Position numbers and translations under genes: made by a program. 64,000 nucleotides of DNA from Escherichia coli (GTDB taxonomy: Bacteria; Pseudomonadota; Gammaproteobacteria; Enterobacterales; Enterobacteriaceae): NCBI RefSeq assembly GCF_003018255.1, contig NZ_CP027440.1. One strand, 5' to 3'. The notes under the pieces are model-generated. The model worked only from the letters and a program-made list of their open reading frames with translations, ran no database searches and was not told where the DNA came from. Positions 1 to 64,000 of the stretch are shown piece by piece. Positions within the stretch are counted from its first letter, which is position 1; the number at the start of each line of letters is the position of its first letter.

Positions 1-353
1 CAATATAAAGCAGAGTGAAGGATAAATTTTGTGAATAAAGTATCATTATTTAATGATTTTGTGAATGTTTAAATGTCTCAGATAATTTGTTTAAGCGTTA
101 TTTATATTTGTGGCTTATGAGTCAGCGTGAATCATATCTAATATTTTTTACGATTTTTAGTTAAAAACGGCACTATTGTTATATTCCTCACGTTCCAGGA
201 AATCAGCGGATTTACTCATATTATGCAGCGGGATACTATCCATCGGCCTGCTGAAGTTGGATTAAAAATTCGAAAGTGCACACCTTATATTTCTCTATAT
301 ACGTATTCCTTTTGGAAAGCGTAGGGTCTCTTTTATTTCAGGGAACGTAAATA

Positions 354-1748
354 ATGAAAAAATCGACATTATCTTTAGCCATCGGTTTATTATTGGCATG
401 TAGTACCGGAATGGCAAAAACACAGCATTTAACGCTGGAACAACGCATGGCATTGCTGGAAGAACGCCTGGAAGCGGCAGAAATGCGGGCAGCAAAAGCA
501 GAGAGCCAGGTTAAACAGCTGCAGACACAACAAGCCGCTGAGATCCGCGAAATTAAGGCTGCCCAGGGCAATACGCCGGTAAATGGACAGGCAACGGCGG
601 AATCTGCAAAGAAAAATTCCACCTCACCTAATCTTTTGCTCTCAGGTTATGGCGATTTAAAAATCTACGGCGACGTAGAATTTAATATGGATGCGGAAAG
701 TAATCATGGCCTTCTGGCAATGACCAACGCTGATGTGAATAGCGATCCCACTAATGAACAGTGGAATCTCAATGGTCGTATTCTGTTAGGTTTTGATGGT
801 ATGCGAAAACTGGATAATGGTTATTTCGCCGGGTTCTCCGCACAACCGCTGGGGGACATGCACGGTTCAGTAAATATCGATGATGCGGTATTCTTCTTTG
901 GCAAAGAAAACGACTGGAAGGTCAAAGTAGGTCGTTTTGAAGCCTACGATATGTTCCCGCTGAATCAGGATACCTTTGTTGAACATTCCGGTAATACTGC
1001 GAACGATCTTTATGACGATGGCAGCGGTTATATCTATATGATGAAAGAGGGCCGCGGGCGCTCTAACGCTGGCGGTAATTTCCTCGTCAGCAAACAACTT
1101 GATAACTGGTATTTTGAATTAAACACGTTACTTGAAGACGGAACATCTTTATATAATGACGGTAATTATCATGGACGCGATATGGAGCAGCAGAAAAATG
1201 TTGCTTATCTGCGTCCAGTAATTGCCTGGTCGCCGACGGAAGAATTCACCGTTTCCGCAGCGATGGAAGCGAACGTAGTAAATAATGCTTATGGTTATAC
1301 CGATAGCAAGGGTAATTTTGTCGATCAGTCCGATCGTACCGGCTATGGTATGAGCATGACCTGGAATGGCCTGAAAACGGATCCGGAAAATGGTGTCGTG
1401 GTTAATCTTAATACCGCCTATTTAGATGCTAATAATGAGAAAGATTTCACTGCCGGGATTAACGCGCTGTGGAAACGTTTCGAGCTCGGTTATATCTACG
1501 CGCACAATAAGATTGATGAATTCAGCGGTGTAGTTTGTGATAACGACTGCTGGATTGATGATGAAGGGACGTACACCATTCACACCATTCATGCGTCTTA
1601 TCAGTTCGCTAATGTGATGGATATGGAGAACTTTAATATTTACCTCGGGACGTATTACTCCATTCTGGATAGCGACGGTGATAAAAAACACGGTGATGAT
1701 ACTGATGACCGTTACGGGGCACGCGTTCGCTTTAAATACTTCTTCTGA
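354..1748 (+). CDS. putative outer-membrane beta-barrel porin with N-terminal coiled-coil extension (LamB/ScrY/OprB-like; function unassigned)
   Basis: 464-aa ORF with ATG at 354 after an AT-rich upstream region; signal peptide MKKSTLSLAIGLLLACSTGMA; Ala/Glu/Gln-rich heptad-like helix at residues ~25-70; aromatic C-terminus (RVRFKYFF) typical of OM beta-barrels. Not a gene I recognise from K-12 at this position. Confidence 0.6.
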   Translation: MKKSTLSLAIGLLLACSTGMAKTQHLTLEQRMALLEERLEAAEMRAAKAESQVKQLQTQQAAEIREIKAAQGNTPVNGQATAESAKKNSTSPNLLLSGYGDLKIYGDVEFNMDAESNHGLLAMTNADVNSDPTNEQWNLNGRILLGFDGMRKLDNGYFAGFSAQPLGDMHGSVNIDDAVFFFGKENDWKVKVGRFEAYDMFPLNQDTFVEHSGNTANDLYDDGSGYIYMMKEGRGRSNAGGNFLVSKQLDNWYFELNTLLEDGTSLYNDGNYHGRDMEQQKNVAYLRPVIAWSPTEEFTVSAAMEANVVNNAYGYTDSKGNFVDQSDRTGYGMSMTWNGLKTDPENGVVVNLNTAYLDANNEKDFTAGINALWKRFELGYIYAHNKIDEFSGVVCDNDCWIDDEGTYTIHTIHASYQFANVMDMENFNIYLGTYYSILDSDGDKKHGDDTDDRYGARVRFKYFF

Positions 1749-1755
1749 TGAAGTC

Positions 1756-1782
1756 GCGGTGCTGGATATTTTCCGGCACCGC
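1756..1782. terminator. inverted repeat (gcggtgc...gcaccgc) between the convergent porin-like gene and rhaM; probable bidirectional terminator
   Basis: 7-bp inverted repeat with T-rich loop in the 40-bp gap between two convergent stop codons. Confidence 0.45.
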
Positions 1783-1788
1783 AACTCA

Positions 1789-2103
1789 TTAAGGCAGGTA
1801 AAACACTTCTTGCAGCTCGCTACTGACTGGGCTGTTATCCGGGTTAGTTGGCATAACGTCGGTCATATATTTCCACCAACGTTGGCAAACATCAGTACTG
1901 GCTACCGCATTCCACCGTTCTTCAGATTCAATCTCTACCGTGGCAAACAGCAGATTACGCGCTTTGTCGAGGTAAATGGCGTAGTTATGCGCACCGTGAG
2001 ATTTCAACACTGCTTCCAGTTCCGGCCAGATTGGATTATGACGACGCTGATACTCTTCGTGGGCGTCGGGGTTAACCTGCATGACAAAGGCTTTGCGGAT
2101 CAT
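1789..2103 (-). CDS. rhaM: L-rhamnose mutarotase
   Basis: 104-aa translation [28 protein letters not shown] matches RhaM (YiiL); directly downstream of rhaD. Confidence 0.95.
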
Positions 2104-2112
2104 GTTTGCTCC

Positions 2113-2937
2113 TTACAGCGCCAGCGCACTGGCGAGTGGTGTAACGCCGAAACGCTGGCCGAGCGCTATCAGCTCTTCACGACTGATGGTCTGTTTCATG
2201 CCGCCCATCGAATAAACCTTCACTAATACTTGTGCTGATTTTTCTGCGGTGTCGATTAAACCGAATGTTTCATCCAGTGTCGGACCGCTGCCGAAGACGC
2301 CGTGGAAGGGCCACAACACCAGCGAATGTTTTTGCATTTCCTGTGCGGTCGCCTGGCCGATTTCGTCGGTGCCGGGCACCATCCACGGCAAAATGCCGAC
2401 GCCATCCGGGAACACTACCAGACATTCGGTGCTGCCTTCCCACAGTTGGCGAGTGAAGACCGCGGTGTCGTTTTCCAGTACGTAGGTAAGGGCGATCAGG
2501 TTGGTGGCATGGCAGTGCATGATCACCCGATCTTTACCGTTGGTGGCTTTAATGCGCTCGCAGTGGGAGAGAAAGTGAGCCGGAAGTTCGGAAGTGGGGA
2601 CGGCTTTGTTGGTTAACCCCCAAAGAATGTGGTAGCCCGCGCCGTCGCTGTCGACTTTTACGATGCCTAAGTTAGCCGCAGGATCAAGCTGGACGTTACG
2701 GAAGAATTTGCCTGAGCCGGTGACAATAAACGGTGTATTTGCCAGTAAAGGCATGGGCTGGCTGAGCGGGATATAGCGCGGTTGTTGGTGAAAATTGTCG
2801 TGATATGGTGCGATATCGGCGTCATCCAGGCGCAGCGTCAGGTTGCCGCCGTTGCGCTCGTCCCAGCCTTTCAGCCAGGCGTCGGTGGTGGCTTTAATCA
2901 TTCCCTGGACAAACCAGGACTGAGTAATGTTTTGCAT
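2113..2937 (-). CDS. rhaD: rhamnulose-1-phosphate aldolase
   Basis: ORF-track ORF extends to 3030; trimmed to the ATG giving [21 protein letters not shown] (274 aa); synteny in rhaBAD. Confidence 0.95.
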
Positions 2938-2989
2938 GTTCGGTGTTCCTGTTAATTGGACGTCCGTGCCTGTTGCCGGATATACGATC

Positions 2990-3117
2990 TGTAGGCCGGA
3001 TAAGGCACTCGTGCCGCATCCGGCAATCAATGCCTGATGCGACGCTGTCGCGTCTTATCAGGCCTACAACTATTGCCGACCCGTAGGCCGGATAAGGCAC
3101 TTGTGCCGCATCCGGCA
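2990..3117. repeat. REP/BIME cluster (three REP units in alternating orientation)
   Basis: Repeated gccggatgcggc...cttatccggcctaca palindromic units between rhaD and rhaA. Confidence 0.8.
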
Positions 3118-3121
3118 GTGT

Positions 3122-6134
<3,013 letters not shown>

Positions 6135-6971
6135 ATGACCGTATTACATAGTGTGGATTTTTTTCCGTCTGGTAACGCGTCCGTGGCGATAGAACCCCGG
6201 CTCCCGCAGGCGGATTTTCCTGAACATCATCATGATTTTCATGAAATTGTGATTGTCGAACATGGCACGGGTATTCATGTGTTTAATGGGCAGCCCTATA
6301 CCATCACCGGTGGCACGGTCTGTTTCGTACGCGATCATGATCGGCATCTGTATGAACATACCGATAATCTGTGTCTGACCAATGTGCTGTATCGCTCGCC
6401 GGATCGATTTCAGTTTCTCGCCGGGCTGAATCAGTTGCTGCCACAAGAGCAGGATGGGCAGTATCCGTCTCACTGGCGCGTTAACCACAGCGTGTTGCAG
6501 CAGGTGCGACAGCTGGTTGCACAGATGGAACAGCAGGAAGAGGAAAATGATTTACCCTCGACCGCCAGTCGCGAGATCTTATTTATGCAATTACTGCTCT
6601 TGCTGCGTAAAAGCAGTTTGCAGGAGAACCTGGAAAACAGCGCGTCACGTCTCAACTTGCTTCTGGCCTGGCTGGAGGACCATTTTGCCGATGAGGTGAA
6701 TTGGGATGCCGTGGCGGATCTATTTTCTCTTTCGCTGCGTACGCTACATCGGCAGCTTAAGCAGCAAACGGGACTGACGCCTCAGCGTTACCTGAACCGC
6801 CTGCGACTGATGAAAGCCCGACATCTGCTACGCCACAGCGAGGCCAGCGTTACTGACATCGCCTATCGCTGCGGATTCAGCGACAGTAACCACTTTTCGA
6901 CGCTTTTTCGCCGAGAGTTTAACTGGTCACCGCGTGATATTCGCCAGGGACGGGATGGCTTTCTGCAATAA
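6135..6971 (+). CDS. rhaS: AraC-family transcriptional activator RhaS
   Basis: 278-aa translation [38 protein letters not shown]. Confidence 0.95.
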
Positions 6972-7044
6972 CGCGAATCTACTCAACGTATTTGTACGCC
7001 ATATTGCGAATAATCAACTTCGTTCTCTGGCCGAGGTAGCCACG

Positions 7045-7893
7045 GTGGCGCATCAGTTAAAACTTCTCAAAGATGATTTTTTTGCCAGCGACCAGCAGGC
7101 AGTCGCTGTGGCTGACCGTTATCCGCAAGATGTCTTTGCTGAACATACACATGATTTTTGTGAGCTGGTAATTGTCTGGCGCGGTAATGGTCTGCATGTA
7201 CTCAACGATCGCCCTTATCGCATTACCCGTGGCGATCTCTTTTACATTCATGCTGACGATAAACACTCCTACGCTTCCGTTAACGATCTGGTTTTGCAGA
7301 ATATTATTTATTGCCCGGAGCGGCTGAAGCTGAATCTTGACTGGCAGGGGGCGATTCCGGGATTTAGTGCCAGCGCAGGGCAACCACACTGGCGCTTAGG
7401 TAGCGTGGGGATGGCGCAGGCGCGGCAGATTATCGGTCAGCTTGAGCATGAAAGTAGTCAGCATGTGCCGTTTGCTAACGAAATGGCAGAGTTGCTGTTC
7501 GGGCAGTTGGTGATGTTGCTGAATCGCCATCGTTACACCAGTGATTCGTTGCCGCCAACATCCAGCGAAACGTTGCTGGATAAGCTGATTACCCGGCTGG
7601 CGGCCAGCCTGAAAAGTCCCTTTGCGCTGGATAAATTTTGTGATGAGGCATCGTGCAGTGAGCGCGTTTTGCGTCAGCAATTTCGCCAGCAGACTGGAAT
7701 GACCATCAATCAATATCTGCGGCAGGTCAGAGTGTGTCATGCGCAATATCTTCTCCAGCATAGCCGCCTGTTAATCAGTGATATTTCAACCGAATGTGGC
7801 TTTGAAGATAGTAACTATTTTTCGGTAGTGTTTACCCGGGAAACCGGGATGACGCCCAGCCAGTGGCGTCATCTCAATTCGCAGAAAGATTAA
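7045..7893 (+). CDS. rhaR: AraC-family transcriptional activator RhaR
   Basis: In-frame GTG at 7045 gives (M)[17 protein letters not shown] and 282 aa; the ORF-track ORF from 6934 would overlap the rhaS 3' end. Confidence 0.88.
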
Positions 7894-8924
7894 TTCGCCA
7901 TGCCCATGCCGACGATGTTGGCGGCGACAATAATCACCACACAACCGAGGCTCAACACCGTTACCGGACGGCGACCTGCATTGTTCCACTCTTTCAGCAC
8001 CAACCCGACGATACCGCCGCACAATACATAGAAGCTCATATGCAGCATCCAACTGATGTAGTCATACTGCGCCGGAATACGCGCGTGGCCCCAGGCATAG
8101 AAAAAGAATTGCAGATACCACATCAACCCGCCCAGTGCTGAGAGTAACACATTGTGAATGATCAGCGGTTTTGCCAGCGAGAAGTCGGCTTTTAGCGACA
8201 AATCCTTCACTTTTGCCAGACGAATGAAGCAGAAACCGAGGTTAATGATCGCGCCGCCGCCCATGATGACAACATAGCTTGGCAGAGCGACATACAGTGG
8301 ATCGACGCCCAGTGCAGCAGCGGCTTCATGCATCGGTTTTGCGGCGTTCATCGCAAAGGACATCCCGGCAGAGAAAATGCCGCACATCACCGCCAGCACC
8401 AGCCCTTTTTTCAGGTTGAACTCTTCGGCTTTAATGCCCATCTTGCGCTCTTTCAACTGCCCGGCGCGAGTTACAATCCCTACGCCAATCAGCGCCACCA
8501 GAACGCCGAGCAACGTCATGCGTCCGCCTTCGGTATTAATCAGCACATCGAAATTGCCGTTGATAATTGGCGTCATCAGCGTACCGACAATCAACGTAAT
8601 GCCAATGGCGATGCCAATTCCCATCGACATGCCGAGATAACGCATGGTCAGGCCGTAGTTGATATTACCGATCCCCCACATAGCGCCGAACAGAAAAACA
8701 GGCAGCAGCGTAGAGAGACTAAACGAGCTGTAATACGCCCAGAAATTCGGTAGTAACAGGGCGCTGATGGCCCACGGCAGGATAATCCACGAAACAATCC
8801 CACCGACTGACCACATGGTTTCCCATGACCATTTTTTTACTTTTTTGAACGGAGCGTAAAAACAGGCTGCACTGGCCGCGCCGATCAAATGCCAAAATAT
8901 CCCCATCGTAATCGCGTTACTCAT
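7890..8924 (-). CDS. rhaT: L-rhamnose:H+ symporter
   Basis: 344-aa polytopic membrane protein [26 protein letters not shown]; 4-bp overlap with rhaR stop on the opposite strand. Confidence 0.95.
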
Positions 8925-9115
8925 CTTCTTATCCTCATCATTTTTCGTCGCGTCACATCTCCGACGAGATGAGTGTAAAAATCGTGCTGTCGATTAACCT
9001 TTCGCCTATTGCCGCCGCTGCCGATTTACTGGCAATCACGGCATTAAGTGGGTGATTTGCTTCACATCTTGGGCATTTTCCTGCAAAACCATACCCTTAC
9101 GAAAAGTACGGCATT

Positions 9116-9134
9116 GATAATCATTTTCAATATC
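9116..9134. promoter_or_regulatory. Fur-box-like element in the sodA promoter (gataatcattttcaatatc), followed by a tataat -10 at 9146-9151
   Basis: AT-rich hexamer-repeat motif resembling the Fur consensus upstream of sodA; Fur repression of sodA is established knowledge. Confidence 0.5.
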
Positions 9135-9208
9135 ATTTAATTAACTATAATGAACCAACTGCTTACGCGGCATTAACAATCGGCCGCCCGACAATACTGG
9201 AGATGAAT

Positions 9209-9829
9209 ATGAGCTATACCCTGCCATCCCTGCCGTATGCTTACGATGCCCTGGAACCGCACTTCGATAAGCAGACCATGGAAATCCACCACACCAAACA
9301 CCATCAGACCTATGTCAACAACGCCAACGCGGCGCTGGAAAGCCTGCCAGAATTTGCCAACCTGCCGGTTGAAGAGCTGATCACCAAACTGGACCAGCTG
9401 CCAGCAGACAAGAAAACCGTACTGCGCAACAACGCTGGCGGTCACGCTAACCACAGCCTGTTCTGGAAAGGTCTGAAAAAAGGCACCACCTTACAGGGTG
9501 ACCTGAAAGCGGCTATCGAACGTGACTTCGGCTCCGTTGATAACTTCAAAGCAGAATTTGAGAAAGCGGCAGCTTCCCGCTTTGGTTCCGGCTGGGCATG
9601 GCTGGTGCAAAAAGGCGATAAACTGGCGGTGGTTTCTACTGCTAACCAGGATTCCCCGCTGATGGGTGAAGCTATTTCTGGCGCTTCCGGCTTCCCGATT
9701 CTGGGCCTGGATGTGTGGGAACATGCTTACTACCTGAAATTCCAGAACCGCCGTCCGGACTACATCAAAGAGTTCTGGAACGTGGTGAACTGGGACGAAG
9801 CAGCGGCACGTTTCGCGGCGAAAAAATAA
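9209..9829 (+). CDS. sodA: manganese superoxide dismutase
   Basis: Translation [36 protein letters not shown], 206 aa from the ATG at 9209. Confidence 0.97.
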
Positions 9830-9886
9830 TCATTTGCCGCCTGCTGCAATGAGGCGTTTACGCCGCATATCAGCTTAAAAAATGAA

Positions 9887-9912
9887 CCATCGCCAACGGC
9901 GGTGGTTTTTTT
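9887..9912 (+). terminator. intrinsic terminator downstream of sodA
   Basis: GC stem ccatcgcc/ggcggtgg followed by a T7 run. Confidence 0.6.
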
Positions 9913-10088
9913 GTGATCAATTTCAAAATAAAAACAATGATCCGATAAAAATAAAACGATGTTTCAATTGATGTGGTTTTGATCACTTTTATTGATTAAA
10001 TGAATGTCTATCTTCGTTTCCATCAACACTGATGCTCCATTGAGGAATTACGCATCAGCCCTTAAAAATATGCCGACAGGTGATGGAA

Positions 10089-11072
10089 ATGCAGATAAAA
10101 CGCTCGATTGAGAAAATCCCGGGGGGGATGATGCTCGTCCCGCTATTCCTTGGCGCACTGTGCCACACCTTCTCGCCGGAGGCGGGGAAATATTTTGGAT
10201 CATTCACCAACGGGATGATTACCGGTACGGTGCCCATTCTGGCGGTGTGGTTTTTTTGCATGGGGGCGTCAATAAAATTAAGCGCGACGGGAACGGTATT
10301 GCGTAAATCCGGTACGCTGGTGGTAACAAAAATTGCCGTCGCGTGGGTGGTTGCGGCAATTGCCTCGCGCATTATTCCGGAACATGGTGTTGAAGTTGGA
10401 TTCTTTGCCGGACTTTCAACGCTGGCGCTGGTGGCGGCGATGGATATGACCAACGGCGGACTTTACGCTTCCATCATGCAGCAGTACGGCACAAAAGAAG
10501 AAGCTGGGGCATTTGTGTTGATGTCATTGGAGTCCGGGCCGCTCATGACGATGATTATTCTGGGCACTGCCGGGATTGCCTCGTTTGAACCGCATGTTTT
10601 CGTCGGCGCAGTATTACCGTTCCTGGTGGGCTTTGCCCTTGGGAACCTTGACCCTGAATTACGAGAATTTTTCAGCAAAGCGGTGCAGACGCTGATTCCA
10701 TTCTTTGCCTTCGCACTGGGTAATACCATTGATTTGACTGTAATTGCCCAGACAGGTTTGCTGGGGATCCTGTTGGGTGTGGCAGTAATTATCGTGACCG
10801 GTATTCCGTTGATTATCGCTGATAAATTGATTGGCGGTGGCGATGGCACTGCCGGAATTGCCGCTTCCAGTTCCGCAGGGGCCGCGGTAGCGACACCTGT
10901 GCTGATTGCAGAAATGGTGCCTGCGTTTAAACCGATGGCTCCGGCAGCAACTTCGCTGGTCGCGACGGCGGTCATTGTGACTTCGATTCTGGTGCCAATT
11001 CTTACCTCTATCTGGTCACGTAAAGTCAAAGCCAGAGTGGCGAAAATCGAAATTTTAGGTACGGTGAAATAA
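10089..11072 (+). CDS. kdgT: 2-keto-3-deoxygluconate permease
   Basis: Translation [28 protein letters not shown], 327 aa from the ATG at 10089. Confidence 0.93.
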
Positions 11073-11220
11073 ACCAACTTCCTTAATCCCCACAGCCGGA
11101 TGAACTAACGTTCGTCCGGTTTTCAATTGCGTTTCTGCCTGGATACTTACCGCGAAAACAGCACGCCTGACATAAAATAAATATGGTCTAATGGGGAAAT
11201 TTCTCGTGGAGAGGGAACAG

Positions 11221-11895
11221 ATGCGATATCCGGTTGATGTATACACAGGCAAGATTCAGGCTTATCCCGAAGGCAAACCCAGCGCAATTGCCAAAATCCA
11301 GGTTGATGGTGAGTTGATGCTGACGGACCTGGGGCTGGAAGGTGACGAACAGGCGGAGAAAAAGATCCACGGCGGGCCAGACAGAGCGCTGTGTCATTAT
11401 CCTCGTGAGCATTATCTCTACTGGGCGCGGGAATTTCCGGAACAGGCGGAGCTGTTTGTTGCGCCTGCGTTTGGCGAAAATCTCTCAACCGACGGTCTGA
11501 CGGAAAGTAATGTTTATATTGGTGATATTTTCCGCTGGGGAGAGGCATTAATTCAGGTCAGCCAGCCACGCTCACCTTGCTATAAACTCAATTACCATTT
11601 TGATATCAGCGATATAGCGCAGTTGATGCAAAACACGGGTAAAGTGGGGTGGTTGTATAGCGTAATTGCACCAGGGTTGGTATCTGCTGATGCGCCGCTG
11701 GAGTTGGTTTCCCGTGTCAGCGATGTGACCGTGCAGGAGGCTGCCGCCATCGCATGGCATATGCCGTTTGATGACGATCAGTATCACCGTTTACTCTCCG
11801 CCGCAGGGTTATCGAAAAGCTGGACGCGAACGATGCAAAAGCGCCGACTGAGCGGCAAGCTCGAAGATTTTTCCCGCCGTTTGTGGGGAAAATAA
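11221..11895 (+). CDS. yiiM: MOSC-domain protein YiiM
   Basis: Translation MRYPVDVYTGKIQAYPEGKPSAIAKI, 224 aa; RBS gagggaa upstream of the ATG at 11221. Confidence 0.9.
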   Translation: MRYPVDVYTGKIQAYPEGKPSAIAKIQVDGELMLTDLGLEGDEQAEKKIHGGPDRALCHYPREHYLYWAREFPEQAELFVAPAFGENLSTDGLTESNVYIGDIFRWGEALIQVSQPRSPCYKLNYHFDISDIAQLMQNTGKVGWLYSVIAPGLVSADAPLELVSRVSDVTVQEAAAIAWHMPFDDDQYHRLLSAAGLSKSWTRTMQKRRLSGKLEDFSRRLWGK

Positions 11896-11902
11896 CCCCG
11901 GA

Positions 11903-12042
11903 GTGTAGGCCTGATAAGACGCTATCAGCGTCGCATCAGGCATCCTGCTCAAATGCCGGATGCGGCGTAAACGCCTTATCCTGCCTACAAAACCCATAAA
12001 TTCAACAGGTTTTGTAGGCCTGATAAGCGTAGTGCATCAGGC
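11903..12042. repeat. REP/BIME cluster (three REP units)
   Basis: gtaggcctgataag...gcatcaggc and gccggatgcggcg...cttatcc palindromic units between yiiM and cpxA. Confidence 0.8.
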
Positions 12043-12066
12043 ATTTTTTTTACCTGAATGTTGACG

Positions 12067-13440
12067 TTATGACCGCTTATACAGCGGCAACCAAATCACC
12101 AGCCGTAAACCGCCCAGCGGGCTGTCTTCTGCCTTCACCCAGCCACGATGCTGCTGAATGGCGGTTTCTACAATCGCCAGCCCCAAACCTGTACCGCCAG
12201 ATTCACGATCGCGTGCTTCATCGGTCCGATAGAATGGACGGAAAATCTGTTCGCGATCTTCCGGGCTAACGCCAGGACCATCGTCGTCCACCGTAATGGT
12301 GATACCGTCTTTATCTACCGCAAAGCCCACTTCAATCTTCGTATGGGAATAACGCAGAGCATTACGAACAATGTTTTCCAGCGCACTTTCCAGGGCGTTC
12401 GGGTTGCCGTACAGCGGCCACGGCCCAGGTGGGAAGTTAACCGTCAACGACTTGCCCATTTGCTCGGCTTCGAACGCCGCGTTATCCAGCACTTCACTCC
12501 ACAACTGGTTGGCTTTGATGGTCTCGCTAACCAGCGCATTTTTCTGCTGATTACGTGACATCACCAACAGATCGTTGATCATGCTGTCCAGACGTTGCGC
12601 TTCGGTTTCAATACGCTCCAGTTCCTTGCTTTCACCGCTACGACGGCGCAGTAACGCCGTACCCAGTTGCAGACGCGTCAGCGGGGTGCGCAGTTCGTGA
12701 GAGATATCAGAAAGTAGACGCTGCTGAGAGGTCATCATGCGCTCCAGCGCGGTGACCATCTGGTTAAAACTGGCACCGGCGGCAAGGAATTCCTGTGGCC
12801 CCGCTTCCAGTTCCGGGTGCTGGCGTAAGTTTCCCTGGGCAACTTCATCGGCAGCGTTTTTCAGCTTACGCGCCGGTTTTGCCAGACTCCAGGCCAACCA
12901 CAACAGCAGCGGCGTACTGACCAGCATGGTGACAATCAGCAGTAATAGCGGGCGGTCAAACAGTAAGTTTATGAAATCGGATTGAGAACTGCTGGCCGGA
13001 CGAATCAGATAAAGTTGGTAATTATCTTCGCCATCACGCACGGAGAACGGACCGACCAGTTCCACGCGGCCATACTTTTTCTTCTGCGGATGATCGGCGT
13101 TATCGGCCTGACCAATAAAGTTACGAATGATCTGCATTTCGCTGCGTTCAGCGCCGATCACGCGGCCTTCGGTGGTCACCAATAACAAACGCTGTCCTGG
13201 CGGTGCCCACTTATCAATCGCCCGGAACAGACGCCGCCACCACATTAAATCGTTGGGCGGATCGTTCGCCAGCTCCGCTTCAACATGCTGCTCAATCATC
13301 AGACCCTGACGCTGTTCGCTATCCAGAAGCTCGGTCATCTGGCGTGAATCGAGCTTGGGTAACATCAAAACCAACATCAACACCAGCGCCAGCGTCAGCC
13401 AGAAGATGGCGAAGATGCGCGCGGTTAAGCTGCCTATCAT
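12067..13440 (-). CDS. cpxA: envelope-stress sensor histidine kinase CpxA
   Basis: 457-aa translation MIGSLTARIFAIFWLTLALVLML with HisKA motif SHELRTPLT; ATGA overlap with cpxR. Confidence 0.97.
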   Translation of the reverse strand: MIGSLTARIFAIFWLTLALVLMLVLMLPKLDSRQMTELLDSEQRQGLMIEQHVEAELANDPPNDLMWWRRLFRAIDKWAPPGQRLLLVTTEGRVIGAERSEMQIIRNFIGQADNADHPQKKKYGRVELVGPFSVRDGEDNYQLYLIRPASSSQSDFINLLFDRPLLLLIVTMLVSTPLLLWLAWSLAKPARKLKNAADEVAQGNLRQHPELEAGPQEFLAAGASFNQMVTALERMMTSQQRLLSDISHELRTPLTRLQLGTALLRRRSGESKELERIETEAQRLDSMINDLLVMSRNQQKNALVSETIKANQLWSEVLDNAAFEAEQMGKSLTVNFPPGPWPLYGNPNALESALENIVRNALRYSHTKIEVGFAVDKDGITITVDDDGPGVSPEDREQIFRPFYRTDEARDRESGGTGLGLAIVETAIQQHRGWVKAEDSPLGGLRLVIWLPLYKRS

Positions 13441-14135
13441 GAAGCAGAAACCATCAGATAGCCACGACCACGCAGGGTTTTAAACCACGGGTGACCATCC
13501 TTACGATCCGGCAGTTTACGACGCAGGTTGGAAATATGCATATCGATAGCGCGGTCGAAAGGCGTCAGGCGCTTGCCCAGCACTTCCTGGCTTAAATGCT
13601 CACGGGAAACCACCTGACCCAGATGCTGTGCCAGCAAATAGAGCAGGGTAAACTCAGTACCGGTTAACTCCAGTGTTTGCCCGTCGAAGGTGGCTTCCTG
13701 GCGACCAGGATTGAGACTTAAGGCATCAACTTCCAGTGTCGGTGAACCGTTGTCGTTGTTTTGCTGTTGTTCGCTCCAGTGCGAACGGCGCAGGATCGCG
13801 CGAATACGTGCCACCAGCTCACGATCATTAAACGGTTTCGGGAGATAGTCATCTGCGCCCAGCTCAAGGCCGAGAACGCGATCAAGTTCACTGCCGCGCG
13901 CCGTCAACATAATGACAGGCGTCTGGTGTGTCTGGCGAAGTGCTTTTAATGTGTCGATACCATTTTTCTTCGGCATCATTACATCAAGCAAAAGTAAATC
14001 AATGCTGTCGTCCAGAAGATCAAGCGCCTGTTCCCCATCGTGGGCAACAATCACGTTGAAGCCTTCCATCTCGAGCAGCTCCTTTAATAGGGAAGTCAGC
14101 TCTCGGTCATCATCAACTAACAGGATTTTATTCAT
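13437..14135 (-). CDS. cpxR: response regulator CpxR
   Basis: 232-aa translation MNKILLVDDDRELTSLLKELLEMEGF; OmpR-family. Confidence 0.97.
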   Translation of the reverse strand: MNKILLVDDDRELTSLLKELLEMEGFNVIVAHDGEQALDLLDDSIDLLLLDVMMPKKNGIDTLKALRQTHQTPVIMLTARGSELDRVLGLELGADDYLPKPFNDRELVARIRAILRRSHWSEQQQNNDNGSPTLEVDALSLNPGRQEATFDGQTLELTGTEFTLLYLLAQHLGQVVSREHLSQEVLGKRLTPFDRAIDMHISNLRRKLPDRKDGHPWFKTLRGRGYLMVSAS

Positions 14136-14190
14136 TGTTTAAATACCTCCGAGGCAGAAATTACGTCATCAGACGTCGCTAATCCATGAC

Positions 14191-14205
14191 TTTACGTTGT
14201 TTTAC
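14191..14205. promoter_or_regulatory. CpxR box (GTAAA-N5-GTAAA, read on the minus strand) in the cpxR/cpxP divergent promoter
   Basis: tttacgttgttttac seen in sequence; the CpxR consensus is established knowledge. Confidence 0.6.
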
Positions 14206-14284
14206 ACCCCCTGACGCATGTTTGCAGCCTGAATCGTAAACTCTCTATCGTTGAATCGCGACAGAAAGATTTTGGGAGCAAATG

Positions 14285-14785
14285 ATGCGCATAGTTACCG
14301 CTGCCGTCATGGCCTCAACGCTGGCAGTCAGTTCATTAAGCCACGCTGCTGAAGTCGGTTCAGGCGATAACTGGCATCCGGGTGAAGAACTTACGCAGCG
14401 CAGTACGCAGAGCCATATGTTCGACGGCATAAGTTTAACCGAACATCAGCGTCAGCAGATGCGAGATCTTATGCAACAGGCCCGGCACGAACAGCCTCCT
14501 GTTAATGTTAGCGAACTGGAGACAATGCATCGCCTTGTCACCGCAGAAAATTTTGATGAAAACGCTGTGCGCGCACAGGCAGAAAAAATGGCGAATGAGC
14601 AAATTGCTCGTCAGGTTGAGATGGCAAAAGTCCGCAACCAAATGTATCGCCTGTTAACGCCGGAGCAGCAAGCGGTTTTAAATGAGAAACATCAACAACG
14701 AATGGAGCAGTTGCGTGACGTGACGCAATGGCAAAAAAGTTCATCGTTGAAGCTATTGAGTAGTAGCAACTCACGTTCCCAGTAG
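14285..14785 (+). CDS. cpxP: periplasmic Cpx pathway inhibitor/adaptor CpxP
   Basis: Translation [36 protein letters not shown], 166 aa from the second ATG. Confidence 0.95.
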
Positions 14786-14794
14786 TAAACCCTG

Positions 14795-14852
14795 TTTTCC
14801 TTGCCATAGACACCATCCCTGTCTTCCCCCACATGATGTGGGGGTTTTTTTT
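14795..14852 (+). ncRNA. cpxQ: cpxP 3'UTR-derived sRNA CpxQ (inferred by position) ending in the cpxP intrinsic terminator (14826-14852)
   Basis: Perfect stem cccccacat/atgtggggg followed by a T8 run immediately after the cpxP stop; CpxQ processing from the cpxP 3'UTR is established knowledge; the 5' end here is approximate. Confidence 0.5.
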
Positions 14853-14933
14853 ATCCTCAATTTGCCTGCTGCTTAATGCATTGCAGATGATTTGCTTCCG
14901 TTATACTAGCGTCAGTTGATAGCGGGAGTATTT

Positions 14934-15836
14934 ATGAATCAATCTTATGGACGGCTGGTCAGTCGGGCGGCGATTGCTGCAACGGCGATGGCTTCACTGC
15001 TATTGCTGATTAAAATTTTTGCATGGTGGTATACCGGGTCGGTGAGTATTCTCGCCGCGCTGGTGGATTCGCTGGTGGATATCGGCGCGTCGTTGACGAA
15101 TTTACTGGTGGTGCGATATTCCCTGCAACCTGCCGACGATAATCACTCGTTTGGTCACGGTAAAGCTGAGTCCCTCGCGGCGCTGGCGCAAAGTATGTTT
15201 ATCTCCGGTTCAGCACTATTCCTGTTTTTGACGGGTATTCAACATCTGATATCTCCAACACCGATGACAGATCCAGGCGTCGGGGTTATCGTGACAATTG
15301 TGGCGCTAATTTGTACGATTATCCTTGTCTCGTTTCAGCGTTGGGTGGTGCGCCGGACGCAAAGCCAGGCGGTGCGGGCTGATATGCTACATTACCAGTC
15401 TGATGTTATGATGAACGGTGCAATTCTGCTGGCGCTGGGGTTGTCCTGGTACGGCTGGCATCGCGCCGATGCTCTGTTTGCATTGGGAATCGGCATCTAT
15501 ATTTTATATAGCGCGTTACGCATGGGATATGAGGCGGTACAGTCATTACTGGATCGCGCATTGCCTGATGAAGAACGGCAAGAAATTATTGATATCGTGA
15601 CTTCCTGGCCGGGTGTTAGCGGCGCTCACGATCTTCGCACGCGGCAGTCAGGGCCGACCCGCTTTATTCAGATTCATTTGGAAATGGAAGACTCTCTGCC
15701 TTTGGTTCAGGCACATATGGTGGCGGATCAGGTAGAGCAGGCTATTTTACGGCGTTTTCCGGGATCGGATGTGATTATCCATCAGGACCCCTGTTCCGTC
15801 GTACCCAGGGAGGGTAAACGGTCTATGCTTTCATAA
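14934..15836 (+). CDS. fieF: cation-diffusion-facilitator Fe/Zn efflux transporter
   Basis: Translation [36 protein letters not shown], 300 aa. Confidence 0.95.
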
Positions 15837-16016
15837 TCAGTATAAAAGAGAGCCAGACCCGCATTTTGTGTATAAAATACCGCCATTTGGCCTGACCTGA
15901 ATCAATTCAGCAGGAAGTGATTGTTATACTATTTGCACATTCGTTGGATCACTTCGATGTGCAAGAAGACTTCCGGCAACAGATTTCATTTTGCATTCCA
16001 AAGTTCAGAGGTAGTC

Positions 16017-16979
16017 ATGATTAAGAAAATCGGTGTGTTGACAAGCGGCGGTGATGCGCCAGGCATGAACGCCGCAATTCGCGGGGTTGTTCGTTCTGCG
16101 CTGACAGAAGGTCTGGAAGTAATGGGCATTTATGACGGCTATCTGGGTCTGTATGAAGACCGTATGGTACAGCTAGACCGTTACAGCGTTTCTGACATGA
16201 TCAACCGTGGTGGTACGTTCCTCGGTTCTGCGCGTTTCCCGGAATTCCGCGACGAGAACATCCGCGCCGTGGCTATCGAAAACCTGAAAAAACGTGGTAT
16301 CGACGCGCTGGTGGTTATCGGCGGTGACGGTTCCTACATGGGTGCAATGCGTCTGACCGAAATGGGCTTCCCGTGCATCGGTCTGCCGGGCACTATCGAC
16401 AACGACATCAAAGGCACTGACTACACTATCGGTTTCTTCACTGCGCTGAGCACCGTTGTAGAAGCGATCGACCGTCTGCGTGACACCTCTTCTTCTCACC
16501 AGCGTATTTCCGTGGTGGAAGTGATGGGCCGTTATTGTGGCGATCTGACTTTGGCTGCGGCTATTGCCGGTGGCTGTGAATTCGTTGTGGTTCCGGAAGT
16601 TGAATTCAGCCGTGAAGACCTGGTAAACGAAATCAAAGCGGGTATCGCGAAAGGTAAAAAACACGCGATAGTGGCGATTACCGAACATATGTGTGATGTT
16701 GACGAACTGGCGCATTTCATCGAGAAAGAAACCGGTCGTGAAACCCGCGCAACTGTGCTGGGCCACATCCAGCGCGGTGGTTCTCCGGTGCCTTACGACC
16801 GTATTCTGGCTTCCCGTATGGGCGCTTACGCTATCGAGCTGCTGCTGGCAGGTTACGGTGGTCGTTGCGTAGGTATCCAGAACGAACAGCTGGTTCACCA
16901 CGACATCATCGACGCTATCGAAAACATGAAGCGTCCGTTCAAAGGCGACTGGCTGGACTGCGCGAAAAAACTGTATTAA
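16017..16979 (+). CDS. pfkA: 6-phosphofructokinase I
   Basis: Translation [29 protein letters not shown], 320 aa; the ORF-track ORF starts 32 codons upstream. Confidence 0.97.
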
Positions 16980-17034
16980 TGATTTCGGAAAAAGGCAGAT
17001 TCCTTTAGCCTGAAACCGATGACAGAAGCAAAAA

Positions 17035-17134
17035 TGCCTGATGCGCTTCGCTTATCAGGCCTACATGAATTCTGCAATTTATTGAATTTGCGAACTTTTG
17101 TAGGCCGGATAAGGCGTTCGCGCCGCATCCGGCA
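17035..17134. repeat. REP/BIME cluster (two REP units)
   Basis: tgcctgatgcgcttcgcttatcaggcctaca and tgtaggccggataaggcgttcgcgccgcatccggca between pfkA and sbp. Confidence 0.8.
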
Positions 17135-17298
17135 TGGACAAAGCGCACTTTGTCAGCAATATGAGGCGGATTTCTTCCGCCTTTTTAATCCCCCTACATA
17201 TACCCGCAAGTTATAGCCAATCTTTTTTTATTCTTTAATGTTTGGTTAACCTTCTGGCACGCTTTGCTCATCACAACACAACATAAGAGAGTCGGGCG

Positions 17299-18288
17299 AT
17301 GAACAAGTGGGGCGTAGGGTTAACATTTTTGCTGGCGGCAACCAGCGTTATGGCAAAGGATATTCAGCTTCTTAACGTTTCATATGATCCAACGCGCGAA
17401 TTGTACGAACAGTACAACAAGGTATTCAGCGCCCACTGGAAACAGCAAACTGGCGATAACGTGGTGATCCGTCAGTCCCACGGTGGTTCAGGCAAACAAG
17501 CGACGTCGGTAATCAACGGTATTGAAGCTGATGTTGTCACGCTGGCTCTGGCCTATGACGTGGACGCGATTGCGGAACGCGGGCGGATTGATAAAGAGTG
17601 GATCAAACGTCTGCCGGATAACTCCGCACCGTACACTTCCACCATTGTTTTCCTGGTGCGTAAGGGCAATCCGAAGCAGATCCATGACTGGAACGATCTG
17701 ATTAAACCGGGTGTTTCGGTGATCACGCCTAATCCGAAAAGCTCTGGTGGCGCGCGCTGGAACTACCTGGCAGCCTGGGGCTACGCGCTGCATCACAACA
17801 ACAACGATCAGGCAAAAGCACAGGATTTTGTTCGGGCACTGTATAAAAACGTCGAAGTTCTGGATTCTGGCGCGCGCGGCTCCACTAATACCTTTGTCGA
17901 GCGCGGGATTGGCGATGTACTGATTGCCTGGGAAAACGAAGCTCTGCTGGCAGCGAATGAACTGGGGAAAGATAAATTCGAAATTGTCACGCCGAGTGAG
18001 TCTATCCTCGCAGAGCCAACCGTGTCGGTGGTCGATAAAGTGGTCGAGAAAAAAGGCACCAAAGAGGTGGCGGAAGCCTACCTGAAATATCTCTACTCGC
18101 CAGAAGGTCAGGAAATTGCCGCGAAAAACTACTACCGTCCGCGCGATGCTGAGGTGGCGAAAAAGTACGAAAATGCGTTTCCAAAGCTGAAGTTATTCAC
18201 CATTGATGAAGAGTTCGGCGGCTGGACGAAAGCGCAAAAAGAGCATTTTGCTAACGGCGGTACGTTCGATCAGATTAGCAAACGCTGA
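17299..18288 (+). CDS. sbp: periplasmic sulfate-binding protein
   Basis: 329-aa translation [37 protein letters not shown]. Confidence 0.95.
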
Positions 18289-18393
18289 TTTCTCCAGGAT
18301 AATTATCAAACCCGGTGGTTTCTCGCGACTGGGTTTTTTATTTGTCACGATTTTGCGTTACCCTTGCATCTCTTTGAGGTACAGGGAAAAAAG

Positions 18394-19149
18394 ATGAAAA
18401 AAGCGGGTCTTCTTTTTTTGGTGATGATAGTTATCGCCGTTGTGGCTGCCGGTATTGGTTACTGGAAATTAACCGGTGAAGAGTCGGATACATTACGTAA
18501 GATTGTCCTTGAGGAATGTTTGCCCAATCAGCAGCAAAATCAAAATCCTTCGCCATGTGCGGAAGTCAAACCCAATGCCGGATACGTGGTTTTAAAAGAT
18601 CTTAATGGCCCACTGCAATATCTGTTGATGCCAACGTATCGTATTAACGGTACTGAAAGTCCTTTGTTGACCGATCCTTCAACGCCGAACTTCTTTTGGT
18701 TGGCCTGGCAGGCGCGTGATTTTATGAGCAAAAAATACGGCCAGCCGGTTCCCGATCGCGCGGTTTCTTTGGCGATCAACTCTCGCACCGGGCGTACGCA
18801 AAACCATTTTCATATTCATATCTCTTGTATTCGTCCTGATGTGCGCGAACAGCTGGATAACAATCTGGCGAACATCAGCAGCCGCTGGTTGCCACTGCCA
18901 GGTGGTTTGCGCGGGCATGAATACCTGGCGCGTCGGGTAACGGAAAGCGAACTGGTACAACGCAGCCCATTTATGATGCTTGCAGAAGAAGTGCCTGAGG
19001 CGCGGGAACATATGGGAAGCTACGGGCTGGCGATGGTGCGGCAGAGTGATAACTCATTTGTATTGCTGGCGACACAACGAAATCTACTGACGCTTAACCG
19101 TGCTTCAGCCGAGGAAATCCAGGATCATCAGTGTGAGATTTTGCGTTAA
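18394..19149 (+). CDS. cdh: CDP-diacylglycerol pyrophosphatase
   Basis: Translation [26 protein letters not shown], 251 aa. Confidence 0.92.
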
Positions 19150-19171
19150 GGCGAGGAGTTAAGGAAAGTAA

Positions 19172-19194
19172 GTGCCGGATATGAAATCCGGCAC
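19172..19194. terminator. hairpin between convergent cdh and tpiA (probable bidirectional terminator)
   Basis: gtgccggat-atgaa-atccggcac perfect inverted repeat. Confidence 0.6.
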
Positions 19195-19203
19195 CTGTCA
19201 GAC

Positions 19204-19971
19204 TTAAGCCTGTTTAGCCGCTTCTGCAGCTTTAACGATCACTGCGAAAGCGTCAGCTTTCAGAGAAGCACCGCCAACCAGCGCGCCGTCGATGTCTGGT
19301 TGAGCAAACAGTTCTGCAGCGTTAGACGCGTTTACAGAGCCGCCGTACTGAATGATCACTTGTTCAGCGATGTTAGCGTCAACTTTAGCGATGTGGTCAC
19401 GGATGAATTTGTGAACAGCCTGTGCCTGAGCCGGAGTTGCAGATTTGCCAGTACCGATTGCCCATACGGGTTCGTAAGCGATAACCGCACCTTCGAATGC
19501 CGCAGCACCCTGAGTTTTCAGTACCGCGTCGATCTGACGTGCACAAACTTCTTCAGTTTTGCCCGCTTCGTTTTCAGCTTCGGTTTCACCGATGCACAGA
19601 ACCGGAGTCAGACCCTGCTCTTTCAGCACCGCGAATTTTTTCGCGATCAGTTCGTCAGACTCTTTGTGGTAAGTACGACGTTCAGAGTGGCCGATGATGA
19701 TGTACTGTGCGCCGATGTCTTTCAGCATAGCAGCAGAGGTTTCACCGGTGAATGCGCCGGACAGGTTCAGGTCCACGTTTTGCGCACCCAGCATGATGTG
19801 GCTGCCTTCAGCTTCACGCTTCGCCATATCGATGTACATTTCCGGTGGTGCGATTGCAACCGCACAGCCAGCAACACCTGCCAGCTCTTTACGCAGGTTA
19901 GATACCAGCTCGTGAACCATGTGGCGGCTGCCGTTCAGTTTCCAGTTACCCATCACTAAAGGATGTCGCAT
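19204..19971 (-). CDS. tpiA: triosephosphate isomerase
   Basis: 255-aa translation [30 protein letters not shown]. Confidence 0.97.
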
Positions 19972-20078
19972 TTTAATTCTCCACGCTTATAAGCGAATAA
20001 AGGAAGATGGCCGCCCCGCAGGGCAGCAGGTCTGTGAAACAGTATAGAGATTCATCGGCACAAAGGCTTTGCTTTTTG

Positions 20079-20678
20079 TCATTTATTCAAACCTTCAAGC
20101 GATTCAGATAGCGCCAGCTTAATCGGTTCAACAGCGAAGGTCAGCCCCTTTTCGCCGTTGTCCGCGACAACATAACGCAGTGCACCTTCTGTCTCGGTGT
20201 AATAACGTTTGTTTTTCCCCGCCGTTAGTAGCGCCTGCAGTTTTTTCTGGCTTTGAGTTTTGGTCATTAATGGGGTGAGTGTGCGGATCACCGCTGCCAT
20301 GTATGCCTGAGCTTTCGCTTTCGCGGCTTTTTGCTCTGGCCCCTGGATGGGTAGCCAGGTCATTTGAATGCTTTTGATTTTTAAGGTACCGCGCTCCAGC
20401 GCAGTAGAAGCATACAAGTTCTCGTTAATTTTACTTGCTGCACGAGTGAGATTGGCTTTGTCGGGACTGCTGTCGATGGCACGAAATTCGTTCAGTGGCA
20501 GGCTGGGATTCTGGCTGTTAAAGTCTTCTCGAAACTGGCTGATGGAGAGATCGAAAGTAGGGGCTCCAGCCAGCAGATAAGGCGCGGTCGTTGCCGTATC
20601 TGGTGTTTGTGCATGCGCCGTTGTTGTAACGGTTAATGCAGAACATAAGAGAAAAAACAGCGTACACCCTGGCTTCAT
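20079..20678 (-). CDS. yiiQ: DUF1454-family periplasmic protein YiiQ
   Basis: 199 aa with signal peptide MKPGCTLFFLLCSALTVTTTAHA; synteny next to tpiA. Confidence 0.9.
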   Translation of the reverse strand: MKPGCTLFFLLCSALTVTTTAHAQTPDTATTAPYLLAGAPTFDLSISQFREDFNSQNPSLPLNEFRAIDSSPDKANLTRAASKINENLYASTALERGTLKIKSIQMTWLPIQGPEQKAAKAKAQAYMAAVIRTLTPLMTKTQSQKKLQALLTAGKNKRYYTETEGALRYVVADNGEKGLTFAVEPIKLALSESLEGLNK

Positions 20679-20778
20679 TGACAGTACCTTTTGTTATGAC
20701 TGGCTCCGATTAAAACGATATCTGTCGCCCTTGTCAAAAGGGTAGAATCCTGGAAAAGACAACCATCAAGGAACTTAC

Positions 20779-21219
20779 ATGACCATACAGCAATGGTTAT
20801 TCTCATTTAAAGGGCGTATTGGACGCCGTGATTTCTGGATTTGGATAGGCCTGTGGTTTGCAGGCATGCTGGTGCTTTTCTCACTGGCGGGTAAAAATTT
20901 ACTCGATATTCAGACCGCGGCGTTTTGCCTTGTGTGCTTGCTTTGGCCAACAGCGGCAGTAACCGTTAAGCGCTTGCATGATCGCGGGCGTTCCGGCGCA
21001 TGGGCATTTCTGATGATTGTGGCGTGGATGCTGCTGGCGGGTAACTGGGCAATTTTACCGGGTGTCTGGCAATGGGCGGTGGGGCGTTTTGTCCCGACAT
21101 TGATTCTGGTGATGATGCTTATCGATCTTGGTGCGTTTGTTGGCACACAAGGCGAAAATAAATATGGTAAAGATACCCAGGATGTGAAGTATAAAGCCGA
21201 CAATAAATCAAGTAATTAA
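20779..21219 (+). CDS. yiiR: DUF805 inner-membrane protein YiiR
   Basis: 146-aa translation MTIQQWLFSFKGRIGRRDFWIWIGLWFAGMLVLF. Confidence 0.9.
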   Translation: MTIQQWLFSFKGRIGRRDFWIWIGLWFAGMLVLFSLAGKNLLDIQTAAFCLVCLLWPTAAVTVKRLHDRGRSGAWAFLMIVAWMLLAGNWAILPGVWQWAVGRFVPTLILVMMLIDLGAFVGTQGENKYGKDTQDVKYKADNKSSN

Positions 21220-21430
21220 CCTTTAATATATCTCTTATCGCTATTTTTTTCCGGGATTGTTATTTCCACGATGCAAGTGACAATGCCCGGAAAATCCTTC
21301 TGAACTCTTCACCTTAAGCAATATCAAAAAAAATGGTAATCCATAAGATCATTACTTGTTTGTTCTTCCTTTAACGGCGCATTATTCTTAAGTCGTAATC
21401 GACAGAGAGGCGAATATACAGAGGTGCCCT

Positions 21431-21730
21431 ATGAAAGATGTCGTAGATAAATGCAGTACTAAAGGATGTGCGATTGATATCGGTACGGTGATTGATAACG
21501 ACAACTGTACCAGTAAGTTTTCGCGCTTTTTTGCCACCCGCGAAGAAGCAGAGTCCTTTATGACCAAACTGAAAGAGCTTGCCGCCGCTGCATCCTCTGC
21601 AGATGAAGGGGCCAGCGTGGCCTATAAGATTAAGGATCTGGAAGGGCAAGTTGAGCTTGATGCGGCCTTCACCTTCTCATGCCAGGCCGAGATGATTATT
21701 TTTGAGTTATCACTGCGTTCGTTAGCTTGA
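21431..21730 (+). CDS. yiiS: UPF0381 protein YiiS
   Basis: 99-aa ORF immediately upstream of uspD; synteny. Confidence 0.85.
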
Positions 21731-21756
21731 TGGAGTTGCTTTAGAAGGAGTTAAAT

Positions 21757-22185
21757 ATGGCTTATAAACACATTGGCGTGGCAATTTCCGGGAATGAAGA
21801 AGATGCCTTACTGGTGAATAAAGCCCTGGAGCTCGCCAGACATAATGACGCTCACCTGACGTTAATTCATATTGATGATGGCTTAAGCGAGTTGTATCCG
21901 GGTATCTACTTCCCTGCAACAGAAGATATTCTTCAATTGTTGAAGAATAAGTCGGATAACAAGCTGTATAAACTGACGAAAAATATTCAATGGCCGAAGA
22001 CAAAACTGCGTATTGAACGCGGAGAAATGCCGGAAACACTGCTGGAAATTATGCAAAAAGAGCAGTGCGACCTCCTTGTCTGTGGTCATCACCACTCATT
22101 TATCAACCGTTTGATGCCGGCATATCGCGGGATGATCAATAAGTTGAGTGCGGATTTGCTCATCGTGCCGTTTATCGATAAGTAA
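21757..22185 (+). CDS. uspD: universal stress protein D
   Basis: 142-aa translation [42 protein letters not shown]. Confidence 0.93.
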
Positions 22186-22189
22186 CCGC

Positions 22190-22936
22190 TTACCAGTAAT
22201 GCTCCGCTGTCATATGGCCCGGTCGGCGACGTAAATGTTTCGTCATCTGCCGGGTCTCTTTCAGTAACTGTTGCGTATCGCGCACCATCTGTGGATTGCC
22301 GCACAGCATCACATGGCTGGTTTCTTTATTCATCGGCAGGCCAACCGCGCTTTCCAGTTCACCACTTTCAATTAATGCCGGTATCCGTCCGGTGAGCGAC
22401 CCCGCTGTCGTTTCCCGACTGACCACCGTCTGAATGCGCAGTTTGCCTTCGTAGCGTTTTTCCAGTTCTTGCATCAGTGGCAAATAGCTTAAGTCGGCGG
22501 CATAACGTGCGGCGTGAACCAGGACCAGATTTTTGAAGCGCTCTAAATCTTTGCCCAGTTGCAGAATCGATAAATAAGGGCCAATCGCTGTACCGGTTGC
22601 CAGCATCCATAGCGTTTCGCAATCTGGTACTTCATCCAGCACAAAGAAGCCAGCTGCTTCGCTAACCACCTGCACTTCATCGCCCGGTTTCAGTGCCGCC
22701 AGTCGTGGGCTTAATTTGCCATCGGGGACGGTGACCAGGTAAAACTCCAGATCGGGATTATCGGGCGAGTTAACATAGGAGTAGGCGCGCTGGACGCGTT
22801 CGCCGTCGATTTCAAGGCCAAGCTTGGTGAATTGCCCGGCGGTAAACGGAAGCACGGGGGCGTGAACGGTGAGACTAAACAGGGCGTCGGTCCAGTTCTG
22901 CACTTTAGTGACTTTGCCTGTTACCCAATCAGCCAT
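22190..22936 (-). CDS. fpr: ferredoxin/flavodoxin-NADP+ reductase
   Basis: 248-aa translation MADWVTGKVTKVQNWTDALFSLTVHAPVLPFTAGQFTKLGL. Confidence 0.95.
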   Translation of the reverse strand: MADWVTGKVTKVQNWTDALFSLTVHAPVLPFTAGQFTKLGLEIDGERVQRAYSYVNSPDNPDLEFYLVTVPDGKLSPRLAALKPGDEVQVVSEAAGFFVLDEVPDCETLWMLATGTAIGPYLSILQLGKDLERFKNLVLVHAARYAADLSYLPLMQELEKRYEGKLRIQTVVSRETTAGSLTGRIPALIESGELESAVGLPMNKETSHVMLCGNPQMVRDTQQLLKETRQMTKHLRRRPGHMTAEHYW

Positions 22937-22983
22937 GTTTTTCTCCTGTTTTGATTGACTTGCCTTATCTTCGTTCTCCGAAC

Positions 22984-23010
22984 AAAAAAATTCCAGTCCC
23001 GAAGGACTGG
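22984..23010 (-). terminator. intrinsic terminator of the glpFKX transcript
   Basis: ccagtccc-gaag-ggactgg hairpin with a U-run on the minus strand, just past the glpX stop. Confidence 0.6.
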
Positions 23011-23032
23011 AAGGCTCAATCGATCAAATCAA

Positions 23033-24043
23033 TCAGAGGATGTGCACCTGCATTTCTGGGTCTTTGCGATCCAGATAGTGGATAGACTGAATGCGGCGAA
23101 TGGTGCGTGACTTGCCGCGGATCAGCAGCGTTTCGGTAGTCGCGATATTGCCTTTGCGGCTAATACCTTCCAGCAGATCACCTTTGGTGATGCCGGTGGC
23201 AGAAAAGATGACGTTGTCGCTGCGCGCCATATCGCCCAAACGCAATACTTTACCGGCTTCGATGCCCATCGCTTTGCAGCGTGCCAGCTCCTGCTCGCCA
23301 ATGCGACGATTCTCTTCGTTGTCGCCTTTGACGTCATGACGCGCCAGCAGACGACCGTTCATGTCACCATCTAATGCGCGGATCACCGCCGCAGAAACCA
23401 CGCCTTCCGGCGCGCCACCAATACCGTACAGCACGTCAACTTCGCTGTCTGGCATACAGGTGAGAATTGAGGCTGCAACGTCGCCGTCCGGAATAGCAAA
23501 TACGCGCACGCCGAGTTGCTGCATTTCTGCGATAACGGCATCGTGGCGCGGTTTTGCCAGAATCGTTACCGTCAGTTCGCTCAACGGTTTGCCGAGCGCC
23601 GCCGCAACATTGCGCAGGTTATCCGCCAGCGGCAGGTTCAGATCAATGGTGCCTTTGGCTCCCGGTCCGACGATCAGCTTCTCCATATACATATCTGGCG
23701 CGTTGAGGAAGCAGCCTTTATCGCCTACTGCCAGCACCGCCAGCGCGTTAGCCTGGCCCATCGCCGTCATGCGCGTGCCTTCAATCGGATCAACAGCAAT
23801 ATCTACCGCGTCGCCGCGACCAGTACCGACTTTTTCACCAATGTAGAGCATCGGTGCTTCGTCGATTTCACCTTCACCAATAACGATGGTGCCGTCAATG
23901 TTGACCTGGTTGAGCATAATACGCATGGCGTTTACCGCCGCGCCGTCCGCGGTGTTTTTATCGCCGCGTCCTAACCATTTGTAGCCAGCCAGCGCCGCTG
24001 ATTCGGTGACGCGGGAAAATTCGATGGCAAGTTCTCGTCTCAT
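23033..24043 (-). CDS. glpX: fructose-1,6-bisphosphatase class II
   Basis: Translation MRRELAIEFSRVTESAALAGYKWLGRGDKN, 336 aa; the ORF-track ORF extends 43 codons upstream. Confidence 0.95.
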   Translation of the reverse strand: MRRELAIEFSRVTESAALAGYKWLGRGDKNTADGAAVNAMRIMLNQVNIDGTIVIGEGEIDEAPMLYIGEKVGTGRGDAVDIAVDPIEGTRMTAMGQANALAVLAVGDKGCFLNAPDMYMEKLIVGPGAKGTIDLNLPLADNLRNVAAALGKPLSELTVTILAKPRHDAVIAEMQQLGVRVFAIPDGDVAASILTCMPDSEVDVLYGIGGAPEGVVSAAVIRALDGDMNGRLLARHDVKGDNEENRRIGEQELARCKAMGIEAGKVLRLGDMARSDNVIFSATGITKGDLLEGISRKGNIATTETLLIRGKSRTIRRIQSIHYLDRKDPEMQVHIL

Positions 24044-24140
24044 AGTAAACTCTAAGCAGTAAGGAATGGCGCGAAGTGTAGCACAGGGGAAGGGCGGGAT
24101 TATTGATGTGTGCGGGGTTGCCCCCGCACGATTCAGGACT

Positions 24141-24171
24141 ACCGGATGCGGCATAAACGCTTCATCCGGCA
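24141..24171. repeat. single REP element between glpK and glpX
   Basis: accggatgcggcataaacgcttcatccggca palindromic unit. Confidence 0.7.
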
Positions 24172-24177
24172 TTTACA

Positions 24178-27225
<3,048 letters not shown>

Positions 27226-27280
27226 TTACGCTTCATCTTTCGCGTAATTTCTTTACTGTGTAGGCCAACAGGTAACGCAG

Positions 27281-27308
27281 AAAAAAGGCACCTTGCGGTG
27301 CCTTTTTT
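27281..27308. terminator. bidirectional intrinsic terminator between zapB and rraA
   Basis: aaaaaa-ggcacc-ttgc-ggtgcc-tttttt: GC stem flanked by A and T runs. Confidence 0.75.
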
Positions 27309-27309
27309 A

Positions 27310-27795
27310 TCATTCAATATCCAGCGGATCTTCTGAAAGAATAATCCCGGTATTGTCGGCGTAAAGATGGTCGCCGGAGAAGAAGGTTACACCGCCAAAA
27401 TTGACGCGGACATCGCTTTCGCCAATGCCTTCGCCAGCGGCACCAACCGGAATTGCGGCCATTGCCTGGATGCCGATATCCAGCTCTTCCAGGTCATCTA
27501 CCTGACGCACCGCGCCGTAAATGACCAGACCTTCCCATTCATTTTGTACTGCCAGACGCGCCAGTTCAGCATCGACCAGTGCGCGACGAACAGAACCACC
27601 GCCATCGACGACAAGAACACGACCACGGCCATTCTGTTCGAGCAGATCGTACAGCAACCCGTTGTCCTCGAAACATTTTACCGTGATTATTTGTCCGCCA
27701 AACGACGCCCGTCCGCCAAAGTTGGAGAACAGCGGTTCCACGACGTTAACATCTTCTTGATAGATGTCACAAAGCTCGGAAGTATCGTATTTCAT
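27310..27795 (-). CDS. rraA: RNase E regulator RraA
   Basis: 161-aa translation [46 protein letters not shown]. Confidence 0.95.
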
Positions 27796-27887
27796 AGGCT
27801 TAACATTCAGTTGCTGCGAGAATTTTCAGTATATCGCGCTATGTAGGCTGTTGGCAAAATCATCAATTGTTAATTGATATTTGTCAG

Positions 27888-28814
27888 TTATGCTGCCCAC
27901 TGGCTTAGGAATATCCCTAAAACAAACAGCAGGTTAGTCAGTAACGCTCCCTTGACAGTGCGTTCCAGCATCGGTCGCATCGCCACCGGGTCCATTTCCC
28001 GCATCACATAACGGGCTTGCTTCACCAGTAATGGTGCCGCCAGCAGGAACAGCCAGCCCCACAGGCTATGCAGCGAAAAGAGATTAAACAGCGCCAGGCA
28101 CACCAGAGAGCCCATCAGCAGGCAGGCATGATAACGACGCGCGTTCACTTCACCTAAGCGCACCACCAGCGTGTTTTTGCCATTTTCGCGGTCGCTATTG
28201 ATATCACGCAGGTTATTAATGTTCAGTACTGCCGTTGCCAGCAGGCCGCATGCGGTCGCCGGAAGGATCAGCGCCGGAATCAATGTATGAGCCTGTAAAT
28301 ACCAGCTGCCCATGACGCTCAACCAGCCAAAGAAAACCAGTACGGAAATATCACCCAGACCGATATAACCATAAGGACGATTGCCCACGGTGTAGGTGAT
28401 AGCGGCAATGATCGACAACCCGCCAAGAATCAGGAAACCGACAAAATCGGCCAGTGTATGGCACGCCACTGCAACCAGTGCCAGCCCGGAGAGACAGATG
28501 AGCACGACGGTAATAATGAGCGCCCGTTTCATCTCTTGCTGGGTAATGACCCCTTTTTGCATGCCGCGTAGCGGTCCGATACGGTCAGGTTTATCGCTGC
28601 CTTTTACCGCATCGCCGTAATCATTGGCGAGGTTAGAAAGGATCTGTAATAGCCCGGCGGTAATCAGTGCCAGCAGGGCGACCAGCGGATCGAAGTGACC
28701 TTGCCACCATGCCAGCGCCGTCCCGACGATAATTGCAGCAAAGGCGAGGGGGAGGGTTTTAGGTCGTAAACTTTCCAGCCACGCCTGAGTTCGGCTAATT
28801 TGTTGTTCAGTCAT
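27888..28814 (-). CDS. menA: 1,4-dihydroxy-2-naphthoate octaprenyltransferase
   Basis: Translation MTEQQISRTQAWLESLRPKTLPLAFAAIIVG, 308 aa; UbiA-family polytopic protein. Confidence 0.93.
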   Translation of the reverse strand: MTEQQISRTQAWLESLRPKTLPLAFAAIIVGTALAWWQGHFDPLVALLALITAGLLQILSNLANDYGDAVKGSDKPDRIGPLRGMQKGVITQQEMKRALIITVVLICLSGLALVAVACHTLADFVGFLILGGLSIIAAITYTVGNRPYGYIGLGDISVLVFFGWLSVMGSWYLQAHTLIPALILPATACGLLATAVLNINNLRDINSDRENGKNTLVVRLGEVNARRYHACLLMGSLVCLALFNLFSLHSLWGWLFLLAAPLLVKQARYVMREMDPVAMRPMLERTVKGALLTNLLFVLGIFLSQWAA

Positions 28815-28825
28815 AATACGCGCCA

Positions 28826-28850
28826 ATAAAAATGGGGCCTTTCAGCCCCA
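28826..28850 (-). terminator. intrinsic terminator after hslU
   Basis: tggggc-ctttca-gcccca hairpin followed by a U-run on the minus strand. Confidence 0.55.
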
Positions 28851-28880
28851 TCAAACAATGATGAAAATGATTGAACGCGA

Positions 28881-30212
28881 TTATAGGATAAAACGGCTCA
28901 GATCTTCATCTGCCACCAACGCATCCAGATGTTTGCTCACATAATCTGCGTCAATAGTGATGGTTTGACCGCTTAAATCGCTGGCGTCGTAGGAAATCTC
29001 TTCCATTAAACGCTCCAGAACGGTATGTAAACGACGAGCACCGATGTTTTCGGTAGATTCGTTCACCTGCCATGCCGCTTCCGCGATGCGCTTAATACCG
29101 GAGTCGGTAAACTCGATATTTACGCCTTCAGTCGCCATCAGTGCTTTGTACTGCACGGTAATAGAGGCATTCGGCTCGGTCAGAATACGCTCGAAGTCGC
29201 TGGTGGTCAGTGCCTGCAGCTCAACGCGGATTGGCAGACGACCTTGCAGTTCCGGGATCAGGTCAGACGGTTTCGCAATCTGGAACGCGCCAGAAGCGAT
29301 AAACAGAATGTGGTCAGTTTTGACCATCCCGTGTTTGGTGGAAACGGTGCAACCTTCTACCAGCGGCAGCAGGTCACGCTGAACACCTTCACGAGAAACA
29401 TCCGGACCGGAAGACTCGCCGCGCTTACAGATTTTGTCGATTTCGTCGATAAACACGATCCCGTGCTGCTCAACAGCGTCGATAGCGTCTTGCTTCAGCT
29501 CTTCCGGATTCACCAGTTTCGCCGCTTCTTCTTCAATCAGCAGCTTCATGGCGTCTTTGATTTTCAGCTTACGCGCTTTTTGCTTCTGACCGCCCAGGTT
29601 CTGGAACATGGACTGCAGCTGGCTGGTCATCTCTTCCATGCCCGGAGGAGCCATAATTTCAACGCCCATCGGTGCTGCGGCAAGATCGATCTCGATTTCT
29701 TTGTCATCAAGCTGGCCTTCACGCAGTTTTTTGCGGAATGCCTGACGAGCAGCGGACGGTTCCTGCTGCTGTTCGGTCTGTCCCCAGTTGTTTTTAGCCG
29801 GTGGGATCAGTACGTCGAGAATACGTTCTTCTGCCAGTTCTTCAGCGCGATAACGGTTTTTCTCGATAGCCTGGACACGTACCATTTTCACGGCGGCATC
29901 GGTCAGATCGCGAATAATAGAATCCACTTCCTTACCGACATAGCCCACTTCGGTGAATTTGGTCGCTTCAACTTTGATGAACGGCGCATTCGCCAGCTTA
30001 GCCAGACGACGGGCGATTTCAGTTTTACCGACACCGGTCGGGCCGATCATCAGGATATTTTTCGGGGTCACTTCATGGCGCAGCTCTTCGTTGAGCTGCA
30101 TGCGACGCCAGCGGTTACGCAGAGCAATCGCCACGGAACGCTTGGCGTTGTCCTGGCCGATGATGTGCTTATCCAGTTCGCTGACGATTTCGCGTGGGGT
30201 CATTTCAGACAT
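28881..30212 (-). CDS. hslU: ATP-dependent protease ATPase subunit HslU
   Basis: 443-aa translation [37 protein letters not shown] with Walker A GPTGVGKT. Confidence 0.97.
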
Positions 30213-30221
30213 GGGAGATCC

Positions 30222-30752
30222 TTACGCTTTGTAGCTTAATTCTTCGATGGTGTGGAAATGGTTGGTATAGATGCAAATGTCGCCTGCAATATCCAACGCC
30301 TTTTCAGCAATTTCACGGGCGCTAAGTTCAGTGTTTTCTAACAGCGCGCGCGCCGCAGCCTGGGCGTAAGGGCCGCCGGAGCCGATAGCAATAAGATCGT
30401 TTTCTGGCTGCACCACGTCACCGTTACCGGTGATGATAAGCGAAGCGGTTTCATCCGCGACTGCCAGCAGTGCTTCAAGTTTGCGCAGCATGCGATCGGT
30501 ACGCCAGTCTTTTGCCAGCTCAACGGCGGCTTTGACCAGATGGCCCTGATGCATTTCCAGTTTACGTTCAAACAGTTCGAACAGCGTAAAAGCATCCGCA
30601 GTACCGCCCGCAAAGCCCGCGATGACTTTGTCGTTGTACAGACGGCGGACCTTTTTCACGTTGCCTTTCATTACGGTATTGCCCAACGTGGCCTGACCAT
30701 CACCAGCGATGACCACATGGCCGTTACGGCGTACGCTTACTATAGTTGTCAC
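30222..30752 (-). CDS. hslV: ATP-dependent protease subunit HslV
   Basis: 176-aa translation [38 protein letters not shown]. Confidence 0.97.
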
Positions 30753-30844
30753 GAGCTGACCCCTTGGTTACGAATACAGAGTACAAACCCCGTACAAAAG
30801 TACGGGGCATAATGCAATTATAGATGGGGGGGATTTTGAGGGTT

Positions 30845-31804
30845 TCAACCCCCGGCGGCGAGCCGAATGCAGTTTGTATGACCCGCCATCTTCAAGCGAT
30901 TGAGGGTGCTGTCTGCGTTCTCTTTGCCTTTCACCGGGCCAATGACCACACGATTCCAGCCATTGTTGGTGGTGATTTTCGAGTCAAAGCCTTCAAACGC
31001 CAGCTGAGCACGTACCGTCTCTGCCTGTTCCGCGCCTCTGAACGAACCGCACTGCACCATCCAGCGGCGTTCGTCTTTTTTCTCCGCCGTCGGTTTTGGC
31101 GCGTCAGCGGCACGAGCAACCGGCGCAGCTTGCTGCGGCTTCGACTGCGCGGTCGTGTGCGCAGGGGTTTGCAGCAGATCCTGGTACGGCTGCTGAGTAG
31201 AAGCCGGTTTAGACTGGCGCGGTTGCGCCTGTACCGGCGCGGCTTGCGACGTACGCGTCTGCTGCTGCCAGCTTTGTTCAGTCGTACGCGACTGCTGAGC
31301 CAGGCGTTGCTGCTCCGCTAATTGCTGCGCCTGACGCTGGCGCTGTAGCGTTTGCTGACGCTGTTCCGGCGTCTGTTCATTCCACGGAACTTCAACCAGC
31401 TGCGTTGGCTGCTGGCGCATATCAGCCTGCATTTGCTCAAGAAGCTGGCGTTGTTCTGGTGTCAGTTGCTCCGGCGTTTTCACTTCACCACCGGCAGAAG
31501 GTTCTGTAGGCGCACGCACACCCGGCTGGCGACTTTCCAGCTCTTTGATGTAGCGCCAGCGTTCTTCTGGTTTTGGTGGTAGTCCGTTTCCGGTCACTTT
31601 CTGGCTTTGCAGTGTCTCGGACTCTTCTTTCTTGTGATGCGTAATGAAGTACAGACCACCGATAAAGGTCACAAGAACGGCGGCAGCAATAGCGACCATA
31701 GCGGGAGAAACCGCAGGCAGATTTCGTTGCTTTTTCCGTGAGGTGCTCTTTTTTCGCCGCGAAGGTGCCGGTTGGCTGCGGCGTACATAATCTCGTTGTG
31801 CCAC
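30845..31804 (-). CDS. ftsN: cell-division protein FtsN
   Basis: 319 aa, MAQRDYVRRSQPAPSRRKK, Q/P-rich linker and C-terminal SPOR domain. Confidence 0.95.
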   Translation of the reverse strand: MAQRDYVRRSQPAPSRRKKSTSRKKQRNLPAVSPAMVAIAAAVLVTFIGGLYFITHHKKEESETLQSQKVTGNGLPPKPEERWRYIKELESRQPGVRAPTEPSAGGEVKTPEQLTPEQRQLLEQMQADMRQQPTQLVEVPWNEQTPEQRQQTLQRQRQAQQLAEQQRLAQQSRTTEQSWQQQTRTSQAAPVQAQPRQSKPASTQQPYQDLLQTPAHTTAQSKPQQAAPVARAADAPKPTAEKKDERRWMVQCGSFRGAEQAETVRAQLAFEGFDSKITTNNGWNRVVIGPVKGKENADSTLNRLKMAGHTNCIRLAAGG

Positions 31805-31895
31805 TATCGTTTCGCTGTATTTATTCGTTCGTCAGCCCGCCATGTTACTTAAGCGGCGGGCCTTTGACCAGTCACGGCAGTCTTAAAGGTTTACT

Positions 31896-32921
31896 TTAAG
31901 GTAACGCGCGTGTTGATCCCCGGATGATAAGTTCGCAGTCCATTAAACGAGAGCCACTGCCAACGTGTTGCCCCTGCATTTGATCAAGCAATAACAGCAT
32001 AGCTTCCCGACCGATTTCGTAACGCGGCTGCGCGATGGTTGTCAGCGGCGGATCACAAAATTGCGTCAGGTCGATGTTATCAAAACCGATTATGGAAAGG
32101 TCTTCCGGGACTTTCAGCCCCTGGCGTTTTGCCTGAGAAAGTGCGCCGAGCGCCATCACATCGCTATGGCAGAAGACAGCAGTAGGCGGTTGTGGAAGAT
32201 CAAGCAACTGCTGCATCGCTTTGCTTCCGGCTTCGAAGGTGAAGTCGCCACGGGCGATGTATTGCGGATCAACCATAATGCCGCAGCGACGCAGCGCCTG
32301 GACATAGCCTTGCAGGCGGTAGTGACACAGCGGCATCTCTTCGGGACCGGCTATACAGCCAATCCGATTATGCCCTTGCTCATATAAATAATTTACTGCA
32401 TCAAATGCGGCGGTCAGATTGTCGATATGAACGGTAGGCAGCTCCAGTTCCGGTGCAAATTCGTTCGCCATCACCATCGGCGGCAGATTACGCTGTTCCT
32501 CAATGCTGGCATCAAACGGCAGCCTTGAACCCAGCAGCAACATGCCATCAATTTGCTTGGTGATGATCAAATCGATAAAGGTTTTTTCCTGCTGATTTTG
32601 ATGCGCACAGTCGCCAATCAGCACCAGATATCCGTGATTTGCCGCCGTAACTTCGATACCGCGAATAATTTCGCTAAAGAAGGGATCGCAGATATCCGGG
32701 ACAATCACCAGAATAGTGCGGGATTCATTACGCTTGACGTTGCGCCCCATAGGCTGCGGTAAATAACCCACTTCCCGGGCCGCTTTTTCAACCCGATTAC
32801 GGGTGGCCTGGGAGACTTTATCGGGATTCATTAATGCTCGGGAGACAGTCGCTGTAGAGACTTTTGCCTTGAGGGCAACGTCTTTCATGGTCGCGGCAGT
32901 TTCCTGCTTCTTCGCTTTCAC
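31896..32921 (-). CDS. cytR: LacI-family repressor CytR
   Basis: GTG start giving (M)KAKKQETAATMKDVALKAKVSTATVSRAL, 341 aa; HTH at the N-terminus. Confidence 0.92.
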   Translation of the reverse strand: MKAKKQETAATMKDVALKAKVSTATVSRALMNPDKVSQATRNRVEKAAREVGYLPQPMGRNVKRNESRTILVIVPDICDPFFSEIIRGIEVTAANHGYLVLIGDCAHQNQQEKTFIDLIITKQIDGMLLLGSRLPFDASIEEQRNLPPMVMANEFAPELELPTVHIDNLTAAFDAVNYLYEQGHNRIGCIAGPEEMPLCHYRLQGYVQALRRCGIMVDPQYIARGDFTFEAGSKAMQQLLDLPQPPTAVFCHSDVMALGALSQAKRQGLKVPEDLSIIGFDNIDLTQFCDPPLTTIAQPRYEIGREAMLLLLDQMQGQHVGSGSRLMDCELIIRGSTRALP

Positions 32922-33076
32922 ACTCACTCCTCGCCTGGCACGTCAGGCGTACTACATCCATGTTTACTTCACATCGGCAACATTTTTAGCAGATAGCGCG
33001 TGAAAACGGTTACAGAATTTTCATGAAAAGTGTGATGAATATTGAATTTTTCGATCCGCCTCGCATCGTGAGCGCA

Positions 33077-35434
<2,358 letters not shown>

Positions 35435-35438
35435 TTAG

Positions 35439-35690
<252 letters not shown>

Positions 35691-35703
35691 GACCGGATTT
35701 CCG

Positions 35704-35730
35704 AAAAAAGCGCCGCACGGCGCTTTTTTT
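35704..35730 (+). terminator. rpmE intrinsic terminator
   Basis: aaaaaa-gcgccg-cac-ggcgc-ttttttt. Confidence 0.8.
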
Positions 35731-35750
35731 GTGCCTGAATTTTGGTCGTA

Positions 35751-36359
35751 TTACCAGGAAAACAGCGGCCATTCTTTGGCGACCGTGGTGAGTTGTGGCG
35801 CATCGAAAACGGCTTGTGGTGAAACTACCGTTTCCTCAAGCGGAATATTTTTGCCGTAGCGTTCTTTGAGCTTTGCCTGAACCAGCGGGTTACTAAGATC
35901 GAACTCTTTCAGCTTCTGCTGCTCGCCCACACGCATTCCCAGCGCATTCTGGTAGACCTTCCACACCACTTCCGAACAGTACTGGCGATCGTCGCTCCAC
36001 GAGAAGCTGGAGTCATACGGTTTACCGAGATAACGTTTTGCCGTTTGCGCCAGTTTTTGCTGTTGTTCAACACTCAGTCCGCCTTCAACGCGGCGAACAA
36101 CGTATTTGCCCTTTTCACCATGGGCGATCCACTGCTTGAGTGGGGTGTATTTTACCGGGCCGACCGCTTCAAAAACGTAGGGCTTTTTGTTGCGTATCAC
36201 CAGCATACCGGTGTGGCTGTAATCGGAATGGGTCGCCAGTTGGATCGCTTTACTTTGCGATGAGCGAGAGATCTGAAAGATGATGTCGCCGGTTTGTGGT
36301 TGCCAGGCAAATGCAGGCACAGAAACCAGCAGGCTGAGAATCAGTAGCCTGATTTTCAT
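35751..36359 (-). CDS. yiiX: DUF830 (NlpC/P60-like) protein YiiX
   Basis: 202 aa with signal peptide MKIRLLILSLLVSVPAFA; synteny between rpmE and metJ. Confidence 0.88.
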   Translation of the reverse strand: MKIRLLILSLLVSVPAFAWQPQTGDIIFQISRSSQSKAIQLATHSDYSHTGMLVIRNKKPYVFEAVGPVKYTPLKQWIAHGEKGKYVVRRVEGGLSVEQQQKLAQTAKRYLGKPYDSSFSWSDDRQYCSEVVWKVYQNALGMRVGEQQKLKEFDLSNPLVQAKLKERYGKNIPLEETVVSPQAVFDAPQLTTVAKEWPLFSW

Positions 36360-36418
36360 CGTTAAACGTCCATGTATGAAAAAAGCGGCTGGTTAACTCC
36401 GCGCCGCTCTTTTCCGCT

Positions 36419-36736
36419 TTAGTATTCCCACGTCTCCGGGTTAATCCCCATCTCACGCATGATCTCTTTTGCCGCCTCCGGAATTTCGTCGCTGCGCTCT
36501 TTACGCAGGTCGGCATCATCCGGCAAAGGTTGCCCGGTAAAGGCATGCAGAAACGCTTCGCACAGCAGCTCGCTGTTGGTCGCGTGACGCAGGTTGTTCA
36601 CCTGACGACGCGTGCGTTCATCGGTGAGGATTTTTAACACCTTAAGAGGAATGGAAACCGTAATTTTTTTGACTTGTTCACTCTTCTTGCCGTGCTCAGC
36701 GTATGGGCTGATATATTCGCCGCTCCATTCAGCCAT
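36419..36736 (-). CDS. metJ: methionine repressor MetJ
   Basis: Translation [66 protein letters not shown], 105 aa. Confidence 0.95.
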
Positions 36737-36925
36737 GAGATACTTAATCCTCTTCGTCAATAAATTGAGGCCAGACCACACAATTAATATGGGTACTGAC
36801 CGTAAACCCGCATAGTTTACCGTACAGGCGTTACCGTGACATCGTGTAATGCACCTGTCGGCGTGATAATGCATATAATTTTAACGGCTATTTGAGATTT
36901 GCTCAATCTATACGCAAAGAAGTTT

Positions 36926-36949
36926 AGATGTCCAGATGTATTGACGTCC
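36926..36949. promoter_or_regulatory. tandem met boxes (MetJ operator) of the metBL promoter
   Basis: agatgtcc-agatgtat-tgacgtcc: three 8-bp repeats resembling AGACGTCT. Confidence 0.6.
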
Positions 36950-37012
36950 ATTAACACAATGTTTACTCTGGTGCCTGACATTTCACCGACCAAGCCCAGG
37001 GAACTTCATCAC

Positions 37013-38173
37013 ATGACGCGTAAACAGGCCACCATCGCAGTGCGTAGCGGGTTAAATGACGACGAACAGTATGGTTGCGTTGTCCCTCCCATCCATCTTT
37101 CCAGTACCTATAACTTTACCGGATTTAATGAACCGCGCGCGCATGATTACTCGCGGCGCGGCAACCCAACGCGCGATGTGGTTCAGCGAGCGCTGGCAGA
37201 ACTGGAAGGCGGTGCTGGTGCAGTACTTACTAATACCGGCATGTCCGCGATTCACCTGGTAACGACCGTTTTTTTGAAACCTGGCGATCTGCTGGTTGCG
37301 CCGCACGACTGCTACGGCGGTAGCTATCGCCTGTTCGACAGCCTAGCGAAACGCGGTTGCTATCGCGTGTTGTTTGTTGATCAAAGCGATGAACAGGCAT
37401 TACGGGCAGCGCTGGCAGAAAAACCCAAACTGGTACTGGTAGAAAGCCCAAGTAATCCATTGTTACGCGTCGTGGATATTGCGAAAATCTGCCATCTGGC
37501 AAGGGAAGTCGGGGCGGTGAGCGTGGTGGATAACACCTTCTTAAGCCCGGCATTACAAAATCCGCTGGCATTAGGTGCCGATCTGGTGTTGCATTCATGT
37601 ACGAAATATCTGAACGGTCACTCAGACGTGGTGGCCGGCGTAGTGATTGCTAAAGACCCGGACGTTGTCACTGAACTTGCCTGGTGGGCAAACAATATTG
37701 GCGTGACGGGCGGCGCGTTTGACAGCTATCTGCTGCTGCGCGGGTTGCGAACGCTGGTGCCGCGTATGGAGCTGGCGCAGCGCAACGCGCAGGCGATTGT
37801 GAAATATCTGCAAACCCAGCCGTTGGTGAAAAAACTGTATCACCCGTCGCTGCCGGAAAATCAGGGGCATGAAATTGCCGCGCGCCAGCAAAAAGGCTTT
37901 GGCGCAATGTTGAGTTTTGAACTGGATGGCGATGAGCAGACGCTGCGTCGTTTCCTGGGCGGGTTGTCGTTGTTTACGCTGGCGGAATCATTAGGGGGAG
38001 TGGAAAGTTTAATCTCTCACGCCGCAACCATGACACATGCAGGCATGGCGCCAGAAGCGCGTGCTGCCGCCGGGATCTCCGAGACGCTGCTACGTATCTC
38101 CACCGGTATTGAAGATGGCGAAGATTTAATTGCCGACCTGGAAAATGGCTTCCGGGCTGCAAACAAGGGGTAA
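37013..38173 (+). CDS. metB: cystathionine gamma-synthase
   Basis: Translation MTRKQATIAVRSGLNDDEQYGCVVPPIHLSSTY, 386 aa. Confidence 0.95.
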   Translation: MTRKQATIAVRSGLNDDEQYGCVVPPIHLSSTYNFTGFNEPRAHDYSRRGNPTRDVVQRALAELEGGAGAVLTNTGMSAIHLVTTVFLKPGDLLVAPHDCYGGSYRLFDSLAKRGCYRVLFVDQSDEQALRAALAEKPKLVLVESPSNPLLRVVDIAKICHLAREVGAVSVVDNTFLSPALQNPLALGADLVLHSCTKYLNGHSDVVAGVVIAKDPDVVTELAWWANNIGVTGGAFDSYLLLRGLRTLVPRMELAQRNAQAIVKYLQTQPLVKKLYHPSLPENQGHEIAARQQKGFGAMLSFELDGDEQTLRRFLGGLSLFTLAESLGGVESLISHAATMTHAGMAPEARAAAGISETLLRISTGIEDGEDLIADLENGFRAANKG

Positions 38174-38175
38174 AA

Positions 38176-40608
38176 ATGAGTGTGATTGCGCAGGCAGGGG
38201 CGAAAGGTCGTCAACTGCATAAATTTGGTGGCAGTAGTCTGGCTGATGTGAAGTGTTATTTGCGTGTCGCGGGCATTATGGCGGAGTACTCTCAGCCTGA
38301 CGATATGATGGTGGTTTCCGCCGCCGGTAGCACCACTAACCAGTTGATTAACTGGTTGAAACTAAGCCAGACCGATCGTCTCTCTGCGCATCAGGTTCAA
38401 CAAACGCTACGTCGTTATCAGTGCGATCTGATTAGCGGCCTGCTACCCGCCGAAGAAGCCGATAGCCTCATTAGCGCCTTTGTCAGCGATCTGGAACGCC
38501 TCGCGGCGCTGCTCGACAGCGGTATTAATGATGCGGTGTATGCGGAAGTGGTGGGCCACGGTGAAGTGTGGTCGGCGCGCCTGATGTCTGCGGTACTTAA
38601 TCAACAAGGGCTGCCAGCGGCCTGGCTTGATGCCCGCGAGTTTTTACGCGCTGAACGCGCCGCGCAGCCGCAGGTTGATGAAGGGCTTTCTTACCCGTTG
38701 CTGCAACAGCTACTGGTACAACATCCGGGCAAACGTCTGGTGGTGACCGGGTTTATCAGCCGTAACAACGCCGGTGAAACGGTGCTGCTGGGGCGTAACG
38801 GTTCCGACTATTCCGCGACACAAATCGGTGCGCTGGCGGGTGTTTCCCGCGTAACCATCTGGAGCGATGTCGCCGGGGTATATAGTGCCGACCCGCGTAA
38901 AGTGAAAGATGCCTGTCTGCTGCCATTGCTGCGTCTTGATGAAGCCAGCGAACTGGCGCGTCTGGCGGCCCCCGTTCTTCACGCCCGTACTTTACAGCCA
39001 GTATCCGGTAGTGAAATCGACCTGCAGCTGCGCTGTAGCTACACGCCGGATCAAGGTTCCACGCGCATTGAACGCGTGCTGGCCTCCGGTACTGGTGCGC
39101 GTATTGTCACCAGCCACGATGATGTCTGTTTGATTGAGTTTCAGGTGCCCGCCAGTCAGGATTTTAAACTGGCGCATAAAGAGATCGACCAAATCCTGAA
39201 ACGTGCTCAGGTGCGCCCACTGGCAGTTGGCGTGCATAACGATCGCCAGTTGCTGCAATTTTGCTACACCTCGGAAGTGGCCGACAGTGCGCTGAAAATC
39301 CTCGACGAAGCAGGATTACCCGGCGAACTGCGTCTGCGTCAGGGGCTGGCGCTGGTGGCGATGGTTGGGGCGGGCGTCACCCGTAACCCGCTGCATTGCC
39401 ACCGCTTCTGGCAGCAACTGAAAGGCCAGCCGGTCGAGTTTACCTGGCAGTCCGATGACGGCATCAGCCTGGTGGCAGTACTGCGCACCGGCCCGACCGA
39501 AAGCCTGATTCAGGGGCTGCATCAGTCCGTCTTCCGCGCAGAAAAACGCATCGGCCTGGTATTGTTCGGTAAGGGAAATATCGGTTCCCGCTGGCTGGAA
39601 CTGTTCGCCCGTGAGCAGAGCACGCTCTCGGCGCGCACCGGCTTTGAATTTGTGCTGGCAGGCGTGGTGGACAGCCGTCGCAGCCTGTTGAGCTATGACG
39701 GGCTGGACGCCAGCCGTGCGCTAGCCTTCTTTAATGATGAAGCCGTCGAACAGGATGAAGAGTCGCTATTCCTGTGGATGCGTGCCCATCCGTATGATGA
39801 TTTAGTTGTGCTGGACGTTACTGCCAGCCAGCAGCTTGCTGATCAGTATCTCGATTTCGCCAGCCACGGTTTCCACGTCATCAGTGCCAACAAACTGGCG
39901 GGAGCGAGCGACAGCAATAAATATCGCCAGATCCACGACGCGTTCGAAAAAACCGGGCGTCACTGGCTGTACAACGCCACCGTCGGCGCAGGTTTGCCGA
40001 TCAACCATACCGTGCGCGATCTGATCGACAGCGGCGACACTATTTTGTCGATCAGCGGGATCTTCTCCGGCACGCTCTCCTGGCTGTTCCTGCAATTCGA
40101 CGGTAGCGTGCCGTTTACTGAACTGGTGGATCAGGCGTGGCAGCAGGGCTTAACTGAACCTGACCCGCGTGATGACCTCTCCGGCAAAGATGTGATGCGC
40201 AAGCTGGTGATTCTGGCGCGTGAAGCGGGTTACAACATTGAACCGGACCAGGTGCGTGTTGAATCACTGGTGCCAACCCATTGCGAAGGTGGAAGCATCG
40301 ACCATTTCTTTGAAAATGGCGATGAACTTAATGAGCAGATGGTACAACGGTTGGAAGCGGCCCGTGAAATGGGGCTGGTGTTGCGCTACGTGGCGCGTTT
40401 CGATGCCAACGGCAAAGCGCGAGTAGGCGTGGAAGCGGTGCGAGAAGACCATCCGCTGGCATCACTACTACCGTGCGATAACGTCTTTGCCATCGAAAGC
40501 CGCTGGTATCGCGATAATCCGTTGGTGATCCGCGGGCCAGGTGCAGGGCGCGACGTCACCGCCGGGGCGATTCAGTCGGATATTAACCGTCTGGCGCAGT
40601 TGTTGTAG
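38176..40608 (+). CDS. metL: bifunctional aspartokinase II / homoserine dehydrogenase II
   Basis: 810-aa translation MSVIAQAGAKGRQLHKFGGSSLADVKCYLRVAGIMAEYS. Confidence 0.97.
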   Translation: MSVIAQAGAKGRQLHKFGGSSLADVKCYLRVAGIMAEYSQPDDMMVVSAAGSTTNQLINWLKLSQTDRLSAHQVQQTLRRYQCDLISGLLPAEEADSLISAFVSDLERLAALLDSGINDAVYAEVVGHGEVWSARLMSAVLNQQGLPAAWLDAREFLRAERAAQPQVDEGLSYPLLQQLLVQHPGKRLVVTGFISRNNAGETVLLGRNGSDYSATQIGALAGVSRVTIWSDVAGVYSADPRKVKDACLLPLLRLDEASELARLAAPVLHARTLQPVSGSEIDLQLRCSYTPDQGSTRIERVLASGTGARIVTSHDDVCLIEFQVPASQDFKLAHKEIDQILKRAQVRPLAVGVHNDRQLLQFCYTSEVADSALKILDEAGLPGELRLRQGLALVAMVGAGVTRNPLHCHRFWQQLKGQPVEFTWQSDDGISLVAVLRTGPTESLIQGLHQSVFRAEKRIGLVLFGKGNIGSRWLELFAREQSTLSARTGFEFVLAGVVDSRRSLLSYDGLDASRALAFFNDEAVEQDEESLFLWMRAHPYDDLVVLDVTASQQLADQYLDFASHGFHVISANKLAGASDSNKYRQIHDAFEKTGRHWLYNATVGAGLPINHTVRDLIDSGDTILSISGIFSGTLSWLFLQFDGSVPFTELVDQAWQQGLTEPDPRDDLSGKDVMRKLVILAREAGYNIEPDQVRVESLVPTHCEGGSIDHFFENGDELNEQMVQRLEAAREMGLVLRYVARFDANGKARVGVEAVREDHPLASLLPCDNVFAIESRWYRDNPLVIRGPGAGRDVTAGAIQSDINRLAQLL

Positions 40609-40619
40609 TGATTATTGAA

Positions 40620-40650
40620 CAAAAGCTGGCAGTTGCCAGCTTTTGTTGTC
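40620..40650 (+). terminator. metL intrinsic terminator
   Basis: caaaagctggca-gt-tgccagcttttg perfect 12-bp stem followed by a T-rich tail. Confidence 0.75.
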
Positions 40651-40824
40651 ACCTCTAAACCACCTCCTGCGGAGGTGGTGATTGATTGTCATTTTGCCTT
40701 TGGTCAGTGCCCCGGTAATAAGGGGGCTTTTGTGTTGAGCGATGAATTCACAGTGTGAATGGTGAAGTTATTTATGACAATTACAAAATGGCATTAAGTA
40801 AAAATATCTAAAACATCACCTGAT

Positions 40825-41685
40825 TTAAAATTGATAACCAATAGTAGTATAGGTTCCCCATCCTGTGTTTTTTAATTCAAATGGACCATCTCCGAAGTTA
40901 ACTTTCTCCCCAGCATTCCATTGTCCACCGTTGTGAAAATAACGTAGTGTAAATGCAAATTTCCAGTGTTCATATAGCAGGGAAAGGATATGGCTTGAAG
41001 CAATAGCATTACTGGTTCGTTTATTATTGTGTGATTTGTCCGCAAGATCGGAGCCAAAATCAAAGTTAGTAAAACTATTGTATACCAATCGCCCTCCGAA
41101 TAAATGGGTAAGAGGAATGCTATATTTTATTTTGAATCGATATCCGTCCCATTCATTTTCATTAGCGGCACCATAGTTTTGCCACTGATACTTGGCGTAT
41201 ATATTGGCAGAAAGCTTAATTGGTAGACCCGTGTCGATATCTGTACCAAGCCCCATATACCATGTACTTTGCCGGGATGACTGGTTGTCACCCATATCAT
41301 AGACATAGTTGTTTGCAATGAACCATTCTTTAAAAGGGCCGAACGCAAGATTTAATCCGGTCAATTTGTCAATGGAAAACCGAGGTTCTATTTCCGTAAA
41401 TAGTGGTGAGCCCTCATCCCAGATCCCAACATCATAGTGACTGCCGACGCCAAAGAATTTTGGTAGATCAACATAACCATAAAAATCAAACCAGTCTTTT
41501 CTTCCTGCTACAGTATATTCAGGGTAGAGGTCGTTAGTCAGTCTTGGGCCAAAGCGAGAGTCTGTGCGACCAATGACATTCAAGCTTTGATGTAACCAGC
41601 TTTCATCAATTTTAATTTCCTGAGCGTTTCCAATGCAAGGTATTAATAGAATGGATAAAGCTATCCCGTGCTTTTTTATACACAT
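40825..41685 (-). CDS. Tsx-family outer-membrane nucleoside-specific channel (Tsx paralog)
   Basis: 286 aa with a signal peptide; shares long blocks with E. coli Tsx as I recall it ([81 protein letters not shown]) and ends in an aromatic residue (GYQF). Confidence 0.85.
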
Positions 41686-41724
41686 AAATATATCTCATTA
41701 TTTATTGTTGATTTAGAGAAAAAT

Positions 41725-41761
41725 AATGCCATTCAGTGAATGAATGGCATTATAATTTTTT
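41725..41761 (-). terminator. intrinsic terminator after nucleotidase paralog A (bidirectional-looking)
   Basis: aatgccattca-gtgaa-tgaatggcatt 11-bp perfect stem flanked by A/T runs on both sides. Confidence 0.6.
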
Positions 41762-41763
41762 TA

Positions 41764-43389
41764 TTATTTGCTAACGTCCACCCGCATTTCATTTACCTGT
41801 GCAGGCGTAATCTTGTGGCCTTTCTTCAAATAATCGATCACGACATCGGACATGTTATTTCCGGCGCGGACCTGAACATTTTTCCCTTCTTTGAATGCCA
41901 GAAAACCATCGCCCCCCAGTGCAAGGAAAGTCGTTGTTGCAACATGGTAAATATTCGTATCAACGATCTCTTCACCATTAATTTTAAAAGATACTATGCG
42001 CTGACCTACTGGTTTCTTCGGGGTATAGCGCATTTCTGCGCCTTTTGACATTTGCAGGATGCCATTGGTAAGCGATGCCCCGTGTTCCAGTAGGTTACGC
42101 AGATCCTTACCGCTGAGATCCATTTCAGTAAGTTCATTCTTGAAGGGGAATGTACTGGTAATGTCGCCAAAGGTAATCGTGCCTGCATTTATATCCGCAC
42201 GTAAGCTGCCGGAGTTTATCAATGCAATCTGTGCAGTCGGTGCAGCGACAAGCATTGCATCGGTAAACAGGTTGCCAAGTTGCGATGACTCACCGTAGGC
42301 ACGAGTTAATGCAATCGATGATTCACCGACTGGTTGGCGTACAAGATCCGCCAGTTTTTTATTCCAGCCATTGATAACTTTTTGTGTGGTTGGATCAGGT
42401 ATCCATTCATCGGCATAAACCGTTTTCAGCTCAAAGCTCTTCACTTTATGAGTACGAGCTGTAGGGTTGACATCAAGGATTAATTTACCAATATCGATAC
42501 CGCCACTGTCAGTCGAAAGGATTAAGGTGTTGCCGACTTTGATTGGTTCTGGCGTTCCGACGTGGGCATGCCCGGTAATCAGAATATCCAATCCTTTCAC
42601 CTTGCTTGCGGTTTGAATATCTTTATCAAGAGCGCGTCTAACATCTGTATTGCCAATGCTGGACTGACGCGCCGGTACGCCTTCATGAACCAGCGCCACG
42701 GTGAGGTCAACCTTATCACGTAACTCATCGATATAATGCTGCAAATACTTCACTTCATCACGTGCTTCAATCCCCTGATTCTTGAGGGTCGCGGAAGATT
42801 TATCAAATCGGTTATTATTGTCATTATCGAGTCCCTGGAGAGAGAGCTCCGAGACCGTGTCATTAAATGCAAATACGCCGTGTAGCCCAACAATACCAAT
42901 CTTGATGCCATCTTTTTCCAGGATGGTGTAGGGCTTGTTCCAGAAGGGTTTCTCACTCTCTTTATGATAAACATTGGCTAATAAAACAGGGAAATTCGCT
43001 TTGCTTAATTGTCGGAGGGCATTATCCCAGCCATGGTCAAACTCATGATTACCGATTGATACTGCGTCAAAAGGCATGGTATTCATAATATCAATTATTG
43101 CTTCGCCCTTTGTCAGGCTACTGATATATGGCCCGGTGAAATAGTCTCCAGCATCAAAATAAAAGGTGGCTTTATTTTTGGCTTTCTCTTGTTTTACTAA
43201 CGTGGATATATTGGCAAAGCCACCAATGTCGCGTTTTCCGTCTGCGACATACGGTACTTTATAGGAATCCACATGAGCGTGAAGATCATTGGTATAAATA
43301 ATCGTGACATCCTGCGCCATAACTGAGGTCGAAAAAATAGTCAGCAATGTTGCGGCAAATAAAGTACGCTGCGCTGTTTTCATTCGCAT
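41764..43389 (-). CDS. UshA/CpdB-family periplasmic metallophosphoesterase / 5'-nucleotidase, paralog A
   Basis: 541 aa; signal peptide ending VMA|QD; calcineurin-like motifs [27 protein letters not shown]; C-terminal 5'-nucleotidase-type region with GGDGF; alternative ATG at 43383. Confidence 0.85.
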   Translation of the reverse strand: MRMKTAQRTLFAATLLTIFSTSVMAQDVTIIYTNDLHAHVDSYKVPYVADGKRDIGGFANISTLVKQEKAKNKATFYFDAGDYFTGPYISSLTKGEAIIDIMNTMPFDAVSIGNHEFDHGWDNALRQLSKANFPVLLANVYHKESEKPFWNKPYTILEKDGIKIGIVGLHGVFAFNDTVSELSLQGLDNDNNNRFDKSSATLKNQGIEARDEVKYLQHYIDELRDKVDLTVALVHEGVPARQSSIGNTDVRRALDKDIQTASKVKGLDILITGHAHVGTPEPIKVGNTLILSTDSGGIDIGKLILDVNPTARTHKVKSFELKTVYADEWIPDPTTQKVINGWNKKLADLVRQPVGESSIALTRAYGESSQLGNLFTDAMLVAAPTAQIALINSGSLRADINAGTITFGDITSTFPFKNELTEMDLSGKDLRNLLEHGASLTNGILQMSKGAEMRYTPKKPVGQRIVSFKINGEEIVDTNIYHVATTTFLALGGDGFLAFKEGKNVQVRAGNNMSDVVIDYLKKGHKITPAQVNEMRVDVSK

Positions 43390-43423
43390 TCCTTGTTAAA
43401 TAAATTGACTGATAAATGAGATT

Positions 43424-44977
43424 TTATTTGGCGACGTCCATGACTCGTTTAGTTAAGTCTGGGGTGACAGGTTTATGATTTTTGAAATAATCGATGATAG
43501 ATTCCGCCGAGGTTGTTCCCGGTATCGTCTTCACATTTTTTCCATTCAAAAATGCTTCAAAACCGTCACCACCACTGGCACAAAAGGAGTGCGTGGCAAT
43601 ACGATATGTTTGATTATCTTCCACGGGTTTGCCGTTAATGGTGAAAGAGATTAACCGTTGGTTGAGGGGTTTTTTGCTGTCATAGACAACCGCAACACTT
43701 TTAGAAACTTGTAACACACCGTTAGTTAGATTGGTTGCATGCGTCATCAATGATTTGAGATCGCGGCCCGTCAAATCCATCTCGATGAGGTCATTATTAA
43801 AGGGGAATGTGCTAATAACATCTCCCAGTGTGATATCGCCTTTAGGAAAATCAGCTCGAATCCCACCGCTATTTTGAAATCCGGCAACGGCATCAGGTGT
43901 TTTTTCCATCATTGCATCAAGAATAAGGTTGCCGGTAGAAGAGGAACTACCATACTCACGTGTTAAAACTACGGGAGAATGGCCGACAACTTCCTGTGTT
44001 ATTTTGTTAAGCTTTGCACTCCATTTATCAATAGTATTTTGAACGATGGTGTCAGGTTTAAATTGATCTGCAAAGATGGTGATTAACTCACCATTATAAC
44101 TGTCAATTTTCTTCGTTTTCGGATTGTAATCAAGCACAAGTTTTCCGATGTTGGTGCCGTATGCATCGGTAGATACAATTAATGTGTTATTAACTTTTAT
44201 TGGTTGCGGTGTTCCGACATGTGCGTGACCGGTAATTAAGACATCAACACCATTCACTTTTTTAGCTGTCTCAATATCTGCCTGTAGTAGCCGCTCCACA
44301 TCTTTACTACCAAAGCTTGATTGACGCGCCGGGACACCTTCGTGAATTAGCAAAACGGTAATGTCGACTTTACCTTTTAATTCTGCAAGTGCTTTATTTA
44401 AATATTTAATTTCGTCTCTGGCTTCTACGCCTTCACGTGCTTTTGCCGCGACTGTATCATAGAAAGCGAATGCGCCATGCAATCCAATCACACCAATCTT
44501 TAAACCATCTTTTTCGATAATGGTCCACGGATGATCCCAAACTGGTTTATTCGTATCGGTGTAGTAGATATTTCCCAGCAGAATGGGGAATTTTGCTTTT
44601 GATAACTGAGACACCATATTGGGCACACCGTGATCGAACTCGTGATTACCAACAGACACCGCATCAAAGGGCATAGTGTTCATGATATCAATAATAGCCT
44701 CACCTTTGGTCAGGGTGCTGATATACGGCCCGGTAAAATAGTCGCCTGCATCAAAGAAAAACACATCTTTGCTTTTTTTCTTCGCTTCATTAACGATGCC
44801 TGAAATATTAGCCATACCACCTATAAGTCTGTTCTTATCAACAGCGATGATTTTTGCTGGATTGACATGTGCGTGAATGTCATTCGTATAATAAATAGTA
44901 ACGTCCTGAGCTAGAACACTGTGAGAAAATATCACGCCGAATATGACTGATAATGTTGTAAATACAGTTTTCATCAT
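43424..44977 (-). CDS. UshA/CpdB-family periplasmic metallophosphoesterase / 5'-nucleotidase, paralog B
   Basis: 517 aa; signal peptide ending VLA|QD; same motif set (YTNDIHAH, FDAGDYF, GNHEFD, ITGHAH, GGDGF); 34-bp gap to paralog A suggests co-transcription. Confidence 0.85.
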   Translation of the reverse strand: MMKTVFTTLSVIFGVIFSHSVLAQDVTIYYTNDIHAHVNPAKIIAVDKNRLIGGMANISGIVNEAKKKSKDVFFFDAGDYFTGPYISTLTKGEAIIDIMNTMPFDAVSVGNHEFDHGVPNMVSQLSKAKFPILLGNIYYTDTNKPVWDHPWTIIEKDGLKIGVIGLHGAFAFYDTVAAKAREGVEARDEIKYLNKALAELKGKVDITVLLIHEGVPARQSSFGSKDVERLLQADIETAKKVNGVDVLITGHAHVGTPQPIKVNNTLIVSTDAYGTNIGKLVLDYNPKTKKIDSYNGELITIFADQFKPDTIVQNTIDKWSAKLNKITQEVVGHSPVVLTREYGSSSSTGNLILDAMMEKTPDAVAGFQNSGGIRADFPKGDITLGDVISTFPFNNDLIEMDLTGRDLKSLMTHATNLTNGVLQVSKSVAVVYDSKKPLNQRLISFTINGKPVEDNQTYRIATHSFCASGGDGFEAFLNGKNVKTIPGTTSAESIIDYFKNHKPVTPDLTKRVMDVAK

Positions 44978-45206
44978 CCCTCCTGGATAGGGTGTGTTAC
45001 ATTTGTTGAATTATTTAAATAAAAGACACATCGTGTCTTATTTTATGTAAGCATAGTTCAGAAAAGTATTGTGTGATCTTAGTAACAAATAATGTTATTA
45101 ATTAAACATTGACCATGATTATATTTCACGGTCATACATTTATATATTTAATTAAATGAAAGGTAGTGTTCTCTCTTAATTTATGGTCGTTTGTCGAGTG
45201 TATTGA

Positions 45207-46331
45207 CTAACAAGATGGAGTGAGCGATTCATTGTATTTTAACGCCAGTGAGGTCAGCATTTGTGTTACGCGACCTGCGGATAATAACGCGCTTTGGGTA
45301 AAGTCGTGTTGGTCTGTCAGCCATGTGATAAAACAACGACTGGTTGCCAGAGAAACATTTGCGCCCCTTTCTAAGCAGGCTCCCGTGAGTAGGCAGACCA
45401 TCTTGCAGTTATTCCCCTGCTCCCAGCGCTGCCACTGATTTTGCCACCAACCATGGTATGTCGTTCCCTTAAAATGCCAGGGCGTATCAGCGTTACTGTC
45501 ACTGATTTCTTCTTCTACGAACCAAAGTTCACCTTGTTGTTGGCGGAACTGATCTGCCCAGGCTGTAATAATTGCGCCTCTTAGAAAACATTCGTGTGAA
45601 ATAATATGCGTTTTGACATCTGGATAGCGGATTTTCAGTATTCTGAAATGCCCGTGTGCCGTGATAACCGGGCGTAGTATGGCTCCCTTACCGTTGCGCT
45701 TGAGTACAGCACTGCCATACTGAATTTCATCGAACTGGCTCCGGCGCAAGAATTGCGCTTCACGCATATCTACCTTCTGCACGATATCGCGATGGTGCAT
45801 AGTTGGTTCTGTGTTGCCCTTGTAACTGTACCGCAGACTGTCTCCTGTCTGATGTTGCGTATAATTCGTGGAGAGATGAAGAATGTTGCCACGAGTGGCG
45901 TCAAGACTGACTAAAACATACAGTTTTTGTACTGCGCTGGCCCCTTGAAAGGGTATGAACAGTTGAACGGTTTCAATGGCCTGGGGATGCGTAATTTCTT
46001 TCTGATACTGTTTAGGCGTCCAGACTTTTTTGCAGTTACGGCATTGAATGCGTTGCGAACCCTGTGGATTGTGACCATAACAAATCATGTCTGTGCCATA
46101 ACATACCGGGCAGAAATGACCCTTCTCCGAGGCCCACGTAGATAAGTGAACTGACAACCAGTCACGAAATTGTTGCTCGTCAAACAACGGCGGGTAACTG
46201 CCACATGCCCGACAGTGCAGTGCCGGATAACCCAGTTTATAGTCTGGCCAACTGTAATCTTCCGATGAGGCCAATCCCAAATTTCGGCAACCGAACGTTT
46301 TACAGGCATTAATCGTAAACAGAGTCGACAT
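45207..46331 (-). CDS. cysteine-rich cytoplasmic protein with transposase-type zinc ribbon (possible IS1/IS1595-like transposase relic or regulator)
   Basis: 374-aa ORF with no signal peptide; Cys pairs at C10/C15 and C40/C43, then CPVCYG...GSQRIQCRNCKKVWTP resembling the CPxC...QRYxCxxCxKxW zinc ribbon of IS1 InsA / IS1595 transposases; assignment is by motif only. Confidence 0.55.
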   Translation of the reverse strand: MSTLFTINACKTFGCRNLGLASSEDYSWPDYKLGYPALHCRACGSYPPLFDEQQFRDWLSVHLSTWASEKGHFCPVCYGTDMICYGHNPQGSQRIQCRNCKKVWTPKQYQKEITHPQAIETVQLFIPFQGASAVQKLYVLVSLDATRGNILHLSTNYTQHQTGDSLRYSYKGNTEPTMHHRDIVQKVDMREAQFLRRSQFDEIQYGSAVLKRNGKGAILRPVITAHGHFRILKIRYPDVKTHIISHECFLRGAIITAWADQFRQQQGELWFVEEEISDSNADTPWHFKGTTYHGWWQNQWQRWEQGNNCKMVCLLTGACLERGANVSLATSRCFITWLTDQHDFTQSALLSAGRVTQMLTSLALKYNESLTPSC

Positions 46332-46463
46332 ATATCACCAACGATTTCACAAGGTCGTTGATTTTGTCCGGCAACTATCCCCTGCAGATGTGATTACTCT
46401 CACATAAATAAGTCTTTCAGAACGTAATGTAGCAATCCTTTATCTCACTGAAAGGGATTGTTT

Positions 46464-48017
46464 ATGAAAATTAAAATACTTGCTGCGGGTATCGCATTAA
46501 CACTGCCGTTCTGGGCTTGCGCTAAAGATGTCACTATTATTTATACCAACGACCTCCATGCGCATGTAGAACCTTATAAAGTGCCGTGGATCGCTGACGG
46601 TAAACGGGATATTGGCGGCTGGGCAAATATCACTACGCTGGTTAAGCAAGAAAAAGCAAAAAATAAAGCGACATGGTTTTTTGATGCGGGCGACTATTTT
46701 ACCGGGCCATATATCAGCAGCCTGACCAAAGGTAAGGCTATTATCGATATTATGAATACTATGCCGTTTGATGCCGTCACGATAGGCAACCATGAATTTG
46801 ACCACGGCTGGGACAACACATTATTACAGTTGAGTCAGGCAAAATTCCCGATTGTGCAGGGCAATGTTTTTTATCAGAACAGCAGTAAATCATTCTGGGA
46901 TAAGCCCTATACCATCATCGAAAAAGACGGTGTGAAAATAGGCGTTATAGGTTTGCACGGTGTATTTGCCTTTAATGACACAGTATCTGCTGCCACGCGA
47001 GTGGGTATTGAGGCGCGTGATGAAATTAAATGGCTACAACGTTATATCGATGAACTTAAAGGCAAGGTTGATTTGACCGTCGCCCTGATCCATGAAGGTG
47101 TTCCGGCCCGCCAGTCCAGTATGGGAGGCACAGATGTGCGTCGCGCGCTGGATAAAGATATTCAGACGGCAAGTCAGGTGAAAGGGCTGGATATTTTGAT
47201 CACCGGACATGCACATGTGGGTACGCCGGAACCGATTAAAGTCGGCAATACGCTCATCCTCTCCACTGACAGCGGCGGGATTGATGTGGGCAAACTGGTT
47301 CTCGACTACAAAGAGAAGCCGCATAATTTTACGGTGAAAAACTTCGAGCTTAAAACCATTTACGCTGACGAGTGGAAGCCCGATCCACAAACGAAACAGG
47401 TGATCGACGGCTGGAATAAAAAGCTTGATGAAGTGGTGCAACAAACGGTGGCGCAATCGCCGGTTGAATTAAAACGTGCCTATGGTGAATCGGCTTCCCT
47501 CGGGAACCTGGCGGCTGACGCTTTACTGGTAGCGGCGGGTAAAAACACCCAATTGGCGTTAACCAACTCTGGCGGCATTCGCAATGAGATCCCCGCAGGG
47601 GCGATCACGATGGGCGGCGTCATCAGTACGTTCCCGTTCCCCAACGAACTGGTGACGATGGAACTCACGGGTAAACAATTACGCAGTCTGATGGAACACG
47701 GCGCAAGTTTAAGCAATGGCGTTTTACAGGTATCGAAAGGCCTGGAAATGAAGTACGACAGCAGCAAGCCGGTTGGTCAGCGGGTAATCACACTGACTCT
47801 GAATGGCAAACCCATTGAAGATGCGACGGTTTATCACATTGCTACTCAGAGTTTCCTTGCTGATGGTGGAGATGGTTTTACCGCCTTTACCGAAGGGAAA
47901 GCGCGTAACACAACGGGCGGTTATTACGTTTATCACGCGGTGGTTGATTACTTCAAAGCGGGCAACACCATTACGGATGAACAGCTCAACGGTATGCGCG
48001 TGAAGGATATCAAATAA
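46464..48017 (+). CDS. UshA/CpdB-family periplasmic metallophosphoesterase / 5'-nucleotidase, paralog C
   Basis: 517 aa from the ATG at 46464 (RBS aaggga; the ORF-track ORF starts at a TTG at 46458); signal peptide ending ACA|KD; motifs [32 protein letters not shown]; closest by eye to paralog A. Confidence 0.85.
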
Positions 48018-48073
48018 AAGTGCGCACTGAATTGACTCAACTGTTTGTTACCCGTTGATTGCGCAGATCCTGT

Positions 48074-48103
48074 ATTCGGCCTACGCGAGGGCGCAGGCCG
48101 AAT
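48074..48103 (+). terminator. stem-loop downstream of paralog C (possible terminator)
   Basis: attcggcct-N12-aggccgaat 9-bp inverted repeat; no strong T-run, so weak. Confidence 0.35.
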
Positions 48104-48326
48104 CAGATGCCTTAGCATCACCATCCGGTGGCAGGACGTTGTTTTTCGAATTAGCCCAGGTGTCGCTGTGTTGTCAGAATATGAGTCAAAACGTGCGAGG
48201 TGGATTGTGCTATAGAGAAATCTTTTATCGCCTCTAATTAAGATGAGTTTTTTTCATCTTCCCTGATTTTTCCTCACCATCATTGGTTATTTTTCGGTTG
48301 ACGCCCTTCGGCTTTTCCTTCATCTT

Positions 48327-48358
48327 TACATCTGGACGTCTAAACGGATAGATGTGCA
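48327..48358. promoter_or_regulatory. met boxes (MetJ operator) of the metF promoter
   Basis: acatctggacgtctaaacggatagatgtgcac contains repeated AGACGTCT-like octamers just upstream of metF. Confidence 0.6.
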
Positions 48359-48395
48359 CAACACAACATATAACGATAAGCGATTGATGAGGTAA

Positions 48396-49289
<894 letters not shown>

Positions 49290-49469
49290 ATAGTGTGCCT
49301 TTTGTGAAAATTACACAGTGATCACAAATTTTAAACAGAGCACAAAATGCTGCCTCGAAATGAGGGCGGGAAAATAAGGTTATCAGCCTTGTTTTCTCCC
49401 TCATTACTTGAAGGATACAAATCTAAAACCCTTTTTTATAAAGCATTTGTCCTAAATCGGACATAATCA

Positions 49470-49560
49470 AAAAGTCTTAATTACGATCAATTTGATCTAC
49501 ATCTCTTTAACCAACAATATGTAAGATCTCAACTATCGCATCCGTGGATTAATTCAATTA
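49470..49560. promoter_or_regulatory. katG promoter region (expected OxyR-binding region)
   Basis: AT-rich region upstream of katG; OxyR activation of katG is established knowledge, but the exact site was not resolved from sequence. Confidence 0.4.
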
Positions 49561-49563
49561 TAA

Positions 49564-51798
<2,235 letters not shown>

Positions 51799-51891
51799 TC
51801 TGACCTTCTTCAGCGACTGCCTTTCATGCAGTCGCTGAAGTTTCTTTACCGGCGTATAGTGTCCACAGGAAAACTACACACTGGATCTCTC

Positions 51892-52797
51892 ATGTCTGCC
51901 GCAGGAAAGAGCAACCCACTGGCAATCAGTGGCCTGGTTGTGCTCACACTTATCTGGAGTTATAGCTGGATTTTCATGAAGCAAGTCACCAGCTACATCG
52001 GTGCCTTCGACTTTACCGCCTTACGCTGCATTTTCGGCGCTCTCGTTTTATTCATCGTCCTTTTATTACGTGGTCGCGGAATGCGCCCGACACCGTTTAA
52101 ATACACCTTAGCCATTGCCCTGTTACAAACCTGCGGGATGGTCGGCCTGGCGCAGTGGGCGCTGGTCAGCGGAGGAGCGGGGAAGGTGGCAATCCTGAGC
52201 TATACCATGCCGTTCTGGGTGGTAATTTTCGCCGCGTTGTTTCTCGGTGAACGCCTGCGACGCGGACAATATTTCGCGATTCTGATTGCCGCTTTCGGCT
52301 TATTTTTGGTGTTGCAGCCGTGGCAACTCGATTTCTCTTCGATGAAAAGCGCCATGCTGGCAATCCTCTCCGGTGTGAGTTGGGGGGCGAGCGCGATTGT
52401 TGCTAAACGTCTGTATGCCCGCCATCCGCGCGTGGATTTATTGTCGCTAACATCCTGGCAGATGCTGTATGCGGCGCTGGTGATGAGCGTGGTCGCTTTA
52501 CTGGTGCCGCAACGTGAAATTGACTGGCAATCCACCGTGTTCTGGGCGCTGGCCTACAGTGCGATTCTGGCGACAGCGCTGGCGTGGAGCTTATGGTTGT
52601 TTGTATTGAAAAACTTGCCTGCCAGTATTGCCAGCTTAAGCACACTGGCCGTTCCCGTTTGCGGCGTACTCTTTTCCTGGTGGCTGCTCGGTGAGAATCC
52701 GGGGGCAGTTGAAGGTAGCGGTATTGTGCTGATTGTACTGGCACTGGCGCTGGTGAGCCGTAAGAAAAAAGAAGCCGTCAGTGTAAAAAGGATCTGA
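51892..52797 (+). CDS. yijE: EamA/DMT-family transporter YijE
   Basis: Translation [32 protein letters not shown], 301 aa, polytopic. Confidence 0.9.
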
Positions 52798-52823
52798 ATT
52801 TTTTCTTCATGTGGGGAGATCTC

Positions 52824-53441
52824 TTATTTAGCAAAATACCGATAGTGCCCCACCATCCGCCAGCTAAACAGTACATCTTCTTCCTGCGCGCCTGCGCCAA
52901 TGTTATGTATCACCAGCGGCGTACCGTCGCGGGCGAAGCCATCTGACACCACCCCAATATGTGCCAGCCCGTTATCTAATCGCCAGGAGACAATATCGCC
53001 CGCTTGATAGTCACTGGGGTTCTTGCTGGTGGGGCGTGTTTTATCGTGGCGGGTAAACCAGGTTTCCAGATTAGGCACCCGGCGGTGATCGATGTTGCTG
53101 TCCGGGCGCTTTAACTGCCATTTTTGCGGGTACGCAGCAAAATTCTTCGCCATATCTTCGTGCACCAGTTTCTGCAAATCGACCTTCTGGCTGCGCAATG
53201 CACGGATCACCACATCGGAACATACGCCGCGTTCTTGCGGGACATCACCGCCAGGATAGGTAAGCTGCACATACGCCGGATCGTAAAATAGCGTGCTGCC
53301 GATTTGCTGTCTGGCGCCGTCTGCGATGGCAAGATTGGTGTTGGCCTGGATTTGTACCACGGTTGGTGGAACGGCGGGAGATTTTAAGGAGTAACTGGTA
53401 AATACCGTCAGAAGACTGAATAACGCCAGTGAAGCTTTCAT
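52824..53441 (-). CDS. yijF: DUF1287 periplasmic protein YijF
   Basis: 205 aa with signal peptide MKASLALFSLLTVFTSYSLK; synteny. Confidence 0.88.
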   Translation of the reverse strand: MKASLALFSLLTVFTSYSLKSPAVPPTVVQIQANTNLAIADGARQQIGSTLFYDPAYVQLTYPGGDVPQERGVCSDVVIRALRSQKVDLQKLVHEDMAKNFAAYPQKWQLKRPDSNIDHRRVPNLETWFTRHDKTRPTSKNPSDYQAGDIVSWRLDNGLAHIGVVSDGFARDGTPLVIHNIGAGAQEEDVLFSWRMVGHYRYFAK

Positions 53442-53572
53442 CTGTTTCGTCCGTGAAAATAAGAGTCACAGATTCGACCTTCCGGGCTAACGATTGTTCT
53501 GTGGAGAAAATGTCCAGAAGCGGATAAAAAAACACCCGAACAAGGTGGAAGTTTCAGATTACTGGCACAGCG

Positions 53573-53672
53573 TGCCGGATGCGGCGTGAACGCCTTATCC
53601 GGCCTACAAAAGTACGTAAATTTACTATATTGCAGAGATTGCGTAGGCCTGATAAGCGTAGCGCATCAGGCA
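53573..53672. repeat. REP/BIME cluster (two REP units)
   Basis: tgccggatgcggcgtgaacgccttatccggcctaca and cgtaggcctgataagcgtagcgcatcaggca between yijF and gldA. Confidence 0.8.
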
Positions 53673-53683
53673 ATTTTGCGTTC

Positions 53684-53708
53684 AAACTCCCGGACAAGCC
53701 GGGAGTTT
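53684..53708 (-). terminator. intrinsic terminator after gldA
   Basis: aaactcccgg-acaa-gccgggagttt hairpin immediately past the gldA stop. Confidence 0.6.
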
Positions 53709-53716
53709 GGAGTAGG

Positions 53717-54820
53717 TTATTCCCACTCTTGCAGGAAACGCTGACCATACTGGTCGGCTACCAGCAGTGCGGCGTAAACCTGATCTGGCGTCGCGCCGCC
53801 AGGCATGTTGTGGATGGTTTCACCTTCTGCACATGCCGCTTCTGCCACAATTCGCATTTTCGCCGGGACATCTTCTTTAATATCCAGTTGAGCGAGAGTT
53901 ATTGGCAAACCTACCGCATGGCTAAGTGCAGCTACGGTTTCGATTTCCTCCACCGGCGCGTTTTCCAGAACCAGCTGCGTCAGCGTACCAAATGCCACTT
54001 TTTCACCGTGGTAATAGTGATGCGCGTCCGGGATAGCGGTCAGGCCGTTATGCACCGCGTGAGCCGCCGCCAGCCCGCCGCTTTCAAAACCAACGCCGCT
54101 CAAATAGGTGTTCGCTTCAATCACGCGCTCCAGCGCCGGGGTTACTACATGCTGCTCGGCGGCAAGCATCGCTTTTTCGCCTTCTTCCAGCAGGGTGTTG
54201 TAGCACAGTTCAGCCAGTGCCAGCGCCGCCTGGGTGCACTTGCCGCCCGCCATGGTGGTCGCGCCGCTACGAGAGCAAGCACGCGCTTCAAACCAGGTTG
54301 CCAGCGCATCGCCGATACCCGCCGCTAACAGACGTGCAGGTGCGCCAGCGACGATTTTGGTGTCGACAATGACCATATTCGGGTTATTTGGCAACATCAG
54401 ATAGCGGTCAAATTCACCATCATCGGTGTAGATAACAGACAATGCGCTGCACGGTGCGTCGGTAGAGGCGATAGTCGGTGCGATCGCTACCGGAACACCC
54501 ATGAAATGTGCCAGTGCTTTGGCAGTATCGAGAGTTTTTCCGCCACCGATACCGAGAATTGCGCCACACTGCGCAGTCTCCGCGATGCCACGCAGACGGT
54601 CGATCTCATTTTGCGAACATTCACCGCCAAACGGCGCAATTTCTACTACCAGTCCAGCATCTTTAAAGCTTTTCTCGACAGTGGATTGAGCAAAACCTAA
54701 AACAAATTTGTCACCCACCACTAACCAGCGTTCTGCCAGCGGCTTCAGGTATTCGCCCAGACGATTAATCACATCAGCGCCCTGGATGTATTTACCCGGT
54801 GATTGAATAATGCGGTCCAT
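53717..54820 (-). CDS. gldA: glycerol dehydrogenase
   Basis: Translation [40 protein letters not shown], 367 aa. Confidence 0.95.
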
Positions 54821-54830
54821 AATTGCTCCT

Positions 54831-55493
54831 TTAGAGATGAGTAGTGCCAAATGCGGCATTCCAGTCGTGTTCGAACTTCTCTATAGCTGACTCTACCGCA
54901 GGGGTGTTGAGCATTTGTTGCGCTACATCTAAGGGCAGGGTGATGGATTCACATCCTGCCAGTAAACAGTCCAGCGCCTGACGTGGTGTTTTAAAGCTGG
55001 CAGCCAGCACCATGCTTTCTGGCGCATGCATTTCCAACAGCGCTTGCAGCTCCTGTACAGTACGAATGCCGTCACCGCCCTGGGCATCTACGCGGTTAAC
55101 GTATGGAGCAACGTATTTGGCTCCAGCCAGCGCCGCCAGTAATCCTTGCGCTGCGCTGTACACTGCGGTTCCCAGCGTAGTAATGCCTTCTTTCTTCAGC
55201 ATTTTAATTGCTGCCAGACCTTCAGAGGTTACCGGAATTTTAACCACAATGCCCGGAATAGCGTCGCGCAGGCGTTTCGCTTCTTTCACCATACCCTGCG
55301 CGTCGCGGCTCATGGTCTGAGCAAACAGAATTCCCTCATCACCGATCGCTTTTTGAAGGCGCGGCAGCACTTCCCAGATGGACTCCTTGCTGGCAGCGAT
55401 AATGCTCGGGTTAGTTGTCACCCCGGCAATCGGGAATATGCGTGCCAGACGTTCGACTTCTGCGACGTTAGCGGTGTCCAGATACAGTTCCAT
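54831..55493 (-). CDS. fsaB: fructose-6-phosphate aldolase 2
   Basis: 220-aa translation [47 protein letters not shown]. Confidence 0.95.
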
Positions 55494-55504
55494 GATGTTT
55501 CCTT

Positions 55505-58006
55505 TTACAGTTCCAGTTCATGTTGCAGCAGGCTGGCGATAGCGTCGGCAGAGGCGGCGTTAACCAGCGCGTTACGGAATTCTTCGTGCATGATGCGACG
55601 AGCGAGGCGCGAGAAAATGCGCATGTGCTGATCGCCCGCAGCATGTTTGTTCAGGGTTAACATAATGATGAATTGCGCTTCATCATCGCCCCAGCGCACC
55701 GGCGCTGCCAGACGCGCCACGCTGATGGTGGATTGCTCAATGTGTTCTGATTTGCTGTGGGGAATGGCAAAACTAAAGCCCAGACCGGTAGAGAAAACGG
55801 CCTCGCGCGCCCACAAGTCGGCTTCCAGTTTACGCGGATAGCGACAGCGGCCCGCCAGCAGCAGGTTATCGGTCATGCCTTTGAGCACTTCTTCTTTGCT
55901 GCGCCAGTCGCTTTCCAGTGTGATGCACTCGGCGGTGACCAGCGGTGCGTCTTGTTGGGTCATGCGGAATTGCGCCAGCAGGTGTTCCACTTCCAGCGAA
56001 GTACGGCAGGCCATTGCCTGGTTGAGCAACTTGCGGCACTCACGGCTATCAAGTTGCGCCATCCGCGCTTTCGCCGCCGGAATTGATGGTGCGCTCATGC
56101 TGAGTTCATCCAGCCCTAAACCGACCAGCAACGGCAGCACGGAACCTTTCGCTCCCAGTTCACCGCACAGACCAATCCATTTGCCCTGGCGATGCACCGC
56201 CTGTACGGCGTAATCGAGCGCCCGCAAGAATGCTGGATTCAGGCTGTTGTAGTGACGAGTCACCTTAGCGTTATCGCGATCCACTGCCAGTAGATATTGC
56301 GTCAGGTCATTACTACCAATACTAAAGAAATCAATCTCTTCGCAGCATTGATCGATGATGAACATCACCGACGGCACTTCCAGCATGATGCCGAGTGGAA
56401 TCTTCTCATCAAACGGAATGTGTTCGTTACGCAGTTGCTGTTTGGCTTCCGCCAGTTTTTCTTTCACCCATAAGATCTCTTCCATTGAGGAGATCATCGG
56501 GATCATGATTTTCAGGCTGCCGTGAGCAGAGGCGCGCAGGATCGACCGTAGTTGTGTGGTAAACAACGACGCGTATTCTTCATAAATACGCACCGCGCGA
56601 TAACCGAGGAACGGGTTTGCCTCTGCGGGAATATTCAGATAATCAACGGGTTTGTCACCGCCAATATCCATAGTGCGCACAATAATGCTGCGTCCGTTGG
56701 CGGACTCCAGCGCCTGACAAAAAATGTTGTACAGCTCGCTTTCGCCCGGTGCACTGGTGCGATCCATATAGAGCATTTCAGTGCGGAATAAACCAACGCC
56801 TTCCGCACCATTGCCGAATGCGGCCTGCGCTTCCACGGAGTGAGCGATGTTAGCGGCAATTTCAATGCGGATACCGTCAGCGGTACGGGCTTGTTGGGTC
56901 AGCCAGACACGCTGTTGCTCACGCAGGGCGTCCTGTACGCGGGCTTCTTGCTGATAATAACGGGCCACGGCTTCCCCTGGCTCAACCACAATCGCCCCTG
57001 CGTTGCCGTCGATATAAATCGTTTGATGCTGCCACGGAGTAAGGGCATCAATATCCACACCTACCAGCGTCGGAATGTTGAACGAACGGGCAAGGATCAC
57101 CGTATGTGAGGTGGTGCCGCCACTTTTCAGTAATAGACCTTTGAGGTGATTTTTATCCAGTTCGAGGAACTGGCTGGGGGTCAGTTCATCAGCCATACAA
57201 ATGGCGGGCTGCGTCAGTTTGCCCGGTGCCGGGAAGCGTTGCTCACCGTAGATTTGCTGGAGTAACTGGAAGCAGACGTCGCGTACGTCCAGGGCACGTT
57301 CTTGCAGGTAGCTGCTGCTGGAACGGGCGAACTCTTCGCAAAAGTGATTCGCACTGGCAACAATCGCTTCGGCGCAGCTTAATCCGGCGCTGACACCTGC
57401 CAGTAAATGTTCGCGCAGGGAAGTATCGCCAGCCAGGGATCGGTGAGCTTCCAGTATCGCGCTGGTAGCACCGTCGCTATCCAGCAGACGAAATTCAATG
57501 TTTTTCATCACCAGTGTCAGGCCGTTTTCCAGCGCGGATTGCTCGGCGTCAACGCCTTTGGCAGCAGGAAGATTACCCAGCGCATTGAGATCTAAAGAAG
57601 AGATCGGCGTCAGAATGCCGCCTGCACTACCACTGCACACGGTGCGAGCACGGATAATTTGCGGATTCAGATTGGTCAGTGAAACCGGCAGTGGTTCCAG
57701 TTCGTCAGATTTTACTTCCGCCAGCGGTGCGTCGCAGTGGGGGAATTCATCGCGCAGCCATTGGCTTAAACGCTGGTGCGCTTCCTGTTCGTCGGCCCCG
57801 GAAATCAGTAACTGGCAGTTATCGCCCACCAGCGTATCGGTGCCAATCAGCGCAAGGGCGCTTTTGGCGTTGCCCTTGCGGTCAGTGCGCAGGTTATGCC
57901 ACTCAATTTGTGATGAAAAAGTATTACACAGCGTTTCAACGTGGCTTGCCGGACGTGCATGTACGCCGTTAGGTAGCTCACAAATAAATTCCACAATCAG
58001 GGCCAT
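55505..58006 (-). CDS. ptsA: multiphosphoryl transfer protein (enzyme I-like / HPr / EIIA-Fru fusion)
   Basis: 833-aa translation [24 protein letters not shown] with a PEP-utilising enzyme region; heads the ptsA-fsaB-gldA operon. Confidence 0.92.
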
Positions 58007-58314
58007 TGCCTCTCTCCCGGTACGGTTTTCTGTTTACAGGATAAGAGCGCACGGCAACGGCCTGCCATGTGACAAATCTGCCAAAAGCTGGACAAATGTA
58101 ATGTAACCGTCAATTTGCGACGCGTCTCACAAGACGCCGTTTTGCGGCATGCTTCCGGATCATCGCAAGTTATGAGGCGGATCGCATTTTTGTACTGATA
58201 TTACAAAAGTCCAGTAAATGGCCTTTTTATCCACTGTTTGCTCCGCCTGCGATTGCCTATTGTTTCCTCCATCAAAAATATGGACATGGGCTTTTGCAAG
58301 CCCGGGAGCAGCTT

Positions 58315-59394
58315 ATGAATGAGTTGGTGCAGATCCTGAAAAATACCCGTCAGCATTTAATGACGGGCGTTTCACACATGATTCCCTTCGTGGTATCGGG
58401 CGGTATTTTGCTGGCGGTTTCCGTCATGTTGTATGGCAAAGGCGCAGTGCCGGATGCCGTAGCCGATCCGAATCTGAAAAAACTGTTTGATATCGGCGTT
58501 GCGGGTTTGACGCTGATGGTGCCTTTCCTCGCCGCTTACATTGGTTACTCCATTGCAGAGCGTTCTGCGCTGGCTCCGTGCGCTATCGGTGCCTGGGTTG
58601 GTAACAGCTTTGGTGCGGGCTTCTTTGGTGCACTGATCGCCGGGATTATCGGCGGCATCGTGGTGCATTACCTGAAGAAAATTCCGGTGCATAAAGTTCT
58701 GCGCTCGGTGATGCCAATCTTCATCATTCCGATCGTCGGCACACTGATTACCGCAGGCATCATGATGTGGGGGCTGGGCGAGCCTGTGGGGGCATTGACC
58801 AACAGCCTGACTCAGTGGCTTCAGGGGATGCAGCAGGGCAGCATTGTTATGCTGGCGGTGATCATGGGCCTGATGCTGGCGTTCGATATGGGCGGTCCGG
58901 TTAACAAAGTGGCCTATGCCTTCATGCTGATTTGCGTTGCTCAGGGTGTTTATACCGTGGTGGCCATTGCTGCCGTGGGTATTTGTATTCCGCCGCTGGG
59001 GATGGGGCTGGCGACGCTGATTGGTCGTAAAAATTTCTCCGCAGAAGAGCGCGAAACCGGTAAAGCGGCGCTGGTGATGGGGTGCGTTGGGGTTACTGAA
59101 GGGGCGATTCCTTTCGCCGCTGCCGATCCGCTGCGTGTTATTCCTTCCATCATGGTCGGTTCAGTTTGTGGTGCAGTAACTGCGGCGCTGGTCGGTGCGC
59201 AGTGCTATGCAGGCTGGGGCGGTCTGATTGTGCTGCCGGTGGTTGAAGGCAAGCTGGGTTATATCGCAGCAGTAGCTGTCGGAGCAGTGGTGACGGCTGT
59301 TTGTGTGAACGTGCTGAAAAGTCTGGCGCGTAAAAATGGGTCTTCGACTGATGAAAAAGAAGACGACCTGGATTTGGATTTTGAAATTAATTAA
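58315..59394 (+). CDS. frwC: fructose-like PTS enzyme IIC component
   Basis: Translation MNELVQILKNTRQHLMTGVSHMIPFVVSGG, 359 aa, polytopic. Confidence 0.92.
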   Translation: MNELVQILKNTRQHLMTGVSHMIPFVVSGGILLAVSVMLYGKGAVPDAVADPNLKKLFDIGVAGLTLMVPFLAAYIGYSIAERSALAPCAIGAWVGNSFGAGFFGALIAGIIGGIVVHYLKKIPVHKVLRSVMPIFIIPIVGTLITAGIMMWGLGEPVGALTNSLTQWLQGMQQGSIVMLAVIMGLMLAFDMGGPVNKVAYAFMLICVAQGVYTVVAIAAVGICIPPLGMGLATLIGRKNFSAEERETGKAALVMGCVGVTEGAIPFAAADPLRVIPSIMVGSVCGAVTAALVGAQCYAGWGGLIVLPVVEGKLGYIAAVAVGAVVTAVCVNVLKSLARKNGSSTDEKEDDLDLDFEIN

Positions 59395-59408
59395 TTGAGG
59401 AACGAGCC

Positions 59409-59729
59409 ATGACGAAAATTATTGCAGTAACCGCGTGTCCATCTGGTGTTGCCCATACCTATATGGCGGCAGAGGCGCTGGAAAGTGCCGCGAAAGCGAA
59501 AGGCTGGGAAGTGAAAGTAGAAACCCAGGGCTCGATTGGTCTGGAAAACGAACTGACTGCGGAAGACGTGGCGAGCGCCGATATGGTGATCCTGACCAAA
59601 GATATCGGCATCAAGTTTGAAGAGCGTTTTGCTGGCAAGACCATCGTGCGCGTCAACATCAGCGACGCGGTAAAACGCGCTGATGCCATTATGAGCAAAA
59701 TTGAAGCTCACCTGGCACAAACCGCTTAA
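59409..59729 (+). CDS. frwB: fructose-like PTS enzyme IIB component
   Basis: 106-aa translation MTKIIAVTACPSGVAHTYMAAEALESAAKAKGWEVKVETQG. Confidence 0.93.
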   Translation: MTKIIAVTACPSGVAHTYMAAEALESAAKAKGWEVKVETQGSIGLENELTAEDVASADMVILTKDIGIKFEERFAGKTIVRVNISDAVKRADAIMSKIEAHLAQTA

Positions 59730-59779
59730 GTTCTTATCCCGCCCGTAAGGGCGGGTTCGCTTTCCCACAGGAGTTCCTC

Positions 59780-62077
59780 ATGACGAATCGTATCTCTCGC
59801 CTCAAAACTGCACTGTTTGCCAATACCCGTGAAATCTCGCTGGAGCGTGCGCTGCTTTATACCGCCAGCCATCGGCAAACCGAAGGCGAACCGGTGATAT
59901 TGCGCCGGGCGAAAGCAACAGCGTATATCCTTGAACATGTTGAAATTTCGATTCGTGATGAAGAACTGATTGCCGGTAACCGCACCGTAAAACCGCGCGC
60001 CGGGATTATGTCGCCGGAAATGGACCCTTACTGGCTGCTGAAAGAGCTGGATCAATTCCCGACGCGTCCGCAGGACCGCTTTGCTATCAGCGAAGAAGAT
60101 AAACGTATCTACCGTGAAGAGTTGTTCCCGTACTGGGAAAAACGTTCGATGAAAGATTTCATTAACGGGCAGATGACGGATGAAGTAAAAGCCGCGACCA
60201 GCACGCAGATTTTCAGCATCAACCAGACGGATAAAGGCCAGGGGCACATTATTATTGATTACCCGCGCCTGCTGAATCACGGGCTGGGTGAGCTGGTAGC
60301 GCAGATGCAGCAACATTGTCAGCAACAGCCGGAGAATCACTTTTATCAGGCAGCGCTGTTACTGCTCGAAGCCTCGCAGAAACACATTTTGCGTTACGCC
60401 GAACTGGCGGAAACGATGGCGGCAAGCTGCACTGATGCCCAGCGTCGCGAAGAACTGCTGACTATTGCGGAGATCTCCCGCCATAACGCCGAACATAAGC
60501 CGCAGACGTTCTGGCAGGCGTGCCAGTTATTCTGGTACATGAACATCATTCTGCAATACGAATCCAACGCCAGTTCACTATCGTTGGGGCGCTTCGACCA
60601 GTATATGTTGCCGTTCTATCAGGCATCATTAACCCAGGGCGAAGATCCGGCGTTCCTGAAAGAACTGCTCGAATCTTTATGGGTGAAATGCAACGACATC
60701 GTGCTGTTGCGCTCCACCAGTAGCGCGCGTTATTTCGCCGGTTTCCCGACCGGCTATACCGCACTGCTCGGCGGGTTAACCGAGAACGGACGTAGCGCGG
60801 TGAACGTGCTTTCGTTCCTTTGCCTTGACGCTTATCAAAGCGTGCAATTACCGCAACCGAACCTCGGCGTGCGCACTAACGCCTTGATCGACACGCCGTT
60901 CCTGATGAAAACCGCAGAAACCATTCGCCTCGGCACCGGTATTCCGCAAATCTTTAACGATGAAGTGGTGGTGCCAGCGTTCCTCAACCGTGGCGTTTCG
61001 CTGGAAGATGCACGCGACTATTCCGTAGTGGGCTGTGTGGAATTATCTATTCCCGGCAGAACCTACGGCTTGCATGACATCGCGATGTTTAATCTGCTGA
61101 AAGTGATGGAAATCTGCCTGCATGAAAATGAAGGCAATGCTGCGCTGACTTATGAAGGTTTACTGGAGCAGATCCGCGCCAAGATCAGCCACTACATCAC
61201 CCTGATGGTTGAGGGCAGCAATATTTGCGATATCGGTCACCGTGACTGGGCACCTGTACCGCTGCTCTCATCGTTTATCAGCGATTGTCTGGAAAAAGGC
61301 AGCGATATTACCGATGGCGGCGCGCGTTATAACTTCTCCGGCGTACAGGGGATCGGTATCGCCAACCTGAGCGATTCTCTCCATGCGTTGAAAGGGATGG
61401 TTTTTGAGCAACAGCGTTTAAGTTTTGACGAATTGCTGTCGGTATTAAAAGCCAACTTCGCAACGCCAGAAGGCGAAAAAGTCCGTGCTCGCTTAATTAA
61501 CCGCTTCGAGAAATACGGTAACGATATCGACGAGGTGGATAACATCAGCGCCGAACTGTTACGCCACTACTGCAAAGAAGTGGAAAAATACCAGAACCCG
61601 CGCAGCGGCTACTTCACGCCGGGATCGTATACCGTTTCTGCTCACGTCCCGTTGGGATCGGTGGTTGGCGCGACGCCAGACGGTCGTTTTGCCGGGGAAC
61701 AACTGGCAGACGGCGGCTTGTCACCCATGCTGGGCCAGGACGCACAAGGGCCAACGGCGGTACTGAAGTCAGTCAGTAAGCTCGATAATACGCTGCTGTC
61801 TAACGGTACGTTGCTGAACGTGAAATTCACTCCGGCGACTCTGGAAGGTGAAGCGGGATTACGCAAACTGGCCGACTTCTTACGGGCGTTTACCCAGCTT
61901 AAGTTGCAGCATATTCAGTTTAACGTGGTGAACGCCGACACGTTGCGGGAAGCGCAACAGCGCCCACAAGATTATGCCGGGCTGGTGGTGCGCGTTGCCG
62001 GATACAGCGCCTTCTTTGTCGAATTGTCGAAGGAGATCCAGGATGACATCATCCGCCGGACAGCGCATCAGCTGTAA
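59780..62077 (+). CDS. pflD: pyruvate formate-lyase-like glycyl-radical enzyme
   Basis: 765 aa; C-terminal glycyl-radical motif VVRVAGYSAFFVEL. Confidence 0.93.
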   Translation: MTNRISRLKTALFANTREISLERALLYTASHRQTEGEPVILRRAKATAYILEHVEISIRDEELIAGNRTVKPRAGIMSPEMDPYWLLKELDQFPTRPQDRFAISEEDKRIYREELFPYWEKRSMKDFINGQMTDEVKAATSTQIFSINQTDKGQGHIIIDYPRLLNHGLGELVAQMQQHCQQQPENHFYQAALLLLEASQKHILRYAELAETMAASCTDAQRREELLTIAEISRHNAEHKPQTFWQACQLFWYMNIILQYESNASSLSLGRFDQYMLPFYQASLTQGEDPAFLKELLESLWVKCNDIVLLRSTSSARYFAGFPTGYTALLGGLTENGRSAVNVLSFLCLDAYQSVQLPQPNLGVRTNALIDTPFLMKTAETIRLGTGIPQIFNDEVVVPAFLNRGVSLEDARDYSVVGCVELSIPGRTYGLHDIAMFNLLKVMEICLHENEGNAALTYEGLLEQIRAKISHYITLMVEGSNICDIGHRDWAPVPLLSSFISDCLEKGSDITDGGARYNFSGVQGIGIANLSDSLHALKGMVFEQQRLSFDELLSVLKANFATPEGEKVRARLINRFEKYGNDIDEVDNISAELLRHYCKEVEKYQNPRSGYFTPGSYTVSAHVPLGSVVGATPDGRFAGEQLADGGLSPMLGQDAQGPTAVLKSVSKLDNTLLSNGTLLNVKFTPATLEGEAGLRKLADFLRAFTQLKLQHIQFNVVNADTLREAQQRPQDYAGLVVRVAGYSAFFVELSKEIQDDIIRRTAHQL

Positions 62078-62921
62078 CGTTGTGGAAACGCGCCGCAATG
62101 ATGTGGCGCGCATTTTCAACATTCAGCGTTATTCACTGAATGACGGCGAGGGCATTCGTACGGTGGTCTTTTTTAAAGGCTGTCCGCATCTTTGCCCATG
62201 GTGTGCTAATCCGGAGTCGATCTCCGGCAAAATCCAGACGGTACGCAGAGAGGCGAAATGTCTGCACTGTGCGAAATGTTTGCGTGATGCGGATGAATGC
62301 CCCTCCGGGGCGTTTGAACGGATTGGCCGCGATATCAGCCTTGACGCGCTGGAGCGGGAAGTGATGAAAGATGACATTTTCTTTCGCACGTCCGGCGGCG
62401 GCGTCACGCTTTCTGGCGGCGAAGTGTTAATGCAGGCGGAGTTTGCTACCCGTTTTTTACAGCGGCTGCGGTTGTGGGGCGTGTCATGCGCCATTGAAAC
62501 TGCCGGAGACGCGCCAGCCAGCAAGCTGTTACCGCTGGCGAAATTGTGCGATGAAGTGTTGTTCGATTTAAAAATTATGGACGCGACTCAGGCGCGGGAT
62601 GTGGTGAAGATGAATCTGCCACGCGTGCTGGAGAATCTGCGTTTGCTGGTGAGTGAGGGCGTCAACGTGATCCCGCGTTTACCGCTGATCCCTGGTTTCA
62701 CGCTCAGCCAGGAGAATATGCAGCAGGCTCTGGACGTGCTGATCCCGCTGAATATCAGGCAGATCCATCTGTTACCGTTTCATCAGTACGGCGAACCGAA
62801 ATACCGCCTGCTGGGGAAAACATGGTCGATGAAAGAGGTGCCTGCGCCGTCGTCAGCTGATGTGGCAACGATGCGCGAAATGGCAGAACGGGCCGGATTT
62901 CAGGTTACCGTGGGAGGTTAA
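62043..62921 (+). CDS. pflC: glycyl-radical enzyme activating protein (radical SAM)
   Basis: Translation MTSSAGQRISCNVVETRRNDVARIF, 292 aa; CxxxCxxC motif CPHLCPWC; 35-bp overlap with pflD. Confidence 0.92.
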   Translation: MTSSAGQRISCNVVETRRNDVARIFNIQRYSLNDGEGIRTVVFFKGCPHLCPWCANPESISGKIQTVRREAKCLHCAKCLRDADECPSGAFERIGRDISLDALEREVMKDDIFFRTSGGGVTLSGGEVLMQAEFATRFLQRLRLWGVSCAIETAGDAPASKLLPLAKLCDEVLFDLKIMDATQARDVVKMNLPRVLENLRLLVSEGVNVIPRLPLIPGFTLSQENMQQALDVLIPLNIRQIHLLPFHQYGEPKYRLLGKTWSMKEVPAPSSADVATMREMAERAGFQVTVGG

Positions 62922-62922
62922 A

Positions 62923-63264
62923 ATGGCATACCTGGTGGCAGTAACCGCCTGCGTCAGTGGCGTGGCGCATACTTATATGGCGGCGGAACGGCTGGAAAAG
63001 TTGTGCCTGTTAGAGAAGTGGGGCGTCAGCATTGAAACTCAGGGCGCGCTGGGAACGGAGAATCGTTTAGCGGACGAGGATATCCGCCGGGCGGATGTTG
63101 CGCTGTTAATTACGGATATCGAGCTTGCCGGTGCTGAGCGATTTGACCATTGCCGCTATGTGCAATGCAGCATCTACGCTTTCCTTCGTGAGCCGCAGCG
63201 GGTGATGAGCGCGGTACGCAAAGTGCTTTCTGCGCCGCAGCAAACCCATCTCATTCTGGAGTAG
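62923..63264 (+). CDS. frwD: fructose-like PTS enzyme IIB component 2
   Basis: Translation MAYLVAVTACVSGVAHTYMAAERLEKL, 113 aa. Confidence 0.9.
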   Translation: MAYLVAVTACVSGVAHTYMAAERLEKLCLLEKWGVSIETQGALGTENRLADEDIRRADVALLITDIELAGAERFDHCRYVQCSIYAFLREPQRVMSAVRKVLSAPQQTHLILE

Positions 63265-64000
63265 TCGGTTTTTCTGTCAGTTGGCTGTGGTACTGCCGAC
63301 GATATTCCGACGGTGAGCGTTCGGTATTTTTACGAAACAGACGGCAGAAGTAGTTGCTGTCGACAAAGCCGCAGGCGTGCGCCACTTCTTTTACCTTCAG
63401 GTCATAGCCTTTCAATAACGTCTTAGCGTGCTCCAGTCGCGTGTGATTCAGGTATTCGTTAAAACCAGTGGCCCCCGTTTTTTGAAACAGGTGCGAGAGG
63501 TAATTTGGCGAAATATAGAATGCCTGTGCGACAGATTCGCGGGTAAGCGCGGAGGCATAGCGTTCGTCGATATAATCACGAATAGCTTCGAACAGTGCCT
63601 GGCTGCGTGAGGCGGTCTGGATTTGGCTGCCAAGCAAATCGCGGCAGTGGCTAAGCAGGCTGGCGACGATAAGCCTTGCCGTTTGCTGCTCCTGCGACTG
63701 CATTTGCATTTCATTGAGCGTTTGTAGCAGAAAAGAACCTATGCGTGGGCCGCGTCGGGCGACGTGTTGCTTCGCCAGATTTTGATATTGTTTGCCATCC
63801 CATTGCACGACGCTGAAGCCGAGTTGCTGTTTGCCAAACAGCACGCTAAAGGTAGTGGCGGGGGCTTGCCATTGTGGAAAATTCCAGCCACCAGCGGGAA
63901 CGTACAGCACATCGCCGGGAACTAACGCTGCTCCAGCGCCGGTATCAATAAACTCACCTTCCAGCACAATTTCCAGCCGTGGAAAATCGACCTGATACGC
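63251..64000 (-). CDS. yijO: AraC-family transcriptional regulator YijO (partial; 5' end beyond the window)
   Basis: C-terminal AraC HTH region (VAHACGFVDSNYFCRLFRKNTERSPSEYR); stop at 63251-63253; ORF open to the window edge; convergent 14-bp overlap with frwD. Confidence 0.85.
   Translation of the reverse strand, partial: AYQVDFPRLEIVLEGEFIDTGAGAALVPGDVLYVPAGGWNFPQWQAPATTFSVLFGKQQLGFSVVQWDGKQYQNLAKQHVARRGPRIGSFLLQTLNEMQMQSQEQQTARLIVASLLSHCRDLLGSQIQTASRSQALFEAIRDYIDERYASALTRESVAQAFYISPNYLSHLFQKTGATGFNEYLNHTRLEHAKTLLKGYDLKVKEVAHACGFVDSNYFCRLFRKNTERSPSEYRRQYHSQLTEKPTTPE

What the first reader, a model, noticed from the sequence alone, without database searches (positions are those of the whole stretch)
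41764..48017. Paralogs A and C form a long inverted repeat bracketing paralog B and the zinc-ribbon gene
A (minus strand) and C (plus strand) are the two most similar paralogs and lie in opposite orientation about 3 kb apart, with B and the zinc-ribbon gene between them. Inverted homologous genes can support recombination-mediated inversion of the intervening segment, which would swap promoters or create chimeric nucleotidases. At the least, the arrangement records a duplication-inversion history.
Basis: inference. Interest (0 to 1): 0.4.

Follow-up and report, generated by a model that had tools for sequence, protein, structure and literature searches.

The report
Ancient inverted nucleotidase paralogs, not switch
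Two oppositely oriented copies of a periplasmic nucleotidase gene in a known, variably present E. coli islet are old, well-diverged paralogs that do not flip the DNA between them, although two draft genomes show that one copy has occasionally overwritten about 400 bases of the other.

Summary
A (41764-43389, minus) and C (46464-48017, plus) are the most similar of three 5'-nucleotidase paralogs (66.9% nt, 67.8% aa). They are inverted, 3,074 nt apart, and bracket B and a zinc-ribbon gene.

The window is E. coli, and the genes form the known variable islet between metL and metF (GR 31; C is PDB 3IVD/3IVE).

The inversion idea fails:
- The longest identical A/C tract is 17 nt.
- Synonymous sites are saturated.
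- All 658 of 5,426 complete E. coli genomes that carry A have the same orientation, as does Citrobacter enshiensis.
- No single-switch A/C chimera, the product expected of an inversion crossover, is on record.

The paralogs are ancient. Each has 84-93% orthologs in other genera, and in E. albertii and Enterobacter all copies point the same way. In E. coli the tsx-A-B block and the resident C have different histories, with a breakpoint inside the zinc-ribbon gene.

Recombination is not zero. Two draft E. coli genomes carry independent A-to-C conversion tracts of at least 400 and 445 nt with different borders, and one metagenome scaffold carries a B/A deletion fusion.

This is ordinary paralog biology with rare homeologous gene conversion. 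Interest is low.

The parts
40825..41685 (-). Tsx-like nucleoside-specific outer-membrane channel gene, last gene of the minus-strand block
   Evidence: Pfam Channel_Tsx E = 4e-70. NCBIfam NF011686 scores 493 bits against a cut-off of 311. RefSeq annotation.
41764..43389 (-). Paralog A, a periplasmic 5'-nucleotidase-family gene and the left arm of the inverted pair (RefSeq start 43383)
   Evidence: Catalytic motifs intact. Orthologs at 84-87% in Citrobacter, E. albertii and Enterobacter.
43424..44977 (-). Paralog B, the most divergent copy (56-57% aa to A and C), in tandem with A
   Evidence: It forms a separate clade in the tree.
45207..46331 (-). Zinc-ribbon gene of unknown function. It has two invariant Cys4 clusters, belongs to an orphan Enterobacteriaceae family, and is divergently paired with C or, in Cronobacter, with a related D-clade nucleotidase, in every version of the locus examined
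   Evidence: Alignment. Only sub-threshold InsA/IS1-type zinc-ribbon hits. 248 clusters at 90% identity and 159 representatives at 50% identity. The AF2 model is unusable, pLDDT 44.6.
46464..48017 (+). Paralog C, the right arm of the inverted pair. It is present in 1,843 of 5,426 complete E. coli genomes and is about 99% identical to PDB 3IVD/3IVE
42242..43311 (-). Part of A that aligns without gaps to C (blocks 42242-42775 and 42851-43311)
   Evidence: Inverted repeats I1 (534 nt, 70%) and I2 (461 nt, 75%).
46527..47536 (+). Part of C that aligns without gaps to A (blocks 46527-46987 and 47003-47536)
43121..43137 (-). Longest perfectly identical A/C tract (17 nt, ACCGGGCCATATATCAG). Its partner in C is 46701-46717
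42789..42848 (-). A-specific 60-nt (20-aa) insert that is absent from B and C. Both conversion tracts carry it into C
42679..43078 (-). Donor segment of A that matches the conversion tract in E. coli GCA_001520995.1 (L003). The replaced segment of C is 46760-47099
   Evidence: 161 informative sites are A-type against 3 C-type. The tract is 97.0% identical to window A. Shared sequence at the borders is 14 nt and 2 nt.
42577..43021 (-). Donor segment of A that matches the second, independent conversion tract in E. coli GCA_001520215.1 (L011). The replaced segment of C is 46817-47201
   Evidence: The tract is 99.1% identical to window A. Shared sequence at the borders is 2 nt and 5 nt.
42665..42675 (-). 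11-nt run (CCGGCGCGTCA on the coding strand) shared with B at 44322-44332. It is the junction of the B/A deletion fusion seen in metagenome scaffold L004
45900..46000 (.). Approximate recombination breakpoint inside the zinc-ribbon gene. To its right the 5-gene and 2-gene alleles are 85-100% identical (C onward 94-100%). To its left they are 62-80% identical
46389..46404 (+). TGTGATTACTCTCACA in the conserved Zn-C divergent promoter region. It is the only perfect TGTGA-N6-TCACA (CRP core consensus) in the 64-kb window
   Evidence: The CRP assignment is an inference from the consensus and was not tested.
46339..46360 (+). Perfect palindrome CAACGA-N10-TCGTTG next to the Zn start codon. The left arm is invariant and the right arm differs at one base (TCGCTG) in the two Enterobacter loci
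45072..45087 (+). One-mismatch CRP-like site in the Zn-B intergenic region, upstream of B

Best explanation
A and C are ancient paralogs of a distinct subfamily of periplasmic 5'-nucleotidase/metallophosphatase enzymes. They sit in a known, variably present nucleotide/nucleoside-scavenging islet between metL and metF of E. coli. The conserved core of the locus is a divergently transcribed pair: the zinc-ribbon gene and nucleotidase C. In the 5-gene allele a further block (B, A and a Tsx-like porin) lies downstream of the zinc-ribbon gene on its strand, and this automatically places A in inverted orientation to C. The inverted pair is therefore a by-product of modular locus assembly, not a recombination switch. 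At 67% identity with no identical tract longer than 17 nt, it is a very poor substrate for RecA-dependent crossover, and the segment is fixed in one orientation. Very rarely, homeologous non-reciprocal recombination (gene conversion) copies about 400-450 nt of A, including A's 20-aa insert, into C, producing an intact chimeric enzyme. Shown here: the anatomy, the divergence, the single orientation, the old age of the paralogs, and the mosaic alleles. Inferred: the enzymatic role, the CRP-type regulation, and the molecular pathway of the conversions.
For: - Identity and tract lengths.
- Third-position identity in codons with a conserved amino acid is 47% for A-C, against 59-62% for A or C orthologs between genera.
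- The tree places A with Citrobacter, E. albertii and Enterobacter orthologs and a Cronobacter/Atlantibacter sister clade before it joins the C clade.
- There is no concerted evolution: within-genome A-C identity equals cross-genus A-C identity in every 50-codon window.
- One orientation only: 658 genomes carry A and 658 hold the 8-kb region collinear at 80% coverage or more. A genome without A could cover at most 79.7%, so the two sets are identical. The middle segment gives the same count of 658. The layout is the same at metL-metF in Citrobacter enshiensis.
- The divergent Zn|nucleotidase core is found alone in the E. coli 2-gene allele, in Enterobacter ECC-175 and in Cronobacter.
- The co-oriented layout is found in Enterobacter and E. 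albertii.
- A breakpoint lies inside the Zn gene.
- Mosaic alleles.
- The contig of L003 ends 319 nt into A with a 20-nt overlap to the tract and a different preceding base, which marks a true branch in the reads.
- Published measurements fit: RecABCD inversion between inverted repeats falls from 3e-4 to 3e-6 at 22% divergence, and joints can lie in identity blocks as small as 2 bp (PMC2327257).
- The islet is described as GR 31 and proposed to process nucleosides (PMC12928451). C is a solved 'Nucleotidase' structure.
Against: - Complete genomes are consensus assemblies, so a low-frequency inverted subpopulation within a culture would not be seen.
- The two mosaic alleles come only from draft short-read assemblies with neighbouring accession numbers. 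None of the 5,426 complete genomes has one. Raw reads could not be inspected.
- For L011, the presence of an intact donor A in the same genome is not shown, because the contig starts inside B.
- No experiment assigns substrates to A, B or C, or a role to the zinc-ribbon protein.
Confidence: 0.82

Rival explanations
1. The inverted pair is a working recombination substrate. Homologous crossover between A and C flips the B/zinc-ribbon segment, swapping promoters and 5' gene parts.
For: The geometry is right: divergent homologous genes 3,074 nt apart. Recombination between A and C has happened at least twice in nature. Inversion between 22%-diverged inverted repeats is measurable in lambda assays, and phage recombinases tolerate about 30% divergence (PMC2327257).
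Against: 0 of 658 complete genomes are inverted. Citrobacter has the same orientation. No single-switch chimera appears among the best hits of two database searches. The longest identical run is 17 nt and overall identity is 67%. No recombinase gene lies in the islet.
Confidence: 0.03
2. The arrangement records a recent in-place duplication followed by inversion in the E. coli lineage.
For: A and C are the closest pair and lie adjacent in inverted orientation.
Against: Synonymous sites are saturated. A is closer to proteins of Cronobacter and Atlantibacter than to C. A and C each have 84-93% orthologs in other genera. C occurs without A in about 1,185 genomes. The breakpoint inside the Zn gene shows that the A-bearing block and C have different histories.
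Confidence: 0.03
3. The mosaic C genes and the B/A fusion are assembly artefacts, so there is no recombination among the paralogs at all.
For: All three come from draft or metagenome assemblies. The two mosaics have neighbouring GenBank accession series. No complete genome has any of them. The B/A fusion also carries a frameshift.
Against: The two mosaics differ at 116 of 1,614 nt and have different tract borders. The borders share only 2-14 nt, too little for a k-mer graph misjoin. The tract includes a 60-nt insertion, which mapping-based consensus would not create. The reading frames are intact at 537 aa. The L003 contig breaks exactly where an A/mosaic branch is expected. The fusion junction is an 11-nt run, shorter than the smallest k-mers that metagenome assemblers commonly use (own knowledge).
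Confidence: 0.12
4. The A-to-C tracts arose by replication template switching between the inverted arms rather than by RecA- or phage-recombinase-mediated homeologous recombination.
For: Inverted repeats are known substrates for template switching (own knowledge). Border microhomologies are very short at 2-14 nt. Both events are non-reciprocal.
Against: Tracts of 400-445 nt between arms 3 kb apart are long for a switch and switch-back. The borders lie in or beside the best-conserved A/C blocks, as expected for homology-guided pairing. Joints in 2-bp identity blocks are also seen in RecABCD homeologous recombination. The available data cannot separate the two pathways.
Confidence: 0.2

Closest known systems
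GR 31 (metL..metF) genomic region of ExPEC/APEC E. coli (PMC12928451)
   Same: The same locus and genes: a Tsx-like porin and three UshA-domain proteins between metL and metF, proposed as a coordinated nucleoside processing and transport system. The window is 100% identical to E. coli JNE23-011 across the region.
   Different: The passages I retrieved from that paper by term search (metL, nucleotidase, Tsx) do not mention the inverted A/C relationship, the 2-gene allele, the zinc-ribbon gene, the co-oriented layouts in other genera, or the mosaic alleles. I did not read the whole paper.
PDB 3IVD/3IVE 'Nucleotidase'
   Same: About 99% identical to paralog C over residues 19-517.
   Different: That entry is C only. 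A and B have no close solved structure, and the A-type insert is absent from it.
UshA, CpdB and NadN periplasmic nucleotidases
   Same: The same two-domain architecture (Metallophos plus 5_nucleotid_C), the same catalytic motifs, and a signal peptide.
   Different: All equivalog cut-offs are missed by a wide margin (UshA 152-169 bits against 600, CpdB 82-103 against 486, NadN 123-134 against 436). This is a separate subfamily.
Homeologous recombination between diverged inverted repeats (lambda oxa assay, PMC2327257)
   Same: Inverted, diverged gene pairs yield hybrid genes. Joints can lie in identity blocks as small as 2 bp and prefer the longest identical blocks, and non-reciprocal events occur.
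   Different: Here divergence is 25-33% rather than 22%, the context is chromosomal, only conversion products are seen, and no inversion is seen.
Programmed invertible DNA switches (fimS, hin and shufflon types; own knowledge)
   Same: A segment bracketed by inverted repeats.
   Different: Those use short repeats and a dedicated site-specific recombinase, and both orientations coexist. None of these features is present here.

Membership tests
5'-nucleotidase / metallophosphatase superfamily | N-terminal calcineurin-like phosphoesterase domain plus C-terminal 5'-nucleotidase domain | tested here: met
   PF00149 and PF02872 score above their cut-offs in A, B and C.
5'-nucleotidase / metallophosphatase superfamily | Metal-binding and catalytic motifs (DxH, GD, GNHE, HEG, GHxH) | tested here: met
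   NDLHA/NDIHA, FDAGD, GNHEFD, L[IV]HEG and ITGHAH are present in A, B, C and both mosaics.
UshA (bifunctional UDP-sugar hydrolase/5'-nucleotidase) equivalog | Score at or above the NCBIfam NF007109 cut-off (600 bits) | tested here: not met
   152-169 bits.
Tsx nucleoside channel | Score at or above the NF011686 cut-off (311 bits) and a full-length Channel_Tsx domain | tested here: met
   493 bits. PF03502 covers residues 29-286.
Recombination-proficient inverted repeat (substrate for RecA-dependent inversion) | At least one identical tract of about 30 bp or more (minimal homology cited in PMC2327257) and low divergence | tested here: not met
   The longest identical tract is 17 nt. Overall identity is 66.9%, and the best 60-nt windows reach 80-85%.
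Recombination-proficient inverted repeat (substrate for RecA-dependent inversion) | Both orientations of the bracketed segment found among related genomes | tested here: not met
   658 of 658 complete E. coli genomes are collinear. Citrobacter enshiensis has the same orientation.
Site-specific invertible switch | Dedicated recombinase gene adjacent to, or inside, the invertible segment | tested here: not met
   The islet holds only tsx, three nucleotidase genes and the zinc-ribbon gene, with no recombinase domain.
Interparalog gene conversion | A donor-type tract flanked on both sides by acceptor-type sequence in the acceptor locus | tested here: met
   L003: C / A tract of at least 400 nt / C, with 536 of 561 informative sites fitting. 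L011: C / A tract of at least 445 nt / C, with 574 of 584 fitting.
Interparalog gene conversion | The donor copy is retained unchanged in the same genome (non-reciprocal) | tested here: inconclusive
   The L003 contig holds the first 319 nt of A and breaks at the start of the tract with a 20-nt overlap, which implies the tract is present twice. The rest of A, and the A gene of L011, are not on the available contigs.
IS1 InsA / IS1595-type transposase zinc ribbon (zinc-ribbon gene) | Score at or above the family cut-offs, with an HTH and/or DDE domain | tested here: not met
   PF03811 scores 16.5 bits against 26.1, NF050000 23.2 against 28, and NF033558 22.4 against 100. No HTH or DDE domain was detected. 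Distant relatives give only sub-threshold hits.

The most novel reading that the evidence does not exclude
The paralog cluster acts as a cassette reservoir. The two independent A-to-C transfers overlap and both carry the A-specific 20-aa insert together with an A-type segment of the catalytic N-terminal domain into the widespread C enzyme. This could reflect selection for a new specificity rather than neutral accident, which would make rare homeologous conversion a route for diversifying periplasmic nucleotidases.
Probability: 0.06. Interest if true: 0.45.

Novelty: new member of a known kind. Interest (0 to 1): 0.2.

Why it matters
The practical value is mostly negative. This inverted gene pair should not be treated as a phase-variable or invertible element, and the metL-metF islet can be regarded as structurally stable.

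Three smaller positive points follow:
1. It gives a natural example of gene conversion between chromosomal paralogs that are 25-33% diverged, with joints at 2-14 nt of identity. This matches laboratory data on homeologous recombination.
2. It shows that the islet is modular. A conserved divergent zinc-ribbon|nucleotidase core carries add-on nucleotidase and porin genes in at least three layouts at three chromosomal sites.
3. It points to an uncharacterised zinc-ribbon protein and a conserved promoter region with a perfect CRP-type site, which are the obvious handles for working out what the system does.

Tried and rejected
- Structure prediction of the zinc-ribbon protein from a 26-sequence alignment gave pLDDT 44.6. 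I ran no fold search because matches to such a model would be meaningless.
- A profile search of 1.84 billion representatives and Pfam scans of distant relatives gave no functional assignment beyond sub-threshold InsA-type zinc-ribbon hits.
- An Rfam scan of 40000-49000 found nothing.
- The promoter scan found fewer promoter-like sites than shuffled sequence, and the terminator scan was not clearly enriched (11 against 7.4 ± 2.9). Only a few hairpins are worth noting.
- The first literature query failed on a term-syntax error.
- I checked intermediate-identity partial proteins (P0395, P0394, P0037, P0392, P0393, P0079, P0396, P0398) as possible truncated mosaics. All are purely A-type or purely C-type.
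- I considered P0036 (Citrobacter amalonaticus) as a possible chimera, but it belongs to the separate Cronobacter/Atlantibacter-type clade.
- I tested for concerted evolution of A and C in the window's lineage and found none.
- I did not run the costly genome contigs or metagenome scans, because targeted look-ups already gave four other genera.

Full report
**What is there.** The window is E. coli chromosome, 100% identical to strain JNE23-011 over 40500-48500. Between metL (38176-40608) and metF (48399-49289) lies a 5-gene islet of low G+C (0.43 against 0.51 for the window):
- a Tsx-like porin gene (40825-41685, minus)
- paralog A (41764-43389, minus)
- paralog B (43424-44977, minus)
- a zinc-ribbon gene (45207-46331, minus)
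- paralog C (46464-48017, plus)

A, B and C each have Metallophos and 5_nucleotid_C domains and intact catalytic motifs. They miss every named equivalog cut-off (UshA, CpdB, NadN, SoxB), so they form their own subfamily. C is about 99% identical to PDB 3IVD/3IVE, 'Nucleotidase'. The islet has been described as GR 31 (metL..metF) of APEC/ExPEC strains and proposed to process and import nucleosides (PMC12928451).

**Checking the observation.** It is correct.
- A and C are the closest pair at 66.9% nt and 67.8% aa. A-B is 58.7%/56.1% and B-C is 58.0%/56.9%.
- They are inverted, with ungapped arms of 534 nt (70%) and 461 nt (75%).
- Their start codons are 3,074 nt apart.

**Can the pair support inversion?** The sequence argues against it.
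- The longest perfectly identical tract is 17 nt (43121-43137 / 46701-46717), followed by four runs of 14 nt.
- Third-codon-position identity is 42% overall, and 47% in codons whose amino acid is conserved. Synonymous sites are therefore saturated.
- PMC2327257 cites a minimal homology of about 30 bp. It measured RecABCD-dependent inversion between inverted repeats falling from 3e-4 for identical repeats to 3e-6 at 22% divergence.
- Here divergence is 33% overall and 15-25% in the best blocks.

**Population test.**
- A is present in 658 of 5,426 complete E. coli genomes, once in each.
- The 8-kb region is covered at 80% or more by one collinear alignment in 658 genomes.
- A genome lacking A could cover at most 79.7% of that query, and an inverted genome would split into pieces of about 37% and 56%. 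The two sets of 658 are therefore identical and none is inverted.
- The middle segment alone gives the same 658.
- Citrobacter enshiensis has the same five genes in the same layout at the same metL-metF site.
- An inversion crossover would leave two single-switch A/C hybrid genes. None appears among the best hits of two searches of 5.8 billion proteins.

**History.**
- A neighbour-joining tree places A with orthologs from Citrobacter, E. albertii and Enterobacter (81-87% identity).
- Next comes a Cronobacter/Atlantibacter clade (70-75%), and only after that the C clade from E. coli, Kluyvera and Enterobacter. B is much further out.
- Within-genome A-C identity equals cross-genus A-C identity in every 50-codon window. 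The better-conserved blocks therefore reflect selection on catalytic regions, not recent exchange.

E. coli has three alleles at this site:
- empty, as in K-12
- a 2-gene allele (zinc-ribbon gene plus C) in about 1,185 genomes
- the 5-gene allele in 658 genomes

Comparing the 5-gene and 2-gene alleles shows a sharp breakpoint inside the zinc-ribbon gene near 45990. To its right, identity is 85-100% (94-100% from C onward). To its left, identity is 62-80%. The tsx-A-B block, with the 3' part of the zinc-ribbon gene, therefore has a different history from the resident C.

Other genera show other layouts:
- In Enterobacter chuandaensis and E. asburiae the order is Zn(-) | C(+) B'(+) tsx'(+) A(+).
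- In E. albertii a fourth paralog is added, and the locus lies in the kdsA-chaA region.
- In both of these layouts A and C are direct repeats.
- Cronobacter, Enterobacter ECC-175 and the E. coli 2-gene allele keep only the divergent pair of zinc-ribbon gene and nucleotidase.

The inverted A/C relationship is thus a consequence of where the add-on block sits relative to a conserved divergent core. It is not a recent duplication-inversion.

**Recombination does occur, rarely and non-reciprocally.** The homolog search turned up P0015 (WP_059327147.1), an E. coli protein of 537 aa that is C-type at both ends and A-type in the middle.
- *First mosaic (L003, GCA_001520995.1).*
  - The tract is at least 400 nt and replaces C nt 297-636 (window 46760-47099). 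It corresponds to A 42679-43078.
  - 161 informative sites are A-type against 3 C-type. Shared sequence at the borders is 14 nt and 2 nt.
  - The contig ends 319 nt into A. It overlaps the start of the tract by exactly 20 nt, with a different preceding base. That is the signature of a real branch in the read graph, meaning A is intact and the tract is present twice.
- *Second mosaic (P0121, WP_059334829.1; L011, GCA_001520215.1).*
  - It differs from the first at 116 of 1,614 nt.
  - Its borders are different: C nt 354-738, a tract of at least 445 nt, with 2 nt and 5 nt shared.

These are two independent A-to-C events. Both carry A's 20-aa insert, and both have borders in or next to the two best-conserved A/C blocks. 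Border identities this short exclude a k-mer misassembly. They match the published observation that homeologous joints can lie in 2-bp identity blocks.

A metagenome scaffold (L004) carries a B-N-terminus/A-C-terminus fusion joined within the 11-nt run CCGGCGCGTCA, followed by tsx and metL. That is the product of a deletion between the tandem B and A genes, and it also carries a later frameshift. No complete genome carries any of these variants. I could not inspect raw reads, so a residual artefact risk of about 0.1 remains.

**The zinc-ribbon gene.** It belongs to a small family found only in Enterobacteriaceae: 248 clusters at 90% identity and 159 representatives at 50% identity among 1.84 billion proteins. 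It has two invariant Cys4 clusters and a conserved domain of about 270 aa. Only sub-threshold InsA/IS1-type zinc-ribbon hits were found. The AlphaFold model was unusable. Its function stays unknown. Its constant divergent pairing with a nucleotidase makes a regulatory role a reasonable but untested guess.

**Regulatory hints.** The Zn-C intergenic region is more conserved across genera (85% mean column identity) than the flanking genes. It contains:
- a perfect palindrome at 46339-46360
- the only perfect TGTGA-N6-TCACA of the 64-kb window, at 46389-46404

A one-mismatch copy of that motif lies upstream of B at 45072-45087. The motif is the CRP core consensus (own knowledge). CRP control would fit a nucleoside-scavenging role, as for tsx, deo, udp and cdd, but this is inference only.

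**Verdict.** Chimeric genes exist, but through rare gene conversion. The 'duplication-inversion history' is ancient and modular rather than local. The locus is already described, and the only new elements are the mosaic alleles and the comparative layouts. Interest is low (0.2).

Noticed in passing
window 46332-46463: The Zn-C divergent intergenic region is more conserved across E. coli, Citrobacter and Enterobacter (85% mean column identity) than the coding regions. It holds a perfect palindrome CAACGA-N10-TCGTTG (46339-46360), an invariant CTTTCAGAACGTAA (46414-46427), and the only perfect CRP-core match of the 64-kb window (46389-46404).
   Followed up: partly
window 45072-45087: A one-mismatch CRP-like site (TGTGATCTTAGTAACA) lies in the Zn-B intergenic region upstream of B. 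Together with the site upstream of C, it suggests catabolite control of both transcription units.
   Followed up: no
window 45207-46331: The zinc-ribbon protein belongs to an orphan family restricted to Enterobacteriaceae. It has two invariant Cys4 clusters and invariant D144, D201, H226, H228, H246, E247 and E274. The Cronobacter homolog and other longer relatives carry an extra segment of about 40 aa after the second ribbon that may be an HTH. No function could be assigned.
   Followed up: partly
window ~45900-46000, compared with L002: A recombination breakpoint lies inside the zinc-ribbon gene between the 5-gene and 2-gene alleles. In the 2-gene allele the 3' end of the zinc-ribbon gene overlaps the end of metL (L002 1573-2703 against metL ending at 1609).
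   Followed up: partly
L012-L014 (E. albertii), L006, L007 and L015 (Enterobacter): Other versions of the cluster sit at different chromosomal sites: the kdsA-chaA region in E. albertii, and next to an arylsulfotransferase gene in Enterobacter. All nucleotidase genes there are co-oriented. E. albertii has a fourth paralog, and the porin gene is only 57-59% identical to the window's tsx-like gene.
   Followed up: partly
L004 377-1855: A metagenome scaffold carries a B/A fusion gene joined in an 11-nt shared run (window 44322-44332 / 42665-42675), with an additional frameshift near the 3' end. It is probably a decaying deletion derivative.
   Followed up: partly
hits H55 and H68: One complete E. 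coli genome (CS18F) has an IS1 inserted in C, and another (2018-05-2CC) keeps only the C-terminal third of C. Two copies of C lie on plasmids.
   Followed up: no
proteins P0396 and P0398: Salmonella enterica (Typhi and Newport) records hold truncated C-type proteins of 333-368 aa, possibly pseudogene remnants of the same locus.
   Followed up: no
window 41723-41753: A 13-bp-stem hairpin lies between the A stop codon and the tsx-like start codon and scores as a terminator on both strands. It could partly uncouple tsx expression from B-A.
   Followed up: no
L005 13037-14020 (Citrobacter enshiensis): An extra 327-aa predicted membrane protein gene lies between the tsx-like gene and metL. It is absent from the E. 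coli islet.
   Followed up: no

Follow-up and report, generated by a model that had tools for sequence, protein, structure and literature searches.

The AT-rich spacer upstream of an inserted nucleotidase operon in Escherichia coli and its candidate control elements

Among described systems, the closest to the locus studied here are the promoters of the nucleoside regulon (deoP2, cdd, udp, tsx-p2, nupG and cytR), in which the known CytR boxes lie between or beside CRP sites. CytR direct repeats with a 1-bp gap, together with the degeneracy of GTTRCATT, have been described and were reported for cdd and cytR (PMC3454398). The region that we analysed is an accessory island of E. coli with metL and metF as its borders. 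It has previously been described in silico alone, as 'GR 31 metL..metF' of ExPEC strains (PMC12928451), and apart from that description our literature search for transcription-start or regulation data on the island found none.

We analysed a stretch of 64,000 nt (the window), which matches E. coli chromosomes at up to 100% identity, and focused on the spacer between the stop codon of a gene encoding a zinc-ribbon hypothetical protein (Zn) and the start of the gene for nucleotidase B. The spacer resembles the nucleoside regulon in the physiology of the downstream operon, whose products are two periplasmic 5'-nucleotidases and a Tsx-type channel, and it resembles cAMP-CRP/CytR promoters in that it holds a CRP core matching at 9/10 positions and direct repeats of the GTTRCATT type with a 1-bp gap. 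It is unlike them in arrangement, since its octamers lie 59 bp away from the CRP-like core and over the putative -10 and +1, lack the GCA core, and are accompanied by a CRP-like site whose position, about -76.5 if counted from the putative start, would be non-canonical. A second comparison is offered by the promoter between divergent Zn and nucleotidase genes, which we found in about ten enterobacterial genera and call canonical below. Like this promoter, the spacer lies upstream of a gene for a paralogous periplasmic nucleotidase and carries an element of the form TGTGA-N6-TCACA; unlike it, the spacer is confined to E. coli and lacks the inverted repeat of the canonical promoter, whose arrangement is of class II.

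We propose, at a probability of about one half, that the spacer, brought in with the inserted block, combines a weak terminator of the Zn gene with a promoter of the B-A-tsx operon that carries CRP-like and CytR-like sites. It is an unremarkable stretch of AT-rich DNA between genes of a block that was acquired. As the probable control region of an accessory operon, it is of minor importance when taken alone. Should the CRP-like and CytR-like sites prove real, they would connect the island to the catabolite and nucleoside regulon of its host, which would help to explain the timing of extracellular nucleotide scavenging in carrier strains.

Layout and origin of the inserted block

Zn, the spacer, both downstream nucleotidase genes and the Tsx-like gene all lie on the minus strand, so that the upstream direction runs from right to left in window coordinates. 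The genes and intervals concerned are the following:

46458-48017, divergent from Zn: nucleotidase C, the third nucleotidase
46331→45207, minus strand: Zn, zinc-ribbon hypothetical protein, with its stop codon at 45207-45209
45207-45243, minus strand: last 12 Zn codons and stop, consisting of inserted-block DNA and not of the ancestral gene (homology ends at 45244)
44978-45206, minus strand: spacer, 229 bp separating the Zn stop from the nucleotidase B start, within the inserted block 40609-45243
44977→43424, minus strand: nucleotidase B, ATG at 44977 (the PGAP start is the next ATG, at 44974)
43389→41764, minus strand: nucleotidase A
41685→40825, minus strand: Tsx-like channel

An earlier note on this DNA had described the spacer as strongly AT-rich, and both its coordinates and its composition were borne out, with a GC content of 28.4% against about 40-50% in the flanking genes. 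The spacer contains no open reading frame of at least 20 amino acids, and a search of both its strands against Rfam returned no family, the sole match being far below threshold (E = 3.7). Of 5426 complete E. coli genomes, 658 carry it, each in a single copy. The B-A-tsx operon occurs in about 12% of these complete genomes, CFT073, 536 and Nissle 1917 among them. A further 100 genomes returned by a search match no more than 57 bp of a paralogous gene.

The history of the region becomes apparent from a comparison with 30 loci encoding Zn relatives in other Enterobacteriaceae. Most of these, including loci from E. whittamii, Pseudocitrobacter, Citrobacter and Klebsiella, have the layout metL> <Zn C> metF, in which Zn and metL are convergent, their 3' ends overlap by about 36 nt, and B-A-tsx is absent. 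Similarity of the window to this ancestral metL-Zn junction breaks off at 45244 and at 40607. The end of homology at these two points shows that the block 40609-45243, which holds the gene of the Tsx-like channel, those of nucleotidases A and B, the spacer and the 12 final codons of Zn, is an insertion of about 4.6 kb. The insertion site lies just past the metL stop codon, in the 3' end of the ancestral Zn gene, whose last 12-14 codons or so were replaced. The spacer came in with B-A-tsx in a single insertion, of which it forms the upstream non-coding part.

A search for the donor context through homologs of B found no donor, as identity falls directly from 96% to at most 75%. The nearest B proteins outside E. 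coli (at most 75% identical) are encoded in the layout Zn'<->B-Tsx-A, with the canonical promoter and a different upstream region. Nor was a homolog of the spacer found among the 30 loci from other species, among plasmids or phages, or in a metagenome scan, which returned contigs of E. coli type and one unrelated AT-rich terminator tail, and nothing else. Moreover, local alignment of the spacer with canonical Zn-nucleotidase promoters scored no better than alignment of shuffled sequences.

Between two allele groups of E. coli no part of the inserted block has diverged further than the spacer, which differs by about 9-12%, and by 10.6-12% when the segments of the block are compared. Within it, an alignment of six alleles, which represent two lineages only and thus give little power, delimits conserved sub-blocks: 32 nt at 45082-45113, the half-sites of the CRP-like core, the putative -10 and the octamers. 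Divergence is also uneven along the sequence. Over the 75 nt of 45176-45250, which take in the 3' end of Zn and the adjoining 31 nt of spacer, no fixed difference separates the allele groups, and the sole change across the six alleles is one substitution in a single genome. Elsewhere in the spacer these groups differ by 10-12%, and over the 5' half of Zn by up to 19%. Such a pattern is suggestive of mosaic recombination in this island.

Two strong hairpins that are probably terminators, AAAAGCTGGCA-GT-TGCCAGCTTTT (40619-40648) and ACCACCTCC-TGC-GGAGGTGGT (40661-40681), lie where metL and the tsx-like gene converge, at the left end of the insertion.

The hairpin beyond the Zn stop codon

The second of two inverted repeats pointed out in the earlier note (tgaccatg...cacggtca, 45110-45134) is present and exceeds chance expectation. 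It is the inner part of a longer structure than had been described, and the operator role proposed for it is not supported by its pattern of variation. The structure (hairpin 2) and an associated hexamer are as follows:

45103-45142, minus strand: hairpin 2, 16 pairs and one bulge, -14.6 kcal/mol, z -4.3
45134-45126 paired with 45118-45110, minus strand: inner 9-bp stem, with the loop at 45125-45119
45142-45136 paired with 45109-45103, minus strand: outer 7 pairs, with the tail AUGUUUAAUU
45118-45123, minus strand: perfect TATAAT hexamer within the hairpin 2 loop and 3' arm, a possible distal -10

When the whole spacer was shuffled, a 46-nt window as stable as hairpin 2, at any place, appeared in 1 of 300 shuffles, and by this test hairpin 2 is the only structure of the spacer beyond chance. 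Six substitutions separate the allele groups in its 25-nt core. The divergent allele nevertheless keeps the outer 6 bp, through a compensatory change from C-G to T-A and a change from G·T to G-C; it loses two inner pairs and still has a fold of -9.3 kcal/mol (z -2.8). A sequence that changes fast but stays paired favours an RNA structure over a protein-binding site, and it fits an RNA hairpin or terminator better than the operator that the earlier note had put forward.

Hairpin 2 begins 65 nt beyond the Zn stop codon and shares with rho-independent terminators a stable stem-loop at this distance followed by a T-rich stretch, as well as an upstream A-rich stretch that pairs with the tail, and a pairing that outlives sequence change. 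It departs from them in that only 4 of its 9 inner pairs are G-C and in that its U-tract is interrupted. A scan for terminator-like structures flags it, the interrupted tail satisfying the rule of at least 5 T in 8 bases. We therefore regard hairpin 2 (read 45142→45103) as a candidate weak intrinsic terminator for the Zn transcript, at which some read-through is likely because of the interrupted U-tract.

Leaky termination of this kind is central to the main rival of our reading, in which the spacer lacks a functional promoter, transcription of B-A-tsx begins at the CRP-dependent promoter of Zn, and hairpin 2, by terminating in part, fixes how strongly Zn is expressed relative to the operon. 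Zn and B share a strand, a poor hairpin tail is expected to leak, the promoter predicted in the spacer is at chance level (see below), and tandem nucleotidase genes of other species are separated by hairpins only, without CRP sites; all of this agrees with read-through. The same scheme has to accommodate a junction of 229 bp, which is long within an operon, an ancestral Zn gene that was convergent to metL and had no gene downstream, and the arrival of the spacer together with B, and it leaves the CRP-like site, the CytR-like sites and the conserved -10 unexplained. On balance, we consider it unlikely that read-through alone serves the operon.

The gaps just mentioned, in clusters of Enterobacter type, contain strong GC-rich hairpins followed by T runs (L015 4204-4314, L017 3149-3293 and L016 2478-2594; for example AAGGGTTCAT...ATGAACCCTT), and a search for CRP sites in the gaps of these three loci found none. 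This hints that read-through punctuated by hairpins is common in the nucleotidase clusters of other species; the hairpins in these gaps also offer a parallel for hairpin 2 as a terminator.

The perfect TATAAT at 45118-45123 is kept in all six alleles but is statistically unexceptional, with about 0.5 such hexamers expected by chance according to a rough estimate from AT content. A promoter may also be imagined farther upstream, with a -10 of TTTAAT at 45156-45151 and a start near 45144, in which case hairpin 2 would form the 5' end of a leader of about 165 nt that stabilises or attenuates the B mRNA. This pair is among the top candidates of an approximate matrix scan, and the hairpin would begin 2 nt from the predicted start site. 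Against this, the matrix is approximate and its scores are inflated by the AT-rich background, the -35 region differs between alleles, and the leader matches no Rfam family. We find such a distal promoter hardly probable at all.

The probable promoter and candidate CRP and CytR sites

In the reading that we favour, with hairpin 2 as a weak terminator, the proximal 130 bp of the spacer would hold the promoter and the translation start signals of the B-A-tsx operon. The candidate elements, and the corresponding element of the canonical promoter next to nucleotidase C, are listed here:

45072-45087: CRP-like core TGTGAtcttagTAACA, matching 9/10 core positions of TGTGA-N6-TCACA, with the mismatch at the C of TCACA
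45010-45039, minus strand: sigma70 promoter-like pair, -35 AAGACA at 45039-45034, an 18-nt gap and -10 AATAAT at 45015-45010
44996-45012, minus strand: tandem CytR-like octamers AATTCAAC-A-AATGTAAC, each one mismatch from AATGCAAC, with a 1-bp gap
44978-44984, minus strand: Shine-Dalgarno sequence AGGAGGG, directly before the ATGATG of B
46389-46404: CRP core TGTGA-N6-TCACA between Zn and C, centred at 65.5 bp from the ATG of Zn and at 67.5 bp from that of C

The earlier note had expected the operon promoter in the spacer, and this expectation is plausible. The Shine-Dalgarno sequence is strong, and its GGAGGG is invariant across alleles; the spacer was inserted together with the operon; and the pair AAGACA/AATAAT, which agrees with the consensus at 9 of 12 positions and is the only consensus promoter match on the gene strand of the spacer, is invariant in hexamers and spacing in all six alleles. 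The match itself, however, is at chance level, since promoter-like sites in a 2-kb scan numbered 2, with 4.5 expected. Furthermore, a scan with an approximate matrix returned many promoter-like hexamer pairs over both strands, and this AT-rich DNA offers many alternatives that score equally well or better; the perfect TATAAT in the loop of hairpin 2 was one of the alternatives found. Taking the conserved pair as a guide, transcription would start near 45003, and the promoter of B-A-tsx, with its CRP-like and CytR-like elements, probably lies within the proximal 130 bp.

Control by CRP or CytR, which the earlier note had offered as a possible role of the palindromes, finds partial support: a CRP-like core and tandem CytR-like octamers are both present in the spacer, but neither lies inside a palindrome, and neither candidate has the geometry of known CRP or CytR promoters. 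The motif tests reported below were picked post hoc, after inspection of the data, from about 12 consensus sequences, and their P values are to be read with this in mind.

A CRP core as good as that at 45072-45087 was found in 1.5% of spacer shuffles (P≈0.015). Throughout the 64 kb, TGTGANNNNNNTCACA with at most one mismatch occurs at 6 sites, with 2.0 expected, and two of these six lie in intergenic regions of the island, namely the one in the spacer and the perfect one between Zn and C. The half-sites of the spacer core are kept in all six alleles, in which the changes affect one N6 position and one flank position. Its centre would lie at about -76.5 from the putative start (~45003), or at -36.5 or -46.5 if other -10 candidates are used. 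The first of these would be a non-standard position for activation by CRP of class I or class II.

Regulation by CRP would fit the gene family, by analogy with the divergent Zn-nucleotidase promoter. There, 35 of the 36 loci checked have TGTGA-N6-TCACA, either exactly or with a single mismatch, and the half-sites are kept over about ten genera, with the N6 free to vary. A -10-like TAAnGT starts 20 nt after TCACA, which corresponds to the geometry of a class II CRP promoter for nucleotidase C. The divergent intergenic region as a whole (46332-46463) is conserved over about 27 aligned loci from about ten enterobacterial genera.

The octamers at 44996-45012 overlap the putative -10 and +1. Read on the plus strand they are GTTACATT-T-GTTGAATT, a direct repeat in which each unit is one mismatch from GTTGCATT. 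Such a pair appeared in 0.09% of spacer shuffles (P≈0.0009), and the 64-kb window holds no second one; every allele keeps the two octamers, and the gap base varies. Their cores read TTCAA and TGTAA, with GCA lost in both. As a calibration set we used cdd, cytR, deoP2 and tsx of K-12, where octamer-like matches mostly keep the GCA core and where, at deoP2, they lie at or between two CRP cores with centres 53 bp apart. No CRP core, with up to 3 mismatches allowed, is adjacent to the octamers of the spacer, the nearest CRP-like core being the one already described, 59 bp off. We therefore class 44996-45012, from its letters, as a candidate CytR operator and not as a member of that group.

If these elements act together, the CRP-like core at 45072-45087, the -35/-10 at 45039-45010, the octamers across the -10 and +1, and the strong Shine-Dalgarno sequence would tie expression of the operon to carbon and nucleoside status, as in other nucleoside-uptake genes. 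It is a long shot that a CytR-type repressor sits on the octamers over the -10 and +1 without a CRP partner, acting by direct repression and not by anti-activation, and that hairpin 2, with the consensus TATAAT in its loop, couples termination of the transposase-derived Zn gene to the firing of the operon.

Other regulators received little from the comparison. The spacer holds no DeoR operator, its best match to the 16-bp palindrome TGTTAGAATTCTAACA having 5 mismatches in 16. Scans of the spacer with consensus sequences for DeoR, PurR, FNR, Fur, ArcA, NagC, IHF and H-NS gave nothing beyond weak matches such as AT-rich DNA would be expected to yield. That for H-NS, with the nucleation motif, agrees at 8/10 positions at 45187-45178.

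This last match, and the composition of the spacer, are also what would be seen if the spacer were AT-rich DNA of horizontal origin, for the most part covered and silenced by H-NS, with many weak or spurious promoters and with its motifs incidental. A GC content of 25-28% in a host of about 50% GC, the location inside an accessory island, the dense promoter-like hexamer pairs on both strands and the rank of the spacer as fastest-evolving segment of the block all liken it to island DNA bound by H-NS, a likeness that concerns a segment of just 229 bp. The conserved sub-blocks (45082-45113, the CRP half-sites, the -10 and the octamers) point instead to some constraint. We hold silencing by H-NS to be a tentative possibility, compatible with the weak terminator and promoter that we prefer.

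The inverted repeats and the Zn gene

The first of the two repeats, and the repeat that characterises the Zn genes of other species, are located as follows:

45023-45039: palindrome 1, AAGACAC-ATC-GTGTCTT, overlapping the putative -35
46339-46360, beside the Zn start: invariant inverted repeat ACCAACGATTT-N4-RGGTCGYTG

Palindrome 1 is present exactly as the earlier note had given it. Its reading as an operator, by contrast, is not supported, because the repeat is at chance level, its arms are not conserved and it belongs to a minority allele. Perfect inverted repeats with arms of at least 7 bp arose in 42% of 2000 dinucleotide-preserving shuffles of the spacer when loops of up to 20 were allowed, and in 19% with loops of up to 6. 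The folding energy of palindrome 1 is only -6.5 kcal/mol. Its 3' arm is GTGCCTT in the Nissle-type allele (1 mismatch) and GTTCCTT in the divergent alleles (2 mismatches), and the exact 55-nt segment around it is found in 84 of the 658 genomes, with 476 of the 658 differing at about one position. From these variants of the 3' arm, the perfect form reflects a recent C-to-T change. We judge palindrome 1 to be a chance, allele-specific feature without a function of its own; it would be a by-product of AT-rich sequence and of this one change.

It has to be considered whether a dimeric regulator, be it the Zn protein or a repressor that responds to nucleosides, nonetheless uses both inverted repeats as operators, with the second repeat clamping the TATAAT in its loop. 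The second repeat is statistically real and flanks a perfect TATAAT, and a symmetric change, at arm position 5 in both arms, would suit a symmetric protein-binding site as well as a hairpin. From one allele to another, however, its arms change at 6 of 25 positions, unlike those of an operator; palindrome 1 is neither conserved nor beyond chance; and neither repeat matched a known consensus in our scan. The InsA-type zinc ribbons of the Zn protein would suit such a regulator, yet the spacer lacks the conserved repeat that accompanies every Zn gene. These observations make a pair of operators very improbable.

The proposal that the Zn protein itself binds in the spacer meets the same difficulty, as the conserved repeat at the Zn start (ACCAACGATTT...GGTCGYTG) has no counterpart there. 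The Zn gene product is a transposase-fold protein with zinc ribbons of the InsA type, a domain named in Pfam and NCBIfam after the N-terminus of InsA of IS1. An AlphaFold model of it, built from an alignment of 18 sequences, was unusable (pLDDT 38.8). Given the conserved Zn-nucleotidase intergenic region, it is plausible from sequence comparison that Zn is a DNA-binding protein; nothing links it to the spacer. That a transposase-fold zinc-ribbon gene has become fixed beside a CRP-dependent nucleotidase promoter in many genera is a more notable by-product of this analysis than the spacer.

The repeat next to the start of Zn varies in a manner compatible with G·U pairs (GGTCGCTG), which agrees with an RNA hairpin in the Zn 5' UTR. 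Zn paralogues are always divergently paired with a nucleotidase gene, as seen in L037 and L041 (Kluyvera-like) and in L015, L016 and L034. Two layouts were observed, Zn'<->B-Tsx-A and Zn<->C-B-Tsx-A, and the order of the nucleotidase and Tsx genes differs between lineages. One Escherichia genome (strain SCPM-O-B-8794) has two Zn-nucleotidase loci.

What the first reader, a model, noticed from the sequence alone, without database searches (positions are those of the whole stretch)
45207..46331. Cysteine-rich protein with a transposase-type zinc ribbon at the centre of the block
The N-terminal ~100 residues contain two Cys4 clusters. The second (CPVCYG-x15-QRIQCRNCKKVW) closely resembles the zinc ribbon at the N-terminus of IS1 InsA and IS1595-family transposases. 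The remaining ~270 residues have no motif I can assign. The gene is divergent from nucleotidase C across a 126-bp region containing an inverted repeat (caacga-N10-tcgttg, 46339-46360), and it sits upstream of the B-A-tsx gene string. It could be a domesticated transposase acting as a local regulator, or the relic of the element that delivered the block.
Basis: inference. Interest (0 to 1): 0.6.

Follow-up and report, generated by a model that had tools for sequence, protein, structure and literature searches.

The report
Immobile IS1-derived protein beside nucleotidase genes
This uncharacterised E. coli gene encodes a former IS1-type transposase that has lost its cutting residues and its mobility, and it stays under selection next to nucleotide-scavenging genes in many gut and marine bacteria, most likely as their local regulator.

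Summary
The 374-aa ORF (45207-46331, minus strand) has two Cys4 clusters that are conserved in its homologues. The second cluster is an IS1 InsA-type zinc ribbon: the match is weak for this protein alone but significant for the family. The previously unassigned C-terminal 260 residues are predicted with high confidence (pLDDT 94.6) to form an RNase H-like DDE transposase/integrase fold, but two of the three catalytic acids are missing in all 51 aligned family members.

The gene is not an insertion sequence and not a relic. It is present once per genome in 1841 of 5426 complete E. coli genomes, has no terminal inverted repeats, and evolves under purifying selection (dN/dS 0.07-0.15). In 35 of 36 enterobacterial loci it is paired divergently with the same 5'-nucleotidase.

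Distant relatives (20-33% identical) retain an InsA-like helix-turn-helix. They sit next to 5'-nucleotidase, nupC-deo, purine nucleoside phosphorylase, acid phosphatase/phosphodiesterase or sulfatase genes.

The shared intergenic region carries a perfect CRP-type site and an 11-nt block invariant across 18 sequences from about 12 genera.

Best reading: a domesticated IS1-like transposase that acts as a local transcription regulator. The domestication is shown; the regulatory role is inferred. I found no published description of this family.

The parts
45207..46331 (-). Gene for the 374-aa Cys-rich protein, a domesticated IS1-like transposase derivative
   Evidence: The ORF is and the RefSeq CDS. 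It is present in 1841 of 5426 E. coli genomes, one copy each. dN/dS is 0.07-0.15. The AF2 model has pLDDT 94.6.
46191..46310 (-). Zinc module 1 (residues 8-47; C10, C15, C40, C43; motif NxCKxxGCxNxG...HCxxCG)
   Evidence: The cysteines are invariant or nearly invariant. No library family matches this module.
46014..46115 (-). Zinc ribbon 2 (residues 73-106; C74, C77, C97, C100), of the IS1 InsA type
   Evidence: Supported.
45546..45986 (-). RNase H-like DDE-transposase fold core (residues 116-262), with the catalytic triad degenerate. T121 occupies the beta1 position, R220/P221 follow beta4, and only E247 is a conserved acid.
45216..45536 (-). Family-specific C-terminal part: a four-stranded Trp-rich sheet (GWWxxxW, residues 268-316) and a helical bundle (320-370, conserved N367)
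   Evidence: Supported.
46337..46347 (-). AAATCGTTGGT, an 11-nt block invariant in 18 orthologous intergenic regions. It is a candidate operator or 5'-UTR element.
   Evidence: Its distance to the start codon differs in Klebsiella, so it is more than a ribosome-binding site.
46339..46360 (.). Inverted repeat CAACGA-N10-TCGTTG next to the start of the gene
   Evidence: The right arm is invariant and the left arm varies. The sister subfamily has CGACTGA-N5-TCAGTTG at the same place.
46389..46404 (.). Perfect CRP-type site TGTGATTACTCTCACA in the middle of the divergent promoter region
   Evidence: It is the only perfect match in the 64-kb window. It is recognisable in all 18 orthologous regions, and the right half TCACA is invariant. 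CRP binding itself is inferred.
46414..46454 (.). Inverted repeat CTTTCAG-N27-CTGAAAG. It includes the conserved block CTTTCAGAACGTAA and brackets the likely -10 element and ribosome-binding site of nucleotidase C. Its binding partner is unknown.
46464..48017 (+). 5'-nucleotidase C (UshA-like, with a signal peptide), the invariable divergent partner
   Evidence: 35 of 36 loci. It occurs in 1843 E. coli genomes, against 1841 for the Cys-rich gene.
45110..45134 (-). Terminator-like hairpin 73 nt after the stop codon of the Cys-rich gene
45072..45087 (.). Second CRP-like site (TGTGATCTTAGTAACA, one mismatch) upstream of nucleotidase B
40825..44977 (-). The tsx-like channel gene and 5'-nucleotidases A and B, the optional part of the block downstream of the Cys-rich gene
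   Evidence: Nucleotidase B is present in only 658 genomes, close to the 666 that carry the window-type allele of the Cys-rich gene.

Best explanation
The gene encodes a member of an undescribed gammaproteobacterial protein family that descends from an IS1-type transposase. The ancestral layout was a zinc ribbon, a helix-turn-helix and an RNase H-like DDE domain. The family has lost two of the three catalytic acids, all terminal repeats and all mobility, and it is kept by purifying selection as a single-copy host gene.

Its most likely job is local DNA-binding regulation of the nucleotide and nucleoside scavenging genes beside it. In this model the two zinc modules bind the conserved element at its own start (AAATCGTTGGT within the CAACGA-N10-TCGTTG repeat), and in most relatives an InsA-like helix-turn-helix contributes as well. 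This would resemble IS1 InsA, which binds the IS1 ends and represses its own promoter. The dead transposase core would supply multimerisation and perhaps an effector pocket built from the conserved R197, Y205, H228, H246 and E247. A central CRP site would supply catabolite control to both divergent promoters.

Shown: the transposase ancestry, the loss of the catalytic residues, the immobility, the selection, the conserved gene linkage and the conserved intergenic blocks. Inferred: DNA binding, the identity of the operator, effector sensing and the direction of regulation.
For: Ancestry:
- The family profile matches the IS1 InsAB' zinc ribbon and helix-turn-helix.
- Distant members pass the NCBIfam IS1/IS1595 zinc-domain cut-off and align to positions 1-130 of the IS1 transposase model.
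- Pfam Zn_ribbon_InsA matches 8 of 51 members at E <= 1e-3.
- The segment LYVLVSLDATRGN fits the usual beta2-turn Asp motif of DDE folds.

Dead enzyme:
- No acidic residue is conserved on beta1 or after beta4 in any of 51 members.

Not mobile, not decaying:
- There is one copy per genome in 1841 E. coli genomes.
- No flanking inverted repeats were found.
- There are essentially no true plasmid copies.
- The gene occupies the same metL-metF slot in Escherichia, Citrobacter, Klebsiella, Kosakonia, Phytobacter, Salmonella arizonae and others.
- dN/dS is 0.07-0.15.

Regulator-like context:
- The gene is divergent from nucleotidase C in 35 of 36 loci, and the two genes co-occur in E. coli.
- Other subfamilies lie next to nupC plus PNP, nupC-deoCABD, 5'-nucleotidase (6 of 6 Vibrio-type loci), porin plus AphA-like phosphatase plus phosphodiesterase, deoD-like PNP, or Tsx-like channel plus sulfatase plus maturase.
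- These partners are periplasmic, outer-membrane, inner-membrane and cytoplasmic. That spread fits regulation better than a physical or enzymatic partnership.

Cis elements:
- Three blocks are invariant or nearly invariant in 18 intergenic regions.
- A palindrome of matching design, with both arms changed together, sits in the sister subfamily.
- A second AF2 model (P0146, pLDDT 90.9) shows three helices between the zinc ribbon and the core, where the family profile aligns to the InsA helix-turn-helix.
Against: - No experiment or expression data bear on function.
- The E. coli clade has lost the helix-turn-helix segment that most relatives keep. IS1 InsA needs that segment, as well as the zinc finger, for DNA binding (my recollection of the IS1 literature).
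- The left arm of the inverted repeat is poorly conserved.
- The invariant 11-mer was not found in the promoter regions of distant subfamilies.
- Vibrio-type loci carry PurR/CytR-like and CRP-like sites that could regulate the operon without this protein.
- The catalytic positions were mapped from secondary structure, not from a 3D superposition.
- The C-terminal domain shows no sequence similarity to IS1 InsB. Its IS1 origin, as opposed to another DDE family, therefore rests on the N-terminus and on fold ranking.
Confidence: 0.55

Rival explanations
1. The protein is a domesticated transposase derivative with a non-transcriptional job. It could bind nucleic acids or nucleotides, or act as an enzyme, using the conserved His/His/Glu/Arg/Tyr cluster in the old active-site region. 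Examples would be a nuclease or phosphodiesterase that feeds nucleotide salvage, or an RNA-binding translational regulator acting on the 5'-UTR hairpin.
For: R197, H228, H246 and E247 are invariant or nearly invariant in every subfamily whatever the neighbouring genes. That pattern looks more like a catalytic or metal site than an effector pocket tuned to different ligands. In three subfamilies the gene sits directly downstream of, and is probably co-transcribed with, the enzyme gene. The inverted repeat could fold in RNA. The E. coli clade lacks the helix-turn-helix.
Against: The partner proteins occupy four different cell compartments, and the linkage extends to sulfatases. This is hard to reconcile with one shared substrate. 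The zinc ribbon plus helix-turn-helix module is the DNA-binding module of IS1 InsA. There is no match to any enzyme family.
Confidence: 0.28
2. The C-terminal domain is not transposase-derived. It would be an RNase H-like fold of some other origin, fused to a generic transposase-like zinc ribbon.
Confidence: 0.08
3. The gene is a decaying relic of the mobile element that delivered the tsx/nucleotidase block.
For: The block is a variable region that is absent from K-12. The protein is transposase-like.
Against: dN/dS is 0.07-0.15. Full-length matches cover at least 80% of the gene in 1838 of 1841 genomes. The gene plus nucleotidase C pair exists without the tsx-A-B genes in 1163 E. coli genomes and in many other genera. 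All eight cysteines and the core motifs are conserved.
Confidence: 0.03
4. The gene is an ordinary, active insertion sequence of the IS1 or IS1595 family.
For: There are weak zinc-ribbon hits to IS1/IS1595 models. Some database entries for relatives are labelled 'IS1 family transposase'.
Against: There is a single copy per genome. No terminal inverted repeats or target duplications were found. The locus is fixed across genera. The catalytic aspartates are absent. The score against the IS1 transposase model is 22 bits against a cut-off of 100. There is no insA/insB frameshift organisation.
Confidence: 0.01

Closest known systems
IS1 transposase InsAB' and its repressor form InsA (E. coli IS1)
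   Same: It has an N-terminal CxxC...CxxC zinc ribbon, followed in most family members by a helix-turn-helix and then an RNase H-like DDE-fold core. InsA is a DNA-binding autorepressor that acts at the element's own promoter (established IS1 biology). That is the working model proposed here.
   Different: - It has an extra N-terminal Cys4 module and a Trp-rich sheet plus helical C-terminal extension.
- It is a single ORF without a frameshift.
- The catalytic Asp residues are missing.
- It has no terminal repeats.
- It is single-copy and syntenic across genera.
- The E. coli clade has lost the helix-turn-helix.
- The core has no detectable sequence similarity to InsB.
Eukaryotic transposase-derived transcription factors, such as plant FHY3/FAR1 from Mutator-like elements (my knowledge), and metazoan examples (PMC10027918, listed; title and abstract only)
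   Same: A whole transposase is retained: an N-terminal zinc-finger DNA-binding module plus a catalytically inert DDE core. It is immobile, under purifying selection and controls host genes.
   Different: Those factors are eukaryotic, derive from other transposon superfamilies and have been shown experimentally to be transcription factors. Here the host is a bacterium, the source is IS1-like, and the regulatory role is only inferred.
TldR, TnpB-derived RNA-guided transcription factors in bacteria (PMC10705468, listed; title and abstract only)
   Same: A bacterial transposon-encoded protein has been exapted into a host gene regulator after losing nuclease activity.
   Different: TnpB is a RuvC-type RNA-guided nuclease, not the DDE transposase itself. 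No guide RNA is evident here: there are no Rfam hits in 40500-48500.
TnpA-REP (RAYT), called 'the first prokaryotic domesticated transposase' in PMC8266576 (abstract)
   Same: It is a single-copy, vertically inherited bacterial transposase derivative.
   Different: RAYTs belong to the HUH (IS200/IS605) class, remain catalytically active on REP sequences, and are not linked to metabolic operons.
CRP/CytR-controlled nucleoside scavenging regulon of enterobacteria (tsx, deo, nupC, udp, cdd; established knowledge)
   Same: The same kinds of target genes are involved. A perfect CRP-type site sits in the promoter region.
   Different: CytR is a LacI-family repressor. The protein here is unrelated to it, and I could not recognise a convincing CytR operator in the enterobacterial spacer.

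Membership tests
IS1 family transposase (InsAB') | N-terminal InsA-type zinc ribbon | tested here: met
   The match is weak for this protein: NF050000 gives 23.2 bits against a cut-off of 28, and PF03811 gives E 0.0072. It is significant for the family: hhalign gives 96.4% probability, four distant members score 28.7-38.2 bits, and the family HMM scores 38 bits against InsAB'.
IS1 family transposase (InsAB') | Helix-turn-helix after the zinc ribbon | tested here: not met
   The segment is absent from this protein and its close orthologues: only about 14 residues link the ribbon to beta1. It is present in distant subfamilies.
IS1 family transposase (InsAB') | RNase H-like catalytic fold | tested here: met
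IS1 family transposase (InsAB') | Conserved D-D-E catalytic triad | tested here: not met
   Beta1 positions 119-126 have at most 18% D/E, and T121 is T or S in 48 of 51 members. After beta4 come R220 and P221. Only E247 is a conserved acid. The mapping uses secondary structure, not superposition.
IS1 family transposase (InsAB') | Terminal inverted repeats and target-site duplication | tested here: not met
   No inverted repeat brackets the gene in 44700-46700 or in 40500-48500.
IS1 family transposase (InsAB') | Multiple copies, variable locations and plasmid carriage | tested here: not met
   There is exactly one place per genome in 1841 genomes. The locus is fixed across genera. Only 14 PLSDB records match, all typed non-mobilizable, and several are megabase-sized replicons.
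IS1 family transposase (InsAB') | Score above the NCBIfam curated cut-off for NF033558 (100 bits) | tested here: not met
   The score is 22.4 bits, and only residues 74-135 match.
IS1595 family transposase | Zn_ribbon_IS1595 plus DDE_Tnp_IS1595 domains | tested here: not met
   PF12760 reaches only E 3.6e-3 at best, and matches 5 of 51 members at E <= 0.1. There is no hit to any DDE_Tnp family.
Local transcription factor (domesticated-transposase type) | Conserved adjacency to, or divergent transcription from, candidate target operons across lineages | tested here: met
   This holds for 35 of 36 enterobacterial loci, 6 of 6 Vibrio-type loci and eight further subfamily contexts.
Local transcription factor (domesticated-transposase type) | Conserved operator-like element in the shared promoter region | tested here: inconclusive
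   There is an invariant 11-mer and a partly conserved inverted repeat. The sister subfamily has an analogous palindrome. No common motif was found in distant subfamilies. Alternative readings as a promoter or 5'-UTR element are not excluded.
Local transcription factor (domesticated-transposase type) | Sequence-specific DNA binding and an effect on transcription | not testable with these tools
   This needs EMSA or ChIP, and reporter or RNA-seq experiments.
CRP-dependent promoter | TGTGA-N6-TCACA site at a class II distance from the -10 element | tested here: inconclusive
   The site at 46389-46404 is perfect and conserved. The -10 assignments (TAATGT for nucleotidase C, CAAAAT for the Cys-rich gene) and the roughly -41 spacing are my reading of the sequence. 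The simple promoter scan did not call them.

The most novel reading that the evidence does not exclude
This is the first recognised family of bacterial metabolic transcription factors built from an entire DDE (IS1-type) transposase. The zinc-ribbon (and helix-turn-helix) end-binding module has become an operator-binding module. The dead active-site pocket (T121, P221, H228, H246, E247, R197, Y205) has become a small-molecule or metal sensor. The family has radiated within Enterobacterales and Vibrionales to control nucleotide-, nucleoside- and sulfate-ester-scavenging loci.
Probability: 0.35. Interest if true: 0.8.

Novelty: new variant of a known kind. Interest (0 to 1): 0.68.

Why it matters
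Exaptation of whole DDE transposases into host regulators is well known in plants and animals, but I found almost nothing comparable documented for bacteria. A 2022 review of mobile-element recruitment in prokaryotes does not mention DDE or IS1 at all.

This family is present in a third of complete E. coli genomes, including ExPEC strains and EPEC E2348/69. It also occurs in Klebsiella, Citrobacter, Enterobacter, Salmonella arizonae and many vibrios. The enterobacterial proteins listed are all labelled 'cytoplasmic protein' or 'hypothetical protein'; relatives elsewhere, mostly in vibrios, are sometimes labelled 'IS1 family transposase'.

Showing what it does would have three consequences:
- It would give a bacterial model for how a transposase becomes a host factor.
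- It would assign a regulator, or another function, to a nucleotide-scavenging island that was recently described in ExPEC without mention of this gene (PMC12928451).
- It would correct the annotation of several hundred protein clusters (248 hits among the 90%-identity clusters, 123 among the 50%-identity representatives).

It is directly testable in E. coli with standard genetics.

Tried and rejected
- **Sequence libraries.** Pfam, NCBIfam, PHROGs, PADLOC and PDB sequence searches gave nothing for the C-terminal 260 residues. Only zinc-finger noise appeared.
- **Similarity to InsB.** hhalign and hmmsearch of the family profile against the IS1 InsB catalytic part found no similarity. I did not build an IS1-family profile, because the homologue search lists only the 120 best hits and these would all be near-identical IS1 copies.
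- **Terminal repeats.** The search for terminal inverted repeats or direct repeats around the gene and around the whole block found none that bracket either.
- **Genome-collection scans.** The enterobacterial alignment worked. The Vibrio-group alignment on metagenomes gave only 5 loci.
- **Shared operator.** A search for the invariant 11-mer in the promoter regions of distant subfamilies found nothing consistent. The recurrent ATATCGTTGGT hits lie inside nucleotidase coding sequence, at the YTND motif.
- **RNA families.** An Rfam scan of 40500-48500 at E <= 1 gave no match.
- **RNA hairpin reading of the inverted repeat.** There is no compensatory covariation within the main clade: the right arm is invariant and the left arm drifts.
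- **Mobile relatives.** A search for still-mobile relatives among the weakest family hits found only truncated family members or unrelated zinc-ribbon proteins.
- **Literature.** Seven searches found no description of the family.
- **Failed look-ups.** Two context look-ups returned nothing on record.
Full report
**Setting**

The window is E. coli chromosome. A 7.8-kb block lies between metL (38176-40608) and metF (48399-49289). It contains a tsx-like channel gene, 5'-nucleotidases A and B, the Cys-rich ORF (45207-46331, minus strand) and, divergent from it, 5'-nucleotidase C. K-12 has none of these genes and carries a REP-like sequence instead. A 2026 paper describes the block in ExPEC strains as 'GR 31 metL..metF'. 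It lists the Tsx and three UshA-like ORFs but does not mention the Cys-rich gene (PMC12928451).

**Observation check**

The ORF and both Cys4 clusters are real. C10, C15, C40, C43 and C74, C77, C97, C100 are invariant in close orthologues. Seven of the eight are at least 90% conserved across 51 homologues down to about 20% identity; C74 falls below that threshold.

For this protein alone the similarity to the IS1 zinc ribbon is sub-threshold. NF050000 gives 23.2 bits against a cut-off of 28, and Pfam InsA gives E 0.0072. At family level it is solid:
- Distant members score 28.7-38.2 bits and align to positions 1-130 of the IS1 transposase model.
- Eight of 51 members hit Zn_ribbon_InsA at E <= 1e-3.
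- hhalign of the family against IS1 InsAB' (taken from K-12) gives 96.4% probability over the zinc ribbon plus helix-turn-helix.
- The family HMM scores 38 bits on the same segment.

The inverted repeat at 46339-46360 exists.

**The C-terminal domain**

No sequence library recognises residues 110-374. With a 51-sequence alignment, AlphaFold2 gives a very confident model (pLDDT 94.6, pTM 0.93). Its strand and helix order (three strands, helix, strand, helix, strand, helix) is that of an RNase H-like fold.

The segment LYVLVSLDATRGNILHL fits the beta2-turn-beta3 motif with a non-catalytic Asp that is common in DDE folds (my knowledge of IS3, IS1 and integrase cores). This fixes beta1 as residues 118-128.

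Across all 51 members there is no conserved acid on beta1 (T121 is T or S in 48 of 51) and none after beta4 (R220, P221). Only E247 is always D or E. Two of the three catalytic residues are therefore missing family-wide. This mapping comes from secondary structure and was not checked by superposition.

Instead, the family conserves R197, D201, Y205, P221, H228, H246, E247, R251, a GWWxxxW sheet and N367.

A second model, for a 28%-identical relative (P0146; pLDDT 90.9), has the same architecture plus three helices between the ribbon and the core. This is where the family profile aligns to the InsA helix-turn-helix. The E. coli clade has lost that segment.

**Not an insertion sequence, not a relic**

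- The gene occurs in 1841 of 5426 complete E. coli genomes, always once.
- Nothing brackets it as terminal repeats.
- Plasmid matches are essentially mislabelled chromosomes or chromids.
- dN/dS against ten orthologues is 0.07-0.15 wherever dS is not saturated.
- In 36 loci from Enterobacteriaceae and Rahnella, 35 have the gene divergent from an orthologue of nucleotidase C. The spacer length is constant in most of them.
- The locus usually lies between metL and metF: in Escherichia, Citrobacter, Klebsiella, Kosakonia, Phytobacter, Pseudocitrobacter, Superficieibacter and Salmonella arizonae.

In E. coli, nucleotidase C and the Cys-rich gene co-occur (1843 against 1841 genomes). The tsx-A-B genes accompany only the window-type allele: 658 genomes carry nucleotidase B, and 666 carry that allele. 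The other 1163 genomes hold just the pair. The pair is therefore most simply the older part, and the idea that this gene delivered the block fails.

**Family-wide context**

The family is small and confined to Gammaproteobacteria, with 123 hits (E <= 0.001) among the 1.84 billion cluster representatives at 50% identity. I split it into about ten subfamilies and looked at their neighbours.

| Subfamily (example) | Neighbouring genes |
|---|---|
| P0123-like | divergent 5'-nucleotidase |
| P0144 | divergent 5'-nucleotidase |
| Vibrio-type group | directly downstream of a 5'-nucleotidase, 6 of 6 loci |
| P0140 | divergent nupC plus nucleoside phosphorylase |
| P0146 | divergent nupC-deoC-deoA-deoB-deoD, with TatD and a Bmp-type ABC transporter alongside |
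| P0143 | divergent porin plus class B acid phosphatase plus class II phosphodiesterase |
| P0203 and V. campbellii | directly downstream of a deoD-like phosphorylase |
| Two subfamilies, including an E. coli paralogue between mokC and nhaA | Tsx-like channel, sulfatase and, in three of four loci, a radical-SAM maturase |

The partners are periplasmic hydrolases, outer-membrane channels, inner-membrane carriers and cytoplasmic enzymes. What they share is a scavenging locus rather than a substrate or a compartment. In the enterobacterial island this gene is the only one that is neither an enzyme nor a channel. This is the pattern expected of a local regulator.

**Cis elements**

Eighteen orthologous spacers from about 12 genera align with three invariant or nearly invariant blocks:
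- CTTTCAGAACGTAA (46414-46427), which is part of an inverted repeat CTTTCAG-N27-CTGAAAG. This repeat brackets the likely -10 element and ribosome-binding site of nucleotidase C.
- A CRP-type site, TGTGATTACTCTCACA (46389-46404), which is the only perfect match in the 64-kb window.

By my reading, the CRP site lies about 41 bp upstream of plausible start points in both directions. The simple promoter scan did not call these promoters.

The 11-mer keeps its sequence while its distance to the start codon changes in Klebsiella, so it is more than a ribosome-binding site. The left arm of the repeat drifts, and I saw no compensatory changes within the clade.

The sister subfamily (about 40% identical, with the helix-turn-helix retained) has the same layout with a different palindrome: CGACTGA-N5-TCAGTTG, in place of CAACGA-N10-TCGTTG. 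Both arms have changed together. This points to a functional palindrome at the start of the gene, as either a DNA operator or an RNA stem. A second CRP-like site lies upstream of nucleotidase B, and a terminator-like hairpin follows the Cys-rich gene.

**Mechanism**

I propose that the protein works as IS1 InsA does at the IS1 ends, by sequence-specific binding at its own promoter. Here, however, the site is a host operator in a CRP-dependent divergent promoter. The dead DDE core would serve for multimerisation and perhaps as a ligand or metal pocket.

The transposase ancestry, the loss of the catalytic residues, the immobility, the selection, the linkage and the conserved blocks are shown. 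DNA binding, operator identity and effector sensing are inferred.

The main rival keeps the domestication but assigns a non-transcriptional role. The invariant His/His/Glu/Arg/Tyr set is the same in nucleotide-linked and sulfatase-linked paralogues, which is what one would expect of a catalytic or structural metal site. The E. coli clade also lacks the helix-turn-helix.

**Comparison and novelty**

The protein fails most of the defining features of an IS1 or IS1595 transposase: the triad, the terminal repeats, multiple copies, the model cut-off and, in this clade, the helix-turn-helix. It should not be filed as one, even though several database entries for relatives are labelled that way.

It resembles eukaryotic transposase-derived transcription factors in design. 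It resembles TldR and RAYT only in being a bacterial exaptation. Seven literature searches, and a review of prokaryotic exaptations that contains no mention of DDE or IS1, turned up no description of this family.

I rate it a new variant of a known kind, the domesticated transposase. This one is bacterial, DDE-type and linked to a metabolic locus. Interest is about 0.68: the origin is well supported and the function is directly testable, but it is still only inferred.

Noticed in passing
window 40825-48017; K-12 locus L062: The whole block is a presence/absence polymorphism in E. coli. K-12 has a 348-bp metL-metF spacer with a REP-like sequence instead. A 2026 paper names the block GR 31 in ExPEC strains (BEN2908, UTI89, RS218) but does not mention the Cys-rich gene.
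   Followed up: partly
window 45207-46457 compared with L002 and L015: Within E. coli the window allele of the Cys-rich gene differs from the 'short-locus' allele by dS of about 1.0 (77% aa identity). The adjacent nucleotidase C is 95-99% identical at the DNA level. Divergence starts inside the spacer near the CRP site, which points to a recombination breakpoint there. Across genera, nucleotidase C (88-98% aa identity) is far more conserved than the Cys-rich protein (58-78%).
   Followed up: partly
L002 7808-7844: In short-type loci the 3' end of the Cys-rich gene overlaps the 3' end of metL by 37 bp, in convergent orientation.
   Followed up: no
window 46352-46360 (minus strand) and 46547-46555 (plus strand): The 9-mer CAACGACCT of the left arm of the repeat recurs inside nucleotidase C, in the codons for the conserved YTNDL motif. 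The invariant right arm, read on the other strand (ACCAACGA), also matches these codons. This could be coincidence or a third binding site.
   Followed up: no
window 45023-45039: The hairpin AAGACAC-ATC-GTGTCTT has T-rich runs on both sides and looks like a bidirectional terminator. It lies between the CRP-like site (45072-45087) and the nucleotidase B start, so it is a possible leader or attenuator element. It has no Rfam match.
   Followed up: partly
window 46414-46454: The conserved inverted repeat CTTTCAG-N27-CTGAAAG brackets the likely -10 element and ribosome-binding site of nucleotidase C in all genera examined. I could not assign it to a known regulator; CytR, PurR and NagC consensus sequences recalled from memory do not fit well.
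   Followed up: partly
L010 about 4230-4300; L055, L059 upstream of the nucleotidase: Vibrio-type nucleotidase operons that include the Cys-rich homologue carry a GCAAACGTTTGC palindrome (PurR/CytR-like) next to a CRP-like site.
   Followed up: no
L060 4597-8245 (E. coli CP099174.1, between mokC and nhaA): Some E. coli strains carry a 25%-identical paralogue of 414 aa downstream of a Tsx-like channel and a sulfatase. Related subfamilies sit beside sulfatase plus radical-SAM maturase genes (L011, L053).
   Followed up: partly
window 46458-46466: RefSeq starts nucleotidase C at ATG 46464, not at TTG 46458. It likewise starts nucleotidases A and B a few codons later than the longest ORFs. The divergent spacer is therefore 132 bp rather than 126 bp.
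   Followed up: yes
hit H35, NZ_CP074576.1 4163256-4165591: One chicken E. coli isolate has an IS1A element inserted in nucleotidase C.
   Followed up: no
L015+L023, L018+L043, L033+L046: Some Escherichia and Citrobacter genomes carry two copies of the pair. One lies at metL-metF. The other is an Enterobacter-type locus with nucleotidase C, nucleotidase B (absent from L043), tsx and nucleotidase A in one direction, divergent from the Cys-rich gene.
   Followed up: partly
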